From Chiloscyllium plagiosum (lineage: Eukaryota), in NCBI RefSeq assembly GCF_004010195.1, contig NC_057753.1:940330-1004329 (forward strand): a stretch of DNA of 64,000 nucleotides, written 5' to 3'. Below, one piece after another: positions 1 to 64,000 of this stretch. The translations under genes and the position numbers were made by a program. The notes beneath the pieces were generated by a model that did no database searches, was not told the origin of the DNA, and was given only the letters and a program-made list of their open reading frames with translations. Position 1 is the stretch's first letter. Every line of letters begins with the position of its first letter.

Positions 1-59
1 TCGCCTTGAATTTTGGATAGAACGTACCAATTGACCGTGGATTCCACGGTGTCTTATTC

Positions 60-1080
60 TCTTGACATGTTTGCCATTAATGAACTCATCAAAAGTTTTG
101 GTAAAGGTATCAAGTTCTTCTTCAGTAACCTGATCGACTTCAGAAATCTCAATTGTGAACATTTGTTTAACAAATTCATGCTGAATTTCCGCCATCAGTC
201 CATGACTCTTCAAATGCAGACATATTCTCTTACTTCAAATATGTTCGAATAAATTCATGACACCTAATGCTGGATGATAGTCCTGTAGTATTCACAGCGG
301 ACCTTTTCTTAATTTAATTTTCAAATGATGTGCCGAATTTAGAAGTACACGATTCTCCTGGCATTTCACCGGTGGCCAGAGAGGATTCGATCCCTACTGG
401 CAACGCCTGTGATATCTCTTCCCTGGTCTCTTTCAACTTCTTCTAATAAACTTTTCTCAGCTTTCTGGATTTATCCAAATTGGAGGCGTTTTAATCCCAT
501 TAAGCTGTTTCTGTCTCTATCTCTCCCCTCTTTCCCGGATGCATGCAGATTCTAAGTTTTTCACATTCTTATTAGCTTTCTTCACTTCAAATTAATGTTA
601 TATTTTTTCAACCCTGATATCTCTACTTATATCAGCGGTTTTAATTGTAAAGACCAATGGAACATATTCATTTAGGGTAGTGCTCATGACTTACATTTGC
701 GCGCACAGATTGTAACAATGTTGTGTGTTCACTTCTACTAATTCCCAAGCTATTTCCTTGCTCCACCTATTTCTCTTCAATTTTCCACTTTCCTTCAAAA
801 TTCTTCACCTGCACTTCTCTGACTCTGGGTACACTGTTGTATTCAGACCTGGGTCTCTGCATTTGTTCGTTTTCATTTTTAAAAAATCCTTAAGTTTGTA
901 ACTCTTGACATTAAGTTTTATCCTTTCTTCGGGGTCATTGTTTGTTTTTGTGAGAAAATATTTGGTTTGAACTTCTGCTAGTTCCTCGTGTTCTAAGAAA
1001 ATTTGATCAGCAAGCATTTTCTCCCAGTGGACATAGGTAATTTTGCATTTTTTTAAAAATTACCCTTTCAAGATGTCAGT
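60..1080 (-). mobile_element. Old, highly degenerate CR1-type LINE ORF2 fragment
   Basis: Patchy similarity to the minus-strand CR1 copies at 30735-33130 and 55778-57605; no ORF. Confidence 0.4.
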
Positions 1081-1214
1081 GCTCTTAATCTCAGCCAGTC
1101 TTCGTTACTTTTCCTTTACCATACAAAATCGAATTGGATTATATTTATTATCTCTATATTGCTCATTTCCGATCTTTTGCCCATGTCCTTCTAAATTGTG
1201 AAGGAACCTGCCAA

Positions 1215-1760
1215 GCCTCCTCATTGTCTTTTGAACTACGTTCATTCAGGCAAGTGAATAGTGGTCTATCATAGTCCGGATTTAAGCATTCTAAATAGTG
1301 TAAAGGCGTTAAAATGTCAGGAGTTGAGTTATTCGTCGCAGTATTCCAAGCTTCCCAATTGCATTTACAGCAATTATGCTTGTATAGCTTCTCGAGTACA
1401 CTTTCTGGTCAAGGGCAACGCCCAGGATGTTGATAATGTACGTTTTTGGGCATATGCATTGGCTGAGATGTTTGTACCATGAATGCTACTTATCACTTGT
1501 CATTCCAAGCCTGGGTATTGCATTTGCCTTTGTGCATTTGAACTTGTGCCTCTTCATTACCTGTGTCGTAGTGAATGGGGCTAACTGTGTGCAATTATCA
1601 GCAAACATCTCACGTTATGATAAAGTGAGCATCATTGATGAAGCAGTTTAAAGATGGTTTGGGCAGGACAACAGCCTGAGCAACTCCTGCAGAGATGTTG
1701 TGGAACAGAGATGACTGATCTCCAAAATTCGCAAATAGCTTCCTTTCTGCCAGGTATGAA
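1215..1760 (-). mobile_element. LINE RT fragment, second CR1/L2-clade family
   Basis: Reverse complement resembles 21290-21780 and 22280-22560 (FADDCT/FS..DS..QDLDNIQAW-type region). Confidence 0.6.
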
Positions 1761-2747
1761 TGCAATCATTGAACTCTTGCATTCATATTCAAATGAAAAT
1801 ATCAACATCGACAGTGTTACAATTCTGTTTGGAGTCCAGCGATTACTATGTGCATACTTAGATTACGAGACCTGTGAGAATACCACTAAGTCATCACGTA
1901 AGTTTGCATAGCAATGAATGGATTTCAAATCAGACATCTTTTGGTCTTCCTGTTGCGTTGAGAATGTGAAAAAGGCTGAACGTCACGATCTAACTATGGA
2001 AATGTCATTTTCCTATTTGAATTTCATCTGCAAGTTGTGCACAGAGATCAGAGTGCTGAATAGGGTCATAGAGGTAGGGCAGGCAGAGATAGTTGATGCG
2101 GAGGGAGAGCTATGTAATTGGGTGTAACAAGTGGCATATATCTATCTTCAGCCAATTAAAAACAGACATCAGGAATCAAACTCAAATAGCATGTCGTGAT
2201 GGTTTGCTATCTCGAAACTGAGCTCTGAAAGTCCATTGATATATCATACATATAAATCCATTAAGATGTTTCTAAATCATGATGAGATATTCATTGATAT
2301 GACAGAACCGAACTTATCCCCATTCAGGGACTGTTGTTGATTCCGTTTCAAACCCATAAATATCGTATTTGGCATTGTGCCTAAATGTGACAAAGAAGGA
2401 TTCCTTTTTTTTCAAGAAAATACGGAATGATTACAGTCTCCTTCACTTCCCAAACGGTTTTTCCAGGTGTGAGAAGAGAAATTCGTTACCTCTGACAGAC
2501 GATACATTTAACCTATGGTTCCAAGGATGAGAGGGAGTTACTAGTGCAGGAATTGCTTCGGATCGTACAGGCAATTTCAATTCTCTTATGTGCAGAAGCA
2601 GGAACTCCAATGGTATGCTTGACCTCAGTTATTACAACACCGACAGTCCACGAACTGTACATGAGCGTGACTCCCATTTGCTGCCTGCAAGTGTTAAACA
2701 TTGGATGAAGATGCATCCAAATCTTCAGACTTTGCGCTTTCTATGGA

Positions 2748-3650
2748 AGAGTCATCGAGTCATAGAGATATACAGACTGTTCGGTCCAAGTTATCCATGT
2801 CAAAAAGATATTGTAAGCTGATCTCGTGCCATTCGCCAGCACATGGCCCATATCTCGCTAAACCTTTTCTGTTCATATAACCATCTATATGACTTTCAAA
2901 TGCTGTAATTGCACCAGCCTCCACAATTTCCTCTTCTGGCTCATTCCACATATGTGCCACGTTCCGTGCAAAAAGGTTGCCTCTTAGGTACCATCTATAT
3001 CTTCCCATCGTACACTAAAAAAAATCCCCTTTAGTTCGGGACTCCCCCACCCCATGGAAAAGACATTTTTTTTTCCTGTCCATGCTCCTCATGATATCAC
3101 AAACCTGTATAGGGTCAAACCTTCGCCTCCGATGCTCCTGAGAAAACAGCCTCAGCCTATTCAGTCTCGCCCAATACGTCAAATCCTCCACAACTGGCAG
3201 CATGCTTGTAATTTTTTTCTCACTCTTTTAAGTTTCACAACATTCTTCGGATAAGAAGGGGACCAGAATTGTACGCAACATTTCAAAATTGGCTTAACCG
3301 ACGTCCTGTACAGCCGTATTGTGACATCCCAATTCCTATATTCAGTGCGCTGCCCAATAAAGGAAAGCATTGCAAACCCCTTCTTTACTATCCTATTCAC
3401 CTGCAACTCTACTTTCAATGATGTATCAACCTGCACTCCAAGGTCTCTTTCTTCAGAACACTCTCCCGGACCGTTTCTTTAAGTACAAAAGTCCCGCTTT
3501 GATTTGCATTTCCAAAATGCAACATCTCGCGTTTTTCTAAATTAAACTTCATCTGCCACTCATCAGCCCAAAGGCACATCTGATCAAGATCCCGTTGTAC
3601 TCTAAGGTAACCTTCTTTGCTGTCCACTTCACCTCCAGTTTTGGTGTTCT
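2748..3650 (-). mobile_element. CR1-type LINE 3' fragment
   Basis: Minus-strand ORF pieces EGYLRVQRDLDQM..WADEWQMKFN and LYRTSVKPILKCCVQFWSP; tandem-repeat tail near 2750. Confidence 0.9.
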
Positions 3651-4354
3651 TTCCAGAATACTGTGCAGAAATGTCGTAGGATTGTCTGTGAGTTCAAATC
3701 GACAATTACTGCTTCCGATACACTGATAAAAATACCTTGCAGCAACAGACAAAAATTGTCAGGATTTTGAAGGTGAATGACAATTTCAGCAATTGAAACA
3801 AACCTGCAATGTTGGATGCAGTAAACTATTGTTGGCAAAGTTTGGGAGCATAGGTAGACGACAGAGAAATTCAATGATGAAATAGCATCATTCTTAAGGG
3901 AGAGGATATCATAGAAGATGGGGGCAGGGGCGAAGTATGAGTGAAAGGATAGAACATAGAAGTCAGTTTTGAAACGCAGTGACGTGCTTTTAGAAAAGCA
4001 AGGACATTTAAGAATAGAATGATCACGTTAAAATAACTTTCTGATAGAGCACAATTGAGAGAAACCAATCATATCCATGACACATGACATTTCCAGAAGC
4101 CTCCTCCAACCCCGCCACATCATCAACGCAATCTTGAATATTGACATTGTAACACTATCTCACTTCCTCTGTCTCAATGAGAGGATCAGTATATTTGTGA
4201 CGTAACTGAAATTATCACAACCAATACTCAAACAGGGCAGGGTCAGTTTGTTTCGAAATGTATCTTTCAATTTTCCCACATAACTCATAGGGTGCACTCT
4301 TCTGTTTCGGTAAAGTATCAAAGGCACGCTTTAGAGCTGGAACACAGCAACCGT

Positions 4355-4830
4355 AGAATCAAAGGGGTCAGAGAGATGTGTAGCATCGAAACAGAGCCTT
4401 CAGTCTAACTCGTCTATGCAGACCTGATATCCTAAATTAATCTAGTCTTATTTGCCAGCAGTTGTCCTATATCCATATAAAAACTTTCTCTTTAGACACC
4501 CATCCAGTTGTGTTTTAAATGCTGCAATTGTACCAGTCTCTACCATTTCCTCTGGCAGTTAAATTCCGCACACACGCCATCTGCTGTCAGGAAAACATTA
4601 CTGCTTACGTCTCTTTTTAAAACATGCCCCTCTCACCCCGAACCTCTGCCCTCTAGTTCTGGACTCTCCCACTCCAAGGAAAATGCCGTTTCTGTTTATC
4701 CTATCCGCGTCCCTCATGATTTTATAAACCTCTATGTGATCACCGCTTCAGGGAAAACGGTCCTAGCCTATTCTCCCTCTCCATACAGTTCTTCAGACCT
4801 AGCTACATCGTTGTAAATCATTTCTAATGT
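4355..4830 (-). mobile_element. CR1-type LINE 3' end
   Basis: Homologous to 2760-3200 and 29260-29700. Confidence 0.8.
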
Positions 4831-5189
4831 GACAGTGTTCACTGTAAATCTGCTTGCACTTGCCGAATTTAAAACAGACATTGCTAATGATAATTCATGC
4901 TGGTAGAAGCGGTTAGTGTTTCGAAGTTAATAATTTATGAAGTTGTTTTGTGAAATTATATTTTTCACTATCCCTAGCCTGATCCTGTTGGTTTGGAGCG
5001 CGCAGTCAAAATACGTAACCTCGCACAATTTAAAAGATGAAAGTGGACAACCTAGCCACAAACATCATTGTTCTCAAGGTAAACCTCTGGGTTATAATAA
5101 CGAGCAAAGCAAAATAGCAGGTAGGTCAACTTTCCACCAACGGTCTTTAGCTCATTCCCCTTGATGAGCTCCATTCTTAGTAGTTTTTT

Positions 5190-6185
5190 TTGTTCTGGCT
5201 TGTGAATTGTGGGATGCCTCAGGGGTCTGTGCTGGGTCAATTGCTGTTTATTATTTATGTGAACGTATTGGATGATAATGTACAAGGCATAACTAACAAG
5301 CTTGCAGACAAAACTAAAATAGGAGGTATCGTGTGCAGTAAGAAATATTATCAGAAATTGCAGCAGGACCTTGATCAGATGGGGAAGTGGTTTGAGGAGT
5401 GACATATGGAGTTTAATGCAGATAAGTGTGAAGTCTTTCATTTTGAAAAGCCAAATGATGGTAAGAGTTTCGTCGTCTATATTAGGGCCTTAAAGATTGT
5501 CGAGCAACAGAGGGATCTTGGAGTTCATGTCCAATGCTTTCTGAAAGTGGAGTCAAAGGCAGACAGGGCAGGGAAGAAGACTTTTGGCACACTGGTCTTC
5601 ATCAGTCAGAGCATTGATTCTCGAAGTTGGGAAGTTATTTTGTGGTTTTACAGGACGTCGATGAGACCACACTTGGAGTATTCTGTTTAGTTTTGGTTAC
5701 CTGGCTCTCGGAAGAATGTTATTAAACAGGAAAGAATGCAAAAAAAAAAGCACTCAACGGTCTGAGTAATCAGGAGAGGTTGGAAAATCTAGGAGTTTTT
5801 GATTTGTAGCGGAGGAGACTGAGGCAGGGATCTTATAGAAGTATATAAAATCATGAGAGGCAAGGAAGAAAGTTAATGCATTCAGTCTTTTTACCAGGGT
5901 TGGGAAATCAAGAATTAGAGGACATCAGTTTAGGTTAGAGTGGAAAGAATGAAAAGAACCTGAGGGTCAACTTTTTACAAGGAAAATGTTATTCAAATGA
6001 ATGAGCTGCCAGCGGAAGTGTTTGAGGCATGAATATTAACAATATTTAAAAGGTCTTTTAACAAATACATGGATAGGAAAGAGATATAGGCCATGTGCAG
6101 GAAAATGGGATTAACAAGGGCCGACATTTTCGTCATGTGGAAGAGTTTGAGCCAAAGTGCTTGTCTTCGTCTGTCGGATCTATGG
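5190..6185 (+). mobile_element. CR1-type LINE 3' fragment (RT C-terminal half)
   Basis: GMPQGSVLGQLLFIIYVNVLD..KLADKTKIGG; MEFNADKCEVFHF; RPHLEYSV. Confidence 0.92.
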
Positions 6186-7619
6186 CAAGCAGAAAGAGAG
6201 ATAAAAACGGAGAGAGTAGAAGAACGTGAAGACCATGTAATGAAAGTGTTCTGCATTTAATGCTAGATTTTAATATTCATTCGTGATAGGATCGTTGCCA
6301 TATCCATATTTATTTGCAGTTCATGTTCTCAATACGAAAAGTCTTCAGTGTCACCATAAAGGTCTGGACTACATATTGTTGGTTTGCATCTGACCTACTG
6401 CATGTTAAGCCTGTAAACATGATTGTGCAATGATATAATGGAAGATACCAAACAGGAAATGGATACCTCAGGCTGTATAGTCAATCAGGCTGCTGGGTCC
6501 ATTACTGTACTGGGCAGGTCCTCAGAATCTGCAATATTACATTGAAAGATGGAAAACAGAAATGCAAATGAGAGATCGTCACCTAAGAGGGCATCAGGAC
6601 CTGCAGTCATGTAAATGATGATGCACTTAAAGCCGGTTTGATAACGTGGTCACTGTACTGCACTGTTATCGATGGCAACTTGCAAATATAATATTACAGA
6701 AATATTAATGTGACACGAGATGCATTGAAGTATGCACCCTTGGGCTTATACATAGCTAACGACAGGAGAAAGAGTGGAAATTGGTTCCTAAATTTTAAAA
6801 ATAATTGACATAAAATGCTTCCCTTAAAGTGATTGAATGTTGGAATGTCAAAGACTAAATTACAGCTGATCACAATACTGTGCCACTGGAATCTAAGGAG
6901 GCCAGATCAGTTAAGGGAAATAGATCAGATTCACTTCCTTAAAGATCAGTAGCGAACCAGATTTCGAGCATACGGTCACGTTATATAAAATGCCAGGAAC
7001 AATATTGATTGCAGGACTAATGGTTATTTTCAAAGTTTACTAGTTGTTCAGACACCTGATCTACTGCAGTGTGATGAAGTGTTTAAGAGTCTCCAATTCC
7101 TTAGCAATGAAGCTGGTGTCCAGCTCAACTGCACTTAAGCTCTTTGGCAACTTATGCACTTTGGAAAATATTTGAACGTGTGTCATGAATTTTACGGGTT
7201 TTGAACTGTTCCCTCAAATAATCCTTATTAGACATAATTAGGATTTCCTATTAGCTTCCGTTTTTTCGGTGTCAATGTGCTTTCAGATGTGAGGCTTTGG
7301 AGGATGTTCAGGCAAGAAATGCAGTTTGGAAAATGTAAAGATTCGCTTATCCTAAATGTTGGATGGCAACCCCGTGTGCAGTAACTTCCTGAAGAAGACA
7401 GCTGACTGTGTGTCTCGATATCTCATTGGGAGGAAGGGGCTGGTTAAACGTTCAGACACGTTTTATGTAAAAGATGTTGAAAATGTGGAAAGAAATGCAT
7501 AGATCGTTGAACATACATGAAAACATTGTGAAGCAACAGCTGGAGTAAATAATGCTTTCAAGCATGCCCCATATATGATGAAACAAACTGACAAAGAATA
7601 GATGTTCCACTCTCTCTGA

Positions 7620-8770
7620 TGGAGATGATGGAACTGATTTTCTTTTGCAGAATGGTCTAGGCCAATGGTTTAGAACCTAAAAGATTGCATAAACAATTTG
7701 CAAGATTGGTATAAGGTTATGCAATTGGCTTGATGATAGGTTGCAGAGGGTAATAGTGGAAATATGCTTGTCGGACTGGCGCCTTGTTACTATTTGACTG
7801 TCTCAATGGTCGCTGCTGGGTCCATTACTGTTCGTTATCTATCAATCATTTGGGCGACAATGTCTAAGAAATAATTTGCAAGTCTTCAGAAGACACTATA
7901 TCAGAGGTATTGTGAACTGCAGAGAAGGTTATCAGAAATTGCAGCAGGACATTGATCAGCTGTGGAAGTGGGCTGAGACATTGCAAATGCAGTATATCAT
8001 AGGTAACTGTGAGGTTTCACATTTTGGAAACTCAAATCAAGTTTGTAATTTCATGGTGAATGATAGGGCCTTAAAGAGTGTAGTGGAACAGAGCAACCTT
8101 GGAGTTCAGGTGCATGATTCTCAGAAAGTGCAGTCACAGCTGAAGAAGGATTTTGGCACACTGGCCTTCATTAGTCAGGGCCTTGAGAGTACAAGTTGGG
8201 AAGATATGTTGCAGTTGCACAGGACCTTGTTGAGGACGCACTTGGCGTACTGTGTTCAGTTTTTGTCACCTTGCGACAGGAAGGATGTCATTAACTGGAA
8301 GGAGTGCAGATGAAAGTTTCAAACACGTTGCATGGACTCAGTGTTCTGGGTTATCCAGAGAGGTTGGACAAAATGGGACTTCTTTTCCGTTAGAGCAAAT
8401 GAGACTGAGGGCCGATCACATGGAAGTTCATAAGATTATGGATAGTGTGAATGCACTCAGTGTTTTATTCATGGTTGAGGAATCAAGGATTAGAGGAGAT
8501 CAGTTTAATGTTTGAGGGGAAAGAATAAAAGGGAACATGAGAGGCAACATTTTTGCACAGAGCGTGGTATGCATGTGAAATGAGCTTGTGAGTGGAAGTG
8601 TTTGAGGCAGGTTCATTAAAACATTTAAAAGGCGTTTGGACAAATACTCAGCGAGGAAAGGTGTAGGAGGATATCTGCCAAGTGCAGGGAAATGGGGTTA
8701 GCATGGAACTTCTGGTTAGCAACAACCAGCTTGGGTTAAAAGGCCTGTCTCCGTGCTCTCTGACTCTCTC
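7620..8770 (+). mobile_element. CR1-type LINE 3' fragment
   Basis: EGYQKLQQDIDQLWKWAE...LLRTHLAYCVQFLSP; same family as 5190-6185. Confidence 0.9.
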
Positions 8771-9501
8771 TTTACGTTCTTGTGCTGAAATGAACGCTTA
8801 ATTCGCATATCAAACCATGTTCGCACCTATTCAATTTCGGTCAGTAACTGCGCATCTGCAATGAATACGCCATTAATTTATCGTAATGGCAATATTTCCA
8901 ATCAAAACCCTAACACGCTGAATTTGTAAGTTCTGTGTTCATTTCCAAGCTTAAGATGTTCATGTACGCTTTCACTGTTTTGTTTCTCTACTGTTGTTAA
9001 CGCCTCAGCATGACAGTCGATCAGATAGAAAGCTGGAATTTGACCACTGTTGGAGTGTAGGAAGTATTGACATGTTCTATTCTGATTTAACATTGGAGAA
9101 AGGGCACCACATGGGCTGTACAACAGAGGGTCTGAAAAATCAATTAGATTTAACCTTGCCAAGATACATAAATAATAATGCACGACGAAACTACTAAGTG
9201 GGAAGTAATGGATCACAGTGTCACAGAAATATTACAGTACAGGACAAGACCATTAGAAAAAAAGGAATCTATTAACCAGTGCGAATTTCATGCATTTTTA
9301 AACAAAACTGCACACCATTACCACCCAACAAAAAAAAATGCATCCAATGCATCTTGAATGCTTCAGATGAATCTGTTTCTCGCACATTGCCAGGGTATGC
9401 ATTGCATACGCTATTACCTCGCTGTTTGGACGATGCTTTTCCTTCTCAATGCTAACCACTGAGTCACCATGGAACCAGATAAGAACTGATAAAAATCTGA
9501 A

Positions 9502-9632
9502 TCATTCCTGATGAAGAGCTTATACTCGAAATATCGACTCTCCTGCTCCTCGAATGCTACATTACCAGCTGTGCTTTTCCAGGAACACACTTTTTGAATC
9601 TGACCTCCAGCATCTGCATTCATCACATCTCT
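9502..9632 (+). mobile_element. Penelope-derived short terminal repeat with degenerate hammerhead core
   Basis: CTGATGAAGAGCTTATACTCGAAATATCG...CTCCAGCATCTGCA, homologous to 16939-17060. Confidence 0.7.
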
Positions 9633-10232
9633 GACCCAATGAAATGCTTTCTTTAGATTTTAAACACCTTAGTGAAGAAAGCTGAGAGATATATTTAATG
9701 GTGCTGTAGTCCTGTTAGTTTATTTTCTTGGTCTGTAAAAGTTTCTCTCTGTTTTATTATTATGTCATGCAGTTCAACTTCAGGAAGATGATTGCATAAT
9801 TTTTATCAGGCAGTTGATCTTTCTCATTGATAATTCATCTCTGGTCCACAAACCAGTCAGCTTCATATGTAAAGAAAAACCCTGGGATCCCGTTCTTTTG
9901 CATTTTATTGGGACCCACAGCCATTCAAACAGTGTTCACAATAAGCATCACTTGCTTTCAAAATATGCAGCCATTCTTCAAAGTCCCTGAAGTTCAGACA
10001 GTTCTTTCTTATTATAGTCCAAATTTCAAACATCTGAAACAAACGATAAGACATAGTCTCTACGTTGGGAATACCTGTATTGGAAAATTGCTTACCTGAT
10101 CCTTACCATTCTCGAAAAAAAGAACGTGTTAAAATATTATCGATGCTCTACATTAGATTGGTGAGGTGACAACTCGTTGGGTTAGATTTTGACTTTTTTT
10201 TTGTATGCACGTGATTTTCCAAATTGAGTTAA

Positions 10233-10511
10233 GTGTGGAAACAGGTCCTTCAGACCAACGAGTCCACACTGACCCTCCAAAGAGTAACCCACCCAGACCC
10301 ATTTCCCTCTAACTAATGCACCTAACACTATGGGCAATTTAGAATGGCCAATTCACCTGACCGGCACATCTTTGGATTGTGGGAGGTAATTGGAGCACCC
10401 GAAGGAAACCCACGCAGACAATGTGCAAACTCCACACAAACAGTCGCCCAAGGCTGCAATCGAACCTGGGTCCCTGGCGCTGTGAGGCAGCAGTGCTAAC
10501 CACTGAGCCAC
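10233..10511 (-). mobile_element. HE1-type tRNA-derived shark SINE
   Basis: Reverse strand starts GTGGCTCAGTGGTTAGCACTGCTGCCTCACAGCGCCAGGGACCCAGGTTCGATT (pol III A/B boxes) and ends in a CR1-like 3' tail. Confidence 0.9.
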
Positions 10512-11125
10512 TGAAGGACTCATGATTGACAGGTAATTGCCAGTGTTGTGGCTGCACTGAAATAGTTAGGCTCGGGGAGAGGCAAATTCTGGAGAATTCT
10601 ATTGTTGGAGCATTGTCAGGAGCCACCACCTTTCCTGTATCCAGTTGCCAATAGACGTTTCTTGTTAACTCATGGAGTGACTAGAGCTGATTTAAGATTG
10701 TCACCTATGATGCTGTTGTGCTCTGAAGTAGCTGTGGACCTTTTCAATTTCCCTATAGGCCATCGCGACAGTTGTCTGCTCCACCTTCACTTTCTCAAAC
10801 CAGCATTGGGTGCAGCACCCATTATGCATTCAGAAATACCTCCCGTGCCATTTTGTGGCTTATTCTAACCTATGATAAGTGACTGAATTCAATCCTATCG
10901 AATGGTGTTATTCTTGGAAAGACAGTCGGATTTATTCATTAATCATGCAGGACCAAGGCTCGAAAATAGAGTCAAAGAGTCATACAGCACGGAAACAGAC
11001 ACTTCGGTCCAATTAGTACACACGAAACATTACTTATCTAATTATCTTTTAAACGCTGTAATTGTATTTTCACATATTCAATGCGATTGGAAATGAAGTA
11101 CTCTTCTCTCTGCTGAAGGTTTGTG

Positions 11126-11252
11126 GGGAAAGTGAGGACTGCAGGTGCCGGAAATAAGAGTCAAAAAGTGTGGTGCTGCAAAAGCACAGCCGGCCAGGCA
11201 GCATCCGAGGAGCAGAGGCGTTGAGGTTTCGAACATAAACTCTTCACCAGGA
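11126..11252 (-). mobile_element. Penelope-derived short terminal repeat
   Basis: Reverse-complement homologue of 9502-9632 and 45340-45441. Confidence 0.7.
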
Positions 11253-12050
11253 AAGACTGTGTGTTGTACTGTATAACATGTGAACGTCCATCGTTTGTCA
11301 CAAGGGTGCATTTCAGCCAAAAGCCAATTCTAATACCACATACTTGAAGACACTTATCACCATTTAGTGGTAGATATCTCAGTACTCTGGCAACATATTC
11401 TTGTAAACCGTGGTGCCAGTTTCTATTAATCAGGCCTCAGCACAAATCTGGAGGTTACCATGTTGAAATATCCAGACACCAACATTTAACAACGGAGCCT
11501 CATCTTTATTCTTGCAATGCAGCAGATCAGGTGTCATGGCACACTGCAATGCTCATCCGCTGTCTCTCCCTCCAGCTCTATATTGCATGCTCTCAAGCCC
11601 AGAGTCATCACGATGTCGCTGCCTGTACATAGTTACATTTCCGTAAATCACTGTTCACATTCAGTATTTACCATATTGTCAGCTTGAAATGCAAACACAC
11701 AATAATCAATCGTTTCAAAGTAGTCTTCATAATTTCAATCACTGTTGAGCTTTGTTTTCAAATCTGCCAATTTCTATTTCAAAGTAACATTAACCTCTCT
11801 GTGTCTCCCTTTCTGTCATTTTTTTCGATGAGATCTTTAAATCTCTACATCAATTTATGCAAGGCTGAGATATCTTTTTTAAACTATCTATATGGATTCC
11901 TCTTTAATCATCTGTGCTGTTACGCTTTCCTCCAGTCTTCTGTCTGTATCCAGTTAAGTCTCGATTTTCTATGTAAAATGTAGGGAATTTGCGTCATGCT
12001 ACAAAAATATATAAAAATATATCAATATGCCAGTATACTGACACATATGT

Positions 12051-12066
12051 ACACACACACACACAC
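12051..12066. repeat. (AC)n microsatellite
   Basis: (AC)8 read directly. Confidence 0.8.
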
Positions 12067-13266
12067 AGTGTGAACGTTGGTTGATAGAAATGGCATAATG
12101 GCATGGATTGTCCTGCATGATAGTTAAGATGCCCCTTCGTAGAGATGGCTATTTCTTGACTTCTGTGGCATAAATCCACCTTCCCACTTATCAACAGCAG
12201 CCTGAATTCTACACAGATCTTGCTGCATTTTGGACGTGGACTGCTGGTTCTGAAGATTGTCAAGTTTGTTACTTTGTCAAAACAGGCAACGTATATTCAC
12301 AAGACAGTTGGGAAGCAGTAGGTGCCTCTCTATTTTTTTTTCTCTCAGTATGTTAATATTGAATACATTGGAAGTTTTGCAATCATATCATGTATTATTG
12401 TTTATTTGTATCATACTTCCAGTAAGGGAAATTTTTAAGATGCTGAATGGTAACTAACAAGTCAATTACCACCCGTTGCCACCGCCTGCTCCCACCTCAT
12501 CCACCAGGAGCCAATCATTCTTTTTCTACATGCATGCATGCAATGACGCCAGCAGGTGGAAGTAAATTTCAATTTGTGCTTAGCAAAAGTGGAGGCAAAC
12601 GTTTTGGATCCTGATTTGGATTCTGGACACCAAGTAAAATGCCCAAAACATAGTGCCATAGGTGGCCTTAATCAGAGCAAATTATGTCCGTTTATTGCTA
12701 CTAAGCATGCAACATTACTCTTTTATGTGACGAATGTGTTTGTATTATCCCTGGTTCTCCTGACGGTCTTGTTTGATGAGGCACTATTGACAGCAACAAA
12801 ATAGCACGAATTGTTTCTAGTACTATCATTTTATTATAGGTCTTGTACTAATTAAGAACTGGGAAAGAAATGGAAGGAATTCGTCGCGACTATTAAGTCA
12901 GGAAAGATTTGACACATTGGCAGTGTATGAGTTTGTATATAATGAACAAACTCGAATTTCTGAAAACGCTGCCTTTGAGCTTTCAATAATTTCCGTGTTA
13001 GACTATGTGGTGAACAGCAAAGGCAGAAGTGTGAAATTTCCCAGATGAAATAATTTGTTGTGCAAAGCAATAACCTAATGCTGATTCCACACTCCCGCTT
13101 TTGAGTCCATGCCATGCCATGCCATGCATTGTAAAGACAGAGAGGTAAAGCGTATCAACAAGGATTTGTAATTGAATATGTCAAAGTATGAGATGTCGGA
13201 TAGAATTTATATTGGCGTGCACGTTGATGTAGGAAATGAGTGTATGGTTTAAATTTCACAACAATA

Positions 13267-14040
13267 TAGGGAAACCTTGATTATCCAAACGTGATGAGTG
13301 GGCACTATTTCGTTCGGATAATTGATTATTCAGTTAATCGCTTAAATGCCTTTCCTCTGGGACTTGGAGTTTTTAAAGTCTGCTCCCCGTTCATGAGACT
13401 GCAGAAGTGCACAGCGGGCGAGGCCTGCCCACAACACCACCATCGCCCACCCCAATCCCACGCAACACTCCCGCCGCTCACAACACCACTCCCCTGCCCC
13501 CAACACCGTGCAACACCTCCCCTCACCCCCAACACCACTCCCCCACCCCACGCTAGAGCAACACCTCACCTAGGCTCCCAACACCTATCCCCTCCCCAAA
13601 ACCCTGTCCAGCATTGCCCCCGCCCCCTCTCCAGGACAGCTGGACTGGACACCGAGACTGCTGCTGCTGCAGTTGCCTTTGTGGAGTAAGTCTCCAAATA
13701 GCACACACACACGTAGCCACAGTCACACACACACAACATTTTACTGCAACTTTTCGACAGGTTCCATTTTGCCCTGTACAGGACATTGATGGAGAGATTA
13801 TCTGGGGAAGAGGGGTTTAGGGTACACCCCTAGGTAGAACCCCAGTGAAAGTCTGGGGAGGGAGAGGGGGTGAGCAGTCAGTCATTTGGAGCCAGTGCCT
13901 GTTTAATCACAGTAAACCAAAGTCGTGATCACTGTTGGAAACACATCTTTGATGTAATGTTTCCATCGGGACCTCGAGATCTCCTTCAGATAATCCGATT
14001 TTAGGATAATTGGTATTTGAAGAATCGAGGTTCCTCTCTG
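13267..14040. mobile_element. Tigger/pogo-like (Tc1-mariner) non-autonomous DNA transposon (MITE)
   Basis: Imperfect TIRs TAGGGAAACCTTGATTATCCAAAC and TTTGAAGAATCGAGGTTCCTCTCTG with sub-terminal GGATAAT repeats. TA on the left flank, C-rich CAACACC repeats inside, no transposase. Confidence 0.65.
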
Positions 14041-14979
14041 TTTCGTTACATACGCAATGTCCATGGCAGTTGCAAAGAAAACATTATTTATGTTAATTAT
14101 TACTGTAAAGAAAAACAATTAGCTGTGATGATTTTCTCTGTCGCTGCCCATGCAACTCTGCACTTATTCCAATGTTGCACAATGTCCAAACAACCTTGTA
14201 TCAGTAGCAAAGCAACTGCATTAATCCCCTCTCTCCCCATCAGCCTACATAATTCAAATATTAATGGCACAGCGCCCTTTTCTGTTCACATGCCAATATC
14301 TTTCCTGACTTAATCGTAATGGTTCCCTTTCATAGCCTTTGTCAACTGAAACAAACTCACACAAACAAAGTCAATTTCCTCCAGTATTGCCATGCATAAT
14401 TCCTCTCTTTCCTTTACCATGTAGCGAAACGAAAATAATGTAAACGCGATGCTAGAAGTTTTTGAGCCTGTATCATTCCCAAATATTTCACTTGCCCCTC
14501 CTTTCTCATTGCACTATATCATTCAACGCATTGTATACGGTCAAATTTTCACCCTATTGCAGAGTTTTGTCTCGATACTCTCATCCCTTTTCCCCACAGC
14601 CCTGAATCATGAGTACAGTAATTGCAAAATCTTACTCTCTCCTATAACTCTGCAGGAATGTTAAACTTTGTTTGGAAGTAAAACGACTGTCTTCTCTCTC
14701 AACGCAGCCGTATATCCATCATAGGTTAGTCTCACATCTGTCTGCATCACTATCCACAAGGATGATTCCAAAACTGAACTAATATCTCATATCATGTGAA
14801 CATCATTGAATTCAAAATATAAGAAAGCTTCACATTCTCCTATAGAATATACATTGCAATCATTGTTGTTTTCTGCCAGAAGTTAACATGGAACTGGTAA
14901 CAAAAATAAAAGATACATAACCTTCAGACTTTGACATACCGAATGGAGAAAAGAACACAATGGAAATTGCAGTTAAAGC

Positions 14980-15500
14980 ATAGGAAATGTGACTGATATA
15001 AGACACACAACGTAAAAAAAGAACGTAACAAACACCGGATCTCAATAGTCGAAGGTAAATAATTGGGAAGTTGTTCAAAGGTTGGCCCCTCTGTACAACA
15101 TCAAAAGATGGCGGAATCTATGACTGAATTGTCTGGAGTTTCTCATTGAAATTTGCAAAGTACTTAAAGGATTAGACCGGGTAGATTCAGGTAATGTGTC
15201 ATCCCCCCAGTTGTGGGTTATAGAACCAGAGACACAATTTAAAATAAGGGTACTGCGACTTCGGGGCAAAATGCGACAAATCATTTTCTTACTTCAGTGG
15301 TGGTGAAACTTTGGAAATCATTACCACAGCCGGATGTGGAATCTCAGTATTTGAGAACATTTAAAGTAAACATGCATAGATTTCTGGTTAGCAATGATGT
15401 TAAAAGTTATTAAAATAGTGTGACTTTGAATTTTCTATTCGGCAATATCGTACTAAATCACCAACACGGGTTTAATGGCTTATTCTATTTGTATGTTCCT
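14980..15500 (+). mobile_element. Old CR1 3' fragment
   Basis: Degenerate match to CR1 3' region (..CTCATTGAAATTTGCAAAGTACTTAAAGGATTAGAC.., GTGGTGAAACTTTGGAAATC..). Confidence 0.6.
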
Positions 15501-15569
15501 AAGTATTATTTGCTTAGTGAAGAGTATTTTTTAAATGGAAACGGGACAGGATGCAAGCAATATTTATCT

Positions 15570-16390
15570 TCACGCAATACATGCGTGGCCACATAGCACT
15601 GCCTGCTCTGCAGTAGCTTAACCTATGGATTTCATGATCCATTTGTGGCCACAAACAGCTGGTCCATTTTGTTTGCATTTATTCAGTGTTTTGCCTGCCC
15701 AATGTAGAGCAGACCTCATTTTGAGCAGCTGAAAACAATGGACCAGATTGAGGGATACATGTATTTTACTGGTTCCCTTGGAAGGTATGCCTGGAGTCTG
15801 AGATGGTGAGGAGGACTGAGATGAATCAGTAAGTGTTGCATCTTTTGAGGTTGCAGAGGAAGATGCCATAAGGGTGAGGGGAGGTATTAGTTGGACAATA
15901 ACTGGAGCACAGTCTCCAAGAGGGAAAGATCCTGCAACGGTAGGGGTGGGTGAGAGGTGGGAGGAGATATGTGAGTACAAGTATCATCGAATTGGAAGAA
16001 TTGGAAACGATGTGTTACGATTCTTCCAATGTGAATCCCGGTGCGGCGAAAGTGAGGACGAGTGGAACTTTGACGGTGTTGTAGCAGGGAAGAGGAGGTG
16101 TGATGATATAGCTGATGCAATTGGGTTGACTATTAACACCTACCCTCGATCGATCGTTGTGCCTTAACTGCAACTATCATCGTCCCACTTGTCCTTTGGT
16201 CGATGTTACCTTTGATCTCGAACTTCCTGCCTCAGTAACCTTTACCGGAACATCCATTTTGTTCCACATACATGGCACCTTTTCAGCATAAATGCCTTCT
16301 CATTTCCAAATTACACGAGAAACAACCAACTCTTGTTTTTTTTCTCCACAGTAACCATCACATCTGTTGAGCTTCTGTAGCACTTTCGGT
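15570..16390 (-). mobile_element. Degenerate Penelope-like element (GIY-YIG endonuclease region)
   Basis: CCCAATGTAGAGCAGACCTCATTTTGAGCAGC (15698-15730) and flanks align with the clearer copy at 35390-35560; frameshifted. Confidence 0.65.
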
Positions 16391-16851
16391 TTATTTAGAT
16401 AAACACAACTTTTTGTTTTCTGTTCTTTTAGCCAATTCAATGTAAATGCTGGCACTGACTTTTTCATTTCATGCACTCAACCCGAAAGGTTGTCAAAGTA
16501 ATTATTCACACAATTTGGGTCACGCAGGAAATGCTATAAAATGGTAGAACAACGTCTGATCTCAGCAACAGTACTCCGAGTCTCACAAATACGTCAGGTT
16601 GGATACAGTACCTCGTTTATTATATTCGGCAGAAGGGACAACTGAATATATGAAGAATTGTATTGACAACCAATTTTTGTCAACTGGGTTCGTTCTCTGG
16701 TACACATGGATGAGTCGGAAGCCCTGTATAATAACGCACAGAAAGCTATTCGTTGCAGACAGAAAAACCATCAACATGCACTGAAAGTGTTCGACAAAAG
16801 TGACAGTCATTTGCTTGTTCAATGCTGGCTGCAATGACCTCAGTGATCATC

Positions 16852-17064
16852 GGTGCTGGAAGAGCACAGCAATTCAGGCAGCATCCGAAGACAGGCAAAA
16901 TCGACGTTTCGGGCAAAAGCCCTTCATCAGGAATATTCCTGATGAAGGGCTTTTGCCCGAAACGTCGATTTTGCCTGTCTTCGGATGCTGCCTGAATTGC
17001 TGTGCTCTTCCAGCACCACTGATCCAGAATCTGGTTTCCAGCATCTGCAGTCATTGTGTTTACC
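16852..17064 (+). mobile_element. Young Penelope-derived palindromic insertion with hammerhead-ribozyme core in both arms
   Basis: Perfect 166-bp palindrome 16852-17017. Direct repeats ACCTCAGTGATCATCG at 16837-16852 and 17062-17077. 3' end shared with the GIY-YIG-bearing element at 35021-35669. Confidence 0.85.
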
Positions 17065-17625
17065 TCAGTGATCATCGTCAACTGATGTGGTTTGAAATTG
17101 AGCAAACGTTGACTAATAACTCTCAATCAGCTTGTTTATTCGTTGCATCATTAAATCAAAGTCAAATTGCCAAACAATCAGTATTCTCTTTTATTCATTA
17201 CAAGTGTTGGCTTTCCCTTTATATCCAAGCCTGCGAAGTTTCCTGATGTCCTTCAATAAAATATATTTGTTTTTCTTAAGTCTTCAGAATCTCTCATATC
17301 ACACGATTAAAGTCGAGATCGTCAAACGTTTGAGGACCTCTATTTCTTTACTGCATTCAGTTAGTTTTCCCACTGCATTCTGTATTCTTTGACATTATGA
17401 TCTTTTGTTTTATTGCATCTCCTTTGCTATCTGCTGATTACCAGATTTGGTGGCCATCCCATTCTTTCTCGCGTTACTTAGCTGAGCAAACACCTCTGAA
17501 GCAAGGCTGTCACGTATTTACTGTTTTGCCTCCAAAAGATTCATTCCAATTCTCTCAGGTAATACATTTCTTTATTGCAATTCACTGATGCTAATCTTCG
17601 TCGGTTAAGTATCGTAAGGTTTGAG

Positions 17626-18600
17626 GGTAGAGCAGTGGATGTAGTATACATGGATTTTAGTAAGGCATTTGATAAGGTTCCCCATGGTAGGCTTATGCGG
17701 AAAGTCAGGAGGCATGGGATAGAGGGAAATTTGGCCAATTGGATAGAAAGCTGGCTAACCGGTCGAAGTCAGAGAGGGGTGGTAGATGGTAAATATTCAG
17801 CCTGGAGCCCAGTTACAAGTGGAGTTCCGCAGGGATCAGTTCTGGGTCCTCTGCTGTTCGTAACTTTTATTAATGACTTGGAAGAGGGAATCGAAGGGTG
17901 GGTGTAAATTTGCAGATGATACGAAGATAGGAGGAGTTGTGGACAGTGAGGAGGGCTGTTGTCGGCTGCAGAGGGACTTAGATATGATGCAGAGCTGGGC
18001 TGAGGAGCGGCAGATGGAGTTCAACCCTGNNNNNNNNNNNNNNNNNNNNNNNNNNNNNNNNNNNNNNNNNNNNNNNNNNNNNNNNNNNNNNNNNNNNNNN
18101 NNNNNNNNNNNNNNNNNNNNNNNNNNNNNNNNNNNNNNNNNNNNNNNNNNNNNNNNNNNNNNNNNNNNNNNNNNNNNNNNNGAGAGGAAGTCGTACGAGG
18201 CTAGGTTGAGAGTTCTCGGCCTTTTCTCGTTGGAACGGCGAAGGATGAGGGGTGACTTGATAGAGGTTTATAAGATGATCAGAGGAATAGGTAGAGTAGA
18301 CAGTCAGAAACTTTTTCCCCGGGCACAACCGAGTGTTACAAGGGGACATAAATTTACGGTGAAGGGTGGAAGGTATAGGGGAGATGTCAGGGGTGGGTTC
18401 TTTACCCAGAGAGTGGTGGGGGCATGGAATGCGCTGCCTGTGGGAGTGGTAGAGTCAGAATCATTGCTGACCTTTAAGCGGCAATTGAATAGGTTCATGG
18501 ATGGGTGTTTAAGCTAGGACAAATGTTCGGCACAACATCGTTCGGCACAACACCTGTTCTGTGCTGTATTGTTCTATGTTCTATGTTCTCTATGTTCTAT
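17626..18600 (+). mobile_element. Young 5'-truncated CR1 LINE (RT) with (TTCTATG)n tail, spans assembly gap
   Basis: [40 protein letters not shown]; tail repeat 18572-18600; GTTTGAG at both flanks (17619-17625, 18601-18607). Confidence 0.95.
18030..18181. other. Assembly gap (152 N)
   Basis: Run of N. Confidence 1.
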
Positions 18601-18769
18601 GTTTGAGCTTTTAATTCATATTCTGACGGCACATTAGCAGCAGGTGATGTTATGATCAGTTTTCCTTAAATTCTCATCGACTGCAGCATGTTTCACGAAA
18701 TTCCATAGGCATAAGTTCAGTATGCCTTTCTCCCTCATTCACCTGGAAAACCTTGAAGTAAGGAGGTAG

Positions 18770-19765
18770 GAGCATAGGAAATATGGGCTGGAGTGTATCA
18801 TTCAACCCTTAGAATATGTTCCAAAATTTAGCATAATAATTACTGAGTTGGTACCTCAACATTACCTTTCTGCATCATCTCCATCTGTCTGATTTCTTAA
18901 AGAATCCAAACTTTGTTGCCTTCTGTTTTGAATATACTCAATGCCAGCAGCAGAATTCTGTGGAAAGGAAAATTCCAATATTCCCAAAGGATTGAGTGAA
19001 GGTGTGACTCATTTTAGTCTGAAAATGAAGAGTTTTATAGCAAGGAAAGAGACCCTTCAGGCCCAAAGCCATTCCACCCACATATCTAAAATTAACCTGG
19101 GCTCGTTTGCAAGAATATGGCCCATATCGTCTGAAACACTTATTGTCCATATATCCATCCAGATGCCTTTTAAATGTTGCAATTGTACTAGCTTCCAAGA
19201 CTTCTTCTGGCAGTTACTTCCATAAATGAAAGAACCTCTGCGTGAAAACGTTCCCCATTAGGACATTTTAAAATCTTTCCCTTTACGGCTTTAACCTATG
19301 TTGTCTCGTTTTTTGTATGCCCGTCGCGGTTTTATAAACCTTTATAAGGTCACTCATAAGCTTCCAGTGTCACAGGGAAAATAAATCCTGCCTGTTAAGC
19401 CCCTCTCGAGAGCTCCAACCTTTCAATCCCAGCAATAAACTTGTGAATGATTTCTGCACTATTTCAAATTTAACAACAGCTTTCATATACCAGTGAGACA
19501 GTTCTTGAAGGCAGTACTCAAAAAGTTCGAAAACCGATGTTTTTTTTACAGCTGCAACATGAGATCTCAACTCCTATAAACAATGCACTGAACAAGAAAG
19601 GCAAATAAACCAAACGCATTTTTCACTACACTGCTTACCTTTGATTCCACCGTCAAAGAACTATGAAACTGCACTCCAAGGTCTCTCTCTTCCGCCACAC
19701 ACCTCAGAACCTCACCAGTATTTGCATGAGTCCTGCTCTGATATGCCTTTCCAAAATGTAGTATT
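18770..19765 (-). mobile_element. CR1 3' fragments (two adjacent copies)
   Basis: ILHFGKAYQ..ERDLGVQFHSSL and ATFKRHLDGYM on the minus strand. Confidence 0.8.
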
Positions 19766-20399
19766 TTGGAAAGGCATATTTCGCAGTATTTCGGCAGAAT
19801 ATTGGCATAAAGCACTAGATTAATCTAGGACATCTGGTCAACAGGACAAATTGGACTGAAAGATTTGTTCCAGCACTGTACATCACTATGACTCTGTAAT
19901 TCGAATAAGATTATTATACGCTGCAGTAATGTATTTTCTACCCTTTTCAATGTTTACAATCCTTCATAACTTTGTAAATTTCAATAAAAGTGACAATATT
20001 AATGTTACGCTTTATAATGGCAAAGGCCGTGTACTGATACAAAATAGACCTCAGATTGCTTCAGTGATCTGTGAACAATGAGCATGCATTCATGGTGTGT
20101 TTTTATCTGTTTCCCTTTTAACCAAGCGAAATGTCTTGCATGTTTTAGTTAGAGCATTAAAAAGTCTGGTGAACCCTTCATAGATTTGTCTCTGAAATCT
20201 CGAGTTCATTTTCTTTCAAATCCATTTGCAAAATATTCGCAGGAGAAAAGAAAAAAACTTTCCTTCATGTTGCAGAGCAATGTTTGTATGATTTCTCGAG
20301 TTTGCACTCGTTAAGCACACACACCTTTTCGAATATGTCGTTACTTTGCATGTTTTGACATCTGCTCTCCACTGTTCACCTCCTTCAACAGCTTTCACG

Positions 20400-20990
20400 T
20401 TTAGAATGTGAAACCTAGAGGAGAAGTAGGCCATTCAACTAATCGAATCCATTCCACTATTCAATGAAATCATGGTTGATCTGATAACCCTGGACTTCAC
20501 TTTCCTGACTTTTTCTTATACTTATTGATTCATTGACCGAGTTAAAATATGTACATCACTGTCTTGAATATTCCTAATGACTCAGCATCGACCGCCCTCT
20601 ATGATAACGAATTCGACAGATTTGCAATCTTCTAATAGAATATTACCGCCCTACGTTTTCGTGAAACAGACGAACCCTCACACTGATTGCGCCCCGTGGT
20701 CCTCGACACTCCCACAAGGGAACCACCGTCTCCAAATCTCCTGAGGATTACAGTTGGTTTGATAAGATGGCCTCACATTCTTCTCAACTGCAATAAGGAC
20801 AGGTCCAATAATTTCTTTATATTTTGTAAAAAAAAAAAAGCCTTCATATCCGAGATCAACCTGATAAAACTTCTCTGGACAGTGTCCGTAGTCAAAACAA
20901 CTTTCAATATATAAGGGGAACAACAGCTTTTCACCGTTTTCCAGCTGTTGTTTCATCATTGCCTTCGATAGTTTCAGAAGGCCTCCTTCC
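20400..20990 (-). mobile_element. Old CR1 3' fragment
   Basis: Similar to 30735-31300 and 42950-43270. Confidence 0.6.
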
Positions 20991-21289
20991 ACTATTCATA
21001 AGGAAGATGATCAAATATATGAATTAATTCGGAGGTTTGAATACTTTTAAAGTGAGACAGGTTTCGATCCCCAATTTACATAATGACCTACTTTTGCAAA
21101 CAAGAATTGAGAAGTTAGTCACTCACCACGCCTTACTTAAAAATAATGACTAACTAATTATAAAGTATGCAGTCATCGTTTCAACTGGATGCCTGATAAT
21201 GTGAGAGTGATTGTCCTTTATGTCAATTTCGCAATGGACCAAATGTGAAATAAATGATCTCGACCAAAACTGGAGTCACTGAGAATCAG

Positions 21290-21780
21290 GTGAAAAATCC
21301 ATGTTTAGCGCCATTCCGAGCAAATGGAAAATATTTTTTGAGTAGTTGGAAACCAGTAATCTCAACGCCAGGACATCTGTCTGAAGTTCTTCAGGGGAAT
21401 GATTTCGCCTGAAGTATCTTCGTCCGCTTCATAAATGACCTCCCTTTATCATAAAGTTACGAGCAAGGATGTTCACTGATGATTGTACAAAGTTCTGCAC
21501 CATTCATGACTCTTCAAATACTGAAGCAGTCCGTGCTTAAATGTACCAAAACCTGGATCCATAGCAAGATTTGGGCTGACAAATGTCTATGAACGCTACT
21601 GTCACAAAAATGCTGGGCAATTGTTATTACCAATAAAATTTCCCAGCGACATTCAGTGACGTTACCTTCACAGGATCACCAAATATCAACAAAGGTATGG
21701 TCACCATTGACAGAACCTGATCTGCTCTAGTCGTATAAATGCAGGGACCACAAGAACAGGCCAGAAGCGAGAAATCTGAT
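21290..21780 (+). mobile_element. LINE RT fragment, second CR1/L2-clade family
   Basis: GTTCTTCAGGGG...TTCATAAATGACCTCCC...GATGTTCACTGATGATTGTACA (VPQG / FINDLP / FADD remnants). Confidence 0.7.
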
Positions 21781-21789
21781 TCAGTAATT

Positions 21790-22200
21790 ACAGGATGGTG
21801 CGTTGCCTCCTTTAAAGGAGATGATATTATGATGTGACTGCGGAATTCCTTCTCAGGAAGAGAGGACTGATAGAAGTCACTGTTCTCATTGGTGACAACA
21901 ACATAGACTGGAAGAAGAATGAAGTCCTGAAGATAGATATCAGTGAATTAAGAATGAAATTACACGACAGATTCTCAAAAGCAGTAATCTTAGGATTGTT
22001 CTCCGCCAAGTGTCAGTGAGTATAAAAACAGAAGAGTTGATTGTTTTCAAACTTGTTTGAAGAGCAGGTGTTCGGAGGTAGTGCATTGGATTTCTGAAGA
22101 ATTAAAATCAATTCTGCAACTCATTGGATCAGTGATATCTGAAGGTGCTACATCTTCCCTGGGCAGTCTTCTCAGCTCCAGTATATATCTGCAGGAATTA
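21790..22200 (+). mobile_element. CR1 ORF1 (SGNH/GDSL esterase-like) remnant
   Basis: EVTVLIGDNNIDWKKNEVLK..ELRMKL...AVILGLF resembles CR1 ORF1 VVVHIGTNDIGRKRDEVL..ELGRKL...VVISGLLP. Confidence 0.6.
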
Positions 22201-22279
22201 GTGAGGCTACTGCACTTGGCCCAACCATCTTCAACCTCATCATCAACGTCATTTCCTCCATTATACGGTGGAAAGTAGG

Positions 22280-22870
22280 AATGCCTGCTAGAGATTGAAC
22301 AATGTTCAGCCCTACTCGTGATTCCTCAGATACAGTCTATTTATAAGTACAACAAGACCTGGATAATATCCAGGTGTGACTTGAAAAGTGGCAACTAACA
22401 TGTATGTCACACAAATACCAGGCAATGACCATCCCCCATTGGAGACAATCCAACCATTGCCCCATTGACATTCCCGGTAATGAATCCTGCATTTTACCTC
22501 CTGCTGGTTGCCAATGACGAGAAAAGGAACTGGACTCACCGTGTAAAAACATTGGCTAAACGACCAAGGATGTCTTGCTGCAGTCAGACAAAGAATTGTT
22601 AAGGTCTCACCTGGAATATTACGTCTAGTCTTCAGCTTTTGATTTGAGGAAGGCTTGCATTACAGTGAGAGCAGTGAAGGTTTACCAAATTGACTCCTGA
22701 GCTGGCAGGACTTATCGATAAGGAACGATTCCATTGGTTAGGATTGTATTAATTTGTTTTGAGAAGAATGATAGGGAATCTCAGAGAAACATATACAATT
22801 CTCACGTGTCTATACATTTTAAATTCATGAAGAATGTACTTGATGACAGGGACTCCGGAATCAGTTTATG
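22280..22870 (+). mobile_element. Adjacent degenerate LINE fragments (second family, then CR1)
   Basis: CAAGACCTGGATAATATCCAGG; GGTCTCACCTGGAATATT. Confidence 0.6.
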
Positions 22871-24001
22871 TTTGCAGATCAAATTTTAAGGCAAAACAGC
22901 ATTCCATCATATCAGATGACAATCTATAACATTCCTTACAAGGTTGTTGTGCAGCACTTATCAAAATCTTTCTGTAAATCCATATGTAATACATCCGCAA
23001 TGTTACATGCATCAAGTCTTTCTGAGATCACTTCACAACAAAACTCGAGGACAACTCAGAAAAAACATGATTTCGCCTTTAGAATTTGGTTTGAATTAGG
23101 CTTTGAATTGCTCTTCTTCAGTGGGTCCAAACTCCAGAGCGCAATTCATGAAAATCTTTCTGTGGATTCGATGAGATGTGTTTCCAATATTCTTTGTCTT
23201 TAACTAAAAAAAACCTCCGCCTTTGGTTGAGCGATGAAATATGCATTTATGCATCCAATATGCTTGCAGACACATTTAAATTCGAAAATGAGACCTTACT
23301 GGCACGGCATTATTGAATCTTGTTTGAAGAAATTAGAAATGTAATGGCAGTAACAATTACATTGACTTCTGATAAAGTGTCAGTGCTTGATATTCTTGTC
23401 GAGACCGACTGGGAAAGGAAAACTGCAATGACCGTCAATGGTGCTCATATCTGAAAAAAAGATGGTTGAGCCAACTGCTTGTTTCAAACAACAGTAATAC
23501 ATTGATCTGAGGGTACATCGTCGTGATACTAAAGTGCCTCCTTCAAGACGTCTTTTTAACAAAAGTTAAAACGCTCAGCCGTCAAAATTAGCAAGCCAAA
23601 GGCAGGCTGCATCAGCTGCTACACAGCATGTTGCTGAAAGCTGGCTATCCCGACTGTATCATTTTCAGGTACGAAGAAATGGCTGAATGCACTGAACACC
23701 ACAAAGGCTATTGCTGTCGCCAATGTCCACATAGTGTTATCGAAGATATATGCTTCAAACCAACAACTTCTCTGTATAAGCTCCTCCACTATCACTAAAA
23801 TGCTGTCATTATCAAGCAACGAAGAAACCTTCCCACATTTATCCTATCATGGAGTACAGGACAAATACAAAACAGAAATTAGCACCAAATTGACTGTCAG
23901 TAGTCATTATAGTAATGTGGGACCCACTCAATGACAGTGCGATTAACAATGACATGATATCCCGCTCTCATTTTGTCACCTCATTACATACTTCCCCAAA
24001 G

Positions 24002-24318
24002 CGGGTAGCACTGTCACTCAGTGGTTAGCACTGCTGCCTCATAGCTCCAGCAACTTGGGTACGTTTCCATCTTTGGGCGACTGTCTTTGGGAGTTTGCAT
24101 ATTCTCGCCGTGTTTGCGTGGATTTCCTTCCACAATCGAAAGAAGTGCAGTTTAAGTGATTGTACTATGATAATTGCACGTAGTGTTGAGGGATATGTAG
24201 GTTAGGTGCATTAGTCGGTAAATAGCGTAATAGCGACGGGGAATGCGTCTGGGTGGGTTACTGTTTGGATTGTCGGTGTGGTCTTGTTGGGCCAAATGGC
24301 CTGTTTCCACACTGTAGG
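24002..24318 (+). mobile_element. HE1-type SINE
   Basis: CTCAGTGGTTAGCACTGCTGCCTCA...GGCCTGTTTCCACACTGTAGG; homologous to 10233-10511. Confidence 0.88.
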
Positions 24319-24367
24319 GGCTGTGTGAAAACATGCATTTGTATGACTAGACTATTTTAGTTTTGGC

Positions 24368-24574
24368 AGAAAGTGAGGCCTGCAGATGTTGGAGATCAAG
24401 GTTGAGAAGTGTGGTGCTGTAACAGCACAGCCGGTCAGGCAGCATCTGAAGAGCAGAGGACTTGGTTTTTCGAATATGAGCACTTCATCAGATGAAGAGC
24501 TCATGCTTGAAACGTTGACTCTCCTGTTCCTCGGATTCTGCCTGATTGTGTGCACTTTTACAGCACCACACTTT
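24368..24574 (-). mobile_element. Older Penelope-derived palindromic insertion
   Basis: Imperfect inverted arms centred on CTTCATCAGATGAAG (~24483-24497). Confidence 0.75.
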
Positions 24575-27029
24575 CAGAGTATTTCAGTTTCTCTTTAAGC
24601 GTAACTTGCAGGGCGTTGGCAAATGGATAATTCAGTGACTGTACTTCCACTGGGTATGAAGTGGTGGCAGCTAGATTTCTTGCTGTAGATGATCATTGTA
24701 TGGATCTCAGAGCATTTGAAATCAACCAAAACTTACAGAAAACTCAGTGAAATCGCTATAAGATAACTGATTCACTGTTGAATGAGGCAGACGTACAATT
24801 TAGACACGAATGTGTTTATACAATGCAGTATATATTATACAGACATCAGTATGTGATAATAATGTATGTACATTTCTCTCCGTGTGTATATCTCTCTCAC
24901 ACACACGCACACACTTCTGTCTGCTCTAGACCCTATTTAGTTGATACCTGAACTCCATTACCCTATTTCTCTCAGATTCTTTAACAAACTATGCCGAAAC
25001 AGAGTCCTCGAGGGCTTCAGCACAGTAAAATTCCAGTCCCTCCATCTGAGGAACAAGTGTGGTTTATTCTTCGTTGCTCTCCCTCAACAGCAGTCACACC
25101 TTCCCAGCGATTAGGGTTCTATGTTTCACAAAATGCTACAGATGAGGTCAAACAAAGCGGCTTGGCAAATGAGGGAACACTTCACCACTCCTGCATTGAA
25201 ATTCTCTTCTGATAAAGGCTAAAATTGTATTAACCTTTCTAATACCTTGCTGCAAGCGAATGTCAGCCTTCAGTGAATAATTGAAAAGGGCAAATGTTCC
25301 GCTTCATTTTCCAAACTTTCATAATTTTACAAATATTATGCACATCAATTATTTCCTCAAGAGTGGGTAATCGCACATTTTCCCGGGTTATTTTCAATCT
25401 GCCATGACCTGATCACCTGTGGGTGATTTTACTTCATGCCTCCAGGAACCAGATCAAATATTTTGTGCGCATGACTAATGTTCTTTTGACCTTCCTCGAT
25501 ATTTTAAATTTTGTCTCTATGAAATTCTCAGTTTCATATTCTTTCAGCCGTTAGAAACAAATCCCCCAACGTTTTCAGTTTGATACATAACATTCCGGGA
25601 AAAGAAACTTAATTTATGTTATACAGCGGTGTTGGTGTGATCAGCCATTTCTGGCCATCTGCACCTTCGTGGAGACATCAGCCATGATATCGATCATTTA
25701 CAATTTTCATTAATTCCTGTACCCTGTTTATCTCAGTCTACCCATTCCAATTTTATATGGTTGAACACAATCTTGACCAGAGATACCTATTTCAGTCAAG
25801 AATGTGGAACCTGTTTTTCGCCAATGGGTTTGCCCCAATTTTTAATACGGGTTTTATTTTTTGGATTTTTTAGAAATAATATTCAATAGGTATAAACTTG
25901 CCTCAAAAGTACAATTAGCCAATGCAGAATGCGTACTTTCATCAGTGCAGTTGATATATCATTATTTGATCAATAGTGAGGAACAGCTTTTACTTTATTG
26001 ATAATCTGTGCATCTTTAAAGGCAGACAATTATTGAGAAACTGCATTTCATGACAGAAACCTGGTTGTTGCAAGACCTCGTCAAGCTTCGAGACTGCAGA
26101 ATACTGATCAATTGCTGCCATTTGAATTTGGATCAGTCATCTGTGAGGTGTTGAGGCGTTGTAACATTTTTGGCATAATGCAAGTTATTGTGCTGATCAA
26201 TACTTGATATTTAAATTCGTTGGTGTGCTGTGCCATTTATTTCTAATACGCTTAGAAATTTCTCAAGATTAGACTTCTTTGCCACAATTCTCCTAAAACT
26301 GACACTTATACACTGACACAATGGCTGAATGATGTTCACTTTGTTTGAACTCCGAAACACATCACTGACTTTTTGTTTTAAAAGTCTGTTTTACATGAAA
26401 GAATAGCAGAACTGACATGTCTATCAAGCAGAATTCTTATTCATCTCTTAATTTACTTGATGTCAACGACCAATTGTTTTGAGAGCAAATTCTGGCTGAG
26501 ACACTCAGATGCAATCTGAAATAGATAAGCCTGGTGCAACTTGATTTCTCAGTTCTATCTGCAACAAATAACTGCCGACCAGATTACAACTGACTTAAAA
26601 TGAACTGAGTCAGATATGAGGGACAGAATATAAAACAACTCTGCGGCATCAAGAAATATTGGAAAGTACTAGAGACAGCAAAGGCTATTGCTGCCACCAA
26701 TATGCATGCAGTAGTTACAAAGTTATATGCTCTAAATCTTTCCTGTACAAGCGCTTCCAGTACAACTGAAATGCTATCATCTTCCAGCAACACCGAATCC
26801 TTCCAAGACGCATCCTGTATTGGAATGCAAGGTAAAAATAAAAACAGAAAATAGCAACAGCGTTGACTTTTTTAGCCATTAAAAAAAGGAGGACAATCTC
26901 TGCGACGCCGCAATTAACAATAGTATGCTCTCCTTCTTTCAGTTTGCAACCACATTACAATTGTACGCCAATAATGCAAGTACATGGTTAATCTATTTCA
27001 GTTTCTGGCTGTGTATACCGCACAGGATT

Positions 27030-27900
27030 GTTGGTGATGGGGAAATTCAGTGATTGTAATGCTATCAAGTAGTGATAGCAAGATCCGTTCTCGTTCAGAT
27101 GGTTATTAGCAGACCATGTGGGGTGCTCATGTTATTTGTCATTTTTCAGCCTAATTCTGGGCATTTTCCAGGTCATGCTGCATTTGGCCACATATTTCTT
27201 CAGTTTCTGAAGAGTTGTGAATTTTGCTGAATATTGAGTCTTCTTCAGCCAAATTCTACACGTCTGATCTGAAGATGTTGAATGCGGCAGCTAAAGATAG
27301 TTGACTTTTTTTATATTACACTGAGTAATTCTTGCAAAGATGTTCTGTAGCTGTAATATCTGGCTTCCAATAGCCACAGCCATCTCCCATTGTACTTGGT
27401 ATGACACCTACTCGTGAAGAGTTTTGATACCCATCAATTTCAGTTTTGTGAGGGCTTCTTCATTCTGCACGCGATCAAATGCGGCAGTGATAAGAAGTAT
27501 GGTGTCTCCTGCTTCCCCTCTAGAATTCAGCTCATTTGTCCATATCTGAACTAAGGCTGCACTGATTTCAGCAACTAAGCAGCCTTGGCAGAAGTCATAC
27601 TTACTGCAAAGCAATTGGTTCTTTTCAACACTGTTGAAGAGCCCGACTATTACTTTACCAGTGATCGAGATTATGCTGATTAGGTAATAATTGGTCAGAG
27701 TGGAACAGGAAATAGCGAGGGAATTTTCATCATTGCTGATAAGATGGCATTATTGTAGCTTTACTAGAACAACTTGGCTCGTGGGACAACAGGGTTTGGA
27801 GCACAGGTGTTGAGAACATTTGTCACAACGTTGTATGTCCTCATTGAATAATTCAGGGACCCCAAACGTTTGATGGCATGACCAGGAATGAATCGAAACT
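27030..27900 (-). mobile_element. LINE RT fragment, second CR1/L2-clade family
   Basis: ORF 27408..27614: WTNELNSRGE...ITAAFDRV...ALTKLKLMGI (DIKAAFDRV-like). Confidence 0.7.
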
Positions 27901-29257
27901 GAAGACTAGCGTATTTGATTTCTCAGGCCTCTGCAGGAGCAGAAACTTAATAAGAAATCTGACCACCTTCTCAGGTGAAATAATGAATGGGCAGTGAGTG
28001 CCGGCTGAACCATAATATACGTATCCCACGAATTAACCAATTAGAAAAGAGCAGTACTACAATTTTCGATGCACATATTTATTTTGACAGCAATAGCCAG
28101 GATGTGATTGGGATGACAATAAAACATAAGTTTACTTCCAAGCTTGGAATAATATCATGTTCTCTCACGAAGTTAAGAAGCTGCAATGGAACTTTCTGAC
28201 AGAAACGTGGGAGTTTCTCCTGAGAGATTGAAGTGATTCAAGAAGATGTCAGTCCATTATCTTCTCAAGGGTAATTTGGAATTATAACCAAAACAGGACT
28301 AACCTTACTTGCTTATTTACAAATGTAGAGTTGAAATATAAATTTAAACCAGGCTTATTACGCTATCAAAAAGATGTTATGTAGCCAATGTGCAGCTCGT
28401 GATAACGGATGTGCATTCTCCCCGGTCGGTGTTGTATTGAGGCAAATTCTCAATTGTTTAAATTGAAAAGATTATTCTGGACGGTTACTGATGTAAGGAC
28501 CATTAGTAATTAATTTTATGGGAGAGGAAAGGTAAATGATGTAAGAGAGAAGAAACAAGCCAGTTCCTTCTTTTAGTTCCCTTATGATACAGAAACATTG
28601 GGCCATTTGTGGCATCGGGGTGAACCCGGCTGTATGTTGCGGTGAACACTGCAATTATTTATTGGCTGAACTCCAGTTAGTATTTACGTTTTGAAAAGTT
28701 AAACATTTGAAACTGTGTTTATGCATTTGGTGGACTGCAGTTGCCTTGGTTTGTTGAATTGCATTCTCACATAAAGTATATCAAATCGTGTGCATGAAGT
28801 AATGAGGGTCGTTAAATCTACAAGCAAACTTACATTTACATAAGTGTGATCCCCGTTTCGTACTGGCTATGGAACTTCACAAGCAATGGGTTTACCTGTA
28901 GGCACTGCAGTGTAAGATATATAAGTACATATATTGTTCTAATCTTGGAAACTAATTCTGTTTTTACCCCGATACAGTTATTTAAGTATTCCATGTTTAA
29001 TATTCTTCCAGCACAATCCAAAATTGCTAATGCAGTCAGAACAAATTGGTTAGAATTGGCTTCCAGGAACACCAAGCTGCCGTGGATTCTGAATAGAGAC
29101 AAATTTCTGGGCTTTCTGGCGAAAATATTCTCCACAAACTTTTTGTTTGTAGGCTGACGCAACATTAGGGTTTTCTGTGTGCCTTACAGGTGGATGAATA
29201 AATTCTGATAGAAAATAGAGGAAAATTAGCAGATTGATGAAACCCCAAGTGAGTGTT

Positions 29258-30684
29258 ATAGAGTCATAGTGTCATAGAGATGTACATCATGGAAACAGAT
29301 CCTTCAGTCCAACCCATCCATGCCGACCAAATATCCCAACCCAATCTTGTCCCACCTACCAGCACTTGGCCCATATTCCTCCAAACCCTTCCTCTTCATA
29401 TACCCATCCAAATTCCTTTAAATGTTGCAATTCTAGCACCCTCCACGGCATCGTCTGGCAGCTCATTCCATACACGTACCACCCTCTGTGTGAAAAACGT
29501 TCACCCTTAGGTCGCTTTCATATCTTTCCCCTCTCACCCTAAACCCATTCCCTCTTGTTCTGGACTCTCCCACCCCAGGGAAATGACTTTGTCTATTTAC
29601 CCTATCCAAGCATCTCATAATTTTGTAAACGTCAGTAAAGTCACCCCTCAGCCTCCGATGCTCCAGGGAAGCCAGCCCCAGCCTGTTCAGCCTCTTCCTA
29701 TAGCTCAAATCCTCCAACCCTTGCTACATCCTTGCAAATATTTTCCGAACTCTTTCAAGTTTCACAACATCTTTCCGATAGGAAGGAGACCAGAATTACA
29801 CACAATATTCCAATAGTGGCCAAACCAATGACTTGTACAGGCGCAACATGACCTCCCACTCCTGTACTCAATACTTTGACCAATAAAAGAATGCATACCA
29901 AACACCGCCTTCACTATCTTATCGAACTGCGACTCCATTTTGAAGTAGCTCCGAAACTGCACTCTAAGGTTTCTTTGTTCAGCAACACTCTCTAGGACCT
30001 TAATTTAAGTATATAAGTTCTGCTAAGATTTGCTTTCCCAAAATGCAGCACCTCGCATGTATCCGTATTTAACTCCGTCTGCCAGTTCTCAGCCCATTGG
30101 CCCAACTGTTCAAGGTCCTGTTGTAATCTGAGGTAACCTTCTTCCCTGTCCATTACACCTCCAATTTTGGTGTCATCTGCAAACTTACCTACTGCACCTC
30201 TTATGCTCGCATCCAAATCATTTGTGAAAATGTCAAAAAGTAGAAGGCCCAGCACCGATCCTTGTGGCACTCCACTGGTCACAGGCCTCCTGTCTGAAAA
30301 ACAACCCTCCACCACCACCCTCTGTTTTCTGCCTTTGAGCCAGTTCTGTATCCAAATGGCTAGTTTTCCATGTAGTCCATGACATCTAACCTTGATAACC
30401 AGTCTCCCATGGGGAAACTTGCCAAACGCCTTACTGAAGTCCATAGAGATCACATTTACCGTTCTGCCCTTATCAATACTCTTTCTTACTTCAAAATATT
30501 CAATCAAGTTTGTTGGACATGATTCCCCACGCACAAAGCCATGCTGATTATCCATAATCAGTCCTTGACTTTCCAAATACATGTCCCTCAGGATTCCCTC
30601 CAACAACTTGCCCACCACCGACATCAGGCTCACTGGTCTATAATTCCCTGGCTTGGCCTTACTATCCTTCTTAAACAGTGCATT
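29258..30684 (-). mobile_element. CR1 LINE, 5'-truncated, RT domain largely open (231 aa)
   Basis: [46 protein letters not shown]; tail repeat (CATAGAGT) near 29258-29280. Confidence 0.96.
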
Positions 30685-30734
30685 CACAGTATTGGAAAAT
30701 AACCTGCAAAATGTGTCAATATTAAATCATTAGA

Positions 30735-33130
30735 CCTTAGGATATGGGAGATCAATAAGTTCACTTAGCATTCTCGATCAGTTCCAACATTCGATTATGG
30801 TTGACATGCTTCTCCACCCTGTTCTGCTTCCTTCTCCCCGTAACCCTTGATGCTCTTACTATGGAAGAATTGATCTCTGCCTTAAGTACAATCAATAATT
30901 TAGCCTCCACAGACTTCTGTGGCAAAGAGTTTCACCCACTTGCTGCAGAAATTCCTCTCCATTTCAGTTCTAAATTATCACCCTTTCACTCTGAGGCTGG
31001 GCCGGAGGATCTACGTCTGATATACGAGTGAAATTATCTTTTCCACATGCATTCTCTACAGTCTCTCAGTGTTCTGTCAAATTCAATGAGATCCCCTCTC
31101 ATCCTTCTTAAATGCATTGAGTGCAAAGGCAGAATCTTCAACTGCTCCTCTTTGATAAGGCCTGTATCCCCTGGATCACTCTTCCAAAATCAGTCTGGAT
31201 TCCTTCCAATGCCAGCACGACCCTACTTAGTTTGGAGCCCACAACTGCTCACACTTTTCCAAACGTGCTCCTTATCGAGCCATATACAGCATCAGAAGTA
31301 CATTCCCGTGCTTGTATTCTAGCACTTTTTATATGAATGCAGACATTTCATTTGCCTTCCACATGGCCACCTGAACCTACAGGTTTCAGAAGTCATTCTG
31401 AAATTATTTCTCATCTCTATTCTTCCATACAAAGTTCATAAACTCACATTTCCCCACATTACGTTCCATTAACAACTTATTTGCTCATTCCCCAGCCTGT
31501 CAAAGTCATTCAACACCCTCCTCCTTCCTCAATATAAATTTTCCCTCAACCGATCATTGTATCACCAGCCAATTTGGCAACAATTCCCTTTGTTTCCTCA
31601 TTCAGATCGATTTTGAATAAGGTGAATAGTTGTGGTCCCAACACTGACCCTGCAGAACTCCAATAGTCATTGGCTACCGTCCTGAAAATGACCTATTTGT
31701 CCACTCATTTTGGCTTCATCCAGTCAGTCATTTCTCCAGCTACGTCAGTACGTTACCCCGAACACCATGGCTCTTATCTTATTTAGCAGCCCACTGTGTT
31801 TGTCAACGTCATGGTGGAAATTCAAATAGATCATGTCCATTGCACTTCATTAGTCTTACTTGCTGGTTTCCTCCTTAAAGAATATTAAAAGATTTGTGAG
31901 CTATGACTCCCTACTGAAGAAGCTGTGCTGAACCAACCCTATTTTATCAGAATCCAAGTATTCTGCAATCTCACGTTGAATAATTGACTCTAAAATCTTA
32001 CGAACGAATGAGGTCAAGCGAACCAGTGTAATTGCTCAGTCTTCCGACTGCCTCTCTTCTTAAACAGCAGTTAACGTTAGTCATTTTCCAATACTCTAGA
32101 AGCCTCCCCAACTCCATGTATTCCTAAAAAGTCACCACCAATGCCTTCGTGATCTCTTTAGTTTTCTCCTTCAGACGCTGGGATTTATTCCATCTTGTTC
32201 AGGTGACTTATCCATCTTTCAAAATTTCAGGTTCGGCAGCACTTTCTCCTCAGTGATGGACTCTACAATCACCTCTGCTCGTTTACACTTGAGAAGTTTC
32301 TGTATGTTACTAGAAACTTGCACTTTGAAGACTGTAGGACGGTCCCCATTCAAATACTCCACAATTTGTTGGTTCATAATTTCTGCTTTTCCAGTCTCAT
32401 CTTCCATTGGCCCATTGTCCATTTTTGCCTCTCTCTTACCTTTTATATATCTAAACAAAGTTCTTGTAATTTTTTACAATCCAAGCTAGCTTTTTCTGAC
32501 ATCTCATCTTTCCCCCTTATTCAGTTTCCTACCGCTGCTTTTAGAGGTTTTCCAATCCTCTCTTTTCCCACGCACCTTCACATTCTATCTTTTCCTTTTC
32601 TGCTGTCTCTGATTTCCTTTGTCAACCATGATTGCCTCGTCCTCAGCTTCGTATGTTTCGCCTTCCTTGGGCTGTGCGTCCCGAATTGCCTCAGAAACTC
32701 CTGCCGTTTCTCTCTGGCATCTTCTTGCTAACCTTCCCTTCGAATAAAGTCTGGCCAGCATTCCCTTCATGTCTATTTGGTTACTTTCACTCAATTAAAT
32801 ACCATGACATCTGTTTCAAGGTTCTCTCTCTCTCAAACTGCAGGGTGAATTACATCACATTATGTTTATTGCCCTCGAGTAGTTCGATTATTTGAATTCT
32901 CATTCAATGCTGTCCCAACCGAGAGTATTAAATGCAGAATTTCTTGCTCACTGGAGAGCTCTATCACAAGCTGCACAAAAAAAATACTCGTGGACATTTT
33001 ATGAGTTCTTTTTCATGGTATCCGGTAAGAACCTGATTTTCCTAGTCTAACAGAATATTGAAACTCCCCCATGATTATTGCAATTGTGTCTTTCTTACAT
33101 CCCTTTCGTACTTCCGAATTTATTTCCTGG
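30735..33130 (-). mobile_element. Older CR1 LINE (ORF2, degenerate)
   Basis: Continuous degenerate ORF2 similarity, e.g. FRYIKGKREAKMDNGPMEDETG. Confidence 0.8.
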
Positions 33131-34171
33131 CCCACATATTATTAACGTTGTTGTAGTAACAACAAGGCTCAAGTCAGTGAGATGAATTTGAAGCATAAGC
33201 AAATGTAAAAGAATTCTGATTATTTAACTGGTCGAACCCAAGAGTCGCTTGCATAATTGTGATTCCACACCCTCCTCAGAAATAAAACTAATGATTCGAC
33301 AACTTTCAACTGTAAAATTTCTGTCTTGCTTAATCGCCTGGTTTGTGGTTGCATCAAATGTTGCAGATAGCTTATCTGGAACCAGCATTCAAAGTCATTT
33401 CAATTCCATTAATTCACTACCTTTGGTAAAGAACAACGAGCCAATATTTTACTGATATTCTGTCCTGCACGCATTATTTGAAGAAAAGGTGATCTCCCTG
33501 AACATTCCTTGTGCTAGTCACAGCTTTTGAATTAACTGATTCGTCACAGGAGACCAAACGTGAATAGAATGCCATTACTCTCTTTCTTAGATAAGTGTTT
33601 ATTCTATGCCATGTTCGTATCTAGCTACGTTTACTTTCTGCACCGACGGGTATCAAATGATCTAGGAGATATCATCCTCGGGATTCATACACTAGATCAC
33701 CACGGTGGCAAGAAAATCGAATGGATTTCTGCAAATATGTACCAGATTTTCCATGTTCTACTGAAGATAAATCATTTTCACATATCAAGAGCACAATCAT
33801 ACCAAAGACCAAATTATTTCCGGCCTTTCATTGGCCTTAATTGCGAGACATTTCGAGCAGGGATGTATTGTTGCAGTTATACTGGGCCTTTTTGAGCCCA
33901 CACCTGGAATATTGTGTGCAGTTCTGGGGATGGCGAGGTTGACGTATGAGGAGAGATTGATTAGTTTAGGATTGTTTTCACTGTATTTCAGATGCAGGAC
34001 TGGACATCTCTTTAAGAATTATAAAATTCTAACAGGACTAACCTGGGTTAGTCCAGAACCATTGGTTAGAGTCTGCGGTTTCGAGGTGGACCATTTAGGA
34101 CGGAGATGAGGAGACATTTCTTCATCAACGAGTGGAGAGCCACTGGAATTCATTGCCACATGAAGTAGCTG

Positions 34172-35885
34172 TAGAAACATAGAGATATACAGCATGGAAA
34201 CAGACACATTGGTGCAATTCGTCCACACCATACAGATACCCTAAATAAATCTACTCCCGTTTGCCAGTACTTGACCCATATTCCTCCAAACCCTTCCTAT
34301 ACATGTACTCATCCAAATGCGTTTGAAATGTGGGAACTGTACCAGCCTCCACCACGTCATCTGATAACTAATTCCATACTCGTGCCACCCTCTCAATGCA
34401 ATAAGTTTCCCCATAGATCTCTTTTTAAATCTTTACACTTTCAGTCTAAACCTGTGCCCTCCAGTTATGGGCTCCCCCAACCCAGGGAACAGACCTTGTC
34501 TATTGACTCTATCTATGCCTCTCATGATTTTAGAAACCTCTTTCAAGTCACCCTTCATCCGCCAACGCACCTGAAAAAAAAAACAACCTCAACCTATTCA
34601 GCCTCACCCGCTAGCTCAAACACTTCAACGCTGGCAACATCCTTGCAAATATTTTCTGAAACATTTCAAATTTCACAGCGTCCTACCCATTGGAGGGAGA
34701 CCAGAATTGCAATAAATGTTCCAAAAGTGGCCTAAACAACATCCTGTACAACCGCAACATTATCTCCTAACTCCTATGCTCAATGCACTGACCAGTGAAG
34801 GCAAGCATACCAAACTCCTTCTTCATTATCCTATCTAACTACGAACCAAATTAAAGGAACTATGAACCTGCACTTCAAGATATCTTTGTTCAGCCGCTCT
34901 CTCCAGGACCTTGCCATTAAGTGTGTAAGTCCTGCTCTGATTTGCCTTTCTAAAATGCAACAACTCACATTTATCTAAATTAAACTGCGTCAGCCATCAC
35001 ACGGCCGATTGGCCCATCTGGGTAAAAACAATGACTGCAGATGCTGGAAACCAGATTCTGGATTAGTGGTGCTGGAAGAGCACAGCAGTTCAGGCAGTAT
35101 GCGAAGAGCAGTGAAGGGCAAAAGCCCTTCATCAGGAATAAAGGCCAAGAGCCTGAAGCGTGGAGATATAAGCTAGAGGAGGGTGGGGGTGGGGAGAAAG
35201 TAGCATAGAATACAATAGGTGAGTGGGGGAGGGGTGAAGGTGATAGGTCAGGGAGGAGAGGGTGGAGTGGATCATATCCTCGGCAGAGTGGGAGGGGGAG
35301 TTGAAATATTGAGTCACTGGGCGATTTGGTTGATTGGTGTGGGTGTCTCGGAGATGTTCCCTAAAGCGCTCTGCTAGGAGGCGTCCAGTCTCCCCAATGT
35401 AGAGGAGACCGCATCGGGAGCAACGGATACAATAAATGATATTAGTGGATGTGCAGGTAAAACTTTGATGGATGTGGAAGGCTCCTTTAGGGCCTTGGAT
35501 GGAGGTGAGGGAGGAGGTGTGGGCGCAGGTTTTGCAGTTCCTGTGGTGGCAGGAGAAGGTGCCAGGATGGGAGGGTGGGTTGTAGGGGACGTGGACCTGA
35601 CCAGGTAGTCACGGAGGGAACGGTCATTGCGGAAGGCGGAGAGGGGTGGGGACAGAAATATATCCCTGGTCTGATCAACATCCCGTTGAACGCTGAGGTA
35701 ATGTTCTTCGCCACCCACTACCCCTTCAATTTTTGTATCATCTGCAAACTTACTAAGTCTGACCACCATTTTCACAGTCAAACTATTTTTTTTTTAAATG
35801 ACGAAAAGCAGTGGACCCGAACCAATTCTTGTGGCACAACACTGGCCCCATGCCTCCAGCCTGAAAAGTAATACTCTGCCATCAC
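34172..35885 (-). mobile_element. CR1 LINE nested in the previous element and itself split by a Penelope element
   Basis: Homologous to 29270-30320. Sequence GGCCCATCTG (35011-35020) resumes as TCTGATCAACATCCCG at 35670. Confidence 0.88.
35021..35669 (-). mobile_element. Penelope-like retroelement, 5'-truncated, GIY-YIG endonuclease region plus 3' terminal repeat
   Basis: Minus-strand translation PGTFSCHHRNCKTCAH...FTCTSTNIIYCIRCSRCGLLYIGETGRLLAERFREHLRDT (GIY-YIG signature with Cys motifs); TCTG duplicated at the flanks. Confidence 0.92.
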
Positions 35886-37389
35886 CCAAACTATTAAAAG
35901 TATTCAAGAGGCTACTAGGAATAACACTTGGGACAAATGGAATCAAACCTTAAAAAAGAAAACACGATTAGGCTATTGAATTGATTGTGCTGAATGCTGG
36001 AGTTGGCTCAAGGTCTGAAGGACCTCCTCCTGCTCCTAGACTGTTTCTTATTTGTGTTTCCTACATTTTCCTTTTAATGTTATTCTATTTATTGAACGTC
36101 AAGTTCATGTTGTCTTGTTCACATCAAGATATTGTTTCACTTATCCTGTCGCAGACTATTTCAAGAAACCAAAGACAAAAACAGGTGGAGTTGTACTAAT
36201 TTGAAAACTGCACATATTGAGTAGGCAGCTCCTCCAACATTTTAAAGGAACACAGATTGACCAGCAGTGAATCCCCTAATCATACAACTACCAGTCTAGG
36301 TAGATAATGTATTACAGTCACCACATTTTTAAGAATTCAGTATGAGACATCACTTTATCTGAATCTGGACTAATGTCCATTTCTTTCCTCGTTGAAGAGT
36401 ATCTATAACAAGCAGAAAACCGAAGCTAATGCCTGGGGAGTCTCACTCATTTCTTAAATCCTGATGCGGACTTCCCAATAGTACCGGGTTGTTAACAATG
36501 TACTTTCAGGCAACTCCTATTTCCAGTTTCTAAGGATGACAGAGATAGAAAGTCAACTGCGCCAAGTGTCTAACAGGCCACGAAATCTCTTGTACACGAC
36601 TTCCATCTAATAATTCATAAAATATACTGTCCCCAGAGATATAAATCCAATGTTCAAGTAGAATGCCCAGGAAGCTTCCGTAAAAACTGGGATTGGCAGA
36701 CGTTTCAAAATGTACATTGCATGCCATTGATTAAATGTCTCCTCTTTCGTAAATACAATGGAACTCCACTGAGCACAGGTGGAACTGGGTAACCTCTCAA
36801 AATGATGACATAAAAGCTGTGTAAGGACATTCCAGACATGTGAAAAAAAAAACAATACGTACACTGCTAAACTATTCACTTCAATCAGAACAACCGTCAT
36901 TCCTCAAAGTTCTGAAGAATTTAGTATCAATTTACTTTGTTCCACACAGTAAACATTTTCAACTCCCAATCCACCTATTTATTTCTACCAATACGTTTCG
37001 ACATATCAGGCATAAAAATACTAGGATTAATTCATCACATAAATGCCTAATGTCCTGTGAGTGTCCATTCAAATGTAGTGTCATATAAGTGGAACTGATA
37101 ACGCCTTGAAAAGTTTAGTGTTTAGTCAAACACGAGCCCATGAAGTAATATGAAAGGAAAAAGTCATTATGACTTTAAATACCTTGTGAGGTTTCAGAAT
37201 ATTTTCCTGAAACATTATTAACAACGGATCACTCCAAATTCGATGGAATGTTTGGTTTTCATGCTTACTTAAATTAAAAAGCTATTATTGAGGAGCAACT
37301 CAGCGAATAATGTGCTAATACCATGCCATGGATCATTGTGTTCCAGGATAAAATTTAAAACGCACGGATCAACAATAAAGCATATTATC

Positions 37390-38090
37390 ATAATGTTGAG
37401 AAAGCATAAAATTCTGACATGCAGAGAGATCTGTCTGTCATAGTGTATAAACCACAGGCTTTTGATATCCAGTTCCAGACACTAATCAGGAAAGTAAAAG
37501 GGAAGTGATGTGAATTTGTGACGGCCATTTCCTGCAACTGTAGAGAGGTTATGCTTCAGTTACACAGGGCATTTCTAAGATTAAAAAAAACTGATATACA
37601 TTGTACAGTACTGGTCACTGCATTTATGGAAAACGTTAATAAGAAAGCAGAGATCATCGCCTTCTGAAAAAAGTATAGACAGGCGAGGTCTGTACACTCA
37701 GGAGTTAAAGTGAGTCAGAGGTAACTTAACTCAAACATATAAGTGCTGAGGAACATTGGCTAGATCGATGGCGAAAGCTTGTTTCCTTTAGTGGGAGCTT
37801 CAAGAAAAAGAATCGTTGTTTTAACACAAGAACTCGCCCAGTTAAGACAGATATGAAAGAGAAATAACTACTAGGGCATTTGTGTGTGTTTGGAAAGATA
37901 GACAACACATAATGTTTTTAAAAAAATATTTGTAAGGAAAAGGTAAATGGATGACTCTTGATTCCAATGGGATTAAACATTATTGAGTATGCAGGAATGT
38001 CGAGTTGAGGTTAAAGTCAGATCTGCGCTAACCTAATCGAATGCTGAACAGGGCAGAAACTCAGGATGGCCTACTCTTGTTGCCTCTTCT
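37390..38090 (+). mobile_element. Old CR1 3' fragment
   Basis: GCAGAGAGATCTG..., GAGGTTATGCTTCAGTTACACAGGGCATT..., degenerate. Confidence 0.65.
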
Positions 38091-38194
38091 GAAGACATAA
38101 ACGGAATATAATCAGGAAGCAATTAGATGTTAATTAATTTCAACCAAGCAGCATCAAGAACTCCTCTGCTCCCTCCACCCCACCTCCATAAGAC

Positions 38195-38370
38195 AAACTG
38201 CATGCGAGAATGCTGGAAAGTCTGAATTAAAAAGACCACATAGAATACACTGGAAATGCTCAACAATGTTCGCAGTATCTGAGTAGAGCAAACCAAAGTT
38301 AAGAATTCATGTCATGTGATTTAATCGGAGCCCTTCTGATGAAATTTCACGATGTGAAACAACAACACTT
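38195..38370. repeat. Old short interspersed repeat related to Penelope-type ends (similar copies ~47460-47560, ~59310-59430)
   Basis: Shared ..CTGGAAA..CTCA(A/G)CA....GGCAG(C/A)AT(C/T)T.. core; CTGATGA at ~38336. Confidence 0.45.
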
Positions 38371-39630
38371 GGAAATGATTTCACTGCGTCACAACACTGT
38401 TTACGAGGGTGTGCCTTTTGCCCCTACGGCGGAGTTTACATTTAAACGTGTGTGCACGGCTCCTGTTTCCAGATTCTGCAACCTCTCGAAGTTCTCTTTC
38501 TCGATGGAAACGTTTTCCACCTGTTCATAATTCAAACGTGTTTTATGTGGTCAATAATTGCAATTCTTTGAACAAAGAAAGCTCAATCTTCGTGTATTCC
38601 ACAAACCAATATTTCCACATGTCAGTCAACTTTCGAGGGTATCTCTGGTGCAAGTTTTGAAATCACAGCATGCAAACTCTTGGCTGGAGTCGATCGCTGA
38701 ATTCTAATGTAATGTTGTGATTTATTATTTTCAGCATTTTGTACTGATTTAATTAACACGAAGTGGAATTTTATTTGACTATTTGTAGATTCTGACCCAA
38801 TGCACAAAAAGAAGCCTTCCCCAATGGAATAAAGCACTACTGCCAATTCAAAGCATGTTGAATCCTCTTTTGATTAAAAAGCTACAAAAAAGCTTTTTTT
38901 TATAATTCACAGTGACTTCCATCTTCTACTTTTAAACTAAATCACGCCAGTCTACCAGTTTCTCTTTGATTTTCGAAATTGTTAGCCATAATTCGTAACT
39001 GATTAGAACATTCAAATTTCAGCAGCACTGTCTCTAGGGTTATACCCAGGTGGTGATGTCAATGTGACTGGAGGTTTCCCCAGAAAAACAGTTCATTTGT
39101 GAAGCTTCTATGTATTTTTATTTGGGCTGAATATCGCCTTTTTTTGTCTTTTCTCTTTTCTGAACTCTTACATTGACTTCACTGTCCAGTTTCGAATTTT
39201 GCCTTCTGGAAAATCTACACTTACATTCATTTCTATTTATTAGTCAAAGACATTCAAAGTTCAATACACATTTCATCAGATATTTTTAAGGAACGAAACA
39301 CAACAAATAAAGCAGATGTTTCAATGTTATGGTTCTGGCGAGCATGGCATGTATACGTATGGCTACGTGGCCACACAATTGTCAGATTTCACCGTATGTG
39401 GGCTTTCAGTCTTAATTAATTAAGTGTGCCACTTTGTTCAGGAATTCGCTGTTAGAACTTGAGAGGTTTTCCCAGAAATGAAATGAAAATGTCACCAAGT
39501 TAAAACTCAAGGAAATTAAGCACATGCTGCTAATCTCTCCATTCTAAATTGACGCAGATTTCCATGATGTGAATATGGTTATTCGGCGCAAAGCTCAGCC
39601 CATCACAATCCGTGAGTTTGAATAATCGTG

Positions 39631-39754
39631 ATTGGTCTTTCGTTCCACACCATGCAAATAAACACAATCTCACGAGGTTTATAAAGTCGGTGCTCCGATA
39701 CACACTGCTTCACAGAACAGGTGGTATTGAAATCCAGCCTTGGCTGCATATAAA
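39631..39754 (+). promoter_or_regulatory. Putative IgNAR V promoter: ATTGG (reverse CCAAT) 39631-39635, octamer ATGCAAAT 39652-39659, TATAAA 39680-39685 and 39749-39754
   Basis: Exact motifs read from sequence. The octamer lies 20 bp upstream of a TATAAA and ~120 bp upstream of the leader ATG, the classical Ig VH promoter arrangement. Confidence 0.7.
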
Positions 39755-39778
39755 GTTCTGTCTGTTGGTGCATAAACA

Positions 39779-39821
39779 ATGAATAATTTCTTGTTTTCGT
39801 GCCTTTTAGCCTGGTTACCAA
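39779..39821 (+). CDS. IgNAR: IgNAR leader (signal peptide) exon, [14 protein letters not shown](N)
   Basis: ATG at 39779, 14 codons plus 1 nt, then donor GTAAGT at 39822. Resembles the IgNAR leader MNIFLLSVLLALLPNVFT and splices in frame to the V exon (A+AT=Asn). Confidence 0.93.
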
Positions 39822-39948
39822 GTAAGTACTGTTTCTCATAGATACTACTCCTATAAAGACCGTGTTTATATTATTGAAATGTCGTTCTCTGAAACTCTCC
39901 TTTTGATAGATAAATGGCATGTATTAAATATATTTTTTCTTCATCCAG

Positions 39949-40223
39949 ATGTCTTTACTGGTTGGGTGGACCAAACACCGAAAACGATAATAAGGGGGGC
40001 AACCGAATCACTGACCATCAACTGCGTCCTAAGAGATCCGAGCTATGCATTTTATAGCACGTACTGGTATCTAACAAAATTGGGCGCAACAAACAAGGAG
40101 AGCATGTCGATTGGCGGTCGGTACGCTGAAACAGTGAACAAGGGTTCAAATTCCTTTTCACTGCGAATTACTGATCTCAGAGTTGAAGACAGTGGCACTT
40201 ATCAGTGTGGAGCATGTTTTGAT
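39949..40223 (+). CDS. IgNAR: VNAR variable exon (germline V segment): (N)[91 protein letters not shown]
   Basis: Acceptor ttcatccAG at 39947-39948 and open frame (ORF 39879..40355). Canonical VNAR Cys22, Trp36, Cys83, no CDR2, GGRY and DSGTYxC motifs. Ends at an RSS heptamer. Confidence 0.97.
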
Positions 40224-40261
40224 CACAGTGATCAACCTCGATCTTCCACCATTCAAAAACA
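40224..40261 (+). other. V 3' recombination signal sequence, 22-bp spacer
   Basis: Perfect heptamer CACAGTG 40224-40230, 22-nt spacer, nonamer TCAAAAACA 40253-40261 (7/9 to ACAAAAACC). Confidence 0.9.
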
Positions 40262-40461
40262 CCATCAAATCTTCTGTGAAGTAAATTGGATTTGGTTTGC
40301 CGTTTCAACACTCAAAGTTCATTTTGAGGTCACCATTTATGATATGGAATGCTAGGAGGCAGGTTCTAAATGATTGTTATCAATATTCAGCAGAGAAATT
40401 TAGAGAAAGTGCACTTGTATATTCAGTGCTGTTACATAACTTAGAGTTACGAGCGAGCATT

Positions 40462-40552
40462 TATTTTTGCACTGGGATGTATCACTGTGAGAGCGGCTAT
40501 GTAACATGCAATACCACATTGAATAATCAGTGATTACAGGAATGCAGAAATG
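40462..40552 (+). other. D segment (coding 40490-40514, AGAGCGGCTATGTAACATGCAATAC) flanked by 5' 12-RSS and 3' 22-RSS
   Basis: 5' side: TATTTTTGC (40462-40470), 12 nt, CACTGTG (40483-40489). 3' side: CACATTG (40515-40521), 22 nt, GCAGAAATG (40544-40552, weaker nonamer, 5/9). Confidence 0.82.
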
Positions 40553-40866
40553 TCTTCCCACATCTGAATCCACTCTCCATGTGAAGTATTACTTGCATGC
40601 TTTAATACCTCATGCTTAAAGGTTTCTTGCAACTGTTAGGGCCTAGAAACTCCGATACACAGATTTTCATACTTTTTTCATTGATTATTACGTGAATGTT
40701 AACATCATAGCCACACACCAATATCAATAAGTATTTGACAAGTGGTTGAGAATTATAAACGTTGACTGGGAAAAAAATATAAAGGGAATGACTTGCATCA
40801 TACTTGATATCGATCAATCAATATCCTGGAACTTTTGAAAGGTTTCGGTGATATTTACAACAAGTG

Positions 40867-40894
40867 ATTTATTGTGCTGATGTGAAACAATGTG
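40867..40894 (-). other. 12-bp-spacer RSS in front of the J (D-J) segment
   Basis: On the + strand: ATTTATTGT (40867-40875, 6/9 to GGTTTTTGT), 12 nt GCTGATGTGAAA, CAATGTG (40888-40894). Confidence 0.7.
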
Positions 40895-40941
40895 TACATG
40901 GAGTGAAGGAAGCGGCACCATTCTGACTGTGAAACCTGATG
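40895..40941 (+). CDS. IgNAR: J segment (probably germline-joined D-J): TWSEGSGTILTVKPD(G)
   Basis: GAA GGA AGC GGC ACC ATT CTG ACT GTG AAA CCT matches the IgNAR FR4 EGxGTILTVKP. Donor GTAAGT at 40942, phase 1. Confidence 0.92.
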
Positions 40942-42949
40942 GTAAGTGCCCCTCTTTCTACTTATCGCTATGAGTATGCTGAGAAGTTATAAAGAATGAT
41001 TTCTAAAAGAGGTAGAACTGTCCAACTTGAGATGCAAAACATTTTGTCATGAACAATTTGTGCGTGCTGTAGTTGATGTGTCTTAGATTTCAAACACCTT
41101 TGCAGATTTTGTTTGAGTAAGTTTATGTAATTATATAAATATAAACGTGTAATATAGCTGGGAACAAGCCAATATTTAAATATTTAACATGCTTGGCACA
41201 GACAACATAAGATGCGTATTTGAGTAGATGATGGAATCAGGCGGTTAACAAAGGAAACTGCCCAGGATGGGAGGCTGTTGAAAGACATATTTGTGTGACA
41301 TAAATATACAAGATTTCCAATCGGAACAATTAATACAAGTTTGAATTGAGGAAAGCTTTCATCTAACCTTATTGTTTTTGGATTGTATCCAAAATTAATA
41401 TGTTTCAAAAGACAAGCCTTATTATGTAAAATAATATCGATTACTTTAGCATTATGACAAAAGCAGCAAGTAGGACGTCCGCTTTTGAAACTTGAAAAAC
41501 AGTAGCTCGCTAAATATGGGCTTCATACTAATGGTTGCTAGGAGTTGAAGTTCATGTGTTCCAGTTGCACAAAATGTAGATTTGTTGTGCGCTGATTACA
41601 ATAGGGTCCAATTTCAGATAATCAGCAGAGTGTAATTTTACTGCAATTCAGCATGAAATCAGATTGCTGGAAATCTGCTCTCCTCGATACATGACCATGT
41701 GATTTGAAGTTTGTTGTGTTTAAGATTGTATCGAATATTCGAGAACTTTGAAATCATTGTATTTGTAGTGTGAACTGTTAGTTTGAATTTAAAATGGAAA
41801 CCGTGGCGCCCATCGATTCAATGTTTACTGCTAGAGTAGAATAGTTTAGTCTTTGACTTACTGATTACACTCATTGTTATCTGATTGAATTATTTTAAAC
41901 ACATCATGGTACCTGTCTACTTAGAATCGTTTGCCTTCATACCAAACAGAGTTGATGTGTACACGATGGCATTGTTTTTGTAATGCAGTCAACTTGCTGT
42001 CATATGCTTGGACAGGTTAGTATTAGTGCAGGCAATCTGAGTGGAAACCCCCATAAGTGGTTAGTAATTGACAACACTTAATTTAAAAACAGGTCAGAAG
42101 CCAGGCTTCACGTTAGGAAGGGGCAACGCTGACAAAGATTGTGATTTCAAAAAACTCGTTTGACTGTAAGCTGGTGCCATGTTACTTCTAACATTGCCCA
42201 TTCAGTCCAACGTCATCACCTTCACAACGACAAAACAAACCCTGGCTTCGCATTGGTAGCAATCCCACAGGAAACATTCACTCCACTAAGCAAAAACTTC
42301 TACAATTTACGCATTCGCAGAGTAATGTAAAAACGTAGGAAACGATTTTAGTACATCTAGAGGATGCATAGAATAGTGTGCCCTGACACAAACACTTTCA
42401 CTTGTAATTGAAAAGTAAATAGAACCTCCACTGCAATGTTGACAGTGTATTGGTAGATTTCCAGAAAATAGCTCTATCTCTTTGAATGAGATGGAATTGG
42501 GAGCAGTTACATCATGGAAATATAATTAATTTACTCGCTGTCTTTCATGCTCATGGAAAGCTAATTTTTATGCCTTGTCATGTTTCACTATAATGGTTAA
42601 AAACTTCCCAAATATTAATATTTCCTTTTCTGATTTACAATCACAATACAATTCATTTTGACTTATACGTTAATAGGACTACATTTACAAATACAGAGAT
42701 CACTTGTTCTACTTCTGAAACCTCTCCTCAGCCAGATCCATTAGACTCTATTTTTTGCCTGCAAAAGGCTTTGACATATGGCAAAAACAGTCGTTAAAAT
42801 TTGACCTAAAATCAAATCTGAATGGGATGATCTAAGCAAATAACGGCTTTCCACCTTCACATAAGGGAAAGTATGTTGGAGGAAATCAGATCAGCTGGAC
42901 AGATTAGCAAATGACATGATCGTGACGATTAACATTCTATATTAAGCAT

Positions 42950-43270
42950 GGAAACTGAGAAAATGGGAGTAGCAGGAGACCAGGCTCCAACACTCAGTAC
43001 GATCACGATGGATCAATCAACTCAATTGTCTGTACCTGCTTTCTCCAATACTGCTTAATCCATTTCGCCCTAAGAACTATTTTTGAAACGATCTCAAAAA
43101 CAAACAATGTTTCAGCCTCAACAGCTTTCTCTGACCGAGAACTACACCAATCCACTACCCTCTGGGTGAAGAGATTTAACTTGTTACAATATTATGGACA
43201 CCTATTAGAGTTGTCTTTTTCCTTTTGCTCTCCTGTGAATATGACCATACCGAATTCAGTCTCTCGAACA
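42950..43270 (-). mobile_element. Old CR1 3' end in the J-C1 intron
   Basis: CCACTACCCTCTGGGTGAAGAGATTT and flanks match CR1 3' region. Confidence 0.6.
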
Positions 43271-44312
43271 TATCAGTCCTGCTGCCCCAAGCATTAGTGT
43301 GTTACCAGTTTGATCTGATAATCTGTGTAGCTGAAGGGAAATAATAGGCGCATATGGTTATGAAACAAAATTCGGAGGTTCAAGTATTTCATCTTCAAAA
43401 TAGAACAATAAATTGTCGGTAGGAATCTTTCCAGTAGGACAGACGAAAGGCTGCAGTGAGACAGTCATTTGGCTTCATGAAAATTGTTCACGCCTTGGAA
43501 CTTTATCAAAACAATTGTTTCCCTTCCAGCTTGAACAACACGACGACTGATATTACTTTTGTATGTACGTTACTTTGGTTCATTTATGTAATAGTTCCTC
43601 TGAACATTTTATGGAATGCTTAAATGATGAAAATTGAGCTTCAAATGTATTTCCCTTAAATGGATGGCAGGGATGTTCGGGGTCAATTTGATAGTTCTTT
43701 TCTCTCACTGAAAACAGTGAATAAGACAATGGTATACTGTCTATGTCAGTCGAATTTACACAAGAAGAATACCTGTTATATTCAAAACTGCCCAGCAATA
43801 TGAACTTGATACCTACATTATTGCTTATTTGTCAGCTAGTTAGTCTCACTGCTTCCAACTTGTTATTTCATTAACACATCTGTTAGTATTTAAAGAGCCC
43901 TTTTCGACGTTATTATCATGAAATATTAATCAGTGTCTCTCAAGTTTCCATTATTTTGTGGAAATTCCTTTCCTTTCCATCAATGCTTGGAATGCCGCAT
44001 GTTTCATCTTTACCAGTTTTAATTGATTTTTTTTTAAAATGGGATGTGGGCTTCGCCAGCTGAGGCAGCATTTATTTTAACCCCAGCAAATTTAGGGTAC
44101 AAATGCCCTCTGCCCTATAAAATATGGCATAAACGTGACTGCATTCTTCAGAATGATTTAGTGATTTTATTGTAATTATTGGCAAATTAGGCCAAGTCCG
44201 TCCTCCAATCCGACATGTAATTTCATAAAATCAGTTGCAGTCTCCTCTACTTCAAAGGAATCATAAACTCTGTATTTTCTTTGTCGTATTTCATATTACT
44301 GAGAAATTGCAT

Positions 44313-45034
44313 TGCTATGAAGGTGTTGAGGTGTACTGTAACTTTAAGAGAGTTGAAAAGCTAACAAAGACTAACCGAAAGCGCAGAGTGTCCTGAAACG
44401 GTATACATGTAACACTGGGTTGAAACAAATTGCTGTAGCTGATTTGCTGTGAAAGAAAATCAAATTCAAACTCAGCCAATCAGTTTAAATTATGCTCCAA
44501 GATACTAAAATCCAATCAAATTTGAATTTAGCATTTTGATAATATTAAAACCAATGAAACGACCCGATGTTTTGGTGTATAAAACGTGACATTTTGAACA
44601 TTTAGTGTGAGAACTACCAAAGGCCAACAAATTAAGACTGCTAGCTGAAGGGTTCTCTGAACGATTCATGTATGTGGCGAATTTGCGCAGCAGGACATCG
44701 ATGCCGACCTGGAGGAAAATCTACAAAGAAGAATTGACGAATCTGACTGATATTTGAAACGTGATTTTTATTTTGTAAATCCTAATTTTTTTTATCGGAC
44801 TAGTATAGTAGAGCGGGAGTTAAGACATAGGTTTCAGAGGAAGTAGTTGTAAATAGTTGTTGGTTTTAATATTTATTGTTGAACTTAAAGAAGAACGTTG
44901 TTCATTTTAACTTTAAATAATGACCTCTGAGATAGTTCATTGCCTCTCGAATTTTAACAGATTACAGCACGAGGTGAACCATTTCTGTGTGGGTGGTTTA
45001 AATTTGCAGAGGGGTTTACCCTGTATTGTAAACA
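44313..45034 (+). mobile_element. Possible solo LTR
   Basis: ~720-bp block starting TG and ending TGTAAACA with internal GTATAAAA (~44577). No clear target-site duplication. Confidence 0.3.
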
Positions 45035-45069
45035 TATGCTGACTTCATTTGCTTTACAGTATATGTTCA

Positions 45070-46200
45070 GGACCTTATCAATGCCAACTCAAAGTATAAA
45101 TATAGCATCCAAGTATAAATTCGGCCAGGAGGGCTGTGAAACCATTCCTTGTAAGGCAGCCAGTTTATGCCAGAGGATTGTCACGTAACCCTTGTCCTGA
45201 ATTGCCTCTGGTACATTTACATTTCCTGTAAATGAGATGCTTAAAAATGTGTTGCTGGAAAAGCGCAGCAGATCAGGCAGCATCAAAGGAACAGGAGAAT
45301 CGACGTTTCCGGCATAAGCCCTTCTTCCGGAATGCCCGAAACGTCGATTCTCCTGTTTCTTTGATGCTGCCTGACCTGCTGCGCTTTTCCAGCAACACAT
45401 TTTTAAGCTCTGATCTCCAGCATCTGCAGTCCTCACTTTCCCCTGTAAATGAGATGACCAATATGAGACACTGCGCTCCAGTTGTAACCTGATCTGAATC
45501 TGATTTATATGAAAAATAAATAACTTCAATGCATTCGTGTCCTATTCCCCTTTTGATAAATAACATCATTGTTTTCGTTTTCTTAATTATTTGCTGGCCA
45601 TGTGTACTAACGTCAAACGATCTATCCATAAAGACACAGTGGTCATTCTGCAGCTTAGAGTTGTACCATTGTGATTGTTCTTTTCTATTCCTCTTGCCAA
45701 ATGTTCATCTTCTTCAGCAAATCCCCATAAAACACATCATTTTTCGTATTCTTACTCACACCTATCACGATATTTTTGTATTTTAACTGTGCCCTCTAAT
45801 GACTTAAAGCCCCTTTTAATTTTTGAGAGTTCAGCAAATTTGGAAAAAGGACATGTCCCTTTTTATCCAAGACATCAATTTCCAATAGTTGTAACTCCTA
45901 CATCGGTCCCTCTGGCACAAGGCTTAGCAACCTTAGGATTATTCCTGCAGACCTACTGTCACTTTCAGTTACCCAGCTATTCTCCTGTCCACTTCAGTCT
46001 TCCACCCCCTCCGTCTTTCATTAACTACAATCAGCTTTGATGGAACATGTTATTTACTGTCTTTAGAAAATCAGCAAACAGTGCAACCACTAAAACCCCT
46101 TTATCTAGATTTCTCAAATAAGAATTCCCTTTCCTAAAGCCATGAGCTTTTGAACTTATCCAGCTGAAACGTATTTCGAATACCCTCTAATATATCGTTC
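45070..46200 (-). mobile_element. Very old CR1 fragment
   Basis: Degenerate RT remnants (TCAGCAAATTTGG = KFA on minus; CTGAACTC-like vPQG region; VELQ.DH on minus). Confidence 0.5.
45240..45441 (+). mobile_element. Penelope-derived palindromic insertion with 15-bp target-site duplication
   Basis: Near-perfect inverted arms 45240-45316 and ~45332-45408; perfect direct repeats CCTGTAAATGAGATG at 45225-45239 and 45442-45456. Confidence 0.85.
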
Positions 46201-48493
46201 TGACAGTTCTGAATACTGGTTTGTGTCACTTCTTGTTCGCTATCTTAAAATGTTTTGATAAACTTATTAAATTTGATATCTTGCAATGTAAAGGACCTTT
46301 CCAGCAGTGGGGATGAGATGCAACAGTAAACACAAAACGTTAGTTATTTCACTCGCATTTTCTGTTCGGGTGCAAAGATGATGTCACGAGGGGACTGGCA
46401 GGTGTTGAGGCGCAGCTGCAACTATTTACTCAGTACTGTTTCTCCGCTACATGTCATTCCCCAGCTTTCATCTTTCATTTCACTTGCCGATTCATTTCTG
46501 ATTCTGGGGTGTTGTTTGTATTCTCTGCCGTGAAAACTAAGGCAAAATAAGTATTCTGTTCATTTCCTGTCTCCTTTATTTTGCAACATGATTTGCTTAC
46601 ATTCAGTTTGTACATGAACAATACTCAATTGGTGAATATTTTGTTTTCAAAATGCAGGTGTACTTAAAGGAACTCGTACTCTCTGTTTTTACTCCCTGGT
46701 TAGCTTCCTATCATAATCTGATGGTTCAGTAGTTACTAATTTTCAGATGTTTTGTTTCTGTAAATTGTAATGCTCTGACCTAGCATTTTGCTTATTCACA
46801 ATTGCAACCATTTTGCTTAATTTTGACATTATCTTAAATCACAGATAGCAGGTCCGAACCTTGGAATACTCCTTACTCTTTCAAATGCACTTATTTATTT
46901 GATCTGAAATGTCTCCTTTCTTACCTGCCACTATATTACGATTGAATTCTCCTCCATCTGATTTTCCAATTCACTTCGGTAAGCTCCGATTTCGTGTCTT
47001 CATAAGCTCCTTTTGTAAAAAATCATGTTTTCTCTCTCAATTTGAATATAAAATGCAATTATGTTAATGTTCCTGATCCCTGAGGTGGGGGGCCTTCACA
47101 ATTTCATAATGAATAAATTCTATCTCATTCCTTCATTGAAGGAGGCTCAATACACGTCAAAATCGTGCGATTTGAATGAACTATTCCAAACTCTTTGTAC
47201 AAGCTCCATGCGTGGGCTGTCGTTATACATCTGACATCCACAGTTATTTTACAAATAATATCTCGCATAATGATTACTGATTTTCTGTGTAAGCACTCAT
47301 AACGTCTTTCTTTATGCTTCCCCTATCATCCAGTTACACAAGGGTGACCCAAACACCACTCTCAAAATTAAAATCTTGAACTGGTGATTTCTCAACTTCA
47401 TTCAAACCCATTCCACGGGCTTCTTTCCTCAAATGGTGTCACCTCTTTCCCTTTCATAAAATAAGAAGACCAAATTCTGAAGACACTCAACCATTCTGGC
47501 AGCATTTGTTGAGAGACAGAGACAGAATGTGCTTCCAGTTTGATATGACTCTGCTACACCTCTTTCTGTTATGCAAATAGCATTGTGAATGAACTGTTAC
47601 ACTTGTACGGGATCATTGCCCCCTCCTCCGTCTTTTCTATATCATTTAACGCATATAATCCATGTCATCTTACAGGAACGATAATGGTGAAGGCCAAGAA
47701 CAGCTTTATAATCTCTTGGCCTTAGCATGTTCTGAATATGAGCGTGGATGTTGTTAATGTCAATTTAAACTAATGTATCTATGATACTTGTCAGAAAGTG
47801 TCAGAAAACTGCAGTTTTCACACAGCATGATTGAGAGGACATAAACACATGCATGAGCTCGTCAATTGCAGGTGGACAAATTATTATGCAGGTGTATGGT
47901 GTTACCAAGATAGTCATTGCCATGGAAGATATTTCAACATGTTAATATCTAATTTTCCATTAAAGTGATGCCTTTTTTGACAGTGTGCTTGCTGGAGATC
48001 ATGAGAGAGTGCTCATGTGTAAAATGAAAAAAGAATGTAATCAACTCGATATTTAGTAAGTGGGTGATAGCTGCTCCTGTGGTGCATTATTTCATTAAAA
48101 AAATTCACAAGCGATATTTTCTCGTGTGATGTATGATGTGACTGCTGATTTGTGATTGACATTGGGGATTAATTAGAAGTCAGCAGTGGACAAGTATAAA
48201 AAGCTAAGAGCATGTTTATCTCCGGCCGTTGTAATAGTAAGAATGGGGCCGTGGCTGAATCTGAACATATAGAAGAGAAATTTAATTCAAAAGTATTGTC
48301 TAGCTTTGAGATAATACTTTGATGGGTGAACAAGAAGTGCAATTTAGGATCTGGCTGCAGAATTCAGATTAGATTTACTTTTAAGAATTTGAAGATGTGA
48401 TCCCAGCGTGGATAATGGTGGAATACTCTAAGCTAACTTTGAAGAGCTTGGAAGTTCCTGCAGGAACCAGCCTCGCTGTCAAGAAAAGGTAGC

Positions 48494-48800
48494 CAGCATT
48501 CTCAAAGATCCATCCTACATTGACAATGCTTTTCTACAAAAGCTACCATCGGGGAGAAAGTACAGAAGCCTAAAAACACGCACCAGCCGTTTTCAACACA
48601 GTTTCTACCCTGCTGTTGTTAGAGTACTGAATGGACTCACAAAACCTGAACATTCGCCTGTAGCTGTGCTTTTGTTTTTGCCCCTGTTTACCGATTATAT
48701 ACTTATCTATGCTACTTAACTCTGGGGTCTGTCTGTATTGCACGGAAGACAAAGTTTTTCACTGTGCCTCTGCACACATGACAAAATAAGTCAATGCAAA
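48494..48800 (+). mobile_element. Rex1/Babar-type LINE 3' end
   Basis: Translates as SILKDPSYIDNAFLQKLPSGRKYRSLKTRTSRFQHSFYPAVVRVLN, the typical C-terminus (LPSGRRYR...RF.NSF.P), followed by a 3' UTR. Confidence 0.75.
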
Positions 48801-49439
48801 GTCAAATTCAAAGTTATTTAAAGTCACAGGTCAGCTGAGGCATTGTCGAAACAGGAGGTGGTTTGCAGTAACAAGCATGTGGTCGTCCTGATGGCTGTAT
48901 TAAGCAGTCTGATGCTCACAAAAAGATAAATCCCTGCTTGTGAACAGTTTGGTCAGATGGTTGCTTTGGTGGCAATAGGTTATTTTTAGGGGAAAAGAAA
49001 ATGTCATCTCTTTCCCTGACAGGAACGCTTTAAATTTATGAGGTTCAATCAAAACCTGAATGGAAAGAAGCCCATTTGTGTGTATTGGGAACATAAGGGA
49101 TTTGTTGAAAACAAAATAAATGTCTGAATAAAGGGGGATATTAAGTGATATCTTTTACGATCGAGTTGGATTTTAGGTTCAAGGAACTTTGGTCCAAAAG
49201 GAGCGATGCTCACAAAATGTCACTGTGTACATTGTACAACAGCAAGGCGCAAAACATTTTGAAAACTAATTTTAGGAAACGCATGAGATTTTGGGACGTA
49301 GGAATATGGTTTCCTCCGTGTAATAGTTGTTAACTGTTCATTTCTACTCCCCGATGATCCTCTGACAACAGTGATAGAAAATCATAGTCCGAAGATGGCG
49401 AATTAATCTATGCGTGCTGCCAACGTCTAAAACCTGTTT

Positions 49440-49730
49440 GCAAGAACCAGGGTCACAGTGTGAGGGTTCAAGTTGGACCATTGAGAACAGAAAAGAGTAG
49501 ACATTTCTTCACCCAAAGAGTGGTGAGCCTGTGGAACTCATTACCACAGGCAGTAGTTGATAACAAAGCATTTAATGTAATCAAGAGGTGGTGAGATATC
49601 GCACTTCGACCGACTGATATGAAAAGTTATGGGTAGAAAGCGGGATGAGGCTACTAAGGAATGACGGAGCAGGCTAGAACGGCCGAATGGCTTCCTCCTG
49701 TCCCTCTCTTCTATGTTTCCATGTTTCGAT
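49440..49730 (+). mobile_element. CR1 3' end
   Basis: TTTCTTCACCCAAAGAGTGGTGAGCCTGTGGAACTC...GGCCGAATGGCTTCCTCCTG, tail TTCTATGTTTCCATG. Confidence 0.8.
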
Positions 49731-50499
49731 TTGTTTGAGTTTCTACTTCAGTAAGGAGCAATCTTGCTCTCACTACGATATGAACAAGGCCTCCAGATAT
49801 CTTCACTCTTCGATGTAAAAATACACTTCTGTTGCCTTACCAAAACCAAAATGACACTTTCCTTTAGAAAACCTTGTACAAAATTAAATCCCAATAATTA
49901 TGTGAGATCAAATTGCCTTGTTAAAACAAATTATTGGCAATAAATCATTAATATTTCGAGAAATGTCTATTTTTTAATTAGCAAGGCATAATTTAAAAAG
50001 TCCACAAAGAATAAAAAGAGGGGATGAGAATACGAGATATTGATGGAGGAGTATTACAGAACCTCGAATCTCGGAGGCAGGAAGTACAGCGATTAAGTTT
50101 GAAATAGTTAAAATCAGGAATTCTCCAGAGGCCAGTACATCAATATTTATTTCTCAGATGATTTGAGCTCGAGGAAATTTTAGAGCAGTAATTGAGAGAA
50201 GCCATTGAGAACTTGAAGATAAGGAAGGGAATACTGAAATCGAGGGATGATTGACATGGCAACTTTGTGATCACAAAGCAGACAGATGATCATGGCTAGT
50301 TATTTGGCCAGAGATTAAGACACTGGTAGAAGGCGAGGCTTAGCCCCAAAGTTAGAAAATGGGAGATTAGCCAGGGATATATTTTCTAGATTGCGCAGAT
50401 TTATGACTTAATGTTTGAACAAATCGATAAGCTGAGCATCAGAAACACGGTGAAGTTAGATGTAAAAATATGTGTTCATAACGGGAAAGTCAGGAGGCG

Positions 50500-51600
50500 A
50501 CCATTTGTAGGTTTATAAAATCATGAAAACCATGTAAAAGGGAAATATCAAAAGTATTTTCCCTAGAGAGTGGAGTTAAAATCTAGACGAGATCTCAGAC
50601 GATTAAGCTGAAAGGGAAAAGATTTTAAAGGAACTGAGGGTCAGGTTTTTCGCACAGAAGACGGTGTATATATGGAAAGAACTGCCAGAGAAAGCGCTAG
50701 AAATTGTACAGTTACAACATTTAGAAGAGATTGAGAAGCTACATGAACAGTAAGTGTTTGTAGAATATGGACCAAATATCAGCAAATGAAGAAGGCGCTT
50801 GGAATGCATTGCTTTTTTCGTCCGTGTGCCGAGTATAAGAATTGGGAGGTCATGTTGCGGCAGTACGGAACATTGGTTAGATCACTATTGGAATACTCTA
50901 TGTAGTTCTGGTCTCGCTACTTTGAGAAGGACGTTCTGAAGCTTGAAAGACTTCAGAAAAGATTTACAATTAGGTTGTCAAAGCTTAAGGGTTTGAGTTG
51001 GATTAGTGGTGCTGGAAAAGCACAGCAGTTCAGGCAGCATCTGAGGAGCAGTATCATTGTTTTTTCGGGCAAAGACCCTTCATCAGGATGAAGGACCTTT
51101 GCCGGAAACGTCGATTTGACTTTTCTCGGATGCTGCCTGAATTGGTGTGCTTTTCCATCACCACTAATCCAGAATCTGGTTTCCAGCATCTGCAGTCAAT
51201 GTTTTTACCTTAAGTGTTTGAGCTACAGAAGAGACTGAATAGGCTGGGGTTATTTTCTGTGGATTGTCAGAGGCTGATTTGTGAGCCTTCAGAGGTTTAT
51301 AAAATTATGAGTGGCATAATTTCACTCATGCCATACACATAATGTCTTTGCCCCTGGGTTGGGGAGTCCAAAGCTAGACGGTGTGGGATGGGAAAGATAT
51401 GAAAGGCTCCTAAATGACAATTGTTTCTCACTGAGCATGTTGTGTTTATGGAACGAGCTGCCTGATGAAATGCTGGAAGTTGTTAAAATTACAATATTTA
51501 AACTGCATCTTAAACAAGACTAATTTAGGATACCTGATCCACATGGACGAGTTGGACCGAAACGTCTTTTTCCTTGTTGTCAATGATACTAAGACTCTGA
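50500..51600 (+). mobile_element. Two tandem CR1 3' fragments just upstream of C1
   Basis: Standard CR1 3' motifs repeated twice (50500-50800, 50800-51600). Confidence 0.8.
51000..51208 (+). mobile_element. Penelope-derived palindromic insertion inside a CR1
   Basis: Inverted arms about CTTCATCAGGATGAAG; flanking repeats CTTAAGGGTTTGAGTT (50984-50999) and CTTAAGTGTTTGAGCT (51209-51224). Confidence 0.82.
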
Positions 51601-51879
51601 ATGGGACAAGTTCAATTTTAGAAAACCGGTCAGCGTGGACAAATTCGATTGAAAGATTTCTTTCTGCTTTTTTTAACCTCAGTCAGTCTATCTAGTTTGG
51701 AGCTCACCTCAATGTTAAATATGACGCCAACATTGAGAGTAGCCTCTTTTAGCAAAACGGTATTCTCAGACAATAATATGATTTTTTGTAATATTTGAGA
51801 GAAATAGATTGTACAGGATTTCACAGAAATAATCGAAAAATCTATACACATGAGAATAAGTCTTAATTTGTAATTTCAG

Positions 51880-52200
51880 GCGCGCAGCCTTCTCCACCAG
51901 TCATCAGTCTACTCTACTCTGCAACTGAAGAACAGAGAGTAAACGGATTTCTGCAGCTGGTTTGTGTAATCAGCGGATATTATCCCGAAACAATTGCAGT
52001 GACCTGGCAGAAGAATGGAAATGCTATAAATTCTGGCTTCACAACCACGCCTCCAATGACAACAACGACCGCTGATTTTAGCTCTACAAGTTGGCTTAAA
52101 GTGCCCATGCAGGAATGGAGCAGTGGTTCTATATACAGTTGTCACGTTTCCCATTCTGAAACCAACAGTAACCTCAGAAAAGAAATTAGTTCAGCATCGG
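51880..52200 (+). CDS. IgNAR: IgNAR C1 exon (intact): (G)AQPSPPVISLLYSATEEQRVNGFLQLVCVISGYYPETIAVTWQKNG...EWSSGSIYSCHVSHSETNSNLRKEISSAS
   Basis: Acceptor tttcAG 51878-51879, donor GTAAGA 52201, 321 nt, no stop. Ig C1-set Cys/Trp/Cys present, recognisably IgNAR C1. Confidence 0.96.
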
Positions 52201-53069
52201 GTAAGAAAATTAAACAAACTCAAAAACTCACATTCGTAATCATAATCACTTCCATAATAAATATTATACCAGATGGAATATTATTATGTTGGTTTATTTC
52301 TGAAGGTGAAACAGTCTTGAAATAGTTGCAGTGAGTGATATCAAAGGCAGTTTGTTGTCCAGAGTAATGCTACAGCGAAAATGGTTGCAAATGACCCAGG
52401 TATCTAAAGCCACTCTTCAAAAAATAGTGGAGCATAACATCTGAAATTATTTCCCTCTGCTCGGTTTAAGTCTGTTGGAAATAAGCAAAGGCCTTGGAAG
52501 AAGACAGAGGAAATGAGACAGATATATAGACATTGTGAAGAAATTAACAGAATGGGAGATATTAATTATCAATATTCTCAAATGACAAATTTAGACAAAC
52601 TTTTTTTAGATATTCTCAGTATTGATAACTCTTTGGCCAATTTACCAAGTCAAGATAGTCCTACGCATTGGCTAATTTACCAAGTCAATCCAAAGCAGCA
52701 AAATCGCCTTGTCAATGCATACACTTAATCAGAAAGGAACAGCTGCAACAATCTGTATTTCCCCTGTTGACACTAGTGAAGATTTAGTGTTTTCTACTGC
52801 TATGTGCTACCACGCAATTGTAGAAAGAATGAATTGGTAGGCCGATATTCAGAGAAGCTAAGGGGAGAGACAGAGATGTCTGGTGAAACAGAGGCATAAA
52901 TTTGTTATTGGATGGGAATCGACAGAAACAACAAACATACAACTATATGTTTATTTGAAATATTTCTCATGTAGTTCGGCATTTGGACAGGAGTTTAAAT
53001 GACCTATCAGGGGTAAAGATCTCAATGGTCTTCTGTGCTTAAAATGCATCGACCCTTCTGATGTGGCAA

Positions 53070-53670
53070 ATTTTCTCTGTTTCTTCCTGTCTGCCTTGGT
53101 ATCTCACTCTTTTTTATTCCTGTCAGTTTCTTTCTGTCTTTATCCATCTATCAGTCTGTCTCTGCTTCATCTGATCGCTCTCGTTCTGGCACTTCACCTT
53201 TCTCTTCACTGACAAAATGTCTATGTCCGGTTTCCCTGCTTCTCAATTTCTCGGAATTATTTATATTTCTATCTTTCTATTTCTGCAGATCGTAATCACC
53301 ATTCGTGAATCAAACAACAAACACTGCTGCTCCTTTTCCTTCTTTTACTGTTTGCACCTGTCGGTATCTAAGCATCCATTTCTTGTCTTCGTTCCCTTAG
53401 TACTATCTGACCCTCTCCCTCCCTCTCTGACTATCTTCTTTGCTCTGTCATCTCAAGCTCTCATTCACTAGCTTTATGTGTCTATAATTCTACCTGACTG
53501 TCGCAGATTGCCTGTCTCTGCATCTGTCTCCCGGTCTTTCCATCTATCTTGCATTTCTGCTGATTGTTTCTCTGTTTATTTCCGTACTGCTCACTGCATG
53601 GACCCACATCAATCCCTTCATTACCCGAAAATTTTCTCTCGCAGTCCTTTTTGCTTGCTCTCTTTCTTAA
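53070..53670 (+). repeat. Pyrimidine-rich low-complexity tract upstream of psiC2
   Basis: T/C-biased with degenerate TCTG/TCTC repeats. Confidence 0.55.
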
Positions 53671-53766
53671 TTCTATTAGCTTACACACGTTATGATGCAA
53701 TGTAACCCGGTTACATTGCTGTTGGAACATGGGCCAGAAACTGTATCTCTGACTTCACAGCGACAG

Positions 53767-54059
53767 AGATTGCGGTATTACTAAGAGATCCATTGGTTGA
53801 AGAAACCTGGATCAATAAAAGTGCCACTCTGATTTGCGAAGTGCATTCTACAGTTTCCACTGCGGTGGTAATCTCTTGGATGGTGAATGAAAAGGTGCGG
53901 AATGAAGGCGTTCAAACTGAAACAGCAAATGAAAACTAATATCTGACCATCAGCCGCTTGACCAGCAGCGTGGAAGAGTGGCAGGGTGGGGTAGAGTACA
54001 CATGCTCCGCAAAGCATGATCAATCAGCGATTGCAGTATCAAAACAGGAATGGCAAGAG
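53767..54059 (+). pseudogene. Degenerate IgNAR C2 exon: EIAVLLRDPLVEETWINKSATLICEVHSTVSTAVVISWMVNEKVRNEGVQTETANEN*YLTISRLTSSVEEWQGGVEYTCSAKHDQS...
   Basis: Clear C2 homology with an in-frame TAA at 53937-53939 where NQYLTISR is expected. Small deletion just before it and apparent frameshift near the 3' end. Alternative in-frame acceptor gives start 53761; possible donors at 54060 or 54064. Confidence 0.92.
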
Positions 54060-54139
54060 GTTGGTAACAAAAAATATATATTTGTATATGTCACTTTATT
54101 AACGAGCAAAGATTAAAATTGTCTGTAATTCTATGACAG

Positions 54140-54368
54140 TCGAAGCAATAAAGCAACAAAATACACGTTTTCTGGGAGAAAGACGGAACTTCTGTCAGCG
54201 CAATCATCATCAGTTTCCCCACTGCTTTGGAGCAGGACCTGACCTTAAGTGCATGGAGCCTCCTCGTTTTACCTGTAGTGGACTGGAAGAGCGGAGATAA
54301 ACACACCTGTACTGCCTCGCATCCACCTTCACATTCCATTGTAAAAAGGATCATCAGGTGCCCGAAAG
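54140..54368 (+). pseudogene. Degenerate IgNAR C3 exon: (V)EAIK-[deletion/frameshift]-NKIHVFWEKDGTSVSAIIISFPTALEQDLTLSAWSLLVLPVVDWKSGDKHTCTASHPPSHSIVKRIIRCPK
   Basis: Acceptor gacAG 54138-54139. Only 229 nt versus 321 for sibling exons; the N-terminal strands with the first Cys and FYP motif are missing and the frame is shifted. The donor position reads G|ATAAGG (54369) instead of G|GTAAGG. Confidence 0.92.
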
Positions 54369-55777
54369 ATAAGGACAATGTTTAAGCAAACATTTTCAAC
54401 ATTAACGCTTTGTGCTAAATATCAACAGAATATGAAATCTTAACCAAACATTCCAAGGTTCCAGCAAGACTTCTTGGAATGAAACAGCTTTAACACACCG
54501 CACACTGGCAATAGGTAGACAGGAGAAGCAATAATATACAACAAATGCGTGGATTTAATCAGTGCGAAAACTGCTGGTGTAAAGAATGGAGGGGCCCTCT
54601 TGTGGAGCATTGGTAGTGTCTGTACCCTGGACCAAGAGGCCCGCGTTTACTTTCCCCAATTCCAGAGTTGTGTATTGAGCAATCTGAACAATTTGACGAG
54701 AAAAAATAGGTTAAGAAAACTTTTATATTAAGAAAAGAGCTTCATTGCACGATTAACACTTGAAGGCGTGTTAACTTTAGACAAAAATGAATGGTGGTCA
54801 GAGGAAGATTGTGGCGACATGATTTTTGTGTCTTGTGTGCATCAGTCACTACTTCATGCTTCTCCTTTTGGTCTAAAAAGAGTGGTTCCTGAAAGTCAAC
54901 TAAAAGGTAAATAGAAATGAAACCATTTCTCCCTAAGTGGAACTAATGCACATGAATTGATTTGTACATTTCAATGATTCTCTTCTTCAGTTTCTTCCCT
55001 TGGACGTCGCATGAACAGACAAATAATTATTTTATTCACGAGAATAAGTCATGCAAATTACTGAACCGGGTTTAGTTCTCGCTGCCTGCTGAGCTCCTGG
55101 ATCTCACCAGATTGTGGTGTGGGCGGTATAAAACCCGTTCATGACCTTAAAGAAATGAGAAGCAATACATCAAGTTTGCAACACTGATCTCTGGTACACT
55201 GGTCTGTGAGCAAGGGAATAGATTAACGGCTGCGACAAACCTCTGGTCATTCACTTACCAATAGCAAACTACTGGAAGGCCATGCGTTGATTTAACTCTG
55301 CAGATCATTCTTTGAATATTACACTGGAGGAGACTTATATGAGTAGCATACAGTCACTTTGCTTTGTCAGCCATCTGAGGAGTCTTGCTAAAATAAATTT
55401 ACTTGCACTCCTGCAAATGGCAACGGCGAATGTGAGTGTTATACATATGCTATCTAAATTTTCTCTTGCTAATTCATGAAGACTGATCAGTCAAGTTAGC
55501 TTTCATACCAATACCGTTTCTTTATCAATATGAAATTCAATGTTCCTCTCCACAGTAATGGATGATATCCATGTGAAACTGTGAGAGATTTCACTTCAGA
55601 ACTTTGATGCAATGGTGTCCCTGTTAAAATCATCTCAGTGGTACACGGGAAATTCTGAAATTGCTTACTTTAAAATGTCATTGATAAACCTCCGATTTCT
55701 GTTTCAAACGCGAGGGCATGATTAATTTCATTTTGATTAGTTTTATTCCTCGCAATTCCGTTGTCACCCGCCCCCCG

Positions 55778-57605
55778 AGAACATAGAACGCTACCAGGCA
55801 GTACAAGCCCTTCGGCCCTTGATGTTGCGCCGACCTGTGAAAATAATCTGATGCCCGTCTATCTTACACTGTTCCATTATTATCCATTTGCATGCCCATT
55901 TAAATGCCCTTTACGTCGCTGAGTCTACCACTGTTGCAGGCAGGCCGGTCCACACCCTTACTACTCTCGAAGTGAAAGAAACTACTCCTAATATCTGTCG
56001 TAAATCTATCATCTCTCAATGTAAAGCTGTGTCTCCTCGCGTTAGCCTTTTCCATCAGAGGAAAATGGTTCTCACTGTACACCCTACCTAATCCTTTCAT
56101 TATTTTACACATCTTTATTAAATCAACTTTCTTCACTCCACCGAAAACAACCTCAGTTCCCTCAGACCTTCCCGGTAAGACCGTCCTTCCATAACAGGCA
56201 ACATCCTAGTAATTCTCCAAGGAACCCTTTCCAAAGCTTCCATATTCTTCCAATAATGTGGTGAACAGAACTGTATGCAATACTCCAGGTGCGGCCTTAC
56301 CAGTGTCTCATCCAACAGAAGCATGGCCTCGTGGCTCCAAATCTCAACCCCCCCGACCAATAAACGCCAACATACCATAGGCCTTCTTAACAACCCTATC
56401 AACCTGGGTGGCAACTTTCAGGGATTGATGCACTAGGACACTGAGATCTCTCTCTCCATTTACACTGCCAAGAATTTTACCATTAGCCTAGTACTCTGCG
56501 TTCCTGTTACCTTTTCCAAAGTGAAGTCCTTCACCCCTTTCCACAATAAACTCCATTTGCCACTTCTCCGACCAGCTCTGCATCTTATCTAAGGTCCTCT
56601 GTCACCCACAGCATCCTTTGGCACTATCCACATCTCTGCTTCACTTAGTGTCGTCCGCAAATTTACTAACCCACCCTTCTCTGTCCACATCCAGATCATT
56701 TCTAAAAATGACAGACAGCAGTTCTCCCAGATCCTTGAGACCACTAGTAACTGAGCTCCAGAATGAACCTTTCCCATTAACCACTACCCACTGTCTTCTT
56801 TCAGCTAACCAATTTCTGATCCAAACTGCGAAATCAACTTCAATCCCGAATCTCTGTGTATTATGCAATAACCCACCGTGTGGAACATTATCAAACTCTT
56901 AACTGAAGTGCATATACCCCACACCAACCGCTTTACTTTCATCCATATATTTTTTCACCTTCTCAAAGAACTCAATAAGTTTAGTGAGGCACGACCGACC
57001 CTTCACAAAACGGTATTGACTCTACCTAATCAAATAATTCCTTTCCAGATATCTATAAATCCTATCTCATAACATTTTCCGTAACCTTGCCCACAATCGA
57101 CGTATGGCTCACTGGCTTTAAATTACCAGGGCTGTCCCGACTTCCCTTCATAAACGAGGGAGCAAACTTTGCTATCCTCCAGTCTTCTGGTGATACCCCT
57201 TACATAAGCCTTCTTCTTCCTCTTGACAAGAGCTTCAACTTCTTTATAAACCATAGCTCCCTCCCTCGACAACTACCTCACTGCCTGATAGGTATATACT
57301 TATCAAGAACCCGCAGTAGTTGTTTCTTGAATAATCTACACAATTCAAGTGTGTCCATCCCCTGTTGTTTCATTCCACATCCTATTCAGTCTAAATCTTG
57401 CCTGATCACTGCCTTTCCCCCAGTTTTACCTCTTTCCCCGCGGTATATACCTAGCCCTGTCCATTCTTATTATAAACATAACCGAATTATGTTCACTATC
57501 GCCGAGGGCTCATCTACCTCCAAATCTAACACCGAACCATGTTCATTACCCAGTACCAAATCCAATCTGGCATCTCCCCTTGTTGACCTGTCTACATACT
57601 GTGTC
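55778..57605 (-). mobile_element. CR1 LINE in the psiC3-C4 intron
   Basis: Minus-strand ORFs WIRNWLAERRQWVVVNG, GWVSKFADDTK, LVRPHLEYCIQF; tail GAGAACATAGAAC near 55778. Confidence 0.92.
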
Positions 57606-58952
57606 ACTTAATTTTATGACTGAAACGTTTTGACAAAGCAACTATCACCAAGACTCTGATGGAACAGATCTTGTAACGTAAAATATGACCGACGTATTTA
57701 GTGAAGATATAATTATATAATGCGACTGATCACAGGTTGCCAATCGACAAATTCATGTTAGTAGTCTGCTAGGTTTAATAGAGATTTAGTGACAGAGACT
57801 AACTCAGGACATCCAGAAGACACGGAAGTATTTAGACTTAAGAGTTTGGAATGCAAATCAATAGAAGAGTAGCATCTGCAATATTCTCCCGGGCAGATAA
57901 ACTGAGAGGCACTGGCAAAATTGAAGAACTGCACAAGCGTTACAGTGTGCATACAAAATAAAATTATGCCATGAGAACTGGACGGTAGACACGGAAAATC
58001 AGTCCTCCGAAGAGGTATTACAACTTTCAGAGATAACTGGTTCTTCGAATGTAGAAAAGGTACTAATTTTAAGCTAACAATACAATCAGAACACTTAGGA
58101 ACCTTGCTTTGATTTGTATTTTCCGGAATGCATAACGGAAATAAATGTTTTTGTATTAAGAGCGACCATTTTTCTTTAAGAAATCTAAAAGTAGGCTTTC
58201 TCCTGTTTTATGCATACGTTTAAGGTTATCACCTTTCTGAAAACTGTTAGGTTTGGCTGTTCCCAGTAGCAGAGTTGAGCTGTGAAAGATGCGTGCTCAC
58301 AATACTTTAGGTTTTCTCACTTCACACTCTTCAAAGAATAACTATTTGTTTTTTTTAAAAAAGTATTTTCAGAGCTCCATTGACTGGACCTGAATTATTA
58401 AGTAAATATCTTTCTTTTTTAAAATAAAAAGACTCTGCCGAGGAACTAGGACAGAAAAGTCACTTTAAATGACACAATCAATCAAAATGCAGGTTTATGC
58501 CAGCTGAATGTCTCCATTAGTTGATCGGATACAGTGCAAATAATTTTAACTTTTGAACATGGGATACTTACGATACGTTTTTGCTTGTTGGGTATTGGAT
58601 TCTTACAAATGCAGTCATTCAGCAGTAACTACCTTCTGGCATAAGTAACTGCAATAGGCGAAAGTGTGCAGCACTCGAACGGAGACAATTCAGCCTCAGT
58701 ATACGCAAAACAGATCAATTTCCAAATTGTGCAAGAATACATCATAAATATTAGTGAAGATGCATCCATAACATTCAGGGCGAATGCAACCTTCACGAAC
58801 AGGAGGGCACAGCATCTAATTAACTGAGCAGAATCTATCAGGGAAAACAGGTAACAGATCGCAGTAAATAACATTATTCCCCAACACTTGCAGTATTTTG
58901 GAATTGATTTCGATATTGCAGCCTTAAAACGTATATTCCCTTCCCTTTCCAG

Positions 58953-59273
58953 ATGATTGCCATCAGACAGACATTTCTGTTAATCTACTGAAACCTTCGT
59001 TTGAAGAGATTTGGACACAGAAAACAGCGACCATTGTTTGTGAAATCGTTTACAACAACTTTGGAAGCATCAACGTTTTCTGGCAAGTGAACGGGGCTGA
59101 GATAACTAAAGGAGTCGAAACAGAAAATCCTAATTGGAACGGAAGTAAATTCACAATTGTAAGCAAACTAAAAATCATGGCATCAGAGTGGGACAGCGGT
59201 GCCAAGTATGTTTGTCTGGTAGAAAACAGTGAATTATCAACTCCAGTGGAAGCCTCCATCAAGAAGACAATTG
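58953..59273 (+). CDS. IgNAR: IgNAR C4 exon (intact): (D)DCHQTDISVNLLKPSFEEIWTQKTATIVCEIVYNNFGSINVFWQVNG...EWDSGAKYVCLVENSELSTPVEASIKKTI
   Basis: Strong pyrimidine tract and AG 58951-58952, donor GTAAGT 59274, 321 nt, no stop. Retains the N-terminal extra Cys. Confidence 0.96.
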
Positions 59274-59532
59274 GTAAGTGGCGATAATACTGCAATAAGT
59301 ACAAATTAGAACCGACTTCCGAAATCTGACATGAAAAAGAAGTTTGTAGAAACTGAGCAGGACTGGCAGAATCTATGGAGAGAACAATAGGGTAAACCTT
59401 TCCAGTCCACTATGTCTCTTTCCAAAAATGGTAGTTTATGTTACTACGAGATAATCTTGACTTAAAAGTTAGTCCAATGTAAAAACATCCTGTCAAATCT
59501 TTAATGTGTTACATTAAATGGTCAGGAATCCG

Positions 59533-59822
59533 CAGTGGCAAGGTGGCTCACTGGTTTGCACTGCTGTCTCACAACGCCAAGACCCAGGTTGAATTCCAAC
59601 GCAGGCGCTGTCTGTGCGAAGTTTTCCCATCCTCCCAATGCCTGCGTGTCTTCCTTTGCATGCTCCAGTTTTCGTCCACAGTCCAAAGATGTGCAGGTTA
59701 GATGGACTGGCCATGGGAAATGTGTTTTCGTGAATGGGATTGGGGACGGGCCTTGGAGGGATGTTCTTTAAAGGTTGGGTATGGACTTTACGTGCCGAAT
59801 GGCCTGTTAACGCACTGTGATG
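59533..59822 (+). mobile_element. HE1-type SINE in the C4-C5 intron
   Basis: GGTGGCTCACTGGTTTGCACTGCTGTCTCACAACGCCAAGACCCAGGTTGAATTCC...GGCCTGTT. Confidence 0.88.
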
Positions 59823-60082
59823 CTTCCTTGCAAGTCCAAAAACCATGACTGCTGCTTTACTGCAAATGTTTGCATCCCATGAACAGTAGTCCTTGCAAAA
59901 TATATGATTGGCTCCCAGATTTAAACCATTAAAGCAAGTGACGTGAAATGCTGTAGCATTCAGAGACATGTACACAGTCTTACAGATAGGAACTATTTTA
60001 TTAACCATATGCACTACTAACAAAGTAATTGTGATGCAGACAAATGTCTGTCTCAGTTCAATAAATGTCACTCTCTTTGCAG

Positions 60083-60465
60083 ACAGCGAAATGCATCCAC
60101 CTCAGGTTTATCTCCTGCATCCATCGACGGACGAGATTGACACTGAGGATTCAGCGACCCTGATGTGTGTAGCCACCAGCTTTTACCCAGCTGAGATCTA
60201 CATTGGCTGGATGGCCAATGACACCCTTTTGGATACCGGGTACCGGACGCATGTAGATAGTGAGAAGGGGAATGGTTCCAACTTCATGACCAGCAGGTTG
60301 ACAGTCACGGCGGCGGAATGGAACAGTGACACCACTTACACCTGCTTAGTGGGACACCCATCCCTCAGCCGGGAGTTAATCAGGAGTACAAATAAATCTC
60401 ACGGTAAACCGACATCAGTTAATGTATCAGTCGTACTGAGTGACATTGTTAAATCCTGCACATAA
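60083..60465 (+). CDS. IgNAR: IgNAR C5 exon plus secretory tailpiece: (D)SEMHPPQVYLLHPSTDEIDTEDSATLMCVATSFYPAEIYIGWMAND...TYTCLVGHPSLSRELIRSTNKSH-GKPTSVNVSVVLSDIVKSCT*
   Basis: Acceptor tttgcAG 60081-60082; C5 proper is 60083-60403 (321 nt). Internal donor G|GTAAAC at 60404 for the membrane form. Tailpiece has NVS sequon and penultimate Cys; stop TAA 60463-60465. Confidence 0.97.
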
Positions 60466-60637
60466 TTGCAGTGATTGATTATTTATTTTTCTGTAGGTAT
60501 GTTCATGTTGTTATGGCGATAACTGTTTAAGCAAACAAATCTATCATTTTCAATTCATTGCACGCAACAATCACATTTCTGATCAGTGAACACTTTTGTA
60601 AAACAGTAAATGTCTACTATTACAAATTGTATCTCTA

Positions 60638-60792
60638 AGTAAAGTAAACTTTAGCTTAGAAGCTGAAATGCAATGAAAACTTTGTCTTGTGAGTGTAATC
60701 GTTCCGAAGATCGCTTGAAACGTTCCACCCCGCTTCTAAAGGAACGGGAAACCGTGTTAAAGTCTGTATGTGGCTCCTAAAATTGAAATAAA
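60638..60792 (+). terminator. Candidate poly(A) signals for the secreted form (tandem AGTAAA 60638-60648; AATAAA 60787-60792)
   Basis: Motifs 170-330 nt after the stop, each followed by T/GT-rich sequence. Which one is used cannot be determined. Confidence 0.45.
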
Positions 60793-62419
60793 TGCAGAAT
60801 GAAAATTTTTTGACTTACTTATTCTTGGTTGGCATGTATAGTCCTTTCAGAAAGATGATTTAGACCTTGATTGAAGTGTGTGTGACATTCGTTTTAAAAC
60901 GCCAACACTGAAACTTGTTTACACGTGCAGAACTTCACATGCACCCGGATTTCCTCTGAATAAGCCACACTTATCCGTGCCGTTTTTGGCAGCACTCCTC
61001 CATTATACATAGCCAATTGGGTATTGCGTTGTGCAAAGAAATGACGAAAATGGATATGATGCCAACTTGTTTAGTACACCAATCTGTCATCCAAATTACT
61101 CTTACCCTCATTTAACCAGTCCTGCCAAGTATTCAACTGTAGTGACCTGCAATCCTCGTCTCCAGTTTTTGTGATGCATCTCTGCAAGAATCTTTGCTTG
61201 AGCCCTCATCCAGAGCAGGCTACATGCTGTCCCTCACGGATATTATGTGAACTCTGATTCCACTTTGACACCGATATCATATAACTCTTTCTCACAATCT
61301 TTTATTATTTTCTTTTGTGTATGTCCAATGCCTACTCAGACATGAGCATACAATCAAATAATGCAGAGTCCACAATCATTGTCCTCCATCTGGCGACAAC
61401 CTAGGTTCGTCCTTCATCTGCATCAGTGATTTCTTTGGCCATTTCCTGTGATAACATTTGTTGTTTTTTTTTTACTTGACATACTGCGCAAATAGAATAT
61501 CCAAACCAATCACTCACCCCTACAGATGACTGTCATTTCTTCCGGTTTACCTGTTTTCATAAGATCATGTATTTCAACCTGACTGTTTACAATGTTCTTG
61601 TCTGCGATATATCTTCCACTCTCTGTAGTCTTAAATTGACACAAAACTCAATTATATACCAGACGAATTTGCAAAAGTTATGTGTTGAGCCTTTCTAGCA
61701 ATTTCTGCTTTTGTTTCTCATTTACAAGATCCACAGATTTTTTAAATTTATTTTTATTTAAAGTGTCATGCAGAACTTTTGCACACAATAAGGTGAAGGC
61801 AACGGAGCAATCTGAGGAATTAGTTGACAGGTTGGTGTCGAGTTTCTCCTGCACCTGCAATGCCTCTTCTCCCAAAGGTCCTCCATTTTAAATTGGGAGG
61901 AAAATGTCTTTCACAAAACGTTTGCAACATTCCGAATCTCCAAGGCACAAACTTCACATTGACTATTTTGATCTAAATTTTTGGTAAAATATATGTTCCG
62001 AATAGCTTACGAGGGAGGCGTGCAAAGGAGTGTTCTGAAATTTCTACATGACCATGAACGCCTACACCAGTGGTCAGGTGTGAGTTAGCACACCCAGGTA
62101 ACCTGTTTTGGTGAAAATATGCATCTGACCCACTGTTCGTAAATGTGATGAAATTTTGAACATTGAGCATTTGTCGCTGTTTTATGATGTGAGATACTTA
62201 TTCTCAGTAAATAGCATCTCCGACTGCGACACTCTGCTTTGCTCTCCGATGTGACATTTTTCCATGCTGTTGAGCATATCTGTGCGTGGATTGATCTGTT
62301 CAATGTGGTGTGATATCTGTTCGTGCTGCATTGGTAACTGGACGGCTGATCTTCAATTGTCTGTTCTGTGTATCCGTACATTAGGCTCTCACTGAGTGGG
62401 AATATATCTATAATATGGT

Positions 62420-63530
62420 ACATTTATATCAGTAAGGCTTTTCAAAATGTTCCTTACGGCAGGCTATTAAACAAAATACATGGCATGGGATTGAGGGTAA
62501 TTTAGCGGTTTTGATCTGGAATTGAAAAAAACAGAGAGTGGTGGTTGATGGGAAATATTCACTATTTACTAGTGGTGTTCGCAAGGATCTGTTTTAGGTC
62601 CACCGCTGTTTGTCATGTTTATAAATTACCTGGATGAGGACATAGAAGGATTGGTTCACAAATTTTCAGATAGACCAAGGTTGGTAGAGTTGTGGATAGT
62701 GAGGAATGATGTTGGAGTTTCCAGAGGGACATGGATAAGCTGCACAGCTGTATTGAGAGGTGGCAAATGGAGTTTAATGCAGCAAAGTGTGAGGTGATTC
62801 ACTTTGGAAAGAGTAACAGGAATATAGAGTACTAGGCTAATTGTAAGATTCTTGGTAGTGTAGAAAAGCTGAAAGCTCTTGGTGTGCATGTACATAGATC
62901 GTTGAAAGTTGCCACACAGTTTGATAGGTTTGATAAGAAGGCATACGGTGTATTAGCTTTTATTGGAAGAGGGACTGAGTTTCAGAACAATTAGGTCGTG
63001 CAGCAGCTGTGCAAAACTCTTGTGCAGCCACACTTGGATTGCGTACAGTTCTTTTCTTCGAATTATGAGAAGGATGTAGAAGCTTTGGAAAGGGTTCAGA
63101 GGAGATTTACAAGGATGTGTCCTGGTCTGGAGGGAAGGTCTTAATCGGAAAGGTTCAGGGATGGGATTTGAGGCTGTTTTTGTTGTAGAGAAGAAGTTTG
63201 AGAGGTGTCTTAATTGAGACATATAAAATAAAGAGGGTTACGTAGGGTGGACAATGAGATGGCGATGGCTAGCACTAGGAGACGTAGATTTAAATTGAGG
63301 AGTGCAATACAAAGAAAAGATATCAGAGGTAGTTACTTTACTCAGAGAGTAGTAGGGGCGCGGAACAAAATGTCTTCAACAGTAGTAAACTCTCCAAATT
63401 TAAGGGTATTTAAATGGTCATTGGATAGGCACTTCGAAGAGACTGGAACAGGATAGTTTAGATGGGCTCCAGATGGCTTTCATCAGGTCGGCTGAAGGGC
63501 CTGTGATACACTGTAATGTTCTATGTTCTC
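62420..63530 (+). mobile_element. CR1 LINE 3' fragment
   Basis: FINYLDEDIEGLVHKFSD; YFTQRVVGA; tail GTAATGTTCTATGTTCT. Confidence 0.9.
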
Positions 63531-64000
63531 CGTTCTCTGCAGTATTTGGTTGTGCATTGGCTGTTTCGTTAAACGGGAGAAACACAGTGCTGTATAATAT
63601 CCTGCTCGTGCATACTGATAGTGGTTTCAGTAACTCGAGTGGATTCCTCAGGTCATGTTACGGGGTGTCTACCCATGTTTGGCATTACCTGTGAATTGAA
63701 GAATGATGCTGCGACTGAAATGGACTCTGTACATGCATAATCTTGTATGATTCGATGACAATACAAATTGCTAAGCATTTGTATGTGGCGTCTGTTCTCG
63801 TTTATTGAGGTATTTGTGACATTACGTGCTGGTTCATTTGTGAACTGTGTAAGCGGCCATGCTATGTCAGCGATTTGAAGCGTTAGTTTTGAATCAGATA
63901 GTACCACAATTGCAGTTCTATCTACCTTTCAAGTTCTCAATCGAGTTCAACAGTGCCGAAATATCTGCTTGCCTTCTTAATCCATCATTTTCCATCTTCT

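Follow-up and report, generated by a model that had tools for sequence, protein, structure and literature searches.

An expressed IgNAR gene cluster whose joining elements are reduced in number and whose J segment may be an old germline D-J join

The plus strand of the analysed stretch, a 64,000-nt piece of genomic DNA that is referred to as the window below, carries a single immunoglobulin heavy-chain cluster of the IgNAR type, whose features are collected in Table 1. Its V-D-J part is compact, with 671 nt separating the end of V from the start of J, and the constant exons begin 11 kb downstream of it. Every one of the 15 database relatives of the V domain is a VNAR or IgNAR V sequence; they originate from wobbegong, bamboo sharks, dogfish and nurse shark and share 63-73% identity with it, the nearest being 71-73% identical. 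Among the constant exons, four match the C1-set model, C2 as two pieces whose scores of 22.1 and 19.5 bits compare with a cut-off of 21 bits. Searches with other parts of the cluster return little: the open frame that spans D gives three weak matches of 26-40% identity among protein representatives, a wider query that reads through the V end yields a single additional cDNA, and the peptide motifs of the V, D and J segments have no match in the literature searched. Many open frames resembling reverse transcriptase, which are LINE fragments, occupy the intron between J and C1 and the 39 kb that precede V (e.g. 17575-18517 and 29992-30687), and a run of N letters is found at 18030-18181.

Table 1. 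Elements of the IgNAR cluster, in coordinates of the window. RSS scores are given as matching consensus positions out of 16; fractions of 9 refer to the nonamer.
Feature	Position	Strand	Basis or score
Ig octamer ATGCAAAT	39652-39659	+	direct reading; putative promoter element, from its position upstream of the leader
TATAAAG (TATA box)	39680-39686	+	direct reading
Leader exon, donor GT at 39822	39779-39821	+	X18 contigs splice 39821 to the V exon start
IgNAR V exon, terminal YQCGACFD	39949-40223	+	Pfam V-set E 2.3e-10
V RSS: CACAGTG (40224-40230), 22-nt spacer, nonamer TCAAAAACA (7/9)	40224-40261	+	14/16
D 5' RSS: nonamer 40462-40470 (6/9), 12-nt spacer, perfect heptamer CACTGTG 40483-40489	40462-40489	+	13/16
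Sole free D, 25 nt	40490-40514	+	direct reading and transcript joints
D 3' RSS: CACATTG (40515-40521), 22-nt spacer, weak nonamer GCAGAAATG (5/9)	40515-40552	+	11/16
J 5' RSS: nonamer 40867-40875 (6/9), 12-nt spacer, heptamer CAATGTG 40888-40894	40867-40894	+	12/16
J (or D-J), 47 nt, TWSEGSGTILTVKPD; splice donor GT at 40942	40895-40941	+	direct reading
C1 exon, intact	51880-52200	+	C1-set E 1.6e-20; acceptor and donor read; its first letters adjoin J in transcripts
C2 exon, in-frame TAA at 53937-53939	53761-54063	+	exon reading, C1-set search
C3 remnant, 3' half alone	54152-54382	+	about 90 nt separate the C2 donor and the remnant
C4 exon; start set by acceptor, end is the open-frame end	58952-59284	+	C1-set E 1.7e-13
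C5 and secretory tail to the stop codon, start approximate, tail ...GKPTSVNVSVVLSDIVKSCT	60091-60465	+	C1-set E 1.9e-20

The joining elements were evaluated with an RSS scan that covered both strands of all 64 kb, in which CAC was required, 12 or more of the 16 consensus positions had to match and shuffled sequences served as control. At this threshold, the only two 12-spacer RSSs on either strand of the 64 kb are those 5' of D and 5' of J, against a shuffle mean of 1.1. The RSS at the 3' side of D, at 11/16, is at chance level by score alone, as the window contains 17 sites of this quality and shuffles average 7.35; it is taken as real because it lies 25 nt past a strong 12-RSS and because transcript joints leave D at 40511-40515. 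The layout proposed in the first-pass annotation, namely a V with a 22-spacer RSS, a D with a 12-spacer RSS in front and a 22-spacer RSS behind, and a J preceded by a 12-spacer RSS, all within about 670 bp, is thereby recovered, with each element at its claimed place by direct reading and RSS scan. Its description as an IgNAR cluster with a single free D is likewise upheld, since one RSS-flanked D is found and both V and C exons are of the IgNAR type. Additional D/RSS pairs in the V-J interval, which had been named as an observation that would speak against this description, are missing from 40150-41000, where the scan detects no further pair of CAC heptamer and nonamer. Finally, the claim that the 12/23 rule is obeyed and that two joins suffice agrees with the RSS spacers as read and with transcripts that contain two joins. 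Instead of the three D segments and four joins expected of an IgNAR cluster, this cluster has one RSS-flanked D and its transcripts display two joins; reviews allow for 'up to three' D segments in IgNAR clusters (PMC5192425, in the text available). The three frames of the 25-nt D read RAAM*HAI, ERLCNMQY and SGYVTCN, two of which encode a Cys, and the third is the one used in the dominant transcript.

The constant region is partly degraded. While C1, C4 and C5 with the secretory tail are intact, C2 contains a stop codon and C3 has lost its 5' half, so that a full-length chain is not possible from this cluster. In one 59-nt contig of sequencing run X18 (depth 2.5), the J end at 40941 is joined in frame to the C4 start at 58952, which would mean a V-C4 transcript devoid of C1-C3. 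The constant exons also bear on the identity of the locus, as a V, one D and a J with a 12-RSS form the pattern of NAR-TCR and TCR-delta, and a NAR-TCR cassette could be guessed from these elements. This candidate is contradicted by the IgNAR C exons C1-C5 with their secretory tail downstream of J, and by the splicing of J to IgNAR C1. Moreover, no leaderless supporting V was found in an open-frame scan of 36000-64000, which gave Ig C-type exons only.

A compact layout of this kind could also arise from an assembly artefact or from a somatically rearranged template, and public sequencing runs allow this to be assessed. At least half of the words sampled from the stretch are present in 12 of the 24 runs listed, which represent four studies and nine samples. 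Four of these runs (X5, X11, X17 and X18), all in the form of contigs, were compared with positions 39500-41500. Unrearranged contigs are found in X5, where they cover 39792-40482 with one mismatch and 40453-40942 without mismatch, and in X11, where one contig covers 40460-40923 without mismatch. The X5 contig 40453-40942 extends into the start of the cluster's own C1 and is a sterile (germline) transcript that was spliced from the J donor. As unrearranged contigs occur in runs of two studies, a somatically rearranged template is excluded, and the identical layout in runs of several samples and studies speaks against an artefact. The assembly therefore presents the germline state and not that of a rearranged B cell, as had been assumed from the letters alone, given contigs with zero or one mismatch in X5 and X11 and the presence of the words in four studies. 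Taken together, the three alternatives considered here, NAR-TCR, faulty assembly and a rearranged somatic template, are very improbable accounts of the locus.

Rearranged forms of the cluster are found among the same runs, of which X11 and X17 are very small, very deep and resemble VNAR amplicon libraries. Among the joints listed, transcripts leave V at 40216-40223, and V-to-D joints connect 40216, 40217 or 40223 with 40490 or 40494, with GA or CCT inserted. The D-to-J joints listed for X11 and X17 lead from 40511-40515 to 40896-40900 and carry the inserts C, CT, GT, CTC, TT, AT and GTAG; over all joints, J is entered at 40895-40900. A 355-nt contig of X18 comprises V with one mismatch, 2 nt, 18 nt of D and J in full length, and this V-D-J form, when rebuilt from slices of the window, is in frame and reads ...YQCGACDGYVTCNTWSEGSGTILTVKPD. 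The letters of the cluster's C1 follow directly after J in X5, X17 and X18, and the D and J pieces of the transcripts match the window with 0 mismatches. Hence, the cluster rearranges by two joins and is transcribed with its own C1. The dominant CDR3 form is C-G-A-C-D-G-Y-V-T-C-N-T-W-S-E-G-S-G, so that the short CDR3 ending in TWSEGSG that had been predicted from the germline letters is seen in transcripts whose reading frame was checked. Two Cys codons lie within this CDR3 at a distance of five residues, one from the V end (40215-40217) and one from D (40507-40509), and CDR1 is free of Cys; a disulfide within CDR3 between the V-end Cys and the D Cys is possible.

Some of the junctions recur. 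The same V-D junction (40217/40494 with the insert GA) is present in X11, X17 and X18, i.e. in three studies with two organism labels, and the insert-free D-J junction 40511/40895, which spans a shared TAC, is repeated in the same three runs. Two sources of such recurrence come into question: the junction is public, or it stems from a sister cluster nearly identical to this one whose D has already been joined. Under the second option, the transcripts with recurrent junctions would come from a sister cluster with D pre-joined to D-J, to which the repetition of the GA letters and of the TAC junction in three studies would correspond, and the cluster in the window would contribute little. Yet the many D-J joints with differing inserts, which are represented by deep contigs in X11 and X17, can only arise from a template whose D and J have not yet been joined, as is the case in this cluster, and D and J pieces identical to the window likewise argue against a source elsewhere. 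A sister-cluster origin is therefore considered improbable.

The remaining question concerns the J segment, whose coding part starts with TACATGGAG. The first-pass annotation proposed that the last D has been fused to J in the germline, based on the premise that J segments of the heavy-chain type carry a 22/23-RSS, and on the TWS that replaces the usual Tyr-rich 5' end of J. The premise on the RSS did not find support, as the literature searched contains no statement on the RSS type of a normal IgNAR J. The nurse shark NAR locus is reportedly arranged with 12/23 D segments and a 12-RSS on J. If a 12-RSS on J is normal for IgNAR, the RSS type is not diagnostic of a fusion, and this part of the original argument falls away. 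An ordinary IgNAR J would accordingly belong to a standard arrangement of V-23, D 12/23 and J-12, in which a D was lost or fused further upstream, or three D segments never existed, and in which the first nine nucleotides of J have simply diverged. Several points agree with this explanation: the J is 47 nt long, its WSEGSGTILTVKP aligns with YIEGGGTILTVKP of bamboo-shark VNARs, the nurse shark layout just described has the same RSS on J, and an asymmetric 12/22 D needs a downstream partner with a 12-RSS. In addition, NAR-TCR is regarded in the literature as the source of the IgNAR V(D)J region (PMC12227049, in the text available).

The comparison with transcripts of sister clusters provides evidence of a different kind. 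Here, 64 contigs (38 of X11 and 26 of X17) and three X5 reads align to J from 40904 on only, and the sister cDNA letters 5' of this position are unmatched and end in a Tyr-rich, J-like sequence (D-Y-Y-E or S-Y-I-E). The first nine nucleotides of J (40895-40903) thus differ from the sister J and the sequences are alike from 40904 onward, and because likeness is lost abruptly at this point and does not fade gradually, as simple divergence of an ordinary J would suggest, the break resembles a recombination joint. A second observation comes from one X5 contig, which matches the window up to 40896, including the 12-RSS and two coding letters; past this point it departs from the window with ten letters, followed by a perfect CACAGTG. 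In this sister contig, a D-like stretch of about 12 nt and a heptamer therefore follow the RSS region of J, and the continuation has the appearance of a short D and the heptamer on its 3' side, which again is not what an ordinary J would predict. The D-like letters were absent from the entire window when searched for. This contig is a single one from one run, with 30 loose letters and an overlap with the window that bin depths limit to about 57 nt at most. A longer overlap of 165 nt (40732-40896) was ruled out, as bin depths give no extra contig over 40773-40839, and the loose ends at 40732 and 40896 probably belong to different contigs. The first nine nucleotides of J match the D of this contig at six of nine positions, an agreement with a chance probability of ~0.01 that was spotted post hoc; the J flank does not duplicate that of the cluster's own D.

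The break at 40904, the D behind the same RSS region and the 6/9 match can be read as three independent hints of a fusion. At its ordinary length of 47 nt, the J would require trimming of about 11 nt in such an event, and the objection that its length and its alignment to bamboo-shark J ends leave no room for a D is weakened by the break and by the D behind the same RSS. The proposal of a last D fused to J is hence retained on these two grounds, and no longer on the type of RSS. We consider a germline D-J fusion plausible and unproven, with the balance tipped slightly in its favor, whereas an ordinary J is a tentative alternative that we judge to be clearly less than an even chance.

The annotation further suggested that another D is lost or hidden, either in the long V end (GACFD) or in the 25-nt D. 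The first of these options is disfavored, as in Chiloscyllium punctatum a germline V likewise ends in a five-residue tail before its heptamer, and the corresponding read-through protein of this species (P0004) can be aligned without gaps (62% identity) across the V end and the heptamer and for a further 130 nt. As to the second option, the 25-nt D is about double the length of the roughly 12-nt D of the X5 sister contig, and its length together with the Cys in two of its frames fits a fused pair, which proves nothing about its origin.

Overall, the locus is best explained as an expressed IgNAR cluster with reduced joining elements, in which J is most likely an old germline D-J join, an explanation to which we give somewhat more than even credence. 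Its joining set consists of a V with a 22-RSS, a free 25-nt D with 12- and 22-RSSs, and a J-type segment with a 12-RSS. From these, RAG builds the V region by joining V to D and D to J, two joins in all, and one direct V-to-J join would also be permitted under the 12/23 rule. The J-type segment itself most likely goes back to an ancient event in which RAG joined the last D with J in the germline, which would have left the 12-RSS of this D and a few of its letters (40895-40903) in front of the J body that begins at 40904. The product is a short-CDR3 VNAR with one extra Cys from the V end, another from D and none in CDR1. More speculatively, the cluster might represent a 'semi-invariant', innate-like lineage that RAG has reduced to V, a fused D and D-J, with a public short CDR3 whose two Cys could be bonded within the loop, and with a V-C1-C4-C5 or even V-C4-C5 chain that bypasses the defective C2 and C3 exons. 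This extended version is doubtful; if true, a semi-invariant, innate-like single-domain antibody would exist beside a diverse main cluster.

The cluster offers a concrete expressed case of how germline RAG activity can lower the number of joins in an IgNAR cluster from four to two, and the reduced cluster comes with read-level evidence of the resulting repertoire. It bears on the gain and loss of D segments during evolution, as well as on low-diversity, possibly early-life or innate-like, single-domain antibodies in sharks. For the construction of VNAR libraries, it supplies a V/J pair with a short two-Cys CDR3 outside the usual type I-IV scheme.

Partly germline-joined IgNAR clusters have already been described, and the present cluster is an addition to them and not a surprise. 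The closest counterpart may be sought in the type III IgNAR of the nurse shark, in which D1 and D2 are fused in the germline, a fusion that is attributed to germline RAG activity (PMC4622739 and PMC3149040, in the text available). Both systems are IgNAR clusters with fewer than four joins and a restricted CDR3; here, however, the suspected fusion connects the last D to J and one free D remains. The hallmark of type III, an extra Cys and a conserved Trp in CDR1, is absent, as CDR1 has neither a Cys nor an extra Trp, and the Cys pattern of the product, with two residues in CDR3 and none in CDR1, does not correspond to any of the types I-III. In the whitespotted bamboo shark, pre-joined D segments are reported for three of seven IgNAR clusters (IgNAR2, 5 and 6), and the clusters extend over some hundreds of kb, contain both 22-nt and 23-nt spacers and are in some cases incomplete (PMC8692893, in the text available). 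Pre-joined D segments and 22-nt spacers are thus shared with these clusters, and, as the available text of that study is without a per-cluster layout, the present arrangement may already be in print among its bamboo-shark layouts. Among other isotypes, partly joined clusters of the forms VD-J and VD-DJ are known for the IgM of horn shark and skate (PMC5192425 and PMC4279169, in the text available). These resemble the present case in having germline coding joints between neighboring segments of one cluster, D-J included, and differ from it in isotype and in that V is unjoined here and the locus still rearranges. Finally, D segments of TCR loci are asymmetric and permit direct V-J joining (PMC3457774, in the text available). 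The order V-23, D 12/23 and J-12 of NAR-TCR and TCR delta is matched by the elements described here, yet the constant region is that of IgNAR in place of a supporting V-delta plus C-delta, with J spliced to C1 and, in one contig, to C4.
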